From a virus (lineage: Duplodnaviria > Caudoviricetes): DNA of 49,168 nucleotides. The stretch spans positions 1-49,168 of IMG/VR virus record IMGVR_UViG_3300037419_000207. One strand, given 5' to 3'. Made by a program: the position numbers and the translations under genes. A model generated the notes under the pieces. That model was not told where the DNA came from, did no database searches, and was given only the letters and a program-made list of their open reading frames with translations. Below are positions 1-49,168 of this stretch, in pieces; positions within the stretch are counted from its first letter, which is position 1; each line of letters opens with the position of its first letter.

Positions 1-82
1 ACGTGCCGGTATCCCCCCGAGCTAAAAACTGGCTTAGCTCCATGTCGTCGCGGGTTTTACCCCGCTAAGGGTAAGACCGAAG

Positions 83-709
83 ATGAAGCGACTAATTTTA
101 ATAATTTTCATTTTTCTAGCCACGGTGGGTATTTTTCCGGCGGCTACTGCGGCGGCGGCTGATCCTGTCGGCTGCACCGGCGAATATTCGATCGGTGTCG
201 GTGGGCTACAGCTCGGGATTCCCGGAGGCTCGTGGGAGAACTCCGCGTATATCGTCGCGGATAACCACATCGGCTACGACTCGCTGAACCCACTGCAAGG
301 TCTCCGGAACCTAGAGATTGCCTACGACCTACACCGCGACATGTGCCCGAGCGACCGAATCAAGTTGGTTGGTCACTCGGAAGGCGCTGCGCTGGTTCAT
401 GTGTGGGTCACCGAGCACCAGGACGCTACGAACGTCTCTGCGGTGCTTTTGGCGGACCCCAAGCGTGTTGCCGGGCCGGGTGGAGCTGGGCTCGCAGCGA
501 ACCCGCTAGGTGCCCTTATCGGCTACCCGCTGGCCGGTGTCGACGATGACTTCGGTTCGGTGCCGGTGCTGTCGGTGTGCCACCAGCTCGACGCCGTGTG
601 CAACGAACACCCGGCCGGATGGGTCGGCTACGTCGCTGGCGCTCACACGTCGTACAACACGATTGCGGATGACTACCGGTTCGGTGTCTCGGGAGTGTGG
701 TTTTTCTGA
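83..709 (+). CDS. Secreted cutinase/PE-PPE-like alpha/beta serine hydrolase
   Basis: Signal peptide (MKRLILIIFIFLA...AAAA), GHSEG nucleophile elbow, LLADP, VCHQLDAVC and AH motifs typical of cutinase/PE-PPE domains. Confidence 0.75.
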   Translation: MKRLILIIFIFLATVGIFPAATAAAADPVGCTGEYSIGVGGLQLGIPGGSWENSAYIVADNHIGYDSLNPLQGLRNLEIAYDLHRDMCPSDRIKLVGHSEGAALVHVWVTEHQDATNVSAVLLADPKRVAGPGGAGLAANPLGALIGYPLAGVDDDFGSVPVLSVCHQLDAVCNEHPAGWVGYVAGAHTSYNTIADDYRFGVSGVWFF

Positions 710-887
710 TTGACGACAGTGTTCTCGAATCTCGGATTCCGGAACTGAACCCTTGAAGCGGTGTAGGTGTTCTGGCGCTTCATTCGCACACTGCGGATGA
801 ACCGTGCGATGACACATGCACTGTGTACGACAAACGATAATCTTTTACCGCCGGACTTGCTGACTTCTGGTCTCCCCCGGCGGCTCT

Positions 888-959
888 ACCCTTGTCGTCT
901 AATCGGCAAGACTCCGGGTTCTGGCCCCGGCAATTGAGGTTCGAATCCTTGCAAGGGTA
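888..959 (+). tRNA. tRNA-Gln(CTG)
   Basis: Acceptor ACCCTTG/CAAGGGT; anticodon arm CCGGG-TT CTG GC-CCCGG; T-loop TTCGAAT. Confidence 0.9.
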
Positions 960-964
960 CTTAT

Positions 965-1047
965 CTGGGTAACCGCATGGTGCGGAAGCGGCCTGTAAAG
1001 CCGTGGTCATTGCGACAGCGTAGGTTCGATTCCTGCTACCCGGACCA
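965..1047 (+). tRNA. tRNA-Tyr(GTA)
   Basis: CTGGGTA/TACCCGG-A-CCA; GCGGC-CT GTA AA-GCCGT; long variable arm. Confidence 0.85.
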
Positions 1048-1119
1048 GCCCGATTGGTCTAACGGAAATGATTCCGGATTTTCACTCCGGAGAAAAGGGT
1101 TCAACTCCCTTATCGGGTG
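1048..1119 (+). tRNA. tRNA-Glu(TTC)
   Basis: GCCCGAT/ATCGGGT; CCGGA-TT TTC AC-TCCGG. Confidence 0.88.
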
Positions 1120-1124
1120 CGTAT

Positions 1125-1195
1125 GTCGCTTTCGTCCAATGGTAAGACACCAGATTCTCAATCTGACAATACGGGTTCGATTCCCGTAAGCGATA
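1125..1195 (+). tRNA. tRNA-Glu(CTC)
   Basis: GTCGCTT/AAGCGAT; CAGA-TT CTC AA-TCTG; T arm ACGGG TTCGATT CCCGT. Confidence 0.85.
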
Positions 1196-1200
1196 CATAT

Positions 1201-1274
1201 CTAGGTATAGCTCAATTTGGCAGAGTACCGGCTTTGGGTGCCGGGTGTTGGGAGTTCGAATCTCTCTACCTAGA
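1201..1274 (+). tRNA. tRNA-Pro(TGG)
   Basis: CTAGGTA/TACCTAG; CCGGC-TT TGG GT-GCCGG. Confidence 0.9.
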
Positions 1275-1342
1275 CTTGTTACCCCTAATCGGATGCATAC
1301 GAATTAGGGAACCGTGGAATAGCTACCCACGGAAACAATAAA

Positions 1343-1411
1343 GCGGTAGTAGCCTAAATGGTAAAGCACCGGCGTTGGCCGGAGTTGCACGTTCGAATCG
1401 TGTCTACCGCT
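1343..1411 (+). tRNA. Aberrant tRNA-like RNA with a 4-nt anticodon loop (pseudo-tRNA or decoy)
   Basis: Intact acceptor GCGGTAG/CTACCGC plus D and T arms, but the anticodon arm is CCGGC-GTTG-GCCGG (3 nt short). Confidence 0.7.
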
Positions 1412-1414
1412 TAT

Positions 1415-1488
1415 GGGGATGTAGTGTTTAACGGCTAACACGTCAGGCTTCCACCCTGAAATTCGGAGTTCGAATCTCCGTATCCTCA
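1415..1488 (+). tRNA. tRNA-Gly(TCC)
   Basis: GGGGATG/TATCCTC; TCAGG-CT TCC AC-CCTGA. Confidence 0.9.
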
Positions 1489-1531
1489 CGCTACGAATAG
1501 TTCCGCTCCCTGAGTCCAGGGCTATTCTTCT

Positions 1532-1615
1532 GGAAGGTACCGCCCAGTGGTGGGCAACCGGCGTCGAATACCGGGGGTGCGGTGAAACGTAGGGGTTCGA
1601 CTCCTCTACCTTCCT
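1532..1615 (+). tRNA. tRNA-Ser(CGA)
   Basis: GGAAGGT/ACCTTCC; CCGG(C)-GT CGA AT-(A)CCGG; long variable arm. Confidence 0.75.
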
Positions 1616-1774
1616 CTTAGGATAGGCGTTCCCGAATCTCGAAACGCTTGCCACATTCGGTGCATATCATCGGAATCACTGTGAGAGGCGAATCGGTCCG
1701 AATCACGCGGGGCGGATCGCACTGGCATTCCATTTTAGAGCCATCGGTCATAGCGATGAGTATACGCCGATCTT

Positions 1775-1858
1775 GGAAGACTAACCGGCCGGGGTGCCGG
1801 ACCCCGTTGCTAGCGGGTGTGACCGTAAAAGGTTGAGTTTCGAATACTCAGGCTTCCG
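1775..1858 (+). tRNA. tRNA-Ser(GCT)
   Basis: GGAAGAC/GGCTTCC-G; CCCG-TT GCT AG-CGGG; long variable arm. Confidence 0.75.
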
Positions 1859-1861
1859 CTA

Positions 1862-1934
1862 GGCGGTGTGGCCGAATTGGTTAGGTGCCGGATTGCAGAT
1901 CCGGTTTATGCGGGTTCGAGTCCCGTCGTCGTCT
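1862..1934 (+). tRNA. tRNA-Cys(GCA)
   Basis: GGCGGTG/CGTCGTC-T (U73); CCGGA-TT GCA GA-TCCGG. Confidence 0.88.
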
Positions 1935-1939
1935 CTTAA

Positions 1940-2014
1940 CGCTCTGTAGCCCAATTAGGTAGAGGCACTGGTCTTAGAAACCAGACAGTGTGAGTTCGAA
2001 TCTCACTAGAGCGA
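1940..2014 (+). tRNA. tRNA-Leu(TAG), short variable loop
   Basis: CGCTCTG/TAGAGCG-A; CTGGT-CT TAG AA-ACCAG. Confidence 0.85.
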
Positions 2015-2040
2015 CTAGCGACCCCTAGAGGGTCGCGTAT

Positions 2041-2114
2041 CGTCCGTTAGCTTAAATGGCTAGAGCGCTACCCTGTCACGGTAGAAGGTACGGGTTCAAG
2101 TCCCGTACGGATGA
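2041..2114 (+). tRNA. tRNA-Asp(GTC)
   Basis: CGTCCGT/ACGGATG; CTACC-CT GTC AC-GGTAG. Confidence 0.88.
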
Positions 2115-2161
2115 CTTCCCGCCGGTGTGAGCGGAGGGTCCGACCCGAATCACACCATTAT

Positions 2162-2235
2162 CGGTTTGTAACTCAGTTGGTAAGAGTGCCGCTCTGATAC
2201 GGCGGAAGTCGAAGGTTCAATTCCTTCCAAACCGA
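2162..2235 (+). tRNA. tRNA-Ile(GAT)
   Basis: CGGTTTG/CAAACCG; CCGCT-CT GAT AC-GGCGG. Confidence 0.88.
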
Positions 2236-2239
2236 CTCA

Positions 2240-2311
2240 CGTCCTGTAGTTCAATGGGAGAACAGCGGGTTTACACCCCGTACGTTGCAAGTTCGAATCT
2301 TGCCAGGATGA
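2240..2311 (+). tRNA. tRNA-Val(TAC)
   Basis: CGTCCTG/CAGGATG; GCGGG-TT TAC AC-CCCGT. Confidence 0.88.
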
Positions 2312-2316
2312 CTTAT

Positions 2317-2391
2317 ACGCGCGTAGCTCAGCGGAAGAGTAAGCGGCTACGAACCGTTTTGTCGGGGGTTCGAATCCTCCCGCGCGTACCA
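2317..2391 (+). tRNA. tRNA-Arg(ACG)
   Basis: ACGCGCG/CGCGCGT-A-CCA; AGCGG-CT ACG AA-CCGTT. Confidence 0.9.
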
Positions 2392-2392
2392 A

Positions 2393-2467
2393 TGCGATGT
2401 AGAGAAGCTAGGTCATCTCGGCAGCCTCATAAGCTGTAAGTCGTCGGTTCGAATCCGACCATCGCAA
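2393..2467 (+). tRNA. tRNA-Met(CAT)
   Basis: TGCGATG/CATCGCA; GCAGC-CT CAT AA-GCTGT; initiator, elongator or Ile2 identity not resolved. Confidence 0.85.
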
Positions 2468-2469
2468 CC

Positions 2470-2540
2470 GTGGCCGAAGCCAAAAGGTGAGGCACCGGAT
2501 TGTGACTCCGGTTAAGTGGGTTCAATACCCACCGGTCACT
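2470..2540 (+). tRNA. tRNA-His(GTG)
   Basis: GTGGCCG/CGGTCAC; CCGGA-TT GTG AC-TCCGG. Confidence 0.85.
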
Positions 2541-2542
2541 CT

Positions 2543-2613
2543 GGGGTTTTAGTTCAGTGGTAGAACGAGTGTTTTGCACGCACTAGACCAGGGTTCGATT
2601 CCCTGATACTCCA
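2543..2613 (+). tRNA. tRNA-Ala(TGC)
   Basis: AGTGT-TT TGC AC-GCACT; G3:U70 identity pair present. Confidence 0.88.
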
Positions 2614-2646
2614 CATACGACCCATTCTCTTCGGGAATGGGCTTAT

Positions 2647-2718
2647 CGGGTTATAGCTCAGTAGGAAGAGCAGCGGATTGAAACCCCGCGCGCCCTGGTT
2701 CGATTCCAGGTAACTCGG
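2647..2718 (+). tRNA. tRNA-Phe(GAA)
   Basis: CGGGTTA/TAACTCG; GCGG(A)-TT GAA AC-(C)CCGC. Confidence 0.85.
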
Positions 2719-2723
2719 CTCAG

Positions 2724-2798
2724 GCTCTCATAGCTTATCTGGTAAAGCGGCTGTCTTGTAAACAGTTGAGCGGGGTTCAAGTCCTCGTGAGAGCCCCA
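2724..2798 (+). tRNA. tRNA-Thr(TGT)
   Basis: GCTCTCA/TGAGAGC-C-CCA; GCTGT-CT TGT AA-ACAGT. Confidence 0.9.
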
Positions 2799-2799
2799 A

Positions 2800-2872
2800 T
2801 GGTATGTAGCTTAATCGGTAAAGCTAGCGGCTGTTAACCGCTCGGATACAGGTTCGAATCCTGTCATATCAG
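2800..2872 (+). tRNA. tRNA-Asn(GTT)
   Basis: TGGTATG/CATATCA-G; AGCGG-CT GTT AA-CCGCT. Confidence 0.9.
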
Positions 2873-2876
2873 CAAT

Positions 2877-2949
2877 GCCTCTATAGCTGAGACGGTTGTA
2901 GCACTCGACTCTTAATCGAGGGACGTAGGTTCGATCCCTACTAGGGGCA
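2877..2949 (+). tRNA. tRNA-Lys(CTT)
   Basis: GCCTCTA/TAGGGGC; CTCGA-CT CTT AA-TCGAG. Confidence 0.9.
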
Positions 2950-2953
2950 CTCG

Positions 2954-3026
2954 CGGTCCGTATCCCAACGGCAGAGGAACCGGATTCAAACCCCGTTCAG
3001 TGTGCGTTCGAATCGCACCGGACCGA
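2954..3026 (+). tRNA. tRNA-Leu(CAA), short variable loop, weak anticodon stem
   Basis: CGGTCCG/CGGACCG-A; loop TT CAA AC; T arm GTGCG TTCGAAT CGCAC. Confidence 0.75.
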
Positions 3027-3036
3027 CAAGGTAATT

Positions 3037-3297
3037 ATGTCTGATCTTGAAAATGACGACATGCTCACCGCGCTAATTGCAGCGCGTACACAGCTTGTTC
3101 AAAACATGGAGCTTTCACGCGGTCAGCCGTACGCAGCTCTATTCAAAATGTATCTGGAAGTTCAGGAGAAAATCGAAAAACTGACTCCACCGGATGTTAA
3201 GGACACCCCCCTAGATGAGTTCTCTATCAAGCTCGCTAAAAAGCAGCGAGAACGAGAACCAGATTCCGGGGGTACAGACTCCGCGACTGGAAGTTAG
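3037..3297 (+). CDS. Terminase small subunit (putative)
   Basis: Directly upstream of and overlapping TerL; C-terminal 'TPLDEF...' motif typical of actinophage TerS. Confidence 0.65.
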   Translation: MSDLENDDMLTALIAARTQLVQNMELSRGQPYAALFKMYLEVQEKIEKLTPPDVKDTPLDEFSIKLAKKQREREPDSGGTDSATGS

Positions 3298-4702
3298 TTC
3301 TTCGTACGTCGGTTCGTATATGGAGGAAGCCGCGTTTCTCGCTTCTCAGTACGGACTAACCCCCGACCCGTGGCAATGCCATGTTCTAGAACGCTGGCTA
3401 GGTTACCGCGCCGATGGCAAATGGGCTCACTCGCGGTGCGGTTTGTCGGTACCTCGACAAAACGGGAAAAATGCGCTACTTGAAATCCGCGAATTGTTCG
3501 GCATGGTCGGACTCGGCGAAAAGTTCCTGCATACCGCGCATGAGGTGAAGACAGCCCGTAAGGCGTTTCTTCGCTTGGTCTCGTTCTTCGAGAATCCGCA
3601 AAAGTATCCAGAGCTAGCGAAGCTGGTCGATTGGGACGGGCCGAACGGCGGTATCCGTAAGACCAACGGCCAGGAAGCTATTTTTCTCAAAAACGGCGGC
3701 TCGGTCGAGTTCGTAGCCCGTTCTAAGGGTTCGTCTCGTGGTTTCACCGTTGACGTAATCGTCATGGACGAAGCACAGGAAATGGGCGACGACGCGCTAG
3801 AAGCGCTAGGTCCCACTACGTCTGCGGCCCCGCTTAAGAACCGTCAGCTTATTTGGACCGGTACTCCACCGGCCGAAGGCATGAACTCCGAAGTCTTTAC
3901 CCGTATCCGTACCCAGTCCCTAGAGGGCAAGGGTAAGCGTCTGTGCTGGCTCGAATGGTCCATGGACGACGACGGGGACATTCATTCCATCGAACAAATC
4001 GCGCAGTCGAACCCTGCGCTTAACATCCGAGTCGGTCTCGAAGAACTCCTAGAAGACCTCGACGGATACTCCGAAGAAGGCTTCGCGCGCGAGCGCGGTG
4101 GAGTGTGGAAGTTCGCCGGTACTGAGGCTGTCATTGATCCGGATTCGTGGAATGCGGTAGGCGACGGTGCTTCACTGATTCTCGACCCGGTTGCTTTCGC
4201 GGTTGATATCGGACCTAAGCGTGATACGGCTTCGATCGCTGTTGCCGGTCTACGCGACGACGGCCGGTACCACGTCGAAATTATCGACCACCGCAAGGGC
4301 ACTGATTGGATTATCCCCCGTCTCACACAGCTTATTGCCCAGTGGGAACCGGTTGCGGTAGTCGTTGACGGACCAGCTTCGTCGGTTGTGCCGGAACTCG
4401 AACAGTTGAAGGTACCGGTTTACAAAACCACGGTGGTTGAACTCGGCGTAGCGTGCGGCATGTTCTACGACGCTGTTATGTCGAAGACGCTTCGGCACCC
4501 AAACCAGCCGATTCTATCTAACGCGGTAGACGCTGCCCGTCAGCGTCCGCTAGGCGATATGTGGGCGTGGGGTCGTCAGCTTTCCGAATCTGATATTACG
4601 CCCGTCGTTGCCGTAACTCTGGCTTTGTGGGGCTTCGTTAAGGCTAAGCCTCGAAAGAAAAAGAAGGCTTCCGCCAACACTAAAATGATGGTGCTTTCTT
4701 AA
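3215..4702 (+). CDS. terL: Terminase large subunit
   Basis: Walker A VPRQNGKN, HTAHE, Walker B VIVMDEAQ, GTPP coupling motif, nuclease AVDIG and DITP motifs. Confidence 0.95.
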   Translation: MSSLSSSLKSSENENQIPGVQTPRLEVSSSYVGSYMEEAAFLASQYGLTPDPWQCHVLERWLGYRADGKWAHSRCGLSVPRQNGKNALLEIRELFGMVGLGEKFLHTAHEVKTARKAFLRLVSFFENPQKYPELAKLVDWDGPNGGIRKTNGQEAIFLKNGGSVEFVARSKGSSRGFTVDVIVMDEAQEMGDDALEALGPTTSAAPLKNRQLIWTGTPPAEGMNSEVFTRIRTQSLEGKGKRLCWLEWSMDDDGDIHSIEQIAQSNPALNIRVGLEELLEDLDGYSEEGFARERGGVWKFAGTEAVIDPDSWNAVGDGASLILDPVAFAVDIGPKRDTASIAVAGLRDDGRYHVEIIDHRKGTDWIIPRLTQLIAQWEPVAVVVDGPASSVVPELEQLKVPVYKTTVVELGVACGMFYDAVMSKTLRHPNQPILSNAVDAARQRPLGDMWAWGRQLSESDITPVVAVTLALWGFVKAKPRKKKKASANTKMMVLS

Positions 4703-6150
4703 TGGCTAATCTAATTACGGTTAACGGACTAACCGACGACGAACAGCGACAGCTAGACAAGTTGCTGAATAAGTTGTCCAAGTTCGAATTCTCGAACAAA
4801 ACAAAAGAAGCGTACTACGAAGGCGAACAGCGCGTAGCCCAGCTCGGTATCTCGATTCCGCCTAAGGTTCTATCGTCTATCCGTACCGTGGTCGGCTGGT
4901 CCGGCACTGCGGTTGACGTTCTGGAAGAACGCCTAGATTGGCTCGGATGGGTCGAGTCCGGTTCGGACTACGGTCTATCGGAAATCTTTTCGGCTAACGA
5001 TCTGGACGTTGACGCGGGGCTAGCGCACCTTGATTCGCTGATCTACGGAATTTCGTTCGCTTGTGTCGGCACCGGTGCGGATGGGGAACCCGACCAACTG
5101 ATTACGGTCGAGTCCCCTCGCAACATGACCGGCGAATGGGATGCACGTACCCGCCGGTTGTCGAGTGCGGCTATCCGGTATGTAGACCCGGAGACCGGTA
5201 CGAATATCGGCGCGACGCTTTACCTCCCGGACCGGACTATTTTTGTAGAGCGCCCGAATGAGGGCGTGACGTGGACTGTCGTAAACCGGGATGACCACAA
5301 CCTAGGACGTGTGCCGGTCGCTCCCCTGGTGAACCGTCCGCGTGCTTCGCGGGTTATCGGCCGGTCGGAAATCTCGCACGCTGTGCGCGGGTACACCGAC
5401 GCAGCGGTTCGAACCTTGCTCGGTATGGAAGTGAACCGCGAGTTCTATTCGGCCCCCCAGCGTTGGGCTGTAGGCGTTTCCGAGGAAATGTTCAAGAAAG
5501 CCGACGGCGGGACGCTTACCGGCTGGGAAGCGATCATGGGCAAGTTCTTGGTTGCCCCGTTCGATGAGGACAACCCCGAAGCCACCCCATCGGTGGGCCA
5601 GTTCGCACAGTCGCAGCCCGGCCCGTACCTCGAACAAGTTCGTGGTCTAGCTCAGATGCTTGCGGCTGAATGTGCCATCCCCCCAACGTATCTCGGGTTT
5701 GCTACCGACCAGGCGGCTAGCGCTGACGCTATTCGCGCGATGGAATCGCGTCTGGTTAAGCGCGCTGAGCGCCGTCAGGTGGTGTTCGGGAAGGCGTGGC
5801 TAGAGGTGGCGCGTCTGGTCCTGCTGATCCGAGAGGGCAACGTACCCAAGGGATTTGATACCGAAGTAGCGGTTCGTTGGCGTGACGCTGCTACGCCGAC
5901 TCGTTCGGCTGCGGCAGACGAAGCGACGAAGCTTGTCGGGGCTGGCATTCTTCCGCCGGACTCTCAGGTCACCTACGACCGAATCGGGTTGACCGACGTT
6001 GAGGTCGCCCAGGTCGAGAAAGACAAGCGGAAAGCTCGTCTCGTAGAGGTCCTAAACCAGCGTACCCAGCCAACTACCCCCGGAACGGCTCAAAGTCCGT
6101 CCACGGGGCAGCCAGGGGGCAATACGGCCGTTCCTCAGGGTAAGGCGTGA
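4702..6150 (+). CDS. Portal protein (SPP1 gp6-like)
   Basis: YYEGEQ, GRSEIS, EFYSAPQR and W.DAATPT motifs of actinophage portals; position after TerL. Confidence 0.93.
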   Translation: MANLITVNGLTDDEQRQLDKLLNKLSKFEFSNKTKEAYYEGEQRVAQLGISIPPKVLSSIRTVVGWSGTAVDVLEERLDWLGWVESGSDYGLSEIFSANDLDVDAGLAHLDSLIYGISFACVGTGADGEPDQLITVESPRNMTGEWDARTRRLSSAAIRYVDPETGTNIGATLYLPDRTIFVERPNEGVTWTVVNRDDHNLGRVPVAPLVNRPRASRVIGRSEISHAVRGYTDAAVRTLLGMEVNREFYSAPQRWAVGVSEEMFKKADGGTLTGWEAIMGKFLVAPFDEDNPEATPSVGQFAQSQPGPYLEQVRGLAQMLAAECAIPPTYLGFATDQAASADAIRAMESRLVKRAERRQVVFGKAWLEVARLVLLIREGNVPKGFDTEVAVRWRDAATPTRSAAADEATKLVGAGILPPDSQVTYDRIGLTDVEVAQVEKDKRKARLVEVLNQRTQPTTPGTAQSPSTGQPGGNTAVPQGKA

Positions 6151-6872
6151 CCCCGGCAGAGTTCCGGAAGCTACTCGTGACCTACGAACCCGCTTACCGG
6201 ATTGAAATCGGGAAGCTGTGGGCTCAGGCAAATGTGATGTCCCCGGCTGAATTCCTGGTGTACGCCGAGGAGGCGTACCCGGAAATCATGTCCGCTCATC
6301 TCGCGGTAGCCGCTGAATTGGCGGCTACCTGGTATGAGGAATCCCCCGGGGATGAATCGTTCGCAGCGGTACCGGCTGAACTACCGCCGGTCGAACAGTT
6401 GCAAGCGTCCCTGCGTTGGGCGTTGTCCACACCGGAGAGCGAGAAGAACCTAGACGGTTCGGCTACTCGGATGTTCCACGATTCGGCGCGTCGAACGATT
6501 GTCTCGAACGCTAAGCGTGAGGGCGGTTTGTGGGCTCGGGAGGCTGAGCCGGATGCGTGCCGTTTCTGTCAGATGTTGGCAACTCGCGGTGCTGTGTATG
6601 CGTCCGACAAATCGGCGCTCAATCACTCAACCGGTCCACGGCGTAGCCGGAAGACTCTCGCACCACCCAAACACACCGATGATGCGTATCACGACCATTG
6701 CCGGTGCACAGCTGTAATGGTCCGCCCCGGTGGTTCGTACACGCCTCCGAAGTATACGGAGGCTTACGACCGGGATTACCGGGTGGTTATCCGGGCTCTC
6801 GATAAAGCAAAGCTTCCGCACACGGTGGGAAACGTCATGCGCGCATATCGCGAGATGGATAAGCACAACTAA
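6147..6872 (+). CDS. Capsid maturation protease / MuF-like minor head protein
   Basis: ACRFCQMLATRG and YHDHCRC motifs; between portal and scaffold. Confidence 0.8.
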   Translation: MTPAEFRKLLVTYEPAYRIEIGKLWAQANVMSPAEFLVYAEEAYPEIMSAHLAVAAELAATWYEESPGDESFAAVPAELPPVEQLQASLRWALSTPESEKNLDGSATRMFHDSARRTIVSNAKREGGLWAREAEPDACRFCQMLATRGAVYASDKSALNHSTGPRRSRKTLAPPKHTDDAYHDHCRCTAVMVRPGGSYTPPKYTEAYDRDYRVVIRALDKAKLPHTVGNVMRAYREMDKHN

Positions 6873-6897
6873 TCAAATCGCACCTTCGGGTGCGTAT

Positions 6898-6968
6898 GGG
6901 GAAATAGTTCAACGGAAGAACAACGGTCTCCAAAGCCGTATATCCGGGTTCGATTCCTGGTTTCCCTG
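6898..6968 (+). tRNA. tRNA-Trp(CCA), isolated within the head operon
   Basis: GGGGAAA/TTTCCCT-G; ACGGT-CT CCA AA-GCCGT; T arm CCGGG TTCGATT CCTGG. Confidence 0.9.
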
Positions 6969-7043
6969 CAACGCACACACGCAGCGGTCAATGCGTGGTT
7001 CGGCCGGTTCAGGCCACCAGACATGGTTATGGAGATAAAACAA

Positions 7044-7523
7044 GTGAGCGACGAAAACGCTAACGCCCCGGAATCTACTCCGGAGTTCACCCCGATTACT
7101 TCGCAGGATGATCTGAACAAGATTATCTCTGAGCGCGTTAATCGCGCTAAGGCTACTACAGCCGCACAGTTCGCGGGATTCGAAGAATACAAGACCAAGG
7201 CTGAGCAGTTCGATCAGTTGGCGGAAGCCAATAAGACAGAACTGGAAAAGGCTACCGACCGAGTGAACGAACTTACTCAGGAGCTTGAAAAAGCTAAGGC
7301 GGCTAAGGCACTCAGCGACCTAGCGGAAAGCAAGGGCATTCCCGTTGCTGCGCTAGATGGAACTCCCGAAGAGCGTGCCGAAGCTATCGCGGCACTTGTT
7401 GCAGATGCGGGTAAGCCCCGCACTCCTGCGCCGGACCCGTCACAGGGCCGAGCCCCAGTTACGCCACTTAACGGCGACGGTCTAGAGCAAAAGCTTTTGG
7501 CCGCTCTGAATCTAACTCGCTAA
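7044..7523 (+). CDS. Capsid scaffolding protein
   Basis: GGAGA RBS then GTG at 7044; 'ITSQDDLNKIISERVNRAK' and coiled coil; precedes the major capsid gene. Confidence 0.85.
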   Translation: MSDENANAPESTPEFTPITSQDDLNKIISERVNRAKATTAAQFAGFEEYKTKAEQFDQLAEANKTELEKATDRVNELTQELEKAKAAKALSDLAESKGIPVAALDGTPEERAEAIAALVADAGKPRTPAPDPSQGRAPVTPLNGDGLEQKLLAALNLTR

Positions 7524-7540
7524 TTCAAAGAGAGCAATAA

Positions 7541-8497
7541 ATGACTGTTGCACCCGGTACTACTACGCCACAGACCCGGGAGACTCGCACAGACCAGTTT
7601 GACGCTGGTTTCCTGCGTCCCGAGCGTGCGGCTAATTACTTCGAGGAAGCTCGAAAGTCTTCGATCGTTATGCAGATGGGTCGTCAGATTCCGGTGGGAA
7701 TTAACGGCCAGGAATTCGCGTACTCGACTGCGAAGGCTACCGCCGGATGGGTCGGGGAAGGTGGGCGTAAGCCAACCACTGAATCGGCCATCGCGCTAAA
7801 GAGCTTCAAGCCTGCCAAGATCGCTGCTATCTCCGTCGTTTCGGCCGAGGTTGTGCGTGCGAACCCTGGCAACTACATGGAGATTCTTCGCGCCGACATC
7901 GCGGAAGCTTTCGCTATCGCGTTCGACAACGCGGTTCTTCACGGAACCAACGCGCCAGCCGCTTTCGGTGCTGCGTTGGATACCACAACTAAGAAGATTG
8001 AGCTTGGCACTACAGCCAAGGCTAACGGTGGGGTTTACGGCGATTTGGTCGCCGGTCTTAAGCTCCTGGTCGATGACGGTAAGAAGCTAACCGGTCTCGC
8101 GTTTGATAAGCGGGTTGAGCCTACTTTCCTTGGCGCGGTGGACAACAACGGTCGCCCACTGTTCGTGGAGTCGACTTACACCGCCGGACAGTCGGTTGTG
8201 CCCGGACACATCATCGGTCGCCCTGCGGTGCTCGGTGACAATATCGCTACTCCGGTTGTAGCCGGTACCCCGAACACTGGCGGAATCGTTGGTTACGGTG
8301 GCGATTGGTCGCAGATCGTTTGGGGTGTTGTTTCGGGTCTGTCGTACGACGTTTCGACTCAGGCAACGGTGACTCTGAACGGTGAGACTGTCTCGCTGTG
8401 GGAGAACAACCTTGTTGCTATCCGTGTGGAGGCCGAGTACGGCGTACTTCACAACGGTGTAGAAAACTTCGTCGTATTCACGGATAACACTATCTGA
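7541..8497 (+). CDS. Major capsid protein (HK97 fold)
   Basis: AGWVGEG..KP, KIA.I..VS.E, GDWSQ and SLWENNLVAIRVEAEYG, as in L5 gp17-like capsids. Confidence 0.95.
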   Translation: MTVAPGTTTPQTRETRTDQFDAGFLRPERAANYFEEARKSSIVMQMGRQIPVGINGQEFAYSTAKATAGWVGEGGRKPTTESAIALKSFKPAKIAAISVVSAEVVRANPGNYMEILRADIAEAFAIAFDNAVLHGTNAPAAFGAALDTTTKKIELGTTAKANGGVYGDLVAGLKLLVDDGKKLTGLAFDKRVEPTFLGAVDNNGRPLFVESTYTAGQSVVPGHIIGRPAVLGDNIATPVVAGTPNTGGIVGYGGDWSQIVWGVVSGLSYDVSTQATVTLNGETVSLWENNLVAIRVEAEYGVLHNGVENFVVFTDNTI

Positions 8498-8498
8498 T

Positions 8499-8663
8499 AT
8501 GCGACTACGTGACCCGAAAGCGGGCACGGTCGTTCACGTTGGGGATGCTCAGGCCGCTCGCTATTTGGCGAGCGGCTGGGTTGACGCTGATAGCGCTCCG
8601 GAGACCGAAACAGATTCTCCCGAGCCCCGTAAACGCGGCCGTCCCCGTAAAACAGACAGCTAA
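8499..8663 (+). CDS. Small head-associated hypothetical protein (54 aa, ends RKRGRPRKTDS)
   Basis: ATG 1 nt after the MCP stop; fills the gap to the next gene; below the ORF track cut-off. Confidence 0.7.
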   Translation: MRLRDPKAGTVVHVGDAQAARYLASGWVDADSAPETETDSPEPRKRGRPRKTDS

Positions 8664-8679
8664 GCATTGAGGGCGTTAA

Positions 8680-9099
8680 ATGGCTATTGAATTCAATGTA
8701 GACGCCGACCTACGCCCCTTCGCCCCGGATATCGACACGGCTAAAGCTAACATCATGATTGCGGACGCTTTGGCTATGGCTCAGGCGTTCGCACCGTGCA
8801 TTTTCGAAGACGGGTTCACCAACACCGCTGCGGCTAAGGCAATCATTCGCGGAGCTATTCTCCGATGGAACGATGCCGGTACAGGCGCTAACACGAACGA
8901 CATGCTCGTTGCGGGACCGTTTACCAAAATGGGTACCCACGACAACAAGCAAGTTCGCAAGGTGGCTTTCTGGCCTTCGGAAATCAATGACCTACAGAAC
9001 TTGTGTGAAGGTCGTACCAACCGTCGTGCGTTCACCGTGGATTCGTACCCGGTCGCAGACACTTCGGTGTCTGAGCCCGATTGGGGTGGTTGGGTATGA
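8680..9099 (+). CDS. Head-to-tail adaptor
   Basis: A.APC, AKAIIRGAILRW and FWPSEI.DLQ.LC motifs; synteny. Confidence 0.8.
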   Translation: MAIEFNVDADLRPFAPDIDTAKANIMIADALAMAQAFAPCIFEDGFTNTAAAKAIIRGAILRWNDAGTGANTNDMLVAGPFTKMGTHDNKQVRKVAFWPSEINDLQNLCEGRTNRRAFTVDSYPVADTSVSEPDWGGWV

Positions 9100-9434
9100 C
9101 GTTCCCTACCCCGTACACGGTCCTCACAGAAGCGTATTCGGCTGGTAGTTACGACGCTCACGGCAACCCGGTTGACTCGTGGGCGGCTCCGGTACAACAG
9201 CGGGTTATCGGCTGGTATGTGCCGGTAGCTATTGAACCGAAGGTAGCCGGTCGGGATGCGGTAGTCGTTGACCTTGCGTTAATGGTTCCGCCGGATTTCA
9301 TTATCGGGCCTCTCGACCGTGTGACGGTCGCCGGGAATTCATTCGAGGTGATCGGATACCCGGAGGATTACACACACGGTCCGTTCGGATTCAACCCCGG
9401 ACTAGTGGTGAACCTTAAGCGGGTTGAGGGCTAG
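9096..9434 (+). CDS. Head-to-tail stopper
   Basis: DAHGNP, DRV and FEVIGYPEDY..GPFGF motifs; synteny. Confidence 0.8.
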   Translation: MTFPTPYTVLTEAYSAGSYDAHGNPVDSWAAPVQQRVIGWYVPVAIEPKVAGRDAVVVDLALMVPPDFIIGPLDRVTVAGNSFEVIGYPEDYTHGPFGFNPGLVVNLKRVEG

Positions 9435-9706
9435 TGGATACCAGCAAAGTTCGCATCGAATGGAACGATAAAGCGTTCGAAGAACTACGACGACTACCCA
9501 CGGTGAAAGCGGAACTGTACAAGCACGCGGTAGAAATCGCTACCGAGGCCAACGAAGCGCATAACGCTAAAGGGTATATCGCGGTTCAGGGAGAGGGTAA
9601 ATCCCGTTCCCGTGCTGCGGTGGTTACGTCCGATGGTCACTCTATCGCGTCGAACCAGAAACATCACACTCTGGAAAAGATCACCGCCGAGAAAGCTATT
9701 TCATGA
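9434..9706 (+). CDS. Neck/tail completion hypothetical protein
   Basis: Synteny; RSRAAVVT motif common at this position. Confidence 0.6.
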   Translation: MDTSKVRIEWNDKAFEELRRLPTVKAELYKHAVEIATEANEAHNAKGYIAVQGEGKSRSRAAVVTSDGHSIASNQKHHTLEKITAEKAIS

Positions 9707-10074
9707 GTGAGCTTGTCACTTTCCCGGATGTTGAGGCTTTGTGCGTAACGGCCCTGAATGGGTTTCTAACGGACGCGCGTGCGTCTACGAAGGTACCGAA
9801 CCCCCGACCGGCGAAGCTTGTCCGCGTGTCCCGTATCGGCGGACCACGGCGCAATGTCGGCATCGACGCACCGATTGTGTTGTTTGAGTGCTGGTCGACA
9901 GATGAAATCTCAGCGCAAGCGCTCGGCGCGAAAGTTCGCGCGTTCGTTTCGTCTATGGACGAATACGGCTATGAAGCGTCCGGGCTAGTCAATTATCCGG
10001 ACACAGAAACCAACCTACCGCGTTATCAGTTTCAAGCGGGGTTGTACCTAGCGGCGGAACCGCTGCAAATCTAA
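9703..10074 (+). CDS. Tail terminator
   Basis: VPNPRP, V.RIGG and PD...PRYQF motifs; precedes the major tail gene. Confidence 0.8.
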   Translation: MSELVTFPDVEALCVTALNGFLTDARASTKVPNPRPAKLVRVSRIGGPRRNVGIDAPIVLFECWSTDEISAQALGAKVRAFVSSMDEYGYEASGLVNYPDTETNLPRYQFQAGLYLAAEPLQI

Positions 10075-10096
10075 TTTTCTCTAGGAGACATTCTTT

Positions 10097-10678
10097 ATGT
10101 CCGCTAATTCTGTAGCGAAGGTTTCCGCCGGTAAGCCCAATGCGGCCGGTGGTATCTACATGGGAACCACTTCGGCAACCATGCCCACTGATTCGGATAC
10201 TGCGGTAGCCGGAACTTTTATCAAGCTTGGACTTGTGTCGGAAGACGGTCTAAAGGCGGCTGGTGACCGTAAGGTCGAGTCGATTAAGGACTGGTCGGGA
10301 GACATCATCGCTCAGCTACAGACTGAGCATTCGTCGGCTTTCACATTCACGCTGTACCAGGTTTACGACGCTGACGTTCAGAAGCTTGTGTTTGGTGACG
10401 CAAATGTCACTGTCACTGCGGCCACTGAGTCGAGCGGAACCAAGATGACCGTTACCGAAAACGGTGCGGAACTTGGCTACCGTTCGTTCATCTTCGATAT
10501 GAAGAACGGCGCGAAGACAGCGCGGTTCGTGCTTCCTAATGCTCAGGTTTCCGAGGTTAAGGAACACGATTACGTAGCGGGTGCCCTACAGGCTTTCGAT
10601 ATCACTGTTGAAGCTTACAAGGATGACGCCGGTAACAAGGTTTACCGCTACTACGACGATGGCGTTTTCACCGCCTGA
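10097..10678 (+). CDS. Major tail protein
   Basis: LG.VSEDG, IKDWSGD and FIFDMKNG motifs. Confidence 0.88.
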   Translation: MSANSVAKVSAGKPNAAGGIYMGTTSATMPTDSDTAVAGTFIKLGLVSEDGLKAAGDRKVESIKDWSGDIIAQLQTEHSSAFTFTLYQVYDADVQKLVFGDANVTVTAATESSGTKMTVTENGAELGYRSFIFDMKNGAKTARFVLPNAQVSEVKEHDYVAGALQAFDITVEAYKDDAGNKVYRYYDDGVFTA

Positions 10679-10688
10679 TAAATGAACT

Positions 10689-10728
10689 CCGGCCGGGGGA
10701 AAAGGGATTCGCCCCCGGTCGGTTCTTC
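10689..10728 (+). terminator. Hairpin after major tail gene (terminator/attenuator)
   Basis: CCGGCCGGGGG...CCCCCGGTCGG followed by TTCTT. Confidence 0.6.
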
Positions 10729-10764
10729 CAGGAATCCCGTTTGTTCTAGTAAAGGAATCCAATC

Positions 10765-11037
10765 ATGCCCCCACGTAAGAGCACTCCTGTAGAAAAGACC
10801 GATTTCACTTACACGCTGGAAGATGGCTCGACAATCTCGCTTCCTGCGTTCAATTCGGTTAAGCCTGGTCTGATTCGTCGTATCCGCAAGCTGTCGGACG
10901 TTGACCAGTTCTTCACTGTTCTAGAAGAACTAGCCGACGAAGACACAATCGTGAAGATTGACGACATGGATCACGAGACATTCGAGGATTTCCAGAAAGA
11001 ATGGTTCAAGCACTCAGGTGTTGACGTGGGGGAATGA
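10765..11037 (+). CDS. Tail assembly chaperone (gpG-like)
   Basis: Between major tail and tape measure genes; slippery GGGGGAA just before the stop. Confidence 0.85.
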   Translation: MPPRKSTPVEKTDFTYTLEDGSTISLPAFNSVKPGLIRRIRKLSDVDQFFTVLEELADEDTIVKIDDMDHETFEDFQKEWFKHSGVDVGE

Positions 11038-11438
11038 TCGGCCTTCTCGACATTATCGACGCTCACCCTGCGGCTGTAGAACGTGAGCTTATGTCGATTG
11101 GTGAGCGGCTACGGTATCTCGGTACCGAGCGGCTCACCTGGTCAGACTTGAAGGTCGTTATTCAGCAAGCCGCCCCGGATTCTCCAATCGTCCGCGCGCT
11201 AAACCCGGACGCATACATTTGGACTAACACTAATCAGCTTGTAGCTGATATCGCGGATTCGTTGCACTGGTTGTGCTGGACGAAGACCAAAGGCGCTCAG
11301 AAAAACCCGCCTGAGGGTATGCCGAATCCGATTAAACGCCCCGGCATTGTCGAGCCCAAGGGAGAAGTTTACAAATACGACGTTATGCCACAAGACGACA
11401 TGTTGGCGTGGCTTGGGTGGGATGCACCCACCGACTAA
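10765..11438 (+). CDS. Tail assembly chaperone, -1 frameshift product (gpGT-like)
   Basis: G GGG GAA at 11028-11034 shifts -1 into ORF 11034-11438. Confidence 0.85.
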
Positions 11439-11450
11439 TAAGGGATTCAC

Positions 11451-14400
11451 GTGGCTATTGAAATCGCAACCGCGTACGTCTCCATTCTCCCGTCTACGGC
11501 ACGGCTTAAGCCCGCGATCCGTCAAGCCCTGAAAGAAGTTCAGGCGGAAGCGGACCGTAACCCGGTAGAGGTTAAGAGCAAAACCGATAACCGTGCGCTA
11601 CAGGCGACGGCTAAGGCTCTCTCGGGTATCGGTGCCGCTTCTGCTGGTGTCTCTGCGGCCGGTGCCGGTATCGCGGCTATCGGTGGTGCGGCCGGTCTTG
11701 CCGCTGGCGCTGTAGGCGCTCTGGGCATCGGTATGGCTGCGCTCGGTGGAGCTGCGGCGGCTGGTGTTGCAACCGTCGCGGTTGGTGTTCACGGCGTCGC
11801 GGACGCTTTCAAGGCTGCAAAGGCGGCTCAGGAATCTTACGCGGATGACGCTGCGGCTAAAGCGAAGGCTGTCGAGTCAGCACAGAAGGGTGTTACGTCT
11901 GCGCTGCGTTCTCAGCAGTCGGCCGAACGCCAGCTCCGCGACGCTAAGCGTGCCTCTCAGTCGGCCGAGGAAGACCTAACACGTACCCGCAAGGATGAAA
12001 CGCGGGCACTCGAAGATTTGAACCGTCAGGTTGCCAAGGGCAAGCTTGACGAAGAAGGTGCGGCTCTGGCTGTAGCCGAAGCTGAGCGGGACCTACAAAA
12101 GGCTCGCATGTCGTCTACTGACCCGCTGGAAATTGCGGATGCTCAGCACCGACTAAACGAAGCGCTTTCGGATCAGCAGGACGTACTAATTCGGAATGCT
12201 CGCACTCAGCAGGAAGCTAACGAAGCTAACGCCAAGGGTGTTGAAGGTTCCGACAAAGTTGTTGCTGCGAAAGACCGTGTAGCTAAGGCTAATGAAGGTG
12301 TCGAGACTGCACAGCAGGCGGTAGCGGATTCTAACGCTCAGCTATTGGAAGCGACTAAAGCGCTTTCGGATGCTCAGAACCAGTCGAGCGCGTCCGCTAA
12401 GAAATACGACGAAGCGCTTTCCAAGTTGTCTCCGAACGCTCAGGCGTTCGTACAACAGATGGTTGCGCTTGGTCCGGCTATGTCGAACTCGCTGGGAAAG
12501 CCAGTTCAGGACGCGCTATTTGCGAATCTAGCGACCGACTTCGCGAGCCTGGCAACTACCTCGATTCCCGCTCTACGTGAGGGTATGACAGGCGTTGCCG
12601 GTGCGATCAATAACGCGGGTCGCTCGTTCGCTTCGTTCATGTCTCAGGCTTCCTCACAGGACGCTATTCGCGCTGCGTTCGCGGGTACGCGAGACGTAAT
12701 CAACGGTTCTATCGGTGGTATCCAGACTCTTACTCAGGGTCTCATGAACATGACCATTGCGGCTCAGCCAGCAATGGCAAGTATCGGTAATTCCATCGGT
12801 GTCATGTTCGGCTCGCTCGGTAGCACCCTGACACAGCTTGCTAATTCGGGTGCGCTGACAACACTGTTCCAGAACTTCGCGGGGATTCTCGCTTCGCTTG
12901 GTCCGACTCTTTCGGGCCTGGTCAATGCGCTAGTGACAATGGGTAATGCTGCGGCTCCCGGTATCGAAGCGTTGTTTAACGCGCTGGGTCCGGCTCTACA
13001 GAATATCGCTGGTCCACTGGGTCAGCTCGGTAATCTGTTCGGCCAGGCGCTAGCAAGTATCCTGCCGACTCTCTCGCAGCTTATTTCGGGTCTGGCTACC
13101 GGGCTACAGCCGGTTCTACCGATCATCGCTCAGTTGCTTAACTCGCTGGGTACTGCGCTTATGCCGCTGATCGGTCCTATCTCGCAGATCACTCAGGTAT
13201 TCGGTACCGCGCTGGTTCAGGCGATTGACGCGCTCGCTCCGGCGGTTGGTCCGCTAGGAACCGCTTTCGCTTCGTTGGTGAATGCGCTGGCTCCGATTCT
13301 GCCGCTGATTGCTCAGGTTATTTCGATGTTCGTTCAGGCGCTCGCGCCTGCGCTAACAACGATCTTTAACGCTTTCGCTCCGGTAATTCAGCAGCTTGTT
13401 TCGCAGCTACAGCCGATTTTCCAGCAGATTGCACCCGTCCTCTCGCTGGTCGCGAACACAATCGCGACGGTTCTAACTCAGGCGCTACAGGCGCTAGCTC
13501 CGGTTCTACCGATCATCATTGACGCTTTCATGCAGTGGCTACAGGCCATTATGCCGCTGATTCCGTCGCTAATGGAATTGGTTCTAGCGGTGCTGCCCGT
13601 GATGGTTGAACTAATCAACTTGCTGGTTCCGGTAATCGGTAAGTTCGCGGACGTACTTTCGTGGCTCGCTACCAACGTGCTCGGCGGAATTCTAGTGCCG
13701 ATCCTACAGTCGGTAATCGGGTTCCTGGCTAATGACCTAGGACCTATCTTCACTTGGCTGTGGCAGGACGTAATTCAGCCAGCTTGGACCGGTATCGGCT
13801 CGGTCTTCTCGTTCGTTTGGAATTCGATCCTAAAGCCGATCTTTGGTGCTTTCGGCGAAGCAATCCGAATTGCGGCGGGAATTCTCCTAACTGTTCTTAT
13901 TGCTCCGGCAATGATCGCTTGGAATCTATTCGGCGGTGCTATTAAGTCCGTCTACAATTCGCTTATCAAGCCAATCTTTGAAGCTTTCGGCGATTCCGCT
14001 ATGTGGCTTTGGCAGAATGCTTTGAAACCAGCTTGGGACGGAATCGGAGCGGTAATTTCCGGAGTCTACGACTCCGTGATTAAGCCGACCCTAGACGGAA
14101 TCCATGTAGCCCTAGATGGGCTCGGAGATTTCTTCCAGTTTATCTGGGATAAAGTAATCTCGCCCGCCTGGTCCGCACTGGGTACCGGACTGAAATTCGT
14201 CTACGACAAGGTGATTTCACCGGTCTTTGACGGAATCAAGTCCGCGCTAGGTCTCGTTAAGGATGCGTTCAAGACCGCTGTCGATTACATCGGCAAGGTT
14301 TGGGACGGTATCAAAAAGGTAATGGCCGATCCGATTAACTTCGTGATCGACAAAATCCTTAATAACGGTATCTTCGCTGCGTGGAATAAGGTTGCTGGGT

Positions 14401-16082
14401 TCCTGCAACTACCCGAGATTAAGGGTATCGAGCCTATCAAGCTCGCTACCGGTGGTTATGTTTCGGGTGCGGGTGGTCCAAAAGACGACTTGATTCCTGC
14501 GATGTTGTCGAACGGTGAGTTCGTTCTGAACGCGGCTACTGTGTCGCGTATCGGTGTGGACAACCTAAACCGTATCAACGGTGGTGGAACCGCCGATGGA
14601 CTCGCGTCGCTTGTGCCTAAATTCAATGCCGGTGGTGAGGTCGAAGCGAGCCTGATCCGTGCACACGAGTTCGCCCGTTCTATGGACGGTCGCGCTTACC
14701 TCATGGGTGGCGAAGCTCCCGGACCTACCGACTGTTCCGGATTCATGTCCGCTATTGCGGACGTGGTTCTAGGCGGCTCGGGTCATGGGCGCTGGTGGGC
14801 AACTACCGCGTTCCCTAAGTCTCAGGCTTCGAACGTTACTGCGGGTGGTCAGCACTGGGCCGGTGGGCTCGGTAAGGGATTCTCTATCGGTGTCCTGGGT
14901 GGCGCTGATTCCGGCGGAGCTAACGGCCACACGGCCGGAACTCTAACCGGGGCCGGTAAGTACCCGACTATCAATGTCGAGTCCGGCGGTTCGCACGGAA
15001 ACGTTGCGTACGGTGGTCCGGCTGCGGGTGCGGATTCGCGCCAGTTCCCGACTCAGTACCACTTGCCGTTCATTGACGGCATGTTCGAGTCCGGGGGTTC
15101 AGGCGGGGGTCTATTTGGCTCTGTAACGCACTGGCTCCGCGACAAGGTAGGTGACCTATTCGAGAAGCCCGTTCGGGCGCTAGAAGGGCTAATCCCGGTC
15201 TTCCCGGGTGCCTACGGTGCGACACCTAAAGCGGTCTACCACAAGATTGCCGATGCAACTATCGACTTCGTTAAGGGCAAGGCCAGCAGCGAAGACGGTA
15301 ACGCGGGGCTCGGTGTTCCGGGTACCGGTCCGGTTCAGGACCAGGTGCGCCAGGCGTTCAGTCGTTACGGCTGGGGAGACGGTGACCAGTGGGCTGCGGC
15401 TGCGTGGATTATCGCGCATGAATCGTCGTGGAACCCGACAGCACGTAACCCCGAATCGGGGGCGTTCGGTCTAGCTCAGTTCCTTGGGTCGACTAAGGAT
15501 GCGTACCTACCGGACGAGAACCCGAACCCGGGTGTTCAGGGTGACGCTATGGCTCGGTATATCCGTGACCGTTACGGCACTCCGAAGGCTGCACAACAGT
15601 TCTGGATGGCTCACAACTGGTACGACTCCGGCGGTATCTTCCCGAACAACTCGATTGGTATTAACCAGTCGGGTAAGCCTGAGGCTGTTCTTACACACGA
15701 TCAGTGGAAACTATTCACCAAGTTTGTTGAGCTTCTAGGCCAGGGAAAGCTAAGCGAAGCTATCGGTTCGCTTAACAACGGTCCTGCGTCGTCTCCGGTA
15801 ATCGTGGTACAGACGGGTAATCCGAATGATCCGAACCCGATTACGCCGGTTGCTCCGGGAACTCAGCTCACCGCTGAGAACGTAACCCAGCGCCTACAGG
15901 GAATCGGTTCGGACTTCGTTTCGGCGAATGTCGACCAGTTCCTAGGCGATATCGGTACACGTTCCTCGGGTGGTGCGGTTCAGGAATTGGTTAAGCAAAT
16001 TCAGACGGCTATGGCTCAGCAGATCGCACAGCAGCTAGCACAGCAGCGAGCGCAGGCGGCTCCGTTCGTCGGTCGCCGCTAA
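11451..16082 (+). CDS. Tape measure protein with C-terminal muralytic domains
   Basis: 1543 aa, AYVSILPS N-terminus, Ala/Gln-rich and W-periodic repeats; DCSG motif and HESSWNP.A.N..SGAFGLAQF lytic-transglycosylase motif. Confidence 0.95.
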   Translation: MAIEIATAYVSILPSTARLKPAIRQALKEVQAEADRNPVEVKSKTDNRALQATAKALSGIGAASAGVSAAGAGIAAIGGAAGLAAGAVGALGIGMAALGGAAAAGVATVAVGVHGVADAFKAAKAAQESYADDAAAKAKAVESAQKGVTSALRSQQSAERQLRDAKRASQSAEEDLTRTRKDETRALEDLNRQVAKGKLDEEGAALAVAEAERDLQKARMSSTDPLEIADAQHRLNEALSDQQDVLIRNARTQQEANEANAKGVEGSDKVVAAKDRVAKANEGVETAQQAVADSNAQLLEATKALSDAQNQSSASAKKYDEALSKLSPNAQAFVQQMVALGPAMSNSLGKPVQDALFANLATDFASLATTSIPALREGMTGVAGAINNAGRSFASFMSQASSQDAIRAAFAGTRDVINGSIGGIQTLTQGLMNMTIAAQPAMASIGNSIGVMFGSLGSTLTQLANSGALTTLFQNFAGILASLGPTLSGLVNALVTMGNAAAPGIEALFNALGPALQNIAGPLGQLGNLFGQALASILPTLSQLISGLATGLQPVLPIIAQLLNSLGTALMPLIGPISQITQVFGTALVQAIDALAPAVGPLGTAFASLVNALAPILPLIAQVISMFVQALAPALTTIFNAFAPVIQQLVSQLQPIFQQIAPVLSLVANTIATVLTQALQALAPVLPIIIDAFMQWLQAIMPLIPSLMELVLAVLPVMVELINLLVPVIGKFADVLSWLATNVLGGILVPILQSVIGFLANDLGPIFTWLWQDVIQPAWTGIGSVFSFVWNSILKPIFGAFGEAIRIAAGILLTVLIAPAMIAWNLFGGAIKSVYNSLIKPIFEAFGDSAMWLWQNALKPAWDGIGAVISGVYDSVIKPTLDGIHVALDGLGDFFQFIWDKVISPAWSALGTGLKFVYDKVISPVFDGIKSALGLVKDAFKTAVDYIGKVWDGIKKVMADPINFVIDKILNNGIFAAWNKVAGFLQLPEIKGIEPIKLATGGYVSGAGGPKDDLIPAMLSNGEFVLNAATVSRIGVDNLNRINGGGTADGLASLVPKFNAGGEVEASLIRAHEFARSMDGRAYLMGGEAPGPTDCSGFMSAIADVVLGGSGHGRWWATTAFPKSQASNVTAGGQHWAGGLGKGFSIGVLGGADSGGANGHTAGTLTGAGKYPTINVESGGSHGNVAYGGPAAGADSRQFPTQYHLPFIDGMFESGGSGGGLFGSVTHWLRDKVGDLFEKPVRALEGLIPVFPGAYGATPKAVYHKIADATIDFVKGKASSEDGNAGLGVPGTGPVQDQVRQAFSRYGWGDGDQWAAAAWIIAHESSWNPTARNPESGAFGLAQFLGSTKDAYLPDENPNPGVQGDAMARYIRDRYGTPKAAQQFWMAHNWYDSGGIFPNNSIGINQSGKPEAVLTHDQWKLFTKFVELLGQGKLSEAIGSLNNGPASSPVIVVQTGNPNDPNPITPVAPGTQLTAENVTQRLQGIGSDFVSANVDQFLGDIGTRSSGGAVQELVKQIQTAMAQQIAQQLAQQRAQAAPFVGRR

Positions 16083-16087
16083 TAGAC

Positions 16088-16121
16088 GGGGAGGGTCGGG
16101 TATTCCGGCCCTCTTCTTTTT
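16088..16121 (+). terminator. Intrinsic terminator after tape measure gene
   Basis: GGGGAGGGTCGG...CCGGCCCTCTTC followed by TTTTT. Confidence 0.65.
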
Positions 16122-16142
16122 CATGCATCCCAGAGAGCTTAA

Positions 16143-17060
16143 ATGGACACAATTATTCAGGTCGAGTCTTGGGATGGTCAGTTCTGGACTATTGCCGGTC
16201 AAGGCAAGGGAGACCGGGGCGTATGGCTCGGCGAAGACGTTTCCGGATTCTGGTACGCACCCACATCAACGATGTGGAATTCCACCGCGTTTCAGGATGG
16301 CGCAGACTTCGGCGGTACCCGCGTAGACAAACGAACTCTTACGTTCGACGTGGAGATTTTGAAGACTCCCGGCTCTACTTGGGAGAAGAATTGGAGCGAC
16401 TTTATTCGGGCGTTCCGGACCGACCGTGAAACTAAAATCTGGTACGAGACCGAAACGTCTCGCCGGTTTTTGATTGTTCGTCTCTCGAAGAACGCTGATA
16501 TGCGTCCGAAAATTGACCCTCAGCGGTCGGGACATTCGACAGTCACTATCGAAGTGGTTGCCGGTGACCCGTACTGGTACGAAGACGTAGAAGTATCGGA
16601 GTTCATCGCGGAGACCGACACCACCGTTTCCGGCATGGAGAACGGCACGGTAGCGCTCTATAACGAGACACCCCTATTCATGTGGCCGGTGTGGGTTTTC
16701 CAGGGCACAGCGGGGATTGTGTGGCGTATTCCGGACTGGTCTTTCGGCCAGGAAGCTATGCATGACCGACCAGACGGGGCGGACGCTACCCGACGCATCA
16801 TCATGGCACCGACCATCGAAAATGAACACGTCGTAGTTGACGTTGACCCGATGGCTAAGAACGGCCAGTTTAATTCTTCGCTAGACACTGAATATCAGCT
16901 ACGTATGGGCGGTGTTCGGTTTATGTACCCGGTTCCGGATTACACCGGGACGAAGGCTAACCCGATTCTATTGCCGGTGTCTGTCTCTGGCGCACCTATC
17001 GGGGCTGGAATCCAGCTTCGTATGCGTCGCGCGTGGCCGACACCTATGGGAATGTGGTAA
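16143..17060 (+). CDS. Minor tail protein (distal tail, L5 gp27-like)
   Basis: GDRGVWL, VVAGDPYW motifs; follows the tape measure gene. Confidence 0.85.
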   Translation: MDTIIQVESWDGQFWTIAGQGKGDRGVWLGEDVSGFWYAPTSTMWNSTAFQDGADFGGTRVDKRTLTFDVEILKTPGSTWEKNWSDFIRAFRTDRETKIWYETETSRRFLIVRLSKNADMRPKIDPQRSGHSTVTIEVVAGDPYWYEDVEVSEFIAETDTTVSGMENGTVALYNETPLFMWPVWVFQGTAGIVWRIPDWSFGQEAMHDRPDGADATRRIIMAPTIENEHVVVDVDPMAKNGQFNSSLDTEYQLRMGGVRFMYPVPDYTGTKANPILLPVSVSGAPIGAGIQLRMRRAWPTPMGMW

Positions 17061-18764
17061 TGGCAACAGTAGAAACAATCGACTTCGAGGCCGTCTATCA
17101 AGACATCGTTTCGCGTCTAAAGAAAGACGAACAGCGGCGTGAATCTACACCGCATGTTCAGATTTGGAACGGCGACTGGGATTACGTCGGAGAAGTACAC
17201 CGCGAGATTGCCGCTTCGTTCCAGCGGCTAGACAATGAAACCGGTATCGGAACCATTGAACTACCCGCTTCGTATTACCTAGCCAAGTGGCTTACCGACT
17301 CCAAGAGTCGAGCCGGACACAAAAACGTATTCGTTACCGTGGATTACCAGGGAATGCGTTGGTCCGGAACCCTTGACGAAGTAGAGCAGAAGAAAGACAA
17401 CACCGGTTATCGCACCGTTGTTGCGACCTTCTTGCACGATTACGAACACCTAAAGCACATCCTGGCATATAGTAACCCGTTCCTCCCACCAGAATTGCAG
17501 TTCCCCCGCATCTGGGTCTGCCCCCCGTCTGTAATGGGCGGGGGGCAGGCCGGGTGCCTTAAAATGTATTCTGTTTGGGCCTTCGAAATGGGCTCTAAAG
17601 CTAACGCTTTTGGTCAATCTAATGCGCCTAGAGTCTTCGCTCTGGGCTTTGCCGGATGACCCGCTAGACCCTGCGGAATGGTTCAATTTCGACCAGTCCA
17701 CTTGGTCTCAGGTCGTAGCGCCACTGAAAATCGAAGACGATAACTCTCAGTTCTGTATCGGGTTCTCCCGGTTCAAAGCTATGCACGATGTCTCTAAGAA
17801 GATCGTTGCGGACGCTCAGCTTTCGTGGATGCCACGCCGGTACCTCGAAGGTGACCCCGAGCCGTGGCCGGGCGCTAATTTGCGCCACGGCACATTGATC
17901 TGGGACCTGGTAGACAATTCGAACCACACCGAAGAAACATCGTTCGGTGGTTCGGTGTGGACGGGTCTAGAGCGTGCGTTTGTGAACATCGCAGATGACG
18001 GAATGACCGAGGGAATCGACTACATTTCCGATCCAACTTTCCCGGCCGAATACTCGGAACCGGGCTGGACGGGAACGATTGCGTGGGCTCCCGGAATCAT
18101 TCTCCGCGACGGTGACTACACCGCGATTTCATCTAATTCGTTCAAGTGGAAGCCAGCCACAGACGTTGGCTTCGTAGCCGGTGGTCATTCGATGCCGGGT
18201 GTAAACGAAGCTATTTCGGCTGCAATCCAAATGGCCGGTGACCTTATCGCGATGATGATCGGTGTACCGCCTATCGGTGGTGCTACCGATGCAGTGCTAA
18301 AGCCGCTGTACACAGACACGGTTCTAGCGTTTATGAAGTGGAAAGACATCGGCCGTGCTCAGGATTTGGGTTGGTCTCATTTCCACGAAACTTGGTGTGA
18401 TGGTTCCGACCGTGCATACACGCTTAGCGCGCTAATCGCGCTGCGCTCCGGTATGTGGCGAACACGTGAGCAGATTTCACACACCGTCGAAATTACAGAC
18501 GGTTGTGAAGGTCTCCGCGTAGGCGCTAACGGATACGGCAACTGTGACATCGGTACACGTATCGGTGTGACCGTTAAGGGATTCGGTCAGCCTGGTCAGG
18601 TTTGGATTGACCGCGTATCTGAGCTAACGCTCGGATGGGCTCGGGACACTACACCCGGATTCAAACTAACCGTTGGCGCTCGCGTAATTGAAGACCCGGT
18701 AGTCAAGGGCATGGAACTTATTAAAGAAGCATTCTCTATGGGACAGGAACTAGGTGTGTTGTGA
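17060..18764 (+). CDS. Minor tail/baseplate hub protein (L5 gp28-like), interrupted by a 52-nt insertion at ~17516-17567
   Basis: First frame reads ...SNPFLPPELQFPRIW; the +1 frame resumes ILFGPSKWALKLTLLVNLMRLE...; together these rebuild the contiguous gp28-family motif (recalled as FPKLWIIFGPAKW in L5-like phages). Confidence 0.85.
17508..17557 (+). other. Strong RNA hairpin spanning the coding-gap insertion
   Basis: GTCTGCCCCCCGTCTG-TAA-TGGGCGGGGGGCAGGC core, extendable by GCATCTG/CGGGTGC. Confidence 0.8.
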
Positions 18765-19372
18765 CAGGAATCCCTACACAAGAATCCTGCGATTGGAATA
18801 ACCCGAGTGAAGCGCTTCTGTGGGCTTCTATGTACATCCCGGTATTGGGTCGGTCTCCGATGGTTTTTCCGCGTTTGATCGCTGAGAAACTGTCGGAGCA
18901 TTACGACGCTTGCGGATTCGTTCACGTTGACCGCATCGCAGCCCTAGCGGACGAGAACGGGTACATCCACGTAGACCAGCTACCGAAACAGCGACAGAAG
19001 CTTGTCCGCCCGTATCGCGGACAGCAGACGGAGCTAAACCCTATGGGTCGCTGGGCTCCGATGGATGAGGAAGAACCCGAGCCGATCGTTATTCAGGACC
19101 CGGTTGCTATGACGGTTCATGAACGAGAAGCACAGGTCGAGCGTCTACGGTATCTCGGTTACAAAATCAATGAACCCGAACCGGAGAAGCCTAAGGGTGG
19201 GGTCGAAGACCCGCTAGACCTTCCGCCGGAATTCGATCCGGATCAGCATTCGGTTACCGAAGTGAATGCGTATCTACGGATTCTCGATAACCGTACCGAG
19301 TACGTACGGGTTATCCGCGCAGAGAAGCGCGGACAAGCTCGTAAAGGAATCTTGAAACGGTTTGACGAATGA
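18761..19372 (+). CDS. Minor tail protein (L5 gp29/DUF2744-like)
   Basis: IPTQESCD..NP.EALLWA, SEHY..CGF and RG....NP.G.W motifs. Confidence 0.75.
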   Translation: MTGIPTQESCDWNNPSEALLWASMYIPVLGRSPMVFPRLIAEKLSEHYDACGFVHVDRIAALADENGYIHVDQLPKQRQKLVRPYRGQQTELNPMGRWAPMDEEEPEPIVIQDPVAMTVHEREAQVERLRYLGYKINEPEPEKPKGGVEDPLDLPPEFDPDQHSVTEVNAYLRILDNRTEYVRVIRAEKRGQARKGILKRFDE

Positions 19373-20913
19373 CACGGTGTTACCCGCTTAAGTTCGGCAC
19401 GTACACGTTGTCGTCCGGATTCGGTATGCGGTGGGGTTCACTCCACGCCGGACAAGATTTTGCCGCTGCCGATGGCACACCTATTTATGCCTGCCAGGGC
19501 GGAACCGTTAAGTACATCGGTTCCGCTTCCGGTTACGGGCAGTGGATTGTCATTGACCATGACGATTCAGACGGTGGCGGGGTTACCGAATACGGGCACA
19601 TGTGGGATGCGTTCGCTACCGGGCTGCGTGTAGGTGACCGCGTAGAAGCGGGTCAGCTTATCGCGTATGTCGGGTCTAACGGTGAATCCACCGGACCACA
19701 CCTACATCTCTCGGTTATGCCCCGTGAATACAACCCGAACGCCAAGATTGACCCTCTCCCCTGGTTGTCTGGCGCAGTCGAGCCAGGGCAGGAAGCTAAG
19801 CCAATGACAGATATTTTTTGGGCAGACGTTTCGGAATTTCAGGTTCCGGTTAACGACGCTTACCCGTATGACGTTCTAGCTATCCGCTCGAACGATGGAA
19901 CATACCGGGACAACAACTTCGCAGAGAATTACCGATGGATGCGAGCCGCCCTAGATTCGGGTCGGCTTAAGGTCGGAATCGTTTACGCATACCTTCGCCC
20001 TAACTGGGGCGAGACTGCCGACACCATGATTGACATGATCAATCGGAACGGTGGTCTTCACCCGAAGGTTGCGCTAATGCTGGACGTAGAGTCCGGCGGT
20101 AACCCGGTAGGTGGTGCGGCTGACTGGATTAACCGCACGTATTGGCGGCTAGCTGACTTCACCGGAGACCGTAAGCGCGTATTCGGATACGCGAACCGTG
20201 GTGACTTCGATTCGATGTGGTATGAGCGCCCGGACGGGTTGCTTGTGATCGGTGCCGGATACGGCTCGAACCCTCAGCTCCCCGGCCAGATTGGTCACCA
20301 GTACACAGACGGTCTTATCGGTGCCGGTCAGGGCTTGCCTATGGGCGTTGCCCCGTTCGGTAACTGTGACATGAATACAGCTCCGATGACTTCGGATGAA
20401 CTCGCAGCGGCTCTAGGTGTCGGCGCTCCCCCGGTCAACCAGATTGACCTAGTGGCAGCGGACCAGGCGAACAATTGGCTTGGTGACCGAATCACTCGCG
20501 GGGAGAACGTAACCCCGGACGGAGTTGGTCGCTTCGCTCAGTTCGCCAACGGTTACGTGTATTGGCATCCGGACCATGGTGCTTACGCGATTCCTACCCG
20601 GCTGTTCGAGGCTTACGCCGAATACGGCTGGGAGGCTGGCGAATTGGGTTACCCGGTTCAGCCGTACACCCACACACCCGAGGGCGATATTCAGGCGTTC
20701 GCCGGTGGGGTTCTGTACCGGAAGAACGGCGCGGCTCACGGGTATTACGTCCGTGGCGCTATCGCCTACCGCTGGGCTTCGCTCGGTTGGGAGAAGTCCG
20801 TTTACGGATGGCCTACAGGGCTCGAAACGGATCACGACGGGGGCAAGGTACAGACCTTCGAAAACGGGGCTCTGTATTGGAATCCGACCAGCGTAATCGG
20901 CATTACTAAGTAA
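19369..20913 (+). CDS. lysA: Endolysin (lysin A): M23 peptidase + GH25-like muramidase + LGFP repeats
   Basis: H.GQDF and TGPHLH (M23); WADVSEFQ, LDVES, HQYTD (GH25-like); GELGYP and YGWPT..E (LGFP-like). Confidence 0.9.
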   Translation: MTRCYPLKFGTYTLSSGFGMRWGSLHAGQDFAAADGTPIYACQGGTVKYIGSASGYGQWIVIDHDDSDGGGVTEYGHMWDAFATGLRVGDRVEAGQLIAYVGSNGESTGPHLHLSVMPREYNPNAKIDPLPWLSGAVEPGQEAKPMTDIFWADVSEFQVPVNDAYPYDVLAIRSNDGTYRDNNFAENYRWMRAALDSGRLKVGIVYAYLRPNWGETADTMIDMINRNGGLHPKVALMLDVESGGNPVGGAADWINRTYWRLADFTGDRKRVFGYANRGDFDSMWYERPDGLLVIGAGYGSNPQLPGQIGHQYTDGLIGAGQGLPMGVAPFGNCDMNTAPMTSDELAAALGVGAPPVNQIDLVAADQANNWLGDRITRGENVTPDGVGRFAQFANGYVYWHPDHGAYAIPTRLFEAYAEYGWEAGELGYPVQPYTHTPEGDIQAFAGGVLYRKNGAAHGYYVRGAIAYRWASLGWEKSVYGWPTGLETDHDGGKVQTFENGALYWNPTSVIGITK

Positions 20914-20926
20914 GGGATTAACCACA

Positions 20927-21178
20927 GTGGTTACTAAGCTAGGTCAGTACATGAAAGCTGTAGAGGCTTTCATCGGTGCGGTGCTCATGGTCGGAACTGT
21001 GGTTCTGTCTCAGTCGGCGCACCTACCGACACCGGTTGTTACCGGTGCGGTAGCGGTTATCGGTGTTCTCACAACCGTAAAGGTGTGGCTCACTCGGAAT
21101 GAGCCGCTGATTGAGGAAGCCGTAGAAGCGGCTGTAGAGCTAGGCCAGGGCGTAGCGTCGGCGGGTAAGACCAAGTAA
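20927..21178 (+). CDS. Holin (putative)
   Basis: Two hydrophobic segments, directly after the lysin. Confidence 0.7.
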   Translation: MVTKLGQYMKAVEAFIGAVLMVGTVVLSQSAHLPTPVVTGAVAVIGVLTTVKVWLTRNEPLIEEAVEAAVELGQGVASAGKTK

Positions 21179-21182
21179 CCCG

Positions 21183-21518
21183 ATGACCGAAGCGACACTT
21201 CCTGAAAGTGCTCCGCTATGGCTTTGGGTTCTGTTTATTGTTACGCCCGTCCTGGTAGCGCTAATTACCTACTGGGGTGGGCGTAAGAACCGCGCAGACA
21301 TTAAAGAAGTACGCGAGCACGTAGCTAATACACACCAAACAAACCTACGTGAAGATATCGACAAAATCATTTCGGGTATGACGGACATTAAGTCCGTCCA
21401 GTTCGACCAGGGTCAGACACTAGACCGGATGAACACCCGTATCCATGACGTAGACCGCAAGGTTGAAGTTTACCGCGATGTTGTCGAGAAATTTCTAATT
21501 CAGAACAGCGACGGTTAA
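21183..21518 (+). CDS. Membrane protein of the lysis cassette (DUF2746-like)
   Basis: N-terminal TM helix, 'HV.NTH.TNLREDID' motif, coiled coil. Confidence 0.7.
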   Translation: MTEATLPESAPLWLWVLFIVTPVLVALITYWGGRKNRADIKEVREHVANTHQTNLREDIDKIISGMTDIKSVQFDQGQTLDRMNTRIHDVDRKVEVYRDVVEKFLIQNSDG

Positions 21519-21521
21519 GAC

Positions 21522-22562
21522 GTGACTACGCCCCGAATCCCAGCCCCGGACGGCTCATTTGTTCTGGGTAGCCGTTACGGGCAGGACATCACCGAAGAAT
21601 CCGCTAAGCAAATGACTAAAAGCGGTGTTGTCGGTTCTTATCAGAACGCTCAGGATCAGCACAAAACGAATGTGACACTCCCGATTTCCACCACTGTGCG
21701 TGGTGTGACCGGGAGTATTACCGGCTCGGTGGAAACAGATGACCCGAGCCAGGTTGGTCCGGCGGTATCTCAGCTCAACCAGACGGTACAAACCGGGGCT
21801 CAGCCGCCACAGGTAACCATTATCAACACCACCCGGTCTTACACCCAGCCAGCCGGGGCTAAGTCGTTCACGTTCGACGTATTCGGTGCCGGTGGAGGCG
21901 GTGCCCGTGGTCCGTCTGTATCCGGCTCCGGTTATCCCGGCGGCTCGGGCGGTATCGGCGGATGGCAAGAGGTAACTATTGCGGCCAGCTCGCTACCGCC
22001 AACGTTTATGTGCAATATCGGTGCGGTCGGTGCTGCTGGCACAGCGGATAACCAGGCTGGCGGGGACGGTGGAACTTCGTCAGTTACTTCGATGGACGGT
22101 TCGGTTATCTACGTTTCCGCTACCGGCGGTAAAGGTGGCCGTCCGGTTGCGTCCGGTACCACACTGCCATCTACCGCGTTTAACGGAATGCCAGGCTCCG
22201 GCAATATGACGTGGAGCGTTTTGTTCCCGTTCGGTGGTGGATGCGGTGGTGCTCGTGGAATCAACGGAGACGTAGGTACATCCGGTTACAACGGTTCTAA
22301 CGGTGCCGGTGGTGCTGGGGGCACCGGAGGTGGTGGAGCTGGCGGAAACGGTTCCTCGAATATCTCTGCGTCGATTCCCGGTGTCGGTGGCTCCGGTGGT
22401 GGCGGTGGTGGCGGTGGTGTCACCGGTAACGGCGGTAAAGGCGGTAAGGGCGGAACCCCGGCCGGTGGCGGTGGGGGTGGAGGCGCTTTCTACGCCGGTG
22501 GTGTGAACGGCAACGGTGACACTGGCGGACCCGGACAGATTTGGATTCAAGCTAATTTCTAA
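21522..22562 (+). CDS. Glycine-rich minor tail protein
   Basis: MTTP..PAPDGSFV.G..YGQ N-terminus; GGGG-rich C-terminal domain. Confidence 0.8.
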   Translation: MTTPRIPAPDGSFVLGSRYGQDITEESAKQMTKSGVVGSYQNAQDQHKTNVTLPISTTVRGVTGSITGSVETDDPSQVGPAVSQLNQTVQTGAQPPQVTIINTTRSYTQPAGAKSFTFDVFGAGGGGARGPSVSGSGYPGGSGGIGGWQEVTIAASSLPPTFMCNIGAVGAAGTADNQAGGDGGTSSVTSMDGSVIYVSATGGKGGRPVASGTTLPSTAFNGMPGSGNMTWSVLFPFGGGCGGARGINGDVGTSGYNGSNGAGGAGGTGGGGAGGNGSSNISASIPGVGGSGGGGGGGGVTGNGGKGGKGGTPAGGGGGGGAFYAGGVNGNGDTGGPGQIWIQANF

Positions 22563-22566
22563 GGAA

Positions 22567-22581
22567 CTTGACAATGGCTGA
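22567..22581 (+). promoter_or_regulatory. Stoperator-like repressor site
   Basis: CTTGACAATGGCTGA at a gene junction. Confidence 0.7.
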
Positions 22582-22780
22582 CTACCGGTGCCCCGATTGC
22601 AATTCGTTTGAAATCTGGGACTTTGACGCTCCCGGGTTTGAGGATGCTTCCGCCGAGATGATCGCGGCGCACGAAGCGACCCACCAGTTCCAGCTAGAAC
22701 ACCATGACGGAGACGTGGAAAAGATGCAGATGCAGCTACAGAACCCGTCTCTATTCGCAGCCACCTACGGGGCTGAGTGA
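22574..22780 (+). CDS. Hypothetical protein (CxxC...H motif)
   Basis: AAGGA RBS; tight packing with neighbours. Confidence 0.65.
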   Translation: MADYRCPDCNSFEIWDFDAPGFEDASAEMIAAHEATHQFQLEHHDGDVEKMQMQLQNPSLFAATYGAE

Positions 22781-23085
22781 CTATGGGTATGGGATGGAAA
22801 CCGATTTTCGAGGTTATCAACCTCTCTAACGGCGACTGGATTTACTCGCGAACCAGCCCAACCACTTTGCCATCTGGCACTACCGCTCAGATCGTTTGGG
22901 CGAACGGGGTTACGTGGGATGCGGTGGTGGACGGAAACACCGTCACGTGGCGTGTAGAGGCTGCGTCTGTAGCTCTCGTGCCATCGGGCACGGCTTACTC
23001 AATGTTCGTCCGGTACCCGAACACGACTACCGGCACAACCGATGACTACGAATGGAAGAACGGACGTTCGTTCCGTCGCCCGTAA
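22777..23085 (+). CDS. Putative minor tail protein
   Basis: Beta-rich; GTGA overlap; lies in the tail module. Confidence 0.6.
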   Translation: MTMGMGWKPIFEVINLSNGDWIYSRTSPTTLPSGTTAQIVWANGVTWDAVVDGNTVTWRVEAASVALVPSGTAYSMFVRYPNTTTGTTDDYEWKNGRSFRRP

Positions 23086-23097
23086 GGAATTATTAAT

Positions 23098-23445
23098 ATG
23101 GCTTTGCGTGTACTCGCTACCGCTAACGCGGCGGCTCAGGACTGGGCTAATAAGGGCGCTACGTATTCTCTGCACACCGGTAACCCCGGCGCGTCCGGTA
23201 CAGCTAATGAGGCTTCCGGTGGAGGATACTCCCGACAGACAACTACATGGGGTTCTCCGTCTAACGGTGTGATTACCGGTTCGCAGATTACGTTTACTGT
23301 TCCTGCGGGAACCTACACGCATATGTGCCGGTGGAACGGCACAACCCTGCTGGACATTATCGACACGGTAGACGCAACGATTAACCCGGCCGGTGAAATC
23401 AAGGTAACACCTTCGAACGACGCTAACTACGTAGCTTGGGTCTAA
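23098..23445 (+). CDS. Putative minor tail/fibre protein
   Basis: SLHTGNPG..G..NEASGGGYSRQ motif of actinophage tail-fibre-associated proteins. Confidence 0.7.
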   Translation: MALRVLATANAAAQDWANKGATYSLHTGNPGASGTANEASGGGYSRQTTTWGSPSNGVITGSQITFTVPAGTYTHMCRWNGTTLLDIIDTVDATINPAGEIKVTPSNDANYVAWV

Positions 23446-23448
23446 GAC

Positions 23449-24528
23449 ATGACGGAAACATTTCCTAACCCCGATACGGCTGTGGTGATGTTTCCGGTTG
23501 CTGATTCCGTAGCCGAGTCTTTCCCCGGTGCTGGTTCCCGAACAATCGAGTTCCCGGCACCGGATTCGGTAACCGAATTGTTTCCCGGTATGGATTCGGG
23601 AATCGCCGTGTTCCCAACACCGCCGATCGTTACCGAACAGCGCCTAGCGCAAGTAATCATGGACATGACGCCATCGGCGTCGTGGATTGTTATTCCGTGG
23701 CGCGACGCTGCGGTATTCATGGGTATGTCTCCGGGCGCTACGCCATTCGTTTCGGTAGCGGTCAATGCTCCCGTGTTTATGGACTTCACGCAGTCGGTTA
23801 CGTACGGCGTAGCGATGGACGCTCCACAGTCAATGAATGTGACACCTCAGGCTGTGGTTACCCCGGCAGTGTCAACCCCTGCTGTGGTCTCGTTCGATCA
23901 GGTAGCTAACGGTAACCCGGATTACATTGACGTGATTGTGGTGGCGGATGTTCAGACCGCTATGAATATCGCGGCTCAGGTTCAGTTGTACGGCTTTATC
24001 GGTGCCCCGGTCAGTGAGTCTGCTGTACCGGATGCATTGGTTAAACCGTCTCCGTCGATTACGGTTCCGGTGTCTATGGCTATGGTTCCGAACGCTTCGC
24101 TTACCGTGGTCACGTTCAAACCGTCTGGCATGAACAAGTCCGGTTCTCAGACCATCACAGCTACGAGTAGCTATACCCAGGTAACCGGTTGGGTTGCGGA
24201 CACCACGAACTACCCCGGCTCTACCGTGTCGAGTAACGCTCTTGTCATTCAGTCCACCGGTACAGCCAAGATCAGCGCGAGTATCACCAACACGAACAGC
24301 AACAGTTCCACGACAACTACATGCCGTATTTTGGTGAACGGGACAATCGTTGCTACCGGCTCGGCGTCCCCAGCGTCCACGGGTTCGTTCCCGTGGACGA
24401 ATACATGTACGGCTACATGGACCGGGGCGGTTACTGCTGGTCAAACGGTTACTATCGAATTCGATATGGCGCTGTTCGCCAGCGCAACTATTACGGCTGG
24501 TTCGGTCACTGTAATTAATGCTGGCTAA
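23449..24528 (+). CDS. Putative tail fibre / receptor-binding protein
   Basis: Val/Thr/Ser-rich repeats; C-terminal 'PSGMNKSG...VTGWVADTTNYPGS' domain. Confidence 0.65.
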   Translation: MTETFPNPDTAVVMFPVADSVAESFPGAGSRTIEFPAPDSVTELFPGMDSGIAVFPTPPIVTEQRLAQVIMDMTPSASWIVIPWRDAAVFMGMSPGATPFVSVAVNAPVFMDFTQSVTYGVAMDAPQSMNVTPQAVVTPAVSTPAVVSFDQVANGNPDYIDVIVVADVQTAMNIAAQVQLYGFIGAPVSESAVPDALVKPSPSITVPVSMAMVPNASLTVVTFKPSGMNKSGSQTITATSSYTQVTGWVADTTNYPGSTVSSNALVIQSTGTAKISASITNTNSNSSTTTTCRILVNGTIVATGSASPASTGSFPWTNTCTATWTGAVTAGQTVTIEFDMALFASATITAGSVTVINAG

Positions 24529-24530
24529 CG

Positions 24531-24561
24531 CTTGACATTGGCTCACTCTCTCGCTTAATCT
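24531..24561 (+). promoter_or_regulatory. SigA-like promoter overlapping a repressor site
   Basis: TTGACA (24532-37), 18 nt, TAATCT (24556-61); CTTGACATTGGCTCA operator. Confidence 0.8.
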
Positions 24562-24593
24562 AAGTACACAAGCAACGGAGAGGAACCGGGAAC

Positions 24594-24767
24594 ATGTGGA
24601 CAATCGAATTCGGTAACAACGAAACCGAGACATTGACTTCGGCGACGGAACTTCTGGACTTGGCGCTGGACTTCGCAGACAGCGGCACCGTGTGGCATAT
24701 GGTCACCGGTCCGGATATCGACGGTATGGACGCAAACGACTGGCTCAACGCAATGACTATGGAGTGA
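24594..24767 (+). CDS. Small acidic hypothetical protein (57 aa, MWTIEFGNNE...)
   Basis: GGAGAGG RBS; flanked by its own promoter and terminator; not in the ORF track. Confidence 0.75.
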   Translation: MWTIEFGNNETETLTSATELLDLALDFADSGTVWHMVTGPDIDGMDANDWLNAMTME

Positions 24768-24780
24768 CACCACAACAACT

Positions 24781-24808
24781 AAACCCCCGCTTCGGCGGGG
24801 GTTTTTTG
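24781..24808 (+). terminator. Intrinsic terminator
   Basis: AAACCCCCGC-TTCG-GCGGGGGTTTTTT. Confidence 0.9.
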
Positions 24809-24832
24809 TGTCTAAACGGTCTTAGCTAAGAA

Positions 24833-24863
24833 CTTGACATTGGCTTACGCTTAGACCTAAGCT
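24833..24863 (+). promoter_or_regulatory. SigA-like promoter overlapping a repressor site (probably leaderless transcript)
   Basis: TTGACA (24834-39), 18 nt, TAAGCT (24858-63); ATG 6 nt downstream. Confidence 0.75.
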
Positions 24864-24869
24864 AAGGGC

Positions 24870-25127
24870 ATGGCAAAGATGACACAGAAGATGCGGCGGA
24901 CGCTCGAAGTTCTCGAACCGATGAGCCACGGCATTGATTCCGGTATGACTTGCGCCGAAGTGGTGGGTAGTGGTGGCACTCAAAGTTGCCTCTACACGGC
25001 GGTTAAGAAACAGTGGGCCGCTAAAGAGTCTTACCGACAAGGGTTCTACTCGGATAACCCGAACGCAGCCCCCCGGTACTATCGGACCGCAGCGGGCACA
25101 GCCGCCCTCGAAGAGACCGACAACTAA
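24870..25127 (+). CDS. Hypothetical protein (possible winged helix)
   Basis: Directly after a promoter; ends 'YYRTAAGTAAL', resembling a wHTH wing. Confidence 0.65.
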   Translation: MAKMTQKMRRTLEVLEPMSHGIDSGMTCAEVVGSGGTQSCLYTAVKKQWAAKESYRQGFYSDNPNAAPRYYRTAAGTAALEETDN

Positions 25128-25181
25128 ACCCCCGACTCCCCCGGCTCCGGCCGGGGGTTTCCACCCGACAGGAGAAACACA

Positions 25182-25526
25182 GTGCGTTTGGTTTTCATCG
25201 CCCCCGGCCAGGAACCGAAGAAACTGGAACTCGACCAGAAGCCGACCCTTGCCAAGCTTTACGAATTGCTCGGGTGCAATTACGTAGAGATGATCCACGT
25301 CACGGACGAAGTTGTTATGTGGTTTGACGAAGACGGTAAGGCTCAGAACAAGCCCGTGAACCCGGGTGCTACGTTGCTTCTCGAATTCGCGGGTGGGATG
25401 CCGGGTGATTGGGTTGCCGGTCCGGTTCTCATCACCGGCATTGACGGTAGCGGGGATATCTGCGAACCGGATGTAGAGTCCCTGAACCGAGAGATTGACG
25501 CTTACGCTAAGCAACGGGAGAACTGA
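25182..25526 (+). CDS. DUF3846-like hypothetical protein
   Basis: AGGAGA RBS; 'LGCNYVE...MWFDEDGK...PVNP.AT...GPVLITG' motif. Confidence 0.75.
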   Translation: MRLVFIAPGQEPKKLELDQKPTLAKLYELLGCNYVEMIHVTDEVVMWFDEDGKAQNKPVNPGATLLLEFAGGMPGDWVAGPVLITGIDGSGDICEPDVESLNREIDAYAKQREN

Positions 25527-25541
25527 ACCACCGACACACAG

Positions 25542-25567
25542 CCCCCGGCCCACCGCCGGGGGTTTTG
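25542..25567 (+). terminator. Intrinsic terminator
   Basis: CCCCCGGC-CCACC-GCCGGGGG-TTTTG. Confidence 0.8.
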
Positions 25568-25574
25568 TCGTATG

Positions 25575-25659
25575 TAGCCTCATGAGACTAGGCCAGAGCT
25601 AGTGTGTAGCCTTGCGAGACGTTGTAGCCTCAAGGGACCACTACCTAGCCTTGAAGGGG
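25575..25659. promoter_or_regulatory. Array of four related TAGCCT-N-GAGAC sites (putative XRE operators)
   Basis: TAGCCTCATGAGACTA (near-palindrome, 25575), TAGCCTTGCGAGAC (25607), TAGCCTCAAGGGAC (25625), TAGCCTTGAAGGG (25646). Confidence 0.6.
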
Positions 25660-25664
25660 GAACA

Positions 25665-26282
25665 GTGGCAACCAAGTACGGGAAGTACATCCGGCAAGCC
25701 CGAGAAGCGGCCGGACTATCGCAAACGGAGTTAGCCGAAGCGGTAGGGGTCGAAGGGAACCAGGTCAGCCGGTGGGAACGTGACGTTAGCCCTCCAGGAC
25801 TAGAGAACTTCGATCGCATCGCCACGGCCACCGACCGAAGCCTTGACGAACTCGCCGGGAAGGTGCCGATCGGTATCGACCTCTCCGGCCAGTGGTTCGC
25901 CGCTTGGGAGACGTGGCGGCTCGGTCTCCGGGTAATCAACACCCATGGACTAGTCGCTACACACCACGGCGAGCGGGTCAAGTTCGAGGCAGACGGGGAT
26001 TATGAGTGGTATGGGGATTTCCGGTTCCGCTGGCACCAACTCAAAGGCGATTACGTTTCCACCGAAGCGGGTCGGCCCGCCGGTGGGGTTATGTTCCTGC
26101 CACTCACAGCAGACCGGCAAACCGCTTTCGGCCCGTGGGCCGGAATTACCGGCGAAGGCAAGATCGGTAAAGGCTGGGGAGTTATCTCCCGCTCGGAATC
26201 GTACGCGAGCGACCTACTCAAAAAGTTGATTCACGATCCGGAATCGGTCACAGAATGGCCGATCGAATTGGCAGGGGTTTAA
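25665..26282 (+). CDS. XRE-family HTH regulator with a beta-rich C-terminal domain
   Basis: IRQAREAAGLSQTELAEAVGV...VSRWERD..PP HTH_3 signature; GAAGGGGG RBS then GTG. Confidence 0.85.
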   Translation: MATKYGKYIRQAREAAGLSQTELAEAVGVEGNQVSRWERDVSPPGLENFDRIATATDRSLDELAGKVPIGIDLSGQWFAAWETWRLGLRVINTHGLVATHHGERVKFEADGDYEWYGDFRFRWHQLKGDYVSTEAGRPAGGVMFLPLTADRQTAFGPWAGITGEGKIGKGWGVISRSESYASDLLKKLIHDPESVTEWPIELAGV

Positions 26283-26284
26283 CC

Positions 26285-26653
26285 ATGCGAGTTTCCGCCC
26301 ACGGTGACCGAGCGATTTACCGAACCGACTTGGGGACTATGCGTGCCACGTGGGAAATCCGCGCGGGTATCCCCCGGGTGTTGTTTATCAACGATCACAC
26401 CTCTAAGCGTCCCCCGTTCCGGTGGCCGGATGAACCTATGCCCGCTTGCAGAACCGGTCACATCGCGTTCGGACCCGAGGAATACCCGACGCTCGCTGAG
26501 GCAATCGTGTTGCTTCCGGAGTATGAGACAACCTTGTGGGAGCACGTACGGGCCGAATACCGGGCTGAATCGGCCCCTAACGGAGTTCCGGCGTGCGCTG
26601 CGGGTCGAACCCTCACCGAGGAAGAACGGAGGCTTATCCGTGAGCGTGGCTGA
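26285..26653 (+). CDS. Hypothetical protein
   Basis: ATG just after the XRE gene; operon packing. Confidence 0.6.
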   Translation: MRVSAHGDRAIYRTDLGTMRATWEIRAGIPRVLFINDHTSKRPPFRWPDEPMPACRTGHIAFGPEEYPTLAEAIVLLPEYETTLWEHVRAEYRAESAPNGVPACAAGRTLTEEERRLIRERG

Positions 26654-26822
26654 CCTTCGTGTCCGGCGGTTCGAGAAAGCGGTTACGAACATGCGCCGAG
26701 TGTCGTACATCTGGGAGCAAGCGGGTTGCCCTCAGTCCGGGCCGGTGTATGACGAACTCACCCAGGTACGTATCGAGTTCCAGTTAGCAGACAGAGCGTG
26801 TCACGGACCGCAACCTGAATAA
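26646..26822 (+). CDS. Hypothetical protein (58 aa)
   Basis: GTG overlapping the upstream stop; ends at a terminator. Confidence 0.5.
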   Translation: MADLRVRRFEKAVTNMRRVSYIWEQAGCPQSGPVYDELTQVRIEFQLADRACHGPQPE

Positions 26823-26825
26823 ACG

Positions 26826-26855
26826 AGAAAGCCCCCGTTCCGGCGGGGGCTTCTC
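26826..26855. terminator. Terminator between convergent genes
   Basis: GAGAAAGCCCCCG-TTCCGG-CGGGGGCTTCTC. Confidence 0.75.
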
Positions 26856-26862
26856 TATGTCC

Positions 26863-28323
26863 TCAGTCTTCCCACGAATCGGGGGTTCGGATCACTATTC
26901 GTTTACCGTCCATCCCGAGGATTACCCCGGACTCTCTTAGCAATTGTCTACGGTCGGTCTCCGGATCGTTCCACAACTCGCCGTAGGTTTTGCCGACACC
27001 TACGTCTACCCACCTAGCCGGGGTCACCGTGTTTTCGCTTAGCTCCCGTACCCGCTTAGAGAGCGCGAGCATACGGGTTTGCCAAGCTTCCTCATCATCC
27101 ACGATTCCGTTATCCGATTCCCACTGCAAACGCTGAATAGACTTCTTAGCTGTAGCTAGCTCAGCGGACTTATCCGAACCGGGGATAAGCTCACGGCGGG
27201 TTACTTCCCGGTTGGCGTGGTCTTCGAAGAATTCGTTTAGCCGCCGGTCGACTTCCTCCAACGTCACCGAACCCGGACACCCGGGGTCGCCACCGCACCG
27301 GACATACGTGTAAGTCTTCTCGGTGCCATCGCTTAGCTTGTTGGTTCGGTTGCGCCGACACAGCGACGCACCACAATTCAGGCACACTGAATACCCGGCT
27401 AATGGGTTGTCCGACAGATTCCGCCACTGTCGTTTCTCGGCACGCTCGGATAGGTACTGTTGCAACTTGTCCCACTGCTCATCGGTGAACGTGGCCGGTG
27501 CCATCCGGATTAGGTTGCCCTCGGCGTCTAGAACCGGTTGCTCGGTGCCGGACACCCGAGAGACCTTGATTCCTTGCGTTCTGAGCGACCGGAGGATGGT
27601 TCGGAGACCCGTTACCGTCCACTTCGGTGTTCGTCCACGAGCGTTCGATATAGAGGTGGTTTTGCCCTCAGCGGTGAGCCATCGGGCTAGCTGGGTCAGA
27701 GTCCAGCGTTCATCGACAAGCTTCCGGTACATGTCGTGGAGTAGCGCGTAGCCTTCGGGGTCACGCTCCCAAGCCTTGCCCTTGCCGGACGGGTGCGGAA
27801 CGGTACGGAACCCGAGCGGTGGAGAGCCGGACCCTACGCGGTCCGTTACTAACAATTGCTTAGCTCGGTCTTGTGCACGAGTCTTGAACCGGTTCAGTTC
27901 GATTTGTGCGAAGAACGCACCGATGAAAATAAAGAACTCCGCTAGCTGAGCTTCGAATGACCCTGCGTCCTGGTCGCGGTAGTTGAGAACCAAACCGTCT
28001 CCGGAGAACGCGAGAATCTTTCGGTTCGCTCGGATGAACTTCGCGAATTCGAGACAGTCATCGGTAGACCTAAACGCCCGGTCGATTTTGTGAAACACAA
28101 TCATGTCCCACTCGTGTAGCCGCTCCGGGCGTAGCCACTGCCCAAGGTCCGGCCGCTCGAACGGGGTAGTCGTTCCGGCGGACACGTTCAGGTCTTCGAA
28201 CTGGCCTACTACCTCAGCCCCCTTGCCGGTGGCATACCTGGTGTTCTCTTCGTGCTGGGCTATGTGGGAGACCTTCTCGGTACCCTGAACGTGGGACACG
28301 CGAGCACCCACTAGGGCTCTCAT
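26863..28323 (-). CDS. int: Large serine integrase (Bxb1-like)
   Basis: MRALVGARVS catalytic Ser, EDLNVSA, ERPDL, KIDRAFR, recombinase domain and CxxCG...YVRC...C zinc ribbon; alternative start 28338. Confidence 0.93.
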   Translation of the reverse strand: MRALVGARVSHVQGTEKVSHIAQHEENTRYATGKGAEVVGQFEDLNVSAGTTTPFERPDLGQWLRPERLHEWDMIVFHKIDRAFRSTDDCLEFAKFIRANRKILAFSGDGLVLNYRDQDAGSFEAQLAEFFIFIGAFFAQIELNRFKTRAQDRAKQLLVTDRVGSGSPPLGFRTVPHPSGKGKAWERDPEGYALLHDMYRKLVDERWTLTQLARWLTAEGKTTSISNARGRTPKWTVTGLRTILRSLRTQGIKVSRVSGTEQPVLDAEGNLIRMAPATFTDEQWDKLQQYLSERAEKRQWRNLSDNPLAGYSVCLNCGASLCRRNRTNKLSDGTEKTYTYVRCGGDPGCPGSVTLEEVDRRLNEFFEDHANREVTRRELIPGSDKSAELATAKKSIQRLQWESDNGIVDDEEAWQTRMLALSKRVRELSENTVTPARWVDVGVGKTYGELWNDPETDRRQLLRESGVILGMDGKRIVIRTPDSWED

Positions 28324-28338
28324 TGCCTGGTCAGTCAT

Positions 28339-28388
28339 GTTGTCAAGAGTAGCATCCGCTACAAATAACGGTTGCCGCTCTTGGCAAC
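28339..28388. other. Candidate attP (50-bp imperfect inverted repeat, central AA)
   Basis: GTTGTCAAGAGTAGCATCCG-ctacaaataa-CGGTTGCCGCTCTTGGCAAC (16/20 symmetric), immediately 5' of int. Confidence 0.65.
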
Positions 28389-28401
28389 TATGGGCATGAC
28401 C

Positions 28402-28704
28402 TCAGGAAATCCAGTTGTAGACCGTCTGTCGAGCGGTGCCGGTCTCGTTGATAATGGCCTGAGCCGATACCGGCCCGTCTTCGTGGGTTCCCTGGTGTGC
28501 CGCCCGCGCGGCTGCGGCCATGTACCTAAGTACGTTTTCAACCTCACGACGCGCGGCCTGCAAGTCATCCCCTAGTAGCTGCAACGTCCGCAGAGCGTCA
28601 ATCTCAGTGGTGAACTCGAACACGGGGTCACTAACCCAGCTAACGGAGTTGGCACCATCCGGATACAAGTCTTCTGGGCCGGTAATAAGGCGGGTGTCGT
28701 TCAT
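28402..28704 (-). CDS. Small protein with C-terminal HTH
   Basis: GGAGGG RBS; 'SAQAIINETGTARQTVYNWI' HTH. Confidence 0.75.
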   Translation of the reverse strand: MNDTRLITGPEDLYPDGANSVSWVSDPVFEFTTEIDALRTLQLLGDDLQAARREVENVLRYMAAAARAAHQGTHEDGPVSAQAIINETGTARQTVYNWIS

Positions 28705-28803
28705 GGCTCCCTCCAGCGTCGGTGTCTAGCGGTAGACACGTTACCCCCCACCACACAAACCTGTCTAGTGATAGACTAGTTTGTATTAATACAATCTAGA
28801 TAC

Positions 28804-28842
28804 AAAAAAAGAGCCCCCAGCCCGAAGGCCAGGGGCTCTCTT
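28804..28842 (-). terminator. Intrinsic terminator of the right-arm (leftward) operon
   Basis: On the minus strand: GAGCCCCTGGCC-TTCG-GGCTGGGGGCTC-TTTTTTT. Confidence 0.85.
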
Positions 28843-28903
28843 ACGTATCCGATTGGGCAATCGGCTGGTGTCGCACTTGGTTAGTCCGACGCTCCCGAGC
28901 GTA

Positions 28904-29149
28904 TCAGAAACGCCAGTAATGGTTAGGGCTGAGGGAGATGTACAGGACATTCAGCCAGCACACGCAGATACCCCACATCGCATGTTTGAACAACGAATGC
29001 CCCTGCTGTGTCCGTACGTACACGGCTCCGTCTTTCGCTTGCCTCATCCTGGTTTCCTCCCTCACGGCTGGTGAGGTCAAGATACCACCCGCGATACGCG
29101 CTCGGCGAGACTGCGAAGCGCGGTACGCGGCTACTTGTGTCGGTGTCAC
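28904..29149 (-). CDS. Small membrane protein
   Basis: 'YVR.QQGHS..KH...W...Y.S.SPNHYW' pattern seen at this position in cluster A-like phages; start uncertain. Confidence 0.6.
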   Translation of the reverse strand: MTPTQVAAYRASQSRRARIAGGILTSPAVREETRMRQAKDGAVYVRTQQGHSLFKHAMWGICVCWLNVLYISLSPNHYWRF

Positions 29150-29343
29150 GGCTCCCACCACAAATCTTTCAGGTCAGCCAATATCTGAGCCTGAACGTGC
29201 TTAACACGCTCGTTCACTAGCTCTTGTTCGTCCGGGTCGAGCCCCGACATGTGCTTAGCGACCGACGCTGAGTGAGGGTCGCGGGACATGGATTCCTCAA
29301 CGATTCGGTAAGCAATCTGCCGAAGGTTCTTGTTTATATCCAT
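29146..29343 (-). CDS. Hypothetical protein
   Basis: GAGGA RBS; operon packing. Confidence 0.6.
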   Translation of the reverse strand: MDINKNLRQIAYRIVEESMSRDPHSASVAKHMSGLDPDEQELVNERVKHVQAQILADLKDLWWEP

Positions 29344-29479
29344 GGTTCCTCGCTTGTCGATTGAGCACGGGCTACCCATTCGATTCGGTTGCCGGACTCT
29401 TTACGCACTTCGTAGCTACGGACACGCCCAACGAAGATCACTGTTCCGTCTTCGTCAACCATGATCATTTGTAGTGGCT

Positions 29480-29917
29480 TCACGGTGTCACAACCCTAAC
29501 GATTCCAGCCCCCGCAATAAGCTTTGAACAGTCGTAGCAGGGTTCCCGCGTGACATATATTGTCGCGCCTTTAAGGTCTTCGCGGTCGCAGTAGAGTAAG
29601 GCGTTCGCTTCGGCGTGGATTGCAACGCATCTGCCGTTTCCTGCTGAATAATCAGCTCCGGGGGCACAGCCGCTTTGGCGGCGAGGGCAAGACTCACAGC
29701 CCGGCATTCCTCTAGCAGCGCCGTTATATCCGGTAGCCCGAATTCGCCGGTCTTTGACGACGACTGCCCCGACTTTATCCCGTTCACAGTCCGAGCGAGT
29801 CGATACCGTTTTCGCAATCGCAATGAAGTACTCATCCCAATCGGGCCGGGGGCGGGCCGGGATTTCTACTACATCCACAACCCGTCCCGAGCCGTCTACT
29901 ATTTCGTATTCGGTCAC
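29480..29917 (-). CDS. dCMP deaminase
   Basis: RPDWDEYF, TGYNG, HAEANA and PCYDC zinc motifs. Confidence 0.92.
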   Translation of the reverse strand: MTEYEIVDGSGRVVDVVEIPARPRPDWDEYFIAIAKTVSTRSDCERDKVGAVVVKDRRIRATGYNGAARGMPGCESCPRRQSGCAPGADYSAGNGRCVAIHAEANALLYCDREDLKGATIYVTREPCYDCSKLIAGAGIVRVVTP

Positions 29918-30111
29918 ATTCGTTCCAGTAGCTCTCGAATACTTCGAATCTCTTTACCCAGTTCGTCAATCCGGGGTTCCATACTCCGGGCAAGGTATGG
30001 GTAATCCGGGTAACAGTCCAGCCGATCCCTAAGCAACCGGGTAAGAGCACGTTCGTGCATCCGAAGAATCTTCCGAACCTGTCGCTTAGCCCTGCGCTGT
30101 TCCCACGTCAT
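29914..30111 (-). CDS. Hypothetical protein
   Basis: 4-bp overlaps with neighbours. Confidence 0.6.
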   Translation of the reverse strand: MTWEQRRAKRQVRKILRMHERALTRLLRDRLDCYPDYPYLARSMEPRIDELGKEIRSIRELLERM

Positions 30112-30299
30112 CGTGCGTCCCCCACTACGTGAAGTTCCTCAGCCGGAATGTTGTACTCGCCGTCGATAGCCTTAACGGCCATAATCATTGTCTCGGTGTC
30201 AAATCCGATGATATGCCCGAACCGGATAGGCAACCGCTTAGGGACGGGTTGCCACCACACCGCGTACGGCAGCGGAGTGTCATAACGAACCATTGCCAT
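30108..30299 (-). CDS. Hypothetical protein
   Basis: AGGAG RBS; 4-bp overlap. Confidence 0.6.
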   Translation of the reverse strand: MAMVRYDTPLPYAVWWQPVPKRLPIRFGHIIGFDTETMIMAVKAIDGEYNIPAEELHVVGDAR

Positions 30300-30314
30300 T
30301 AGGCGATTCTCCTA

Positions 30315-30701
30315 TCAGGGGTGCTGAATGCTCGGGACCAAAGTCTCAGGCTTAAAAATCACCGTGTAGTGATCCGGACTGACCTTCGCGCTATCCAACT
30401 GTTCGACCATGTATGTAACGTTGTCGGACAAACCCAAGTAATGCTTTTTGTACGTATCCGGACCGGTTTTACAGGTAACTTCAAGCTTCCGATCACCCGG
30501 CTCGATAGAGCACCGACCCTCAATCGTGAGCATGTACTTATCTGTAATACCGTTGTAGAACACAATCCGACGCTCAATCTTGAACTGTTCGGAGTCTTTC
30601 GAGATGTTCTCCGATACAACATTCGCGTCGGAATCTACACAGCCCGCGAGCACCGACACAGCAGCGATACCCGCAAAGCAGGCCATAGCAAATTTACGCA
30701 T
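30315..30701 (-). CDS. Conserved phage lipoprotein
   Basis: Lipobox LAGC; 'RRIVFYNGITDKY.L.IEG.CS...YKKHYLGLSDNVTY' family. Confidence 0.85.
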   Translation of the reverse strand: MRKFAMACFAGIAAVSVLAGCVDSDANVVSENISKDSEQFKIERRIVFYNGITDKYMLTIEGRCSIEPGDRKLEVTCKTGPDTYKKHYLGLSDNVTYMVEQLDSAKVSPDHYTVIFKPETLVPSIQHP

Positions 30702-30713
30702 TGGGATTCTTTC

Positions 30714-32582
30714 TTAGTCGTGACTTGCAGTCATCCAGTTATCCCCGGCCGGACCAGACGACACAGGGAACTCAATTCGTTGTCCGCCGTAGCGGGGTTC
30801 AAACTCTGTTTCCATTAATCCGATGAGGTAATCTCGGCACTCTTCCCAGTTTTTTTTCGGCACCGAGAAAAGCATCGCGTCGTGAATCTGGGCTTTCACC
30901 CGACGCAGGACATGAACCGGCATACGCAGCAAAGCGTCACAAACGATTTCACGGGTACCGTTCTGGCCTTTGAGTGCCGGGGCTTGTGTGAACTCTCGAC
31001 CCTTCTCGACCCAGAGTTTCCGGCCCCATTCGTTTGTTACGTATCCGCGCTGGGCTTCTTTCCTAACCGCGTTCTGCCAACCAACCAGAACATGAAACGC
31101 TTTGTTCATTCCCTCGCAGAACACTTTCGCGGTACTGAGCGGAAGACCAGACGCACGGGCCAAGCCCTTAGGTCCACCACCGTAAGACCAGCCATGCCCG
31201 AGAGGCTTAGCCATCTGCCGATAACCCTTAGGGTCGGTGTTAACTACTTCCTCTCCCCAAGCGGCTAGCGCGTTAATCATGTGACCATCGGCACCGGGCA
31301 GGAACCTCTCGGCGTATTTCCGGTCACCCGAGTACGCCGCAACAATCCGAGCATCAGCATTCGAGTAGTCGAGTTCTATCAGAACTTCGTCCGGTGAATC
31401 GGGAATAAAATACGACTTCTCTACCGCACCTTCGCCCCGCGACGTCCAGATAGTCAAACCAGGTTTAGTGGTCGACCAACGGCCGGACCGTTGGAGCATT
31501 GTGATATCCGGGTGAACCTTCCCGTCCGGGTGGACGGAATCTAGCGCGAGCTGAGATAGCGACCGCTGACCCTTAAGCTCGGCCAGAGCCCTACCCAATT
31601 CCTCAGCCGGTGTGCCTTTGGTGAGGTTAATCAGCGCCTCACCACCGAGCGACGGATTGCCGGTAGCCGTACGCGGCCAATCGGTGCGAGTAGACGGGGT
31701 AATACCGTGGTCCGCAAGCGCAGCCATAATAGCCGCCTTGCCTTCGGTTGTAGCCCACGGAGACTTACCCTCAACCGGGAACCCGTACTTCTGTTCGAGC
31801 GAATCTAGGATGTCTTCGCGCCGAACTTCGAGTTCGTCCCTACGGCGGGTAGCCGCCTCGATATCGACCCGCATACCGTTACTCGAAATGATCGCTTTCC
31901 GGGCCGATATGCGCTGTTCCCGCATCGCGTAGTCATCCAGTGGCCCGAGCTTTAAAAGTGCCTTAGCGACCGATCTAGAGGCTTCTACGTCCCCACGGAG
32001 GTAATCCCGGTAACGCTCATCGTCCACCGGGATACGGCCGAATCCCATATCCAGCGGAGACAGTTCCCGAACCCACTCGACCTCAACCCCGCTACTCGGG
32101 TCTATGTAGTTGAACGCTGGTTTATCCGGTGCGAATTCCTTAGCTAGTTCCTTAAGGTCATGGGTTTTACCCGCTACACCCAACTGAAACGCTTGTTCGT
32201 CCAGACCGAACCACCGTTTCATTTTCTCGGGTGAATCGGCCAGCACGGTTTTACCGTGCCGGTTGGTGAACTGGTACGGGGCCGGGTGTACTAGCGCTGC
32301 ATGGTCCCACGTGTCGTAAACACGCCCCTGGTCCGTGAGTTCGAGCGGTTCGTTCGACTCGTGTCCGAACACGGCCTTCAAGTCGAAGGCATGAATATTG
32401 TGCCCGATGATGAACCGAGCCTTACGAATCTGCGCTTTGAGTTCTTCGAGGTCGGTAGTAATAACCACCTCTCCGTCATCCCATGCGTACCCGATGAGCC
32501 GAACAAATTCGCTCGGCTTCATCGAATACAGCAACTCAGCGGAGTGTGTTTCTACGTCAAAAATCAAAGTCCGCTGAGCCAC
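30714..32582 (-). CDS. DNA polymerase I (family A, with 3'-5' exonuclease)
   Basis: FDVET and GHNIHAFD (exo); DYSNADARI (motif A), RQMAKPLGHGWSYG (B), QIHDA (C). Confidence 0.95.
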   Translation of the reverse strand: MAQRTLIFDVETHSAELLYSMKPSEFVRLIGYAWDDGEVVITTDLEELKAQIRKARFIIGHNIHAFDLKAVFGHESNEPLELTDQGRVYDTWDHAALVHPAPYQFTNRHGKTVLADSPEKMKRWFGLDEQAFQLGVAGKTHDLKELAKEFAPDKPAFNYIDPSSGVEVEWVRELSPLDMGFGRIPVDDERYRDYLRGDVEASRSVAKALLKLGPLDDYAMREQRISARKAIISSNGMRVDIEAATRRRDELEVRREDILDSLEQKYGFPVEGKSPWATTEGKAAIMAALADHGITPSTRTDWPRTATGNPSLGGEALINLTKGTPAEELGRALAELKGQRSLSQLALDSVHPDGKVHPDITMLQRSGRWSTTKPGLTIWTSRGEGAVEKSYFIPDSPDEVLIELDYSNADARIVAAYSGDRKYAERFLPGADGHMINALAAWGEEVVNTDPKGYRQMAKPLGHGWSYGGGPKGLARASGLPLSTAKVFCEGMNKAFHVLVGWQNAVRKEAQRGYVTNEWGRKLWVEKGREFTQAPALKGQNGTREIVCDALLRMPVHVLRRVKAQIHDAMLFSVPKKNWEECRDYLIGLMETEFEPRYGGQRIEFPVSSGPAGDNWMTASHD

Positions 32583-32585
32583 GGG

Positions 32586-32747
32586 CTACATCCGTTCGTC
32601 TATTAGGTGGATGAGTCGTTCGCATTCATGAGCCAGCGCCATGCATTCACGCGCATAGTCCAACGGACCGCCCCTATCGAAGCTGTCCCGAGCCCGATTC
32701 ACGGCTGCGTCACGTAGGGCAGTGAGGCGGCTAATCGTGTTTGTCAC
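32586..32747 (-). CDS. Hypothetical protein (53 aa)
   Basis: GTGA overlap, GAGG RBS; fills the gap. Confidence 0.55.
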   Translation of the reverse strand: MTNTISRLTALRDAAVNRARDSFDRGGPLDYARECMALAHECERLIHLIDERM

Positions 32748-33091
32748 GGCTTAACCTCTCGGTGGTAGATATCGCGCACGGTCCGGGAAATAGTCGCCGG
32801 GTTGACGTTGTAGATACGCGCTAGCGCAGCCTGAGAAACAGCGGTGGTTTCCCACAGCTCCCGAATCTGCGCTACCTCACGCGCGGTAAGCTTCTTGCGG
32901 TTGCCGTACCGCAGTCGGACGCATTCAGCTCCGAGCCGGTTATTCTCGGCGTACAGCCGATCTACCGTCTCTTGTTTCTCGTCTAGCAACGTTCCGAGCT
33001 TCGAGTTCTGATCAGCGAGAAAGTCTCGCTCATTCTCCAAATCGGTCACTTCGGTAAGCGTGTACCGGGTTACCGGACAGTTGTCACTCAC
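32744..33091 (-). CDS. HTH DNA-binding protein with coiled coil
   Basis: NRKKLT..EV..IR...SQAALARIYNVNPATISRTVR. Confidence 0.8.
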   Translation of the reverse strand: MSDNCPVTRYTLTEVTDLENERDFLADQNSKLGTLLDEKQETVDRLYAENNRLGAECVRLRYGNRKKLTAREVAQIRELWETTAVSQAALARIYNVNPATISRTVRDIYHREVKP

Positions 33092-33777
33092 GGTGCTTTA
33101 CTCCCGTTGTCGTTGAAGGCTGCGAACGTCTCTGGCGCTTCAAAAAGCGCCAGAGTCTCCATCGCGTAAGCGATTTGGGCTACCTCGTACTGCGGATGAG
33201 ACCCAGCGTCGTAAGTCCGAAGCTGTAGAAAATGCATAAGCGACCGGGCGTTAAAGGTCATAACCCCAACAGTCATGGTGTTAGACGGAAGAGCCATCCG
33301 GGCGACCTCACGGGCAATGCCGTCGCTTAGCAATTCCTGGTAAGAATCCCAAGCAACCTGACATGTATAACCCATCTGGGCCGCCATGTTCCCGTGCTGT
33401 TCATCGGTGCCGGACTCGATTCGGTATTCCATCGGCTTACCGACTTGTACAATCGGCCGACCCTCCGGCGGTACATAAAACCGGGGGCTAAGCTCCCGAT
33501 ACCGGCCGGACTCCCGAGAGAGCGAAGTACCTACCCGGTGCTGTTGAATCTGAGGCCACACGAACAGCGGGGCTTCGATTCTGAACGTGATGTGCATGTG
33601 CTCGAACGGCACGCCGTGACCATCCCGGATAAGCGCCCGGATGAGCCCCCGACGCTCCTCCGGAGTGGAGGAAGCGCCGAGGGTGGAAGTCCGAGCCGCA
33701 AGTACCGGTTTGGTGTCGTCAAAGTCGGTGTAGAGAACTTCGACATTCATCCGGTCTACGAACTCGATTTCACTCAT
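33088..33777 (-). CDS. thyX: FAD-dependent thymidylate synthase
   Basis: GH..PFEH, HR...S.ESGRY, AREVAR..LP, NARSLMHFL.LR, PQYE motifs. Confidence 0.93.
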   Translation of the reverse strand: MSEIEFVDRMNVEVLYTDFDDTKPVLAARTSTLGASSTPEERRGLIRALIRDGHGVPFEHMHITFRIEAPLFVWPQIQQHRVGTSLSRESGRYRELSPRFYVPPEGRPIVQVGKPMEYRIESGTDEQHGNMAAQMGYTCQVAWDSYQELLSDGIAREVARMALPSNTMTVGVMTFNARSLMHFLQLRTYDAGSHPQYEVAQIAYAMETLALFEAPETFAAFNDNGSKAP

Positions 33778-34058
33778 TCGGAATCGGTCTCCAGCGTCGA
33801 AGTGAGTTCGACCTCATAGAACGCAACCCGGTCCGCGTTGTACGAAGTCATCTTGTCGAAGCCTTCGATAACCAGAATCCGAGCACCGATATCCACGGCC
33901 ATAACCCCGGGATGCTCGTAATAGGTACCGTCATTCATGTAAATAGTTGACGTGTAATCCTTGGGGCTGGGGATATTGGCTTCGCCGTTAGCCCGCTCTT
34001 TGGCAGCCTCATCCTTATTGAACTGGCGGATGATGTCTTCGAACGACATTTCAGACAT
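33774..34058 (-). CDS. Hypothetical protein
   Basis: AAAGGA RBS; 4-bp overlap with thyX. Confidence 0.65.
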   Translation of the reverse strand: MSEMSFEDIIRQFNKDEAAKERANGEANIPSPKDYTSTIYMNDGTYYEHPGVMAVDIGARILVIEGFDKMTSYNADRVAFYEVELTSTLETDSE

Positions 34059-34132
34059 GGGATTCCTTTTGGTTTAGAGGTTGGTAACCGGCCGGGTGCA
34101 GGAATACGCACCACACCCGACCGGGGTATTAC

Positions 34133-34147
34133 TGAGCCAATGTCAAG
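34133..34147 (-). promoter_or_regulatory. Stoperator-like repressor site
   Basis: Perfect CTTGACATTGGCTCA on the minus strand, intergenic. Confidence 0.8.
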
Positions 34148-34156
34148 ATTGGCGCA

Positions 34157-34624
34157 TCACTTAAGCCACATAGGCGATTCGCCCGAGCCCTGCGGGGGCA
34201 TGTAGGCACGCCAGGTCTTACCGTTCTTCGAGCCGGTCTTGTAAGTCCAGCCAGGAGGGCATTCCGGGTCACCTGCCTTAGGCTCAGGCTTAGCCGCCGG
34301 GGCTGCGTTTCCGCTTCCGCCGCGTGCTGGTTTATCCCCGTCAACCAGAATGCCGAAGCCCTTACCGAGCTGAGCGGCCAACTCCAACAGTTTCTTAATG
34401 TCGTTGAAGTTGTCTTCAACGGAACGCTTCAAGTCGCTAGCGCTGGCGGCTCGAATCGAGACGGACGGGGCACCGTAGCCCGCTCCACCCTTGAGAATCA
34501 GAGTCGAGTAGTTAGCGTCACCGGGCGTTGCCTCGAACGGTCCGGCGTAATCGGCGGGTGCATCTACGGTCGGGGCTTCGGTCTGAGCCTCATCGGTCGC
34601 AGGGGCGAACGGGTCAATAGCCAT
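34157..34624 (-). CDS. Conserved cluster A-like hypothetical protein (DPF N-terminus); possible upstream in-frame start at 34759
   Basis: AAAGGA RBS; DPF..., KGGAGYGAP and YKTG.KNGKTW.AYMPP motifs. Confidence 0.75.
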   Translation of the reverse strand: MAIDPFAPATDEAQTEAPTVDAPADYAGPFEATPGDANYSTLILKGGAGYGAPSVSIRAASASDLKRSVEDNFNDIKKLLELAAQLGKGFGILVDGDKPARGGSGNAAPAAKPEPKAGDPECPPGWTYKTGSKNGKTWRAYMPPQGSGESPMWLK

Positions 34625-34755
34625 AATTAGGGTTCCTTTTGTCTTCCAGTAGTTGATACGTTTGCGGAGAATCGGAGCGCACTCCGTCACTGTCCCCCGC
34701 TCCACCACGAACCCGGCACAAAACCGGTCCGTGGTGACTTGATATAAACCGTCTT

Positions 34756-34989
34756 TCATCGGCCAGCGATACGCGCTAGCCAGTGATACGGGTCGATTCG
34801 GTTCGGTAGAAGGTTGTACAAATGAGCGATAGTCACAACCCCGAACAGAATCGTTAGCCACCGATGGGCTTCTAGTTGCCGGTCTACTTCCTCGCTCAGT
34901 AGCTCGCCAGGCTTAGCGAGCACTTCGTGAACCGTGACTAGACCGAACAGCAGTAGCCACGCTCGGCGCGCTGTCAGCGGATAGGACAT
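34756..34989 (-). CDS. Small membrane protein
   Basis: 'RAWLLL...HE..A.PGELLSE.VDR...HL.N.LP...DP' motif; start uncertain. Confidence 0.65.
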
Positions 34990-37031
34990 GCTCCGTTCGC
35001 GCATTCTTCATCTACTCCGTCCGATACCGCTTTAACCTCAGCCGCTAGGTACTCGGCTTCGGTGATCCGTTCGTAAGGTGCCTGCGGCATAGACGATTCA
35101 GGGAAGATGGTTGCACCCTTAAGACGTCCGCCGAACGGTTCAACCGTCGCCGCTACCAATTCGGCCCACTCTTCGACAGTGAAACCGTCCACCGGTCCGC
35201 GTAGGTTCGCTGTGTACGAAACAGCGTTATCCGCCCAGTGTTTCTGATACACGGCTTGCATCCCTAGCATTTCCTCTAGAGACAAATCATCGGCCGCCTG
35301 AACAATCCGGGTGTGCCCCGGGAATCGTCTCTCTACCTCTGCAATAAGCGAATCCTCAGTAGGAATAGATACCACCCAAGTGTTAGCCGCATATTGGTCT
35401 TCCTCCACTTCGTAACCGTCATTCGCGTAACGGAGAACCGTGTCCGCCTGGTCCGGGTCGAGCTGAGAGAACCGGATACGCCGAATGAAGTGCTTAGCGA
35501 AAATCGGGTGAATACCCTCACTCACTCCCGCGAGCTTCGCAATGGTCCCTGTAGGGGCCACTGTGCGAAGTTTGACCGGCACCGGTATACGAAGCTCCCG
35601 GGCGAACTCCGCTGCCTCACGATTGACATACGAAGCCATCCAACGGAGTTCGTCTCCGAAGTCCCGGCCGGTGGGTAGGTTCGGGTTGGTTACATCCGAA
35701 TACCGGATTCCTCGCATAGCGAGAAACGAAGCGGTACCCAAGTGACCAACACCGATACGCCGGTTACGGTCGAGCACTTCCCGACTCTTAGGGTCACTCA
35801 CCGGGGCGAAAGTAGCCCGGATAAGGAACCGGGTAATCAACCGGTGCGCTTCGCTAAGCGCAGTCCAATCTACCTCCCCGCGTTCATCCACGAATGCGGC
35901 AAGATTCACATGCCCAAGATTGCACGGCTCCCAAGCTTCAAGCGTTATTTCCCCACACGGGTTAGTGCAGATGACTTCGTTAGGTTCATCCTCGTTGCTA
36001 AGCGACGAATCCCAGAAGCCCGGCTCTCCGTTCTTAGCCATGCCTTCGGCAATGGCATTCATCACCAGCTGTGCATCCAGTTGGTGAATATTGTCTTCTG
36101 GGAGTCTCAGGCGTCGCCAGAACTCCGAATCGACCTCAACACTGATATTGGTTGTCCAGTGTGAACCCGAGTCAGACTTAATCCGGATGAACTCCCAAAT
36201 CTGTGGGTCTTGCCAATGCATCATTGCCATACGTGCCGACCGGCGGACACCACCGGCAACCACGCACTGAGCTATAGCGTGGTCAATCTCCATAGCGGAG
36301 ATACCGTCGATACCGCGACCAACACACTCGTTCAGGACTTCCGCGACCCGAATAAGCATCTGTGCCAACGGAACCGGGCCGGACGCAGTACCGCCGAAGG
36401 TTTTGAGCTTCGCTCCCGCCTGGCGGACCCGGGACACGTCGTACACCCGGTGGTAATGCTCCACATTCGGACGGTGGTAGGTGTCGATGAGGTCGACCAG
36501 CGCAGCCGCCCAGCCTTCGCGTGAGTCTTCGATCTGGAACGCGCCGGACCAATCAGCGTCATACCGCTCGGAAAGCACCCCAGCAGCCCTCAGGGCTTCG
36601 TAATCCGGGTGGTCGGTGTCGCAGACTACCTCTACCGAATGCGGGTGCTGTACAGGCGAATACGCTTCGAGATGCGAGTTCGAGTACGACGCACCTACCC
36701 CGCCACCTTCCATGAGCCGCATAAACGTAAACTCGAAGTGCACGGATGGAATCTCCGGGTCCCAGCCGCTAACCCAGCAATTGAACAGATGCTGGGCTTT
36801 CTTCACTCCGGAAGCCCACAAGTGCCGACCGGCCGGGAGAACCTTAAGCTCCGTCATGTAGTCGATAAGCAACTGGCGCTCATTCGGGAGATGATACCGC
36901 TCAGGTACTAGAGCTAGGTTACCGTCTACTACACGTTCTACGGTCTCCGGCCAGGTTTCTCTACTGCCATCCGGTTTAGTCCGGGCGTACGTCCGTTCGT
37001 AGACGATTTGGCCTGTCTCGGTGAACTTCAC
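34974..37031 (-). CDS. nrdJ: Class II (B12-dependent) ribonucleotide reductase
   Basis: [35 protein letters not shown] and C-terminal C..GACPI. Confidence 0.93.
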
Positions 37032-37243
37032 TTAGCGATCCTTAGTGCCTGCTGACGGTATCCCGCGCTAATAGTCTTCGCGTTAACGGTGAAAGCCATC
37101 CCCTCAAGCAACCGGAGAAGATCACCGGCATAAATCTTGAATACCTCTCCGGTCTCCACGTCCCGGAACATGGGCAAGCTAGCCCCGCTCCGCGCGTAGG
37201 AAGTTGTTACCGGCTCGATAGTCCGCTCTTTGAAGTCGCTCAC
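37028..37243 (-). CDS. Hypothetical protein
   Basis: GTGA overlaps; resembles its neighbour 37240-37473. Confidence 0.6.
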
Positions 37244-37473
37244 TTCGGGTTCTCCCCTTCGAATACGATCGAGCGCATTCCGCCCTTTTCGATTTCCCGC
37301 CAAAACCCGTCGAATTGTTTACCCTGTAACAACTTGATCAGCTGTTGCGGGAATATGACGTACTCGGTTCCGGTGTCGATATCCTCTAGAACGATGTGCT
37401 TCGATTTGTATGTTTTCCGTTGGCCGGATACAACCATCCGGCCGAAAAACGGCTTAGGTTTCTCCGGGGACAT
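37240..37473 (-). CDS. Hypothetical protein
   Basis: GAGAGGG RBS; overlap packing. Confidence 0.6.
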   Translation of the reverse strand: MSPEKPKPFFGRMVVSGQRKTYKSKHIVLEDIDTGTEYVIFPQQLIKLLQGKQFDGFWREIEKGGMRSIVFEGENPK

Positions 37474-38269
37474 AATCAGCCCTCTCATTCGGGTAAAGCT
37501 CCGGGCACACCGAAGCGCGGTAATTGTCGAGTCGAGCCATGCCCTGTAGGTCATGGTCGAAAATGTTCCAAACCGGATTAGGTGACGGCTCGGAAATAAC
37601 CCCGTGCGTGACCGGCAACGGGTCGGATTCGTAGAACGCCTCACGCTCTGCTGGATTGTCTATAAGCGCCAGGGCGATACTCGCGGTTGGATCGGACAAC
37701 CCACCCGAGCCCTTACGGGTGCTCGGGTCGATACGGATATCGTGCTTTTTATCGTGGTCACGCGCTTCGTCGCGCTGAACCTGGTTGACAATCTCGGTTA
37801 GCGCTCGGTGTGCGTCCTTAAGCGTCTGGCTCTCCGCGTTGCTCTGCGGAATAACCATCAGCACATACCGGGATTCCAGAGCGGTCGCATACCGGTGGTT
37901 GCGACTGCGAAGACGCTCCATAGCGACCGGCATAATCCGGTTGAGGTCCGTATTGGTACTACGCACCTTAAGGGAATCCTTAACCGATTCAATCGAGTAG
38001 ACAGCCTGCCCGGAGAACACATACGAATCGGACACGTCCGCACCGAGAATGTTGTTCGCCTGGTTGGTTGCGTACTTGATTGCTTCGGTCTGGTTATCGA
38101 AGCTCTCGAACTTCCGGCACACGTACGGGTTTTCGAGGTACCAGACCCACAGCGCATTCTCTACGTCGTCCGGCTCCAAGGTGGTAACCCACTTGGCATG
38201 TGCAGCCTTCGCAGCTTTACGGAACACCTTGCTTAGGTCGACTCGCGCCATTGTCAAGTTTTCGACCAT
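37454..38269 (-). CDS. Sigma-factor-like DNA-binding protein
   Basis: 'DDVENALWVWYLE' region-2-like motif; conserved position in cluster A-like right arms; alternative start 38251. Confidence 0.65.
   Translation of the reverse strand: MVENLTMARVDLSKVFRKAAKAAHAKWVTTLEPDDVENALWVWYLENPYVCRKFESFDNQTEAIKYATNQANNILGADVSDSYVFSGQAVYSIESVKDSLKVRSTNTDLNRIMPVAMERLRSRNHRYATALESRYVLMVIPQSNAESQTLKDAHRALTEIVNQVQRDEARDHDKKHDIRIDPSTRKGSGGLSDPTASIALALIDNPAEREAFYESDPLPVTHGVISEPSPNPVWNIFDHDLQGMARLDNYRASVCPELYPNERADYVPGET
38244..38258 (-). promoter_or_regulatory. Stoperator-like repressor site
   Basis: CTTGACAATGGCGCG on the minus strand, at a gene start. Confidence 0.65.
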
Positions 38270-39037
38270 TCATAGCTCCCAAGTTCGGCCGTCAACCGTG
38301 AAACGGTTACCGATCATCGGAATGATTGAAGGCGTTACGGTCTTACCGTCGATATCGAGCGTGGCAAAACCACGCTGCCAATTCGCGGTCCCGGATTTCA
38401 GGTAATCCGCTAGACGCTGGTCCATCATGTGACCAACCTCTACACCGGTTACCGTCTCGGTTTTACCGTCGTAGCCTCCCGTATCCGACATGATTCCGAG
38501 CCGGTGCGTGTGACCCATGATCACGGAGCGTTTGAACTTCTTAGCCGCGTTCAGAGCGGTAGCACCCGCGTTCTGAGAGAGCCGGATACCGCCCTTGTGG
38601 CCGTGCGTGGCAACCCAGCCGGGGGCGACGTCGTAGAACGGTCCTACGGTCTCGATACCGTACGAATCGAAGTCGCAGAGAACGTCCACGTCGAACGCCC
38701 GGGTACCCGACAGCGCGGGAGAATACTTCTCCAAATACTCTTTCGGGCGGAGGTCATGGTTACCAGGAATCAACTTAGTCGGTTTGTCCGGGTACACCTT
38801 CCGGAGTGGGTCGAACAAGTCCCGCTGAGCAATCCGCACATCGGCGTAGATTGAGCCTTCGAATTCGCCCCGGGTGTCTTTGTTCCAGCGCGACGGCTGC
38901 GGGAAGTCGAGTACATCCCCGGTCATGAGTACTTCGTCCGGCTGCGTATCCCCAATGAACCGGATAATCGCCTTGACGGCTTTCCGGTCATGGTAGGGGA
39001 TATGCACATCCGGAATGATTACGATTCGCTTATTCAT
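38270..39037 (-). CDS. Metallophosphoesterase (Bxb1 gp47-like; possible recombination directionality factor)
   Basis: PDVHIP, GDVLD, GNHD, THGH and GHTHR calcineurin-like motifs. Confidence 0.88.
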   Translation of the reverse strand: MNKRIVIIPDVHIPYHDRKAVKAIIRFIGDTQPDEVLMTGDVLDFPQPSRWNKDTRGEFEGSIYADVRIAQRDLFDPLRKVYPDKPTKLIPGNHDLRPKEYLEKYSPALSGTRAFDVDVLCDFDSYGIETVGPFYDVAPGWVATHGHKGGIRLSQNAGATALNAAKKFKRSVIMGHTHRLGIMSDTGGYDGKTETVTGVEVGHMMDQRLADYLKSGTANWQRGFATLDIDGKTVTPSIIPMIGNRFTVDGRTWEL

Positions 39038-39507
39038 GAAACCTCTTCGAATGGTCCGGACCGGTTTACAGCGTCACTAGTCGCGTATGTCTGCTGCCAA
39101 CCATCACCGGGGCTCTGGTAGAACACGCGCAGTTCGTCTCGGTACCATTTGTCACCGTACTTATCGACAACGACTACGCCCGATGGCACATCGCTAAGCC
39201 GTCCGTAGACGTTCGGTTTCTTAGTAAACCCTGCGATTACCTGAGTTACCGAGTCATCGGTACCGGACTCGATACGCCGAATCTCGCGGTTGATATACCA
39301 CTGAGCCTTACGAAGGTCTTCCAGTTCGGTGTCCGGGTTCTTCTTACCGGCCCGAGCGATGTACTTAACCGCGTTACCGCGATTGAAATTCAAGTGCTCG
39401 GTAATGTCGATAACCTCAGCACCGTTAGACCATCCATCGGCGTAATGAGACGGGTGATCAACGTTGTCTCCGCCAGGGTTAGCGGTTGTGTCGTAGATAT
39501 CGGTCAT
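39034..39507 (-). CDS. DUF3310 (SaV-like / nucleotide-kinase-like) protein
   Basis: VDHPSHY, FNRGNAVKYIARAGKK and EDLRKAQWYI motifs. Confidence 0.85.
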   Translation of the reverse strand: MTDIYDTTANPGGDNVDHPSHYADGWSNGAEVIDITEHLNFNRGNAVKYIARAGKKNPDTELEDLRKAQWYINREIRRIESGTDDSVTQVIAGFTKKPNVYGRLSDVPSGVVVVDKYGDKWYRDELRVFYQSPGDGWQQTYATSDAVNRSGPFEEVS

Positions 39508-39710
39508 TAGACGTACTCCCCCTCGATTCCGTCCACGGTGGCCGCTGCGGTAATTTCTTCCATCGGCCCAAAGGCTCCAATAATGTCCTCAACCGCGTTG
39601 TAAAGCGTCGCTCGCCAATTGCCCGAGTCCGGGAATCGGAAGCCCCAAACACCATGGTGGAATTCCCAGATATACCCGCCGTCGTCTATATACCGCTTAG
39701 TGATGTCCAT
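39507..39710 (-). CDS. Hypothetical protein
   Basis: 1-bp overlaps; 'DDGGYIW...FGPMEEI' motif. Confidence 0.6.
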   Translation of the reverse strand: MDITKRYIDDGGYIWEFHHGVWGFRFPDSGNWRATLYNAVEDIIGAFGPMEEITAAATVDGIEGEYV

Positions 39711-40375
39711 TATTTGATCCGCTCCAATAGCGCTTTAGGTCCCTCGCTAACGACGAGAGAGTTAACGTCTTGCTTATCCGGCATCGGGATAATCTTCGAA
39801 TTAGGCAGCGTCTTAGCTACCGTCTCAGCGAACTTAATTCCGGGTGCGTCTCCGTCCGCGAAGATATACACGGTTTGGTATCCGAGAAACGGCTCCCGGA
39901 AATGCGGCTGCCAAGAAGTAGACCCCGGAATACCGACCGTAGGAACACCACAAATCGACGCGGTAAGCGCGTCTAGCTCACCTTCGGAAATACCTACAGT
40001 CTCGGTGTCCTGTAGCAACGCAAGCGTGTTGTACATACGCGGCCGGTCATGCGCTACGGTGCGGTACTTACCGTGTTTCAGCGCTTTACAATCGTGGTCT
40101 TCGATGCAGCGGAACCGGACCGAGACGACATCCCAGCCGCCCTCAGCGGAGCGGCGAAGATACGGAATAGCGAGCATCCCCCGGTACTGCTCATGACCAA
40201 TTAGTGGGTCGGCCACGTATCCCAAGCGGAATTTGTTTATCTCCTGAATCACCGAATCCGCTTGCAGCCCCCGATTGTCCAAATACTCTGCGGCAACGCT
40301 CCCCGGTAGCGCTGCGTGGTATTTCGTCGTAGCTTCCCGGAGATATTCGCGCTGCGATTGCGACAGCCTCTCGAT
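39710..40375 (-). CDS. DNA primase, TOPRIM part (probable non-canonical ATC start or recoding)
   Basis: ISEGELDA and FADGDAPG TOPRIM motifs; frame extends upstream as ERLSQSQREYLREATTKY, resembling the L5 gp57-like N-terminus. Confidence 0.85.
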   Translation of the reverse strand: MERLSQSQREYLREATTKYHAALPGSVAAEYLDNRGLQADSVIQEINKFRLGYVADPLIGHEQYRGMLAIPYLRRSAEGGWDVVSVRFRCIEDHDCKALKHGKYRTVAHDRPRMYNTLALLQDTETVGISEGELDALTASICGVPTVGIPGSTSWQPHFREPFLGYQTVYIFADGDAPGIKFAETVAKTLPNSKIIPMPDKQDVNSLVVSEGPKALLERIK

Positions 40376-40586
40376 AGCTACAGCCCTCCTTGTATCGAAT
40401 TAGCTTTATGGCATCACCCTTAACCCCGCACCCGAAGCAATTGAAAGCGTCGTATTCGTAGGACACGGTTGCACTCGGGTTAGTTTCGTCGTGAAACGGA
40501 CAGATGCATTTCACCCAGAGCCGCCCGGTGTTAGCGGGCGGCGTCCATGACGGGTAGTAATGCTGAATTACGGCAGCAATACCCAT
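40191..40586 (-). CDS. DNA primase, CHC2 zinc-finger part
   Basis: CPFHDETNPSA and FNCFGCGVKGD. Confidence 0.88.
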   Translation of the reverse strand: MGIAAVIQHYYPSWTPPANTGRLWVKCICPFHDETNPSATVSYEYDAFNCFGCGVKGDAIKLIRYKEGCSYREAVAIAARISPGSYDEIPRSATGERCRRVFGQSGAASGFGDSGDKQIPLGIRGRPTNWS

Positions 40587-40598
40587 AAAGCGACCTTC

Positions 40599-40895
40599 TT
40601 AGGCGACGGTGTAACCGGCCCGGCTAAGCGCTTCGGCGTGGTCGAGACCGAAAGCGAAGTACTCCGGAGAGACAGCGCCGATCATCCCCGCCTCATCGGC
40701 GGCGAAGATTGCGGAGTGATCGGTACCGGTCTCCGGGTCTGGTGCGACGGACACAACAACGTAGTCGTAGAGACCCGGAATCGGAATAAGGAAATCGGTG
40801 TAAACGATCGGATCGCTGAGCCGGTACAGACGCGCGTCGCCCTTCCAGCCGTCAGCGTCGGTCAGAGTCCGGATGAATTCAGCGGTTTTGCTCAT
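40599..40895 (-). CDS. Hypothetical protein
   Basis: AAAGGA RBS; 'ARLYRLS.P...YVVVS...IFAAD...DHAEAL..AGY' motif. Confidence 0.7.
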   Translation of the reverse strand: MSKTAEFIRTLTDADGWKGDARLYRLSDPIVYTDFLIPIPGLYDYVVVSVAPDPETGTDHSAIFAADEAGMIGAVSPEYFAFGLDHAEALSRAGYTVA

Positions 40896-40910
40896 GATTG
40901 GGATTCCTTT

Positions 40911-41333
40911 TCAGTGGTTTGGAACGACACGTTCGCCGATAATCGCGAACGCTGGCGGATTGATTAGGTACCCGTGGCCGCGTAAGAACGCTTCTGGCTC
41001 GTCCCTGAAATGCCCGAGTACGTCTCTATTGCATTGCTGACAGAGAAGACCACGAATACGCCCGGTTCGGTGGCAGTGGTCGACTGAGAGCTTTTTACGG
41101 TCCTTAGCCCGGAACCGGCCACAGATATAACACTTGCCGTTCTGAGCGTCGTAAAGTAGCCAATATTCGGCGGTAGATAGTCCGTATGTATCTAAGATGT
41201 GCTTAGACCAGGAATAGTCACGCTTATTGAACCTCCGTGCCCTGCGGTGCGTGGCACACAGCAAGGGCTTACCGGTGGCTTTCCGACGGGTGGTTACTCC
41301 CTCTTTCTGACAGTCAATGCATGTCGGTGTCAC
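40911..41333 (-). CDS. Endonuclease VII (Holliday junction resolvase)
   Basis: YGLS..EY, Q.GKCYIC, LSVDHCH.TG.IRGLLC..CN. Confidence 0.9.
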   Translation of the reverse strand: MTPTCIDCQKEGVTTRRKATGKPLLCATHRRARRFNKRDYSWSKHILDTYGLSTAEYWLLYDAQNGKCYICGRFRAKDRKKLSVDHCHRTGRIRGLLCQQCNRDVLGHFRDEPEAFLRGHGYLINPPAFAIIGERVVPNH

Positions 41334-41536
41334 AACTTCGGACCGTCGTGGAAGTCCCACGTTCGGCCGGTCGGATCGGTGTGCGGTCCGTCGTGTGCGA
41401 ATTCGAGCACGCAATGAATTTTGAAGCTGTGCAGCCCCCGCGCTTCCGGAGGTCCGGTGAATACGTTCTTAGTCCGGACCCGGTACCCGTAACACGGGAT
41501 AGGTGGCTTCATTTCGTCTGGGATACTCTGAGCCAT
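41330..41536 (-). CDS. Hypothetical protein
   Basis: C...C.L...HDGPH metal-binding pattern; overlap packing. Confidence 0.55.
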   Translation of the reverse strand: MAQSIPDEMKPPIPCYGYRVRTKNVFTGPPEARGLHSFKIHCVLEFAHDGPHTDPTGRTWDFHDGPKL

Positions 41537-41543
41537 TGTCAAG
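41529..41543 (-). promoter_or_regulatory. Stoperator-like repressor site
   Basis: CTTGACAATGGCTCA at a gene junction. Confidence 0.8.
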
Positions 41544-42350
41544 TTAAACACCTACCAAATCGGTTAGTTGCATGTGTTCGCCGTCGAATTGAAGCTCAGC
41601 GAATGACCGCCCCGAAGCGTCGGTCCGGCCGCTGCGTTGCTTCACGGTGGAGACACGTATAAGCGTCGGACCGTAATCCGAGACAACCCGATGCATAGTG
41701 AGCACCATTTCCGGAACACGACCAATCTGGCCTTTGAGTCCCGAGAGCGGAATCGGTTTGTCTCCGTTGTTGTACTCGCCGGTGACGTGATGCAGACCCA
41801 TCACGAAAGCGCCTGTACCCCTTGCCATGTCGTGCAAGTAGTCCATAAGCGATTCGAGCCCCGCGAACGCATCTGAATCGTTAGCGGCTGTTCCGGTCCG
41901 AACGTTCGTGATGTTGTCGACAATGATCATTGCCGGGTAATCCCCGTAGACCTCATCGTACGAATCAACCAGCGTTTCGATTCGGTCGAGACTCGGCGAA
42001 GAGTCGTACGCGAACCGGATGGGGATGCCCGACATAGGCGTAAACGCCTCTGAGCGGTTCTCTCTCGTGAGTCTTTTCGCTTCCGCGTAGTTGCACCCGG
42101 AGAGGATAGAAACCGACCTAGAAACCTGCGTGAAGGCGTCGGAGTCAGCCGAGATGTACAAGCACGGAACCCGAGCCTTAAGCGCGTACGTGAGGGCAAA
42201 CACGGACTTGCCGGTGCCTGGTCCGGCTGCGACTAGCCCGAGCTGGCCCCGGAGGAACTGGGTATCGTTCTGCGCCAGCGCTTCGAACACCACCGGCAAC
42301 GGCTCTCCGGCCGGACCTCGGATACGCGATGACTGTACAAGCGTGTACAC
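41544..42350 (-). CDS. DnaB/RecA-like helicase (L5 gp65-like)
   Basis: AAGPGTGKS Walker A, YISADSD, IIVDNIT, LHHV, GQIGRVPE. Confidence 0.9.
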   Translation of the reverse strand: MYTLVQSSRIRGPAGEPLPVVFEALAQNDTQFLRGQLGLVAAGPGTGKSVFALTYALKARVPCLYISADSDAFTQVSRSVSILSGCNYAEAKRLTRENRSEAFTPMSGIPIRFAYDSSPSLDRIETLVDSYDEVYGDYPAMIIVDNITNVRTGTAANDSDAFAGLESLMDYLHDMARGTGAFVMGLHHVTGEYNNGDKPIPLSGLKGQIGRVPEMVLTMHRVVSDYGPTLIRVSTVKQRSGRTDASGRSFAELQFDGEHMQLTDLVGV

Positions 42351-42527
42351 CTACTCGTAGCCCCATTTCATGTAGTCAAGGAACTGGATGTAACGGGTTG
42401 CTACCCGGTCCCGATAGCTAAAGCTCGCTTTCGGGAGGTATGCCGGGCCATCGGGCCGATGCCGCCGGATCAAAACCGTGTGAATTGACCGGCGGTAGAT
42501 TTCATTCCGGGAAGTGCGCTCACTCAT
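42351..42527 (-). CDS. Hypothetical protein (58 aa)
   Basis: Fills the gap; AAGGA RBS. Confidence 0.5.
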   Translation of the reverse strand: MSERTSRNEIYRRSIHTVLIRRHRPDGPAYLPKASFSYRDRVATRYIQFLDYMKWGYE

Positions 42528-42726
42528 TCTTAAGCCGTTCCTTAGCTTCCTTGCACAAGTTGAGAACTTCCGTCACGGTCTCGGTTACGTGAATTAACCC
42601 ATAATCGAGCGCCAGGCCCGTGCAATCCCCTAGGTGCTGAATAGCGTTGATTGCTAGCGGGTTGATCCAGATAACCGGCTGTTTCGGGTCCGAATAGTCG
42701 TGGAGTCGGATAAACGCTAGATCCAT
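42520..42726 (-). CDS. Hypothetical protein (FlbD-like small beta domain)
   Basis: 'FIRL...WINP..I..I...V.ET..EV' pattern; AGGAGAG RBS. Confidence 0.6.
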   Translation of the reverse strand: MDLAFIRLHDYSDPKQPVIWINPLAINAIQHLGDCTGLALDYGLIHVTETVTEVLNLCKEAKERLKNE

Positions 42727-42878
42727 TAGACCGGCTCTCCTGTCAGCTTCTCGATATACGAAAGAACCGCATCACGAACAAAATCCAGCAAATGACTGTC
42801 ACCGTTGATTTGCATCGCTTTATCGGCCGCTTCACGCTCGAAACGGTCGAACTCAAGTAGTTCCAGAATGTTGTCCAT
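42726..42878 (-). CDS. Hypothetical protein (50 aa)
   Basis: AAAGGAGG RBS; 1-bp overlap. Confidence 0.6.
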   Translation of the reverse strand: MDNILELLEFDRFEREAADKAMQINGDSHLLDFVRDAVLSYIEKLTGEPV

Positions 42879-42888
42879 GACCCTCCTT

Positions 42889-42903
42889 TGAGCCAATGTC
42901 AAG
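42889..42903 (-). promoter_or_regulatory. Stoperator-like repressor site
   Basis: Perfect CTTGACATTGGCTCA, intergenic. Confidence 0.8.
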
Positions 42904-42905
42904 AT

Positions 42906-43688
42906 TTACGCCGCAAATTTGCACGACGAAGCCACGGAGCAAAACCGGCACTTGGCCGGTTCGGGGTCCGGGTCGAAGTCTTCCATAAGAACCCCGTCGT
43001 TCATTTCGCCGAAAGCGTCGGTAAGCCGTTCCTCAGACCACGCGGCTAGCTCGTAATCCATCGTGGGTTTACCGGTCTTACCCATCCAATACCGACCCCG
43101 CCGGATGTTGGTACCGTAAGTCTTGTTCAGCGCTACCGCGTAGGTAGCAAGCTGGAACTCATCACCGGGCAGGTTCCCAGTTTTGTTGTCAATAACCAAC
43201 GGGTCAGGAAGACCGACCCTCATTACTGCGTCGATATAGCCTTTGACCCGAACACCGTCCAACTCGATATCGAAGCCAAGTTCGATACCCGGGGTTCCGT
43301 CCGGGGCAATCCAGATAACCTCTTCCGGGTGTTTCTCGTACCAATCGACGTATCGGGCGCACTGGTCTAGCCCGAGCTGGTACCGACGCTCGGTGTCCGC
43401 CCGGCCCCCGTAGGGGCCGCTCGCGAACCACGAATCGAAGTCCGGTTCTTCCTCGCACATCCGGTTAATCTCCCGGTCGTACTCGGCGGTATACACGTCT
43501 TCCATCTCAGCCAGCGTTAAAGCCCTCTGAGAGCGTTCGTAAGCCTCGAACGCTGCGTGGTCGGCAATACCTTGCGCCAACCACGCTGCGGGCCGCTGGG
43601 GGCACCGTAGGACACGTTCGAGGTAATACCGGTACGGACAGTCTGTGTACGTCTTGTACTGCGACACGGACCGGTAGGCAACGGTCAT
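42906..43688 (-). CDS. Cas4/RecB-family PD-(D/E)XK exonuclease
   Basis: SVSQY..Y..CP, KGYIDAV, DNKTG, QLATY, C-terminal CRFC....C. Confidence 0.9.
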   Translation of the reverse strand: MTVAYRSVSQYKTYTDCPYRYYLERVLRCPQRPAAWLAQGIADHAAFEAYERSQRALTLAEMEDVYTAEYDREINRMCEEEPDFDSWFASGPYGGRADTERRYQLGLDQCARYVDWYEKHPEEVIWIAPDGTPGIELGFDIELDGVRVKGYIDAVMRVGLPDPLVIDNKTGNLPGDEFQLATYAVALNKTYGTNIRRGRYWMGKTGKPTMDYELAAWSEERLTDAFGEMNDGVLMEDFDPDPEPAKCRFCSVASSCKFAA

Positions 43689-43966
43689 TACGCCACCCCC
43701 GGAATTAGATACGACAGCATCCGAGCCTTACGGAACAGCATCATTCGGTCGTATTGCTCGACTTCGGCCAGTAGGACAGCACCGGTGTCGCGTACGAATT
43801 CGCGAATCTGAATCAGCGCAGGGTGGTTCGGACTGTTATCCGTCCACACCGACTTATATACGAAAAAGAATGTGTCTACGCCACACTGAACCGTGCGGGT
43901 GTACAAAAGGCATTCGACCGATACCACAATTCCCGTAGCGGCAATCCCGAGCACCGATGATGTCAT
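43688..43966 (-). CDS. Hypothetical protein (L5 gp70-like position)
   Basis: AAGGAAG RBS; between repressor and exonuclease. Confidence 0.55.
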   Translation of the reverse strand: MTSSVLGIAATGIVVSVECLLYTRTVQCGVDTFFFVYKSVWTDNSPNHPALIQIREFVRDTGAVLLAEVEQYDRMMLFRKARMLSYLIPGVA

Positions 43967-43974
43967 GTTCTTCC

Positions 43975-44463
43975 TTAAGGCACGCTTAAGGGGCGTGCCC
44001 AAATAAACTCACCCTCCGGGGTAAGTGGCCGTGAGTATTCATTAAGTCGAATACAAAGATTATCGTCGGATTCTTCCCGAGCGTGGTATTCGAACCCGGT
44101 ATTCGGGTTGAACTCCAGAACCGAATCATCCCGGAGCAATCGGCGGTGGAAACTACGCACCCGCTTTAGCTCTGTGTCTCGCATACCTTCCCCGCCGGTC
44201 TCCACATACCGAGCGTGTGCGAGCAAGTACCGGTAAGCGGACTCGTTACGGAATTGGCTCGGAACCGCCCACGGCATGTTCTCATGCACGGTTTTCCTAG
44301 CAGCGTCCCAATGAATCCCGTAACGGTTCGCCATATCCCACACGGCTTGCCGGGAACAACCGACCTCATCGGCTATCGCTTGTGGCCCGCGACCTTTTGC
44401 GAACTCTGCCCGAATAAGATCGGGAGAGAGACCGGGCCGGTTGTTCTTCGGTGTGTTCGCCAT
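43975..44463 (-). CDS. Immunity repressor (L5 gp71/Bxb1 gp69-like)
   Basis: N-terminal HTH 'PQAIADEVGCSRQAVWD', MPW.VP, H..YV.TGG.GM, VLEFNP and DNLCIR.NEY motifs. Confidence 0.9.
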   Translation of the reverse strand: MANTPKNNRPGLSPDLIRAEFAKGRGPQAIADEVGCSRQAVWDMANRYGIHWDAARKTVHENMPWAVPSQFRNESAYRYLLAHARYVETGGEGMRDTELKRVRSFHRRLLRDDSVLEFNPNTGFEYHAREESDDNLCIRLNEYSRPLTPEGEFIWARPLSVP

Positions 44464-44472
44464 GTTGCATAG

Positions 44473-44500
44473 CTTGACAATGTACTGAGCCACGGTCAAG
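44473..44500. promoter_or_regulatory. Pair of opposed degenerate repressor sites upstream of the repressor gene
   Basis: CTTGACAATGTACTG (+, 44473) and CTTGACCGTGGCTCA (-, 44486-44500). Confidence 0.6.
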
Positions 44501-44783
44501 CGGTGGGAATAAAGAGTACTTGACTTCGGTTTATCCCGCTTCGCGGAAGCTAACCCCTCAACCTGTGCTAACGCTGTTAACCATCGCCCCTGCTACCTGT
44601 CTGCTAGTGACCATCACCACACGTGATGTCCGTTTCCTATCGTCCGCAAGGTATCTCTTAGCAAGCTCTCAGCGTTAGGTGTTGAGACCTAATCGTTACC
44701 TAAAGTAACGTTTGCCAAGTGTTGACCAGGGTTTTTCCGGCAAACTAGGGACTAAGGTCCCTTAGTGAAAAGGAACCTTTCAA

Positions 44784-45653
44784 CTAGACGATGCCCAGTT
44801 CCCGTAGCTTATCGGTTACCAGCGTGTCAAGGTCACCAGCTCGACCTCGGAACGAGGGCAGGAACACCGAGCCTTCGGCGTATTCCCGAAGGTCATCCTT
44901 CCCCCAGCACACGCAGCCGTATCCGTGGCCGATATTCAGCGGAGAATGCCATTCCTTCGGAATCATGTGCATTGCCGCGAACCCCAGACCCCGGAGGAAC
45001 CCCGGGTGTGTGAACGCGAACACCACCTGACCCGGGTCGAGCATTTCACCGGGAGACTTGATTTTCGTCCGCACCCGCGCGGTGTACTCGGTGTCTGTAG
45101 GCCCTTCATTCCCGTAAGGGGAGTTTTCCCGGATAAGGAAGTCGGCCCACAGCTCGACCTGAAAACCGATCTTCTCGATAGCGAACACCAACGCGACCAC
45201 CTGTAGGCCACGCTGGCGAATCGCCTCGACTTCCGTCGAACCTGCGGTGGTAACCGAAATAACCAGGCTGATAATCCGGCCAGCGCGCGGCGTATCAACC
45301 ATGTGGTAATTAATCATGTTCTCCGGCTCACCGGACAAGTACCGGGCAACGTCCACGTCTGCCCCGGACACGTCGTAGTAGCTGAAAAACGCGGGCATGT
45401 CGATTTCACGCTCGATAGTCGCAACCTTCTGGTTCGCGATATCCATAGCCTCTACACCGTCACCGGGCATACCGTTAAGCGCCAGCGGAAAAAGCTTCTC
45501 CATCGAACGTGCACCGTAGAACTTGCCACCGTCGCGCTTCATCTGGTTATTTCGAAAGTCGATAATATCCTGTCGGTCCTGTACCGCCTCGACCATATCT
45601 GCCATCGAATCGAACACGACGTTAGCGCGTTTGCCTTCGACCTCTACTCGCAT
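44784..45653 (-). CDS. Hypothetical protein, possible vWA-like partner of the AAA+ ATPase
   Basis: 'DVSGADVDVARYLSGEPENM' followed by a degenerate MIDAS-like strand; next to a CobS/MoxR-type ATPase. Confidence 0.6.
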   Translation of the reverse strand: MRVEVEGKRANVVFDSMADMVEAVQDRQDIIDFRNNQMKRDGGKFYGARSMEKLFPLALNGMPGDGVEAMDIANQKVATIEREIDMPAFFSYYDVSGADVDVARYLSGEPENMINYHMVDTPRAGRIISLVISVTTAGSTEVEAIRQRGLQVVALVFAIEKIGFQVELWADFLIRENSPYGNEGPTDTEYTARVRTKIKSPGEMLDPGQVVFAFTHPGFLRGLGFAAMHMIPKEWHSPLNIGHGYGCVCWGKDDLREYAEGSVFLPSFRGRAGDLDTLVTDKLRELGIV

Positions 45654-45674
45654 TGTTTTTCCCTTCTAGTGATC

Positions 45675-45708
45675 CAGCAGGAAGCACGGATTACCGTGCT
45701 CCCCGCTG
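45675..45708 (-). other. Long intergenic hairpin
   Basis: CAGCGGGGAGCACGG-TAAT-CCGTGCTTCCTGCTG. Confidence 0.65.
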
Positions 45709-45714
45709 AAACTT

Positions 45715-45819
45715 CTAGCGGGCTGCGGGTGCTTTCCCACCCTTCCACGCCTTACCGTTCGGGCGGTCCGCGTTGCGGACACCCTTCTTCGGCTTAGCGT
45801 GCTTACGCTTCTGAGTCAT
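45715..45819 (-). CDS. Very basic 34-aa peptide (MTQKRKHAKPKKGVRNADRPNGKAWKGGKAPAAR)
   Basis: GAGAGGA RBS; fills the gap. Confidence 0.6.
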   Translation of the reverse strand: MTQKRKHAKPKKGVRNADRPNGKAWKGGKAPAAR

Positions 45820-45833
45820 GCTTAGGTCCTCTC

Positions 45834-47057
45834 TTAGCCGTTCAGCTTGTTCCACGTGGACTCATCCAAGCCACGCTTAAGCCGTGCGTCCGAAGCCGCC
45901 TCCCAGTTCATGCCAGCGGCCAGCAATCGACCCATACCTACAGACGCGCGAGGCGACACAACCACGTTCAAACCGTGCTTATCCGCGTTCTTACGCATCT
46001 TCCGGACCGTCCCAAGAATCCGTCGCTGTAGCGACGTCTCCACGCCTGTAGCGGCAACCAGAGCCGATTCCAACGCTTCGTCAATCTCGATGGTGATCAT
46101 GGTGAACCGGTCGAGAGTGGCAGCGTCGATAGCCTGTCGACCGACGTAAGCGCGAGTAGCACCACGGCCGTAAGTGTTGGCCGAAGCGACCACCCGGAAA
46201 TCGTCGTGACGCTTAACCATCTGGTCCGGGAAAGCCATGTGGCCGTTCGCCAACGCAGCGTTAATCACGGCCAGAACCGACGGGTGTGCGTTGTCCACCT
46301 CATCGAAGTGAAACAGCCCACCGTTTTCATACGCTTCACGGAAAAGCGTGCGGACGTATTCGCCCTGAGCCTGCATATACCCGATGATCTGGCTAGCCGG
46401 GGTCTGAGGCGAAAGCGAGATGGAGTACGAAGCCAACCCGAGCGATTCCGCCGCTTGCTCCGCAATGGTGGACTTACCGGTTCCGGCCGGACCAACCATC
46501 ATGACGTGTTCACCGGCCATCACGGCGGTAGTCACGTCTGCGAGCTGAGCGTGAGTGTTGCCTTTAACCTCTCGCTTAACGCCATCTTTGATAACCACGG
46601 TCTTAGTCGGGTAGACCACGCCGTTGACGACTTCACGGCAAATCCGCTCGACTTCGGCCCGGTCAATCTTCGGCGAGAGCAACGCTTGCAGCGCTTCAAG
46701 CGCCTGAGCGGCGTCGGGGGTGGACTGTTTAGCCTTCGGCTCGGCAGCGAGGATAGACACGGGTTCTTCTTTCTTCGGGGGCGGTGTGAAAAAGTCTGTA
46801 GCCCGTTCGTGAAGGGCTTTGAGCCGGTCTTCAACCTCAGCGTCGGTCACGTCGGCTTTGGTCTCGACCTTGCCCTTACGGCACTCGTGCCGAAGCCCCG
46901 ACTTCTCGATAAGCACGAACGATCCGTTAGCCCCGTTGCACTGGGGGCACTCTTGACCGTTCGGCTTGTCGGTGTCGTGAGCCCAATACAGCTCGCTAGA
47001 GCCGCAATGCTTGCACGGCTTGCGGACGGTTCGTTGCGAGTGTTTAACCAGTGACAT
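45834..47057 (-). CDS. AAA+ ATPase (CobS/MoxR/AAA_5-like) with N-terminal Zn-ribbon
   Basis: GPAGTGKS, FHFDEVD, ASANT, DAATLDRF, VSPRA; CxxC pairs at the N-terminus. Confidence 0.9.
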   Translation of the reverse strand: MSLVKHSQRTVRKPCKHCGSSELYWAHDTDKPNGQECPQCNGANGSFVLIEKSGLRHECRKGKVETKADVTDAEVEDRLKALHERATDFFTPPPKKEEPVSILAAEPKAKQSTPDAAQALEALQALLSPKIDRAEVERICREVVNGVVYPTKTVVIKDGVKREVKGNTHAQLADVTTAVMAGEHVMMVGPAGTGKSTIAEQAAESLGLASYSISLSPQTPASQIIGYMQAQGEYVRTLFREAYENGGLFHFDEVDNAHPSVLAVINAALANGHMAFPDQMVKRHDDFRVVASANTYGRGATRAYVGRQAIDAATLDRFTMITIEIDEALESALVAATGVETSLQRRILGTVRKMRKNADKHGLNVVVSPRASVGMGRLLAAGMNWEAASDARLKRGLDESTWNKLNG

Positions 47058-47235
47058 TCTCGACTCCTGAGCCATTGTCAAGTTTGCTACGAAAGTAAGA
47101 AGACTTTGCGGCTCGCTTACGCGAGGAAGCGGTTCCGCCGTGTGCAATGGTTCCGATCGTTTTCGGAAGCGTGGTAACGCCCAGCGCATCGCGGTAAGCC
47201 TGGTCTTTCGGGTTGACGTAATTTCGTACGGACAA
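47044..47235 (-). CDS. Small basic hypothetical protein
   Basis: AAAGGAAA RBS then TTG. Confidence 0.55.
   Translation of the reverse strand: MSVRNYVNPKDQAYRDALGVTTLPKTIGTIAHGGTASSRKRAAKSSYFRSKLDNGSGVENVTG
47068..47082 (-). promoter_or_regulatory. Stoperator-like repressor site
   Basis: CTTGACAATGGCTCA just upstream of the AAA+ start. Confidence 0.8.
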
Positions 47236-47264
47236 GTTGTTTCCTTTGTTCGGGAAAGAATCAG

Positions 47265-47390
47265 TGGTGGGTCGGCTAGGGCTCGAACCTAGAACCGCGC
47301 GTCCGCTGCTTTGCCTGGGATTACGTGTATTAGCCGTGCGGCATCTATTCCGCATTACGCCCACACGCTTATCACTTAAGCTACCGACCC
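47265..47390 (-). ncRNA. tRNA-like RNA with a ~50-nt expansion in place of the anticodon loop
   Basis: GGGTCGG/CCGACCC-A-CCA acceptor, GCTT/AAGC D arm, CTAGG-TTCGAGC-CCTAG T arm; 126 nt in total. Confidence 0.8.
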
Positions 47391-47393
47391 TAG

Positions 47394-47467
47394 TGGGATG
47401 CCAGGGAATCGAACCCTGAACCCGCGAGTTAAAAGCTCGCTGCTCTATCCGTTTGAGCTAGCATCCC
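47394..47467 (-). tRNA. tRNA-Lys(TTT)
   Basis: GGGATGC/GCATCCC-A; GCGAG-CT TTT AA-CTCGC. Confidence 0.92.
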
Positions 47468-47541
47468 AGAGCCCCGAATTATTTAGCTATTGCTCGCTGG
47501 GGCGCACGAGCACCACCGACACTAGTAATCGGTGGCTGGTC

Positions 47542-47751
47542 TTATCGAGAAGCGATGCTCTCTACATCCTTTTCCGCTTCTTCAGCGGTGGCGTAGTCGT
47601 TACCAGTGACATAGGTGTCATCAGCAAGCCACATCAGATACTCCCACGAACACTCATCTTGGTTGTAATAAACAACTGCTTTCGCACCGTTCGACTCGAA
47701 AACGCGGTGGTGGCCCGAATCGTCGCGCCATTCCCACTCTTCATTACCCAT
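47542..47751 (-). CDS. Acidic early hypothetical protein
   Basis: GAGGG RBS; ends 'YATAEEAEKDVE'. Confidence 0.7.
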   Translation of the reverse strand: MGNEEWEWRDDSGHHRVFESNGAKAVVYYNQDECSWEYLMWLADDTYVTGNDYATAEEAEKDVESIASR

Positions 47752-47780
47752 TTCGCTACCCCTCGGTTGTTGTTTTGAAG

Positions 47781-47859
47781 TGCTGCTAGCGGGAATCGCA
47801 CCCGGTTGGACCGGGACAAGTCGACCGGTCCGGAACTCTGACAGTTCCTAGCAACAGCA
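47781..47859 (-). ncRNA. Cloverleaf tRNA-like element in the early leader
   Basis: TGCTGTTG/TAGCAGCA, GGAACT/AGTTCC, GGACCGG/CCGGTCC and CGGG-TGCGATT-CCCG arms. Confidence 0.55.
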
Positions 47860-48051
47860 CCCTATCGCCGGTTCCGGAATCCTCAGATGACTTCCGGTAG
47901 AAGCTTGGACCAGCGACGGTTGTGCGGTCCCGAAGTGTCGTAGCATCTCTGGCCCCTGAGGGCTTGTCCGGCCACTTCGGTTGTCTCGCGGAGAGTTCGA
48001 AGAACTTCCCGCTTGGCCTCCGGGGCGTTCCCCGTTGGCCTGACATGAAGA

Positions 48052-48082
48052 ACATTAGGTTCCGGAGTGAGCCAATGTCAAG
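48052..48082 (-). promoter_or_regulatory. Early leftward promoter (Pleft-like) with overlapping operator
   Basis: TTGACA (48081-76), 18 nt, TAATGT (48057-52); perfect CTTGACATTGGCTCA. Confidence 0.85.
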
Positions 48083-48115
48083 ACGATATTGTAATGACTT
48101 TTGTTCCAGCAGGTC

Positions 48116-48130
48116 AGAGCCATTGTCAAG
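48116..48130 (-). promoter_or_regulatory. Second repressor site upstream of Pleft
   Basis: CTTGACAATGGCTCT. Confidence 0.75.
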
Positions 48131-48340
48131 ATAGTTTCGAGCCGTTGCGGGGCTCAGAATCGGGTCTCTCGCGTGCGCGTACACGCGCGTACGTGCGTAG
48201 ACCTAGAGAACTAAATACAGTGACCTCCGTCACAATCTGGTATCGCTCGGAAAATTGTGACCCTTAGTTATATAGAGGGAGTGAGGGAGGTACGAAGTAC
48301 CGACCGAGCGACCGAACAGAGCTGCGACAGCAGCGACCAG

Positions 48341-48669
48341 AGAGCGAGCTACAGGCTCGCGATCAGAGACGTACCGAAGCCCCAGAGCGTAGGTACGGCT
48401 CGGTAGTCAGTTACTACTATCGCGAAGCCCTTAAGGCTTCGCTCTACTAGGCGGAATAATTATGGTTAATGACCTTCTACAGGTACTCAACGATCTACTT
48501 GACATCTTCCGTGTAGTGGTTCCGTACTTCACTACTCGGTAATACACGCGAGCCTTAAGGGCTCGCTCAGTCTTTGGTGTACGTAGACTTGCGTTGCATT
48601 GTGATTAATGAGGTCACTACACCAAACGCGGATTAGAAATCCGCTCTCGCCGAAGCCTTAAAGCTTCGG
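48341..48669. repeat. Dispersed related palindromes (CGA(A)GCCTTAAG-type)
   Basis: GCGAAGCCCTTAAGGCTTCGC (~48422), GCGAGCCTTAAGGGCTCGC (~48548), CCGAAGCCTTAAAGCTTCGG (48650), GCGAGCTACAGGCTCGC (~48344). Confidence 0.65.
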
Positions 48670-48764
48670 CATGGATTGCGTAGGTTATTCCCCAACGACG
48701 TAAGTCCACATCGTGGCAACTGGGTTGAGTAACCTACGCTTTTATTCTTTTAAGGTTATTGATT

Positions 48765-49055
48765 ATGGCTGTGGCTAAGTCACGCAGTGGACTAGACCAC
48801 CGTGCATATCGACGTACTACCAAACGCCTACGCGCTACTAGCGCTACGTGCTGGATTTGCCGTAACCCGATTGACCGTACGTTGCCGTATACGCATCCTG
48901 AGTCGTGGACAGCAGACCACGTAAAGCCACGCTCTAAAGGTGGCAACCTAACCGATATAACCAACCTTCGAGCTGCACACCGTTCGTGCAACTCGCGTCG
49001 CGGTAATCGAGAGTCGACTACTGCGGACACGATGCCGACTACTCGCGTGTGGTGA
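48765..49055 (+). CDS. HNH endonuclease (terminase-associated type)
   Basis: CWIC, TADHVKPRSKGG and NLRAAHRSCNSRRG; next to the genome end. Confidence 0.9.
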   Translation: MAVAKSRSGLDHRAYRRTTKRLRATSATCWICRNPIDRTLPYTHPESWTADHVKPRSKGGNLTDITNLRAAHRSCNSRRGNRESTTADTMPTTRVW

Positions 49056-49168
49056 GCGCGGAGGTCGTACCACAAAATCCCGAGAAAAAAAGTCTTGATT
49101 TCCGCTTGACATTCCGGCTCGGGTGTGAGCCCAGGGGGTCAACCCTCCCACCCCTGGCGCGGGCCTCT

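What the first reader, a model, noticed from the sequence alone, without database searches (positions are those of the whole stretch)
17508..17573. 52-nt hairpin coding gap breaks the frame of a conserved, probably essential minor tail gene: candidate ribosomal bypass, recoding or mini-intron
Seen: the gp28-like ORF reads ...PELQFPRIW (TGG at 17513-15). Next come 52 nt (GTCTGCCCCCCGTCTGTAATGGGCGGGGGGCAGGCCGGGTGCCTTAAAATGT), then ATT CTG TTT GGG CCT TCG AAA TGG (ILFGPSKW) in the +1 frame. Removing exactly 52 nt gives FPRIWILFGPSKWALKLTLLVNL, which matches the gp28-family motif as I recall it, with no gap. A ~16-bp GC-rich hairpin starts right after the UGG codon and can extend to pair with upstream coding bases (17508-17557). 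The last triplet of the gap is UGU, a near-match to UGG, and the +1 frame has a stop (TAA 17532) in the hairpin loop. Known: take-off codon, hairpin and matched landing codon is the layout of T4 gene 60 bypassing (50-nt gap) and of mitochondrial byps. Inference: this is a programmed translational switch on tail assembly. Alternatives: +1 slip at CTT-AAA; RNA-level excision (49 nt, 17518-17566, would have a U.G 5' site and terminal G and also restore frame); two separate polypeptides; or a defective or mis-assembled gene. Other recognisable genes look intact, which argues against general decay.
Basis: partly seen in the sequence, partly recalled or inferred. Interest (0 to 1): 0.9.

Follow-up and report, generated by a model that had tools for sequence, protein, structure and literature searches.

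The report
Ribosome-hop hairpin splits phage tail hub
A 52-base hairpin cuts this phage's only tail-hub gene in two, and ten related hairpins cut the same gene in other phages, each ending in a near-copy of the codon just before it, so ribosomes likely hop over them, a very rare way of reading a gene.

Summary
Confirmed, and it is a family. The 52 nt (17516-17567) sit exactly between Trp and Ile of the conserved FPRIW|ILFGP motif of the phage's only baseplate-hub gene; close relatives lack exactly these bases. I recovered 11 distinct homologous inserts with DNA (48-72 nt, all three frames, both in-frame ones holding stops) at four nearby codons of this gene, plus 46 truncated proteins with the same signature. 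The stem covaries and always holds the codon before the gap. The gap's last triplet tracks that codon: TGN after TGG (4 of 4), TTN or CTC after TTT (7 of 7); two of three anticodon pairs are kept in 11 of 11. A fixed frameshift, a group I-type excision and a restart do not fit the set. Best reading: programmed translational bypassing (0.7), inferred, with no RNA or peptide data. Unlike T4 gene 60 there is no stop or rare codon after take-off and never an identical landing codon. Not found in print in seven searches. This scan noted the same kind of insert before on other DNA (e1-8117734, e1-8117748).

The parts
17060..17515 (+). 5' part of the baseplate hub (gp28-like, PF14594) coding sequence, 152 codons ending ...QFPRIW
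   Evidence: profile positions 2-116
17513..17515 (+). predicted take-off codon UGG (Trp), paired inside the stem
17516..17567 (+). 52-nt coding gap, absent from uninterrupted homologues
17508..17557 (+). long G+C-rich stem-loop including 8 coding bases; no U-run after it, so not terminator-like
17532..17534 (+). TAA in the loop, closing the downstream frame 11 codons before the resume codon
17558..17564 (+). 7-nt unpaired A/U-rich spacer between stem and landing triplet
17565..17567 (+). predicted landing triplet UGU (two of three pairs with tRNA-Trp)
17568..18764 (+). 3' part of the hub coding sequence, 398 codons from the resume codon AUU; a bypass product would be 550 aa
   Evidence: profile positions 115-369
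17516..17659 (+). zero-frame read-through: 47 non-homologous codons to TGA (199-aa truncated product if not bypassed)
16143..17060 (+). upstream minor tail gene (PF05709), intact, stop overlapping the hub start
18761..19372 (+). downstream gp29-family gene (PF10910), intact

Best explanation
The 52 bases are one of a family of hairpin inserts in actinobacterial phage baseplate-hub genes, and ribosomes likely hop over them to make the full-length hub protein. Inferred steps: with UGG (or UUU) in the P site, the long stem re-forms over the take-off codon and blocks the A site; the peptidyl-tRNA lets go, slides past the stem, re-pairs by two of three bases at the triplet 6-7 nt behind it, and decoding resumes at the next codon. 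Shown: precise insert borders, covarying stem that holds the take-off codon, last triplet tracking the take-off codon, intact and conserved halves. Patchy spread over the tree and four insertion sites suggest a mobile element; how it moves is unknown.
For: 11 distinct inserts of 48, 48, 49, 52, 52, 52, 53, 53, 55, 55, 72 nt at four codons; removal restores the motif without a gap. All three frames occur and the three in-frame inserts hold in-frame stops. Last triplet keeps at least two Watson-Crick pairs with the take-off anticodon in 11 of 11; 0-1 of 11 at the nine upstream offsets; 2 of 11 with the classes swapped; middle base G in 4 of 4 Trp cases and T in 7 of 7 Phe cases (Fisher 0.003, cases not independent). 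The landing triplet has drifted to stop, Cys or Leu in 9 of 11, as expected if it is not decoded. Take-off codon paired in 11 of 11; 95 of 95 cells paired and 9 of 19 pairs changed on both sides in the 5 of 11 inserts of equal geometry, 0 of 500 shuffles as high. The NPF codon is TTC in 21 of 21 uninterrupted genes but TTT in 5 of 5 inserts there. pN/pS about 0.19 and 0.3 on both sides of the gap in two sister pairs sharing a site. Only copy of PF14594 in a record rated 100% complete, and the only split structural gene against G001. Sites C and D fall in a predicted strand (151-156) of a relative whose fold matches the Bxb1 and Douge hubs.
Against: No RNA, ribosome or peptide evidence. No stop or rare codon follows take-off (GTC, GCC, GCT; 17-45 per 1000 codons in the window's structural genes). 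Landing is never identical (0 of 11) and fully cognate in only 2 of 11; three are CTC with a first-position mismatch. A target-site duplication at insertion could give the same match without translation using it (chance that neutral drift spares the middle base 0.03, that no triplet has two changes 0.11). Window lacks a mini Shine-Dalgarno 5-7 nt before landing (7 of 11 have one, confounded with stem pairing). Nine of 11 cases are prophages; one (L223) has stops downstream and one (L221) a fragmented upstream gene. No cultured phage with the insert was found. Selection in sister pairs could predate a horizontally gained insert.
Confidence: 0.7

Rival explanations
1. The gap is cut out of the mRNA by a trans-acting nuclease and ligase or as a degenerate intron, using the stem to bring the ends together.
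For: Precise borders; stem pairs with the 5' exon; invariant first gap base G. One register (first G kept, cut after the first base of the last triplet) gives a free third base and a Gly or Val codon in all 11.
Against: No conserved 3' end base in the exact register (T, A, C, G all occur); U before and G at the end in 3 of 11 in the 49-nt register; shifted registers give stops or add or change a residue in a stretch without indels in 36 of 60 locus rows. No Rfam match in 7 loci. Gives no reason for the last triplet to track the codon before the gap.
Confidence: 0.11
2. The inserts are selfish or neutral hits in dead genes, and the carriers depend on helpers or are extinct prophages.
For: Most carriers with DNA are prophages, two visibly decayed; no cultured carrier found.
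Against: Downstream frame open for 395-414 codons in the 9 intact cases of the 10 measured; compensatory stem changes; low pN/pS across the gap; window genome otherwise intact against G001; at least 8 gains or losses on the tree, all in the same 55-nt stretch.
Confidence: 0.07
3. The gene is split and the hub is built from two polypeptides, the second started by re-initiation.
For: In-frame TTG at +14 in the window; lambda builds its hub from several proteins (PMC13033339, passage).
Against: First in-frame start after the gap ranges from codon 0 to +61 (+48, +44, +38, +24 in four cases), losing the conserved FGP strand and following helix; the tail on the first half runs from 1 to 61 unrelated residues.
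Confidence: 0.06
4. The gap is skipped at DNA level (precise excision in a subpopulation) or by RNA polymerase jumping a template hairpin.
For: Strong inverted repeat; 2-nt direct repeat at the ends.
Against: Deletion between the repeats gives TGA in two cases and Cys or Leu in others; G-U pairs kept in the stem point to RNA; X1 contigs show no gap-free form (contigs drop rare variants).
Confidence: 0.04
5. A simple programmed frameshift (for example +1 at CUU-AAA) adds about 17 residues.
For: Zero frame is open through the gap in the window.
Against: Homologous inserts need +1, +2 and 0 shifts, and six of 11 stop within 7 codons in the zero frame; the extra residues would sit in a predicted strand.
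Confidence: 0.02

Closest known systems
Phage T4 gene 60 bypass cassette and its myovirus homologues (bioRxiv 10.1101/2022.08.31.505936; abstract, Introduction and conservation section read)
   Same: About 50-nt non-coding insert in a phage gene; take-off codon in the 5' arm of a stem; landing triplet directly before the resume codon; A/U-leaning 3' end; patchy distribution.
   Different: No stop or hungry codon after take-off; landing never identical and mostly not decoded by the same tRNA; one long 19-25 bp G+C stem covering most of the gap; Trp and Phe instead of Gly and Asp; structural gene; four sites; no endonuclease found among 35 neighbouring ORFs.
byps of Magnusiomyces mitochondria (seen only through passages of PMC5009743, PMC13461519 and the preprint above; Lang et al. 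2014 not read)
   Same: Short mobile hairpin-type inserts of similar size at several sites; imperfect take-off/landing matches put down to two-of-three pairing.
   Different: Bacterial ribosome; no unused codon in the A site; confined so far to one gene; no sequence comparison made here.
Streptomyces phage Hau3 terminase bypass (PMC10732093; abstract and section 3.4 read)
   Same: Actinobacterial phage, essential morphogenesis gene, insert in a conserved junction.
   Different: 7-10 nt gaps triggered by the rare UUA codon; here 48-72 nt, no UUA trigger, long hairpin.
A-site-docking mRNA stem-loops (dnaX, HIV; PMC7282821, abstract read)
   Same: Offers a way for a hairpin alone to stall decoding, which the model needs.
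   Different: Those stems drive -1 frameshifts, not long hops; docking of this stem is untested.

Membership tests
T4 gene 60 bypass cassette | Take-off and landing codons read by the same tRNA | tested here: not met
   0 of 11 identical, 2 of 11 cognate (TTT/TTC), 11 of 11 two-of-three
T4 gene 60 bypass cassette | Stop or rare codon directly after take-off | tested here: not met
   GTC, GCC or GCT in 11 of 11; not rare in the window
T4 gene 60 bypass cassette | Take-off codon in the 5' arm of a stem-loop | tested here: met
   11 of 11; covariation
T4 gene 60 bypass cassette | Stable tetraloop cap (UUCG type) | tested here: not met
   1 of the 10 folded (L204)
T4 gene 60 bypass cassette | Mini Shine-Dalgarno 5-7 nt before landing | tested here: inconclusive
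   7 of 11, absent in the window, and those G's also pair in the stem
T4 gene 60 bypass cassette | Nascent-peptide signal | not testable with these tools
   needs mutagenesis; all sites follow the same conserved HDYEHLKH..NPF region
T4 gene 60 bypass cassette | Topoisomerase gene, MobA endonuclease element | tested here: not met
   hub gene; no endonuclease in 35 of 76 neighbouring ORFs scanned
Mitochondrial byps | Unused codon in the A site | tested here: not met
Mitochondrial byps | 27-55 nt hairpin inserts at several sites with near-matched landing | tested here: met
   10 of 11 within 48-55 nt, four sites
Any translational bypass | One protein from the two frames with unspliced mRNA | not testable with these tools
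   no RNA holder listed, no proteomics
Group I or degenerate group I intron | U at the 5' splice site and terminal G | tested here: not met
   both in 3 of 11 in the 49-nt register; no Rfam match; motif definition recalled
Hau3-type UUA bypass | In-frame UUA after take-off, 7-10 nt gap | tested here: not met
Intrinsic terminator | U-run after the stem | tested here: not met

The most novel reading that the evidence does not exclude
A self-contained, mobile bypass element for bacterial ribosomes: a single long hairpin that swallows the take-off codon is enough to stall and launch the ribosome, with no stop or hungry codon and only two-of-three landing. It would be the bacterial counterpart of mitochondrial byps, has invaded one essential gene at four codons many times, and may persist because it shields a stretch that inteins also target.
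Probability: 0.5. Interest if true: 0.93.

Novelty: new variant of a known kind. Interest (0 to 1): 0.86.

Why it matters
Programmed bypassing is known from very few systems, and the bacterial model (T4 gene 60) needs a stop codon, a matched landing codon and a nascent-peptide signal. A natural series with two take-off codons, four sites, lengths of 48-72 nt and no stall codon would show which signals are really needed and makes the open question of how widespread bypassing is directly testable in a laboratory actinobacterium. It also means these hub genes are being annotated as broken or as two genes.

Tried and rejected
Sequencing error: rejected, symmetric C6/G6 runs, identical Logan contig and ten homologous inserts. 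No RNA holder listed. Exact hairpin in IMG/VR: 0. Gene-anchored patterns: 1 true hit (G004) of 2 in IMG/VR, 1 of 1 with a second pattern, 1 (same contig) of 6 in metagenomes, 0 of 6 in GTDB; the rest are chance. Hairpin-core patterns: 91 and 59 loci, only G004 convincing. Site-B peptide pattern in IMG/VR: 0. Phe-type pattern in IMG/VR: 3 hits, identical to inserts already held. Element outside the hub gene: 9 non-hub matches in 267 genomes against 13 control matches, none shown to break a gene. GenBank phages: no insert homologue by blastn; the 2428 hub-bearing records were not checked one by one. Other genera: no junction-length frame seen among 34 matches in 381 genomes (two short frames of 256 and 204 aa not opened) or among the matches in 54 of 201 family genomes (shortest 252 aa); 1 weak hit in 301 and 2 of 401 in broader samples; 2 of 6, both open. 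P0007 looks like a plain frameshift and was not counted. Phage tRNA-Trp as a partner: not supported, G004 shows no tRNA in its partial record. The careful tree did not finish; the quick tree is used.

Full report
Observation. The window is a 49,168-base IMG/VR record rated 100% complete, a temperate actinophage with integrase, repressors, DNA polymerase and 23 tRNAs. Its PF14594 gene lies in two frames, profile positions 2-116 and 115-369, and there is no other copy. The protein is the baseplate hub: a relative matches Bxb1 gp25 and Douge gp18 by sequence and fold; the Douge hub is trimeric (PMC13033339, passages). Five homologues align with a gap of exactly 52 columns after TGG. The hairpin is far stronger than shuffles (z -5.66) and is not terminator-like. 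A Logan contig of run X1, possibly the source, is identical; relatives X2 and X3 lack the 52 nt. Against the 47.5-kb relative G001 this is the only split structural gene.

A family. A pattern anchored on the flanking codons found a 53-nt insert at the same codon in G004, a distant phage (portal 31%, hub 65%) whose closer relative G002 is uninterrupted. Searching for N-terminal halves gave truncated proteins, several labelled Nocardia or Rhodococcoides by their sources. Of 130 stored proteins of up to 320 aa, 46 end in the translated start of the same hairpin, at four sites: after HIL.W (11), NPF (28), FPR.W (4) and xxF (3); these include near-duplicates. For DNA I searched the 267 genomes of the genus of G659 (unnamed; probably Nocardia, inferred from the labels of close proteins): 154 have hub matches, 150 matches were listed and 190 not. 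I examined 60 locus rows, chosen partly because their matches were split, so they give no prevalence: 36 without any length change, 12 rows (10 distinct) with a hairpin insert, 9 rows (8 distinct) with a 130-aa intein-like insert, 2 with one extra codon elsewhere, 1 failed. A hairpin pattern without the gap's end added an eleventh case, L251. So at least 9 of 267 genomes carry one.

Anatomy. Lengths are 48, 48, 49, 52, 52, 52, 53, 53, 55, 55 and 72 nt. All start with G and two pyrimidines, fold into one long stem whose 3' arm pairs with the codon before the gap, and end a few bases behind the stem. After TGG the last triplet is TGT, TGA, TGA, TGC; after TTT it is TTC, TTC, TTG, TTA, CTC, CTC, CTC. 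At least two Watson-Crick pairs with the take-off anticodon are possible in 11 of 11, against 0-1 of 11 at the nine upstream offsets, up to 5 of 11 at downstream offsets, and 2 of 11 with classes swapped. Counting only the four sites, chance is about 6e-4. L251, found blind to this feature, fits. In the 5 inserts of equal geometry all 95 cells pair and 9 of 19 pairs change on both sides; shuffles and slid controls are far lower, though the structure was derived from these sequences. The Phe take-off codon is always TTT, where 21 of 21 uninterrupted genes have TTC at NPF.

Is the gene alive? The frame after the gap is open for 395-414 codons in 9 of the 10 cases; L223 is broken and L221 has a fragmented neighbour. 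Sister pairs sharing a site show pN/pS of 0.19 and about 0.3 on both sides, with synonymous sites near saturation; uninterrupted control pairs give 0.06-0.26. On a quick tree of 33 rows (12 uninterrupted loci dropped because my ORF picker missed them) the insert needs at least 8 gains or losses and is not clustered (97 of 500 shuffles as low). In a model of relative P0009 (mean pLDDT 75) two of the sites fall in strand 151-156 just before a long helix.

Mechanism. A fixed frameshift fails because all three frames occur and in-frame inserts hold stops. A restart fails because the first in-frame start lies anywhere from codon 0 to +61. Splicing finds no conserved 3' end in the exact register, the U/terminal-G register holds in 3 of 11, and shifted registers give stops or change the protein; one shifted register that adds Gly or Val cannot be excluded by sequence. 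Rfam gives nothing. Only P-site re-pairing explains why the gap's end follows the codon before it while drifting to stop, Cys or Leu. The main weakness is that a target-site duplication could leave a similar trace, and that nothing here measures RNA or protein. I put bypassing at 0.7. The stall is proposed to come from the stem itself entering the A site, by analogy with PMC7282821 (abstract only); this step, the efficiency and any regulatory role are untested.

Known systems. T4 gene 60 and its homologues need same-tRNA take-off and landing codons and a stop or hungry codon; both fail here, so this is not a member, though it likely works alike. Mitochondrial byps share size, mobility and two-of-three landing but use an unused codon. 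Hau3 uses UUA and 7-10 nt gaps. Seven literature searches listed no report of such inserts in hub genes; the library lacks most subscription journals, I read no supplements, and those of the bioRxiv preprint were closed. Two earlier notes of this scan describe 51-nt inserts of the same kind in other genomes; I saw them, they are unchecked AI notes and are not counted as evidence.

Origin. No endonuclease was found among 35 of 76 neighbouring ORFs or 31 window ORFs, and the element was not shown in any other gene. The four sites span about 55 nt around a position where intein-like inserts also sit, and PMC5009743 notes a protective origin proposed for the T4 insert; shielding from homing is therefore a lead, not a result. 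Verdict: real, recurrent, most likely a new form of programmed bypassing; interest 0.86.

Noticed in passing
P0038-P0044, P0061-P0075, P0087-P0129 (proteins only): A second class of truncated hub halves, in a clade closest to mycobacteriophages such as McProf, Che9d and LilSpotty, ends exactly at NPFL (23 proteins) or HDYEHL-like (28): possibly a Leu take-off followed by a stop, or an intron. No DNA obtained.
   Followed up: partly
L207-L211, L213, L217, L222; L197 and P0013: 130-aa intein-like inserts (Cys ... His-Asn-Cys) two codons after the FPKxW site, and another intein-like insert near residue 370 of the same gene.
   Followed up: partly
window 6898-6969: A lone tRNA-Trp gene inside the head operon, apart from the cluster of 21 tRNAs at 888-3027; absent from G001.
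   Followed up: partly
window 17464-17515: In relative X2 the 52 bases upstream of the gap are more diverged than the rest of the gene, while X3 matches; may mark co-transfer of flank with the insert.
   Followed up: partly
window 11027-11037: GGGGGAA just before the stop of the first tail assembly chaperone ORF, the usual -1 frameshift site (motif recalled).
   Followed up: no
L239:1501-1561 and L244:1501-1561: Long conserved hairpins resembling the insert's ends at a shared chromosomal place, apparently intergenic.
   Followed up: partly
window 22777-24528 and G004 1696-3299: The two insert-bearing virus records share distal tail genes (38-70% identity) that gave no match between the window and G001 or G002, hinting at a shared host or past exchange.
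   Followed up: no
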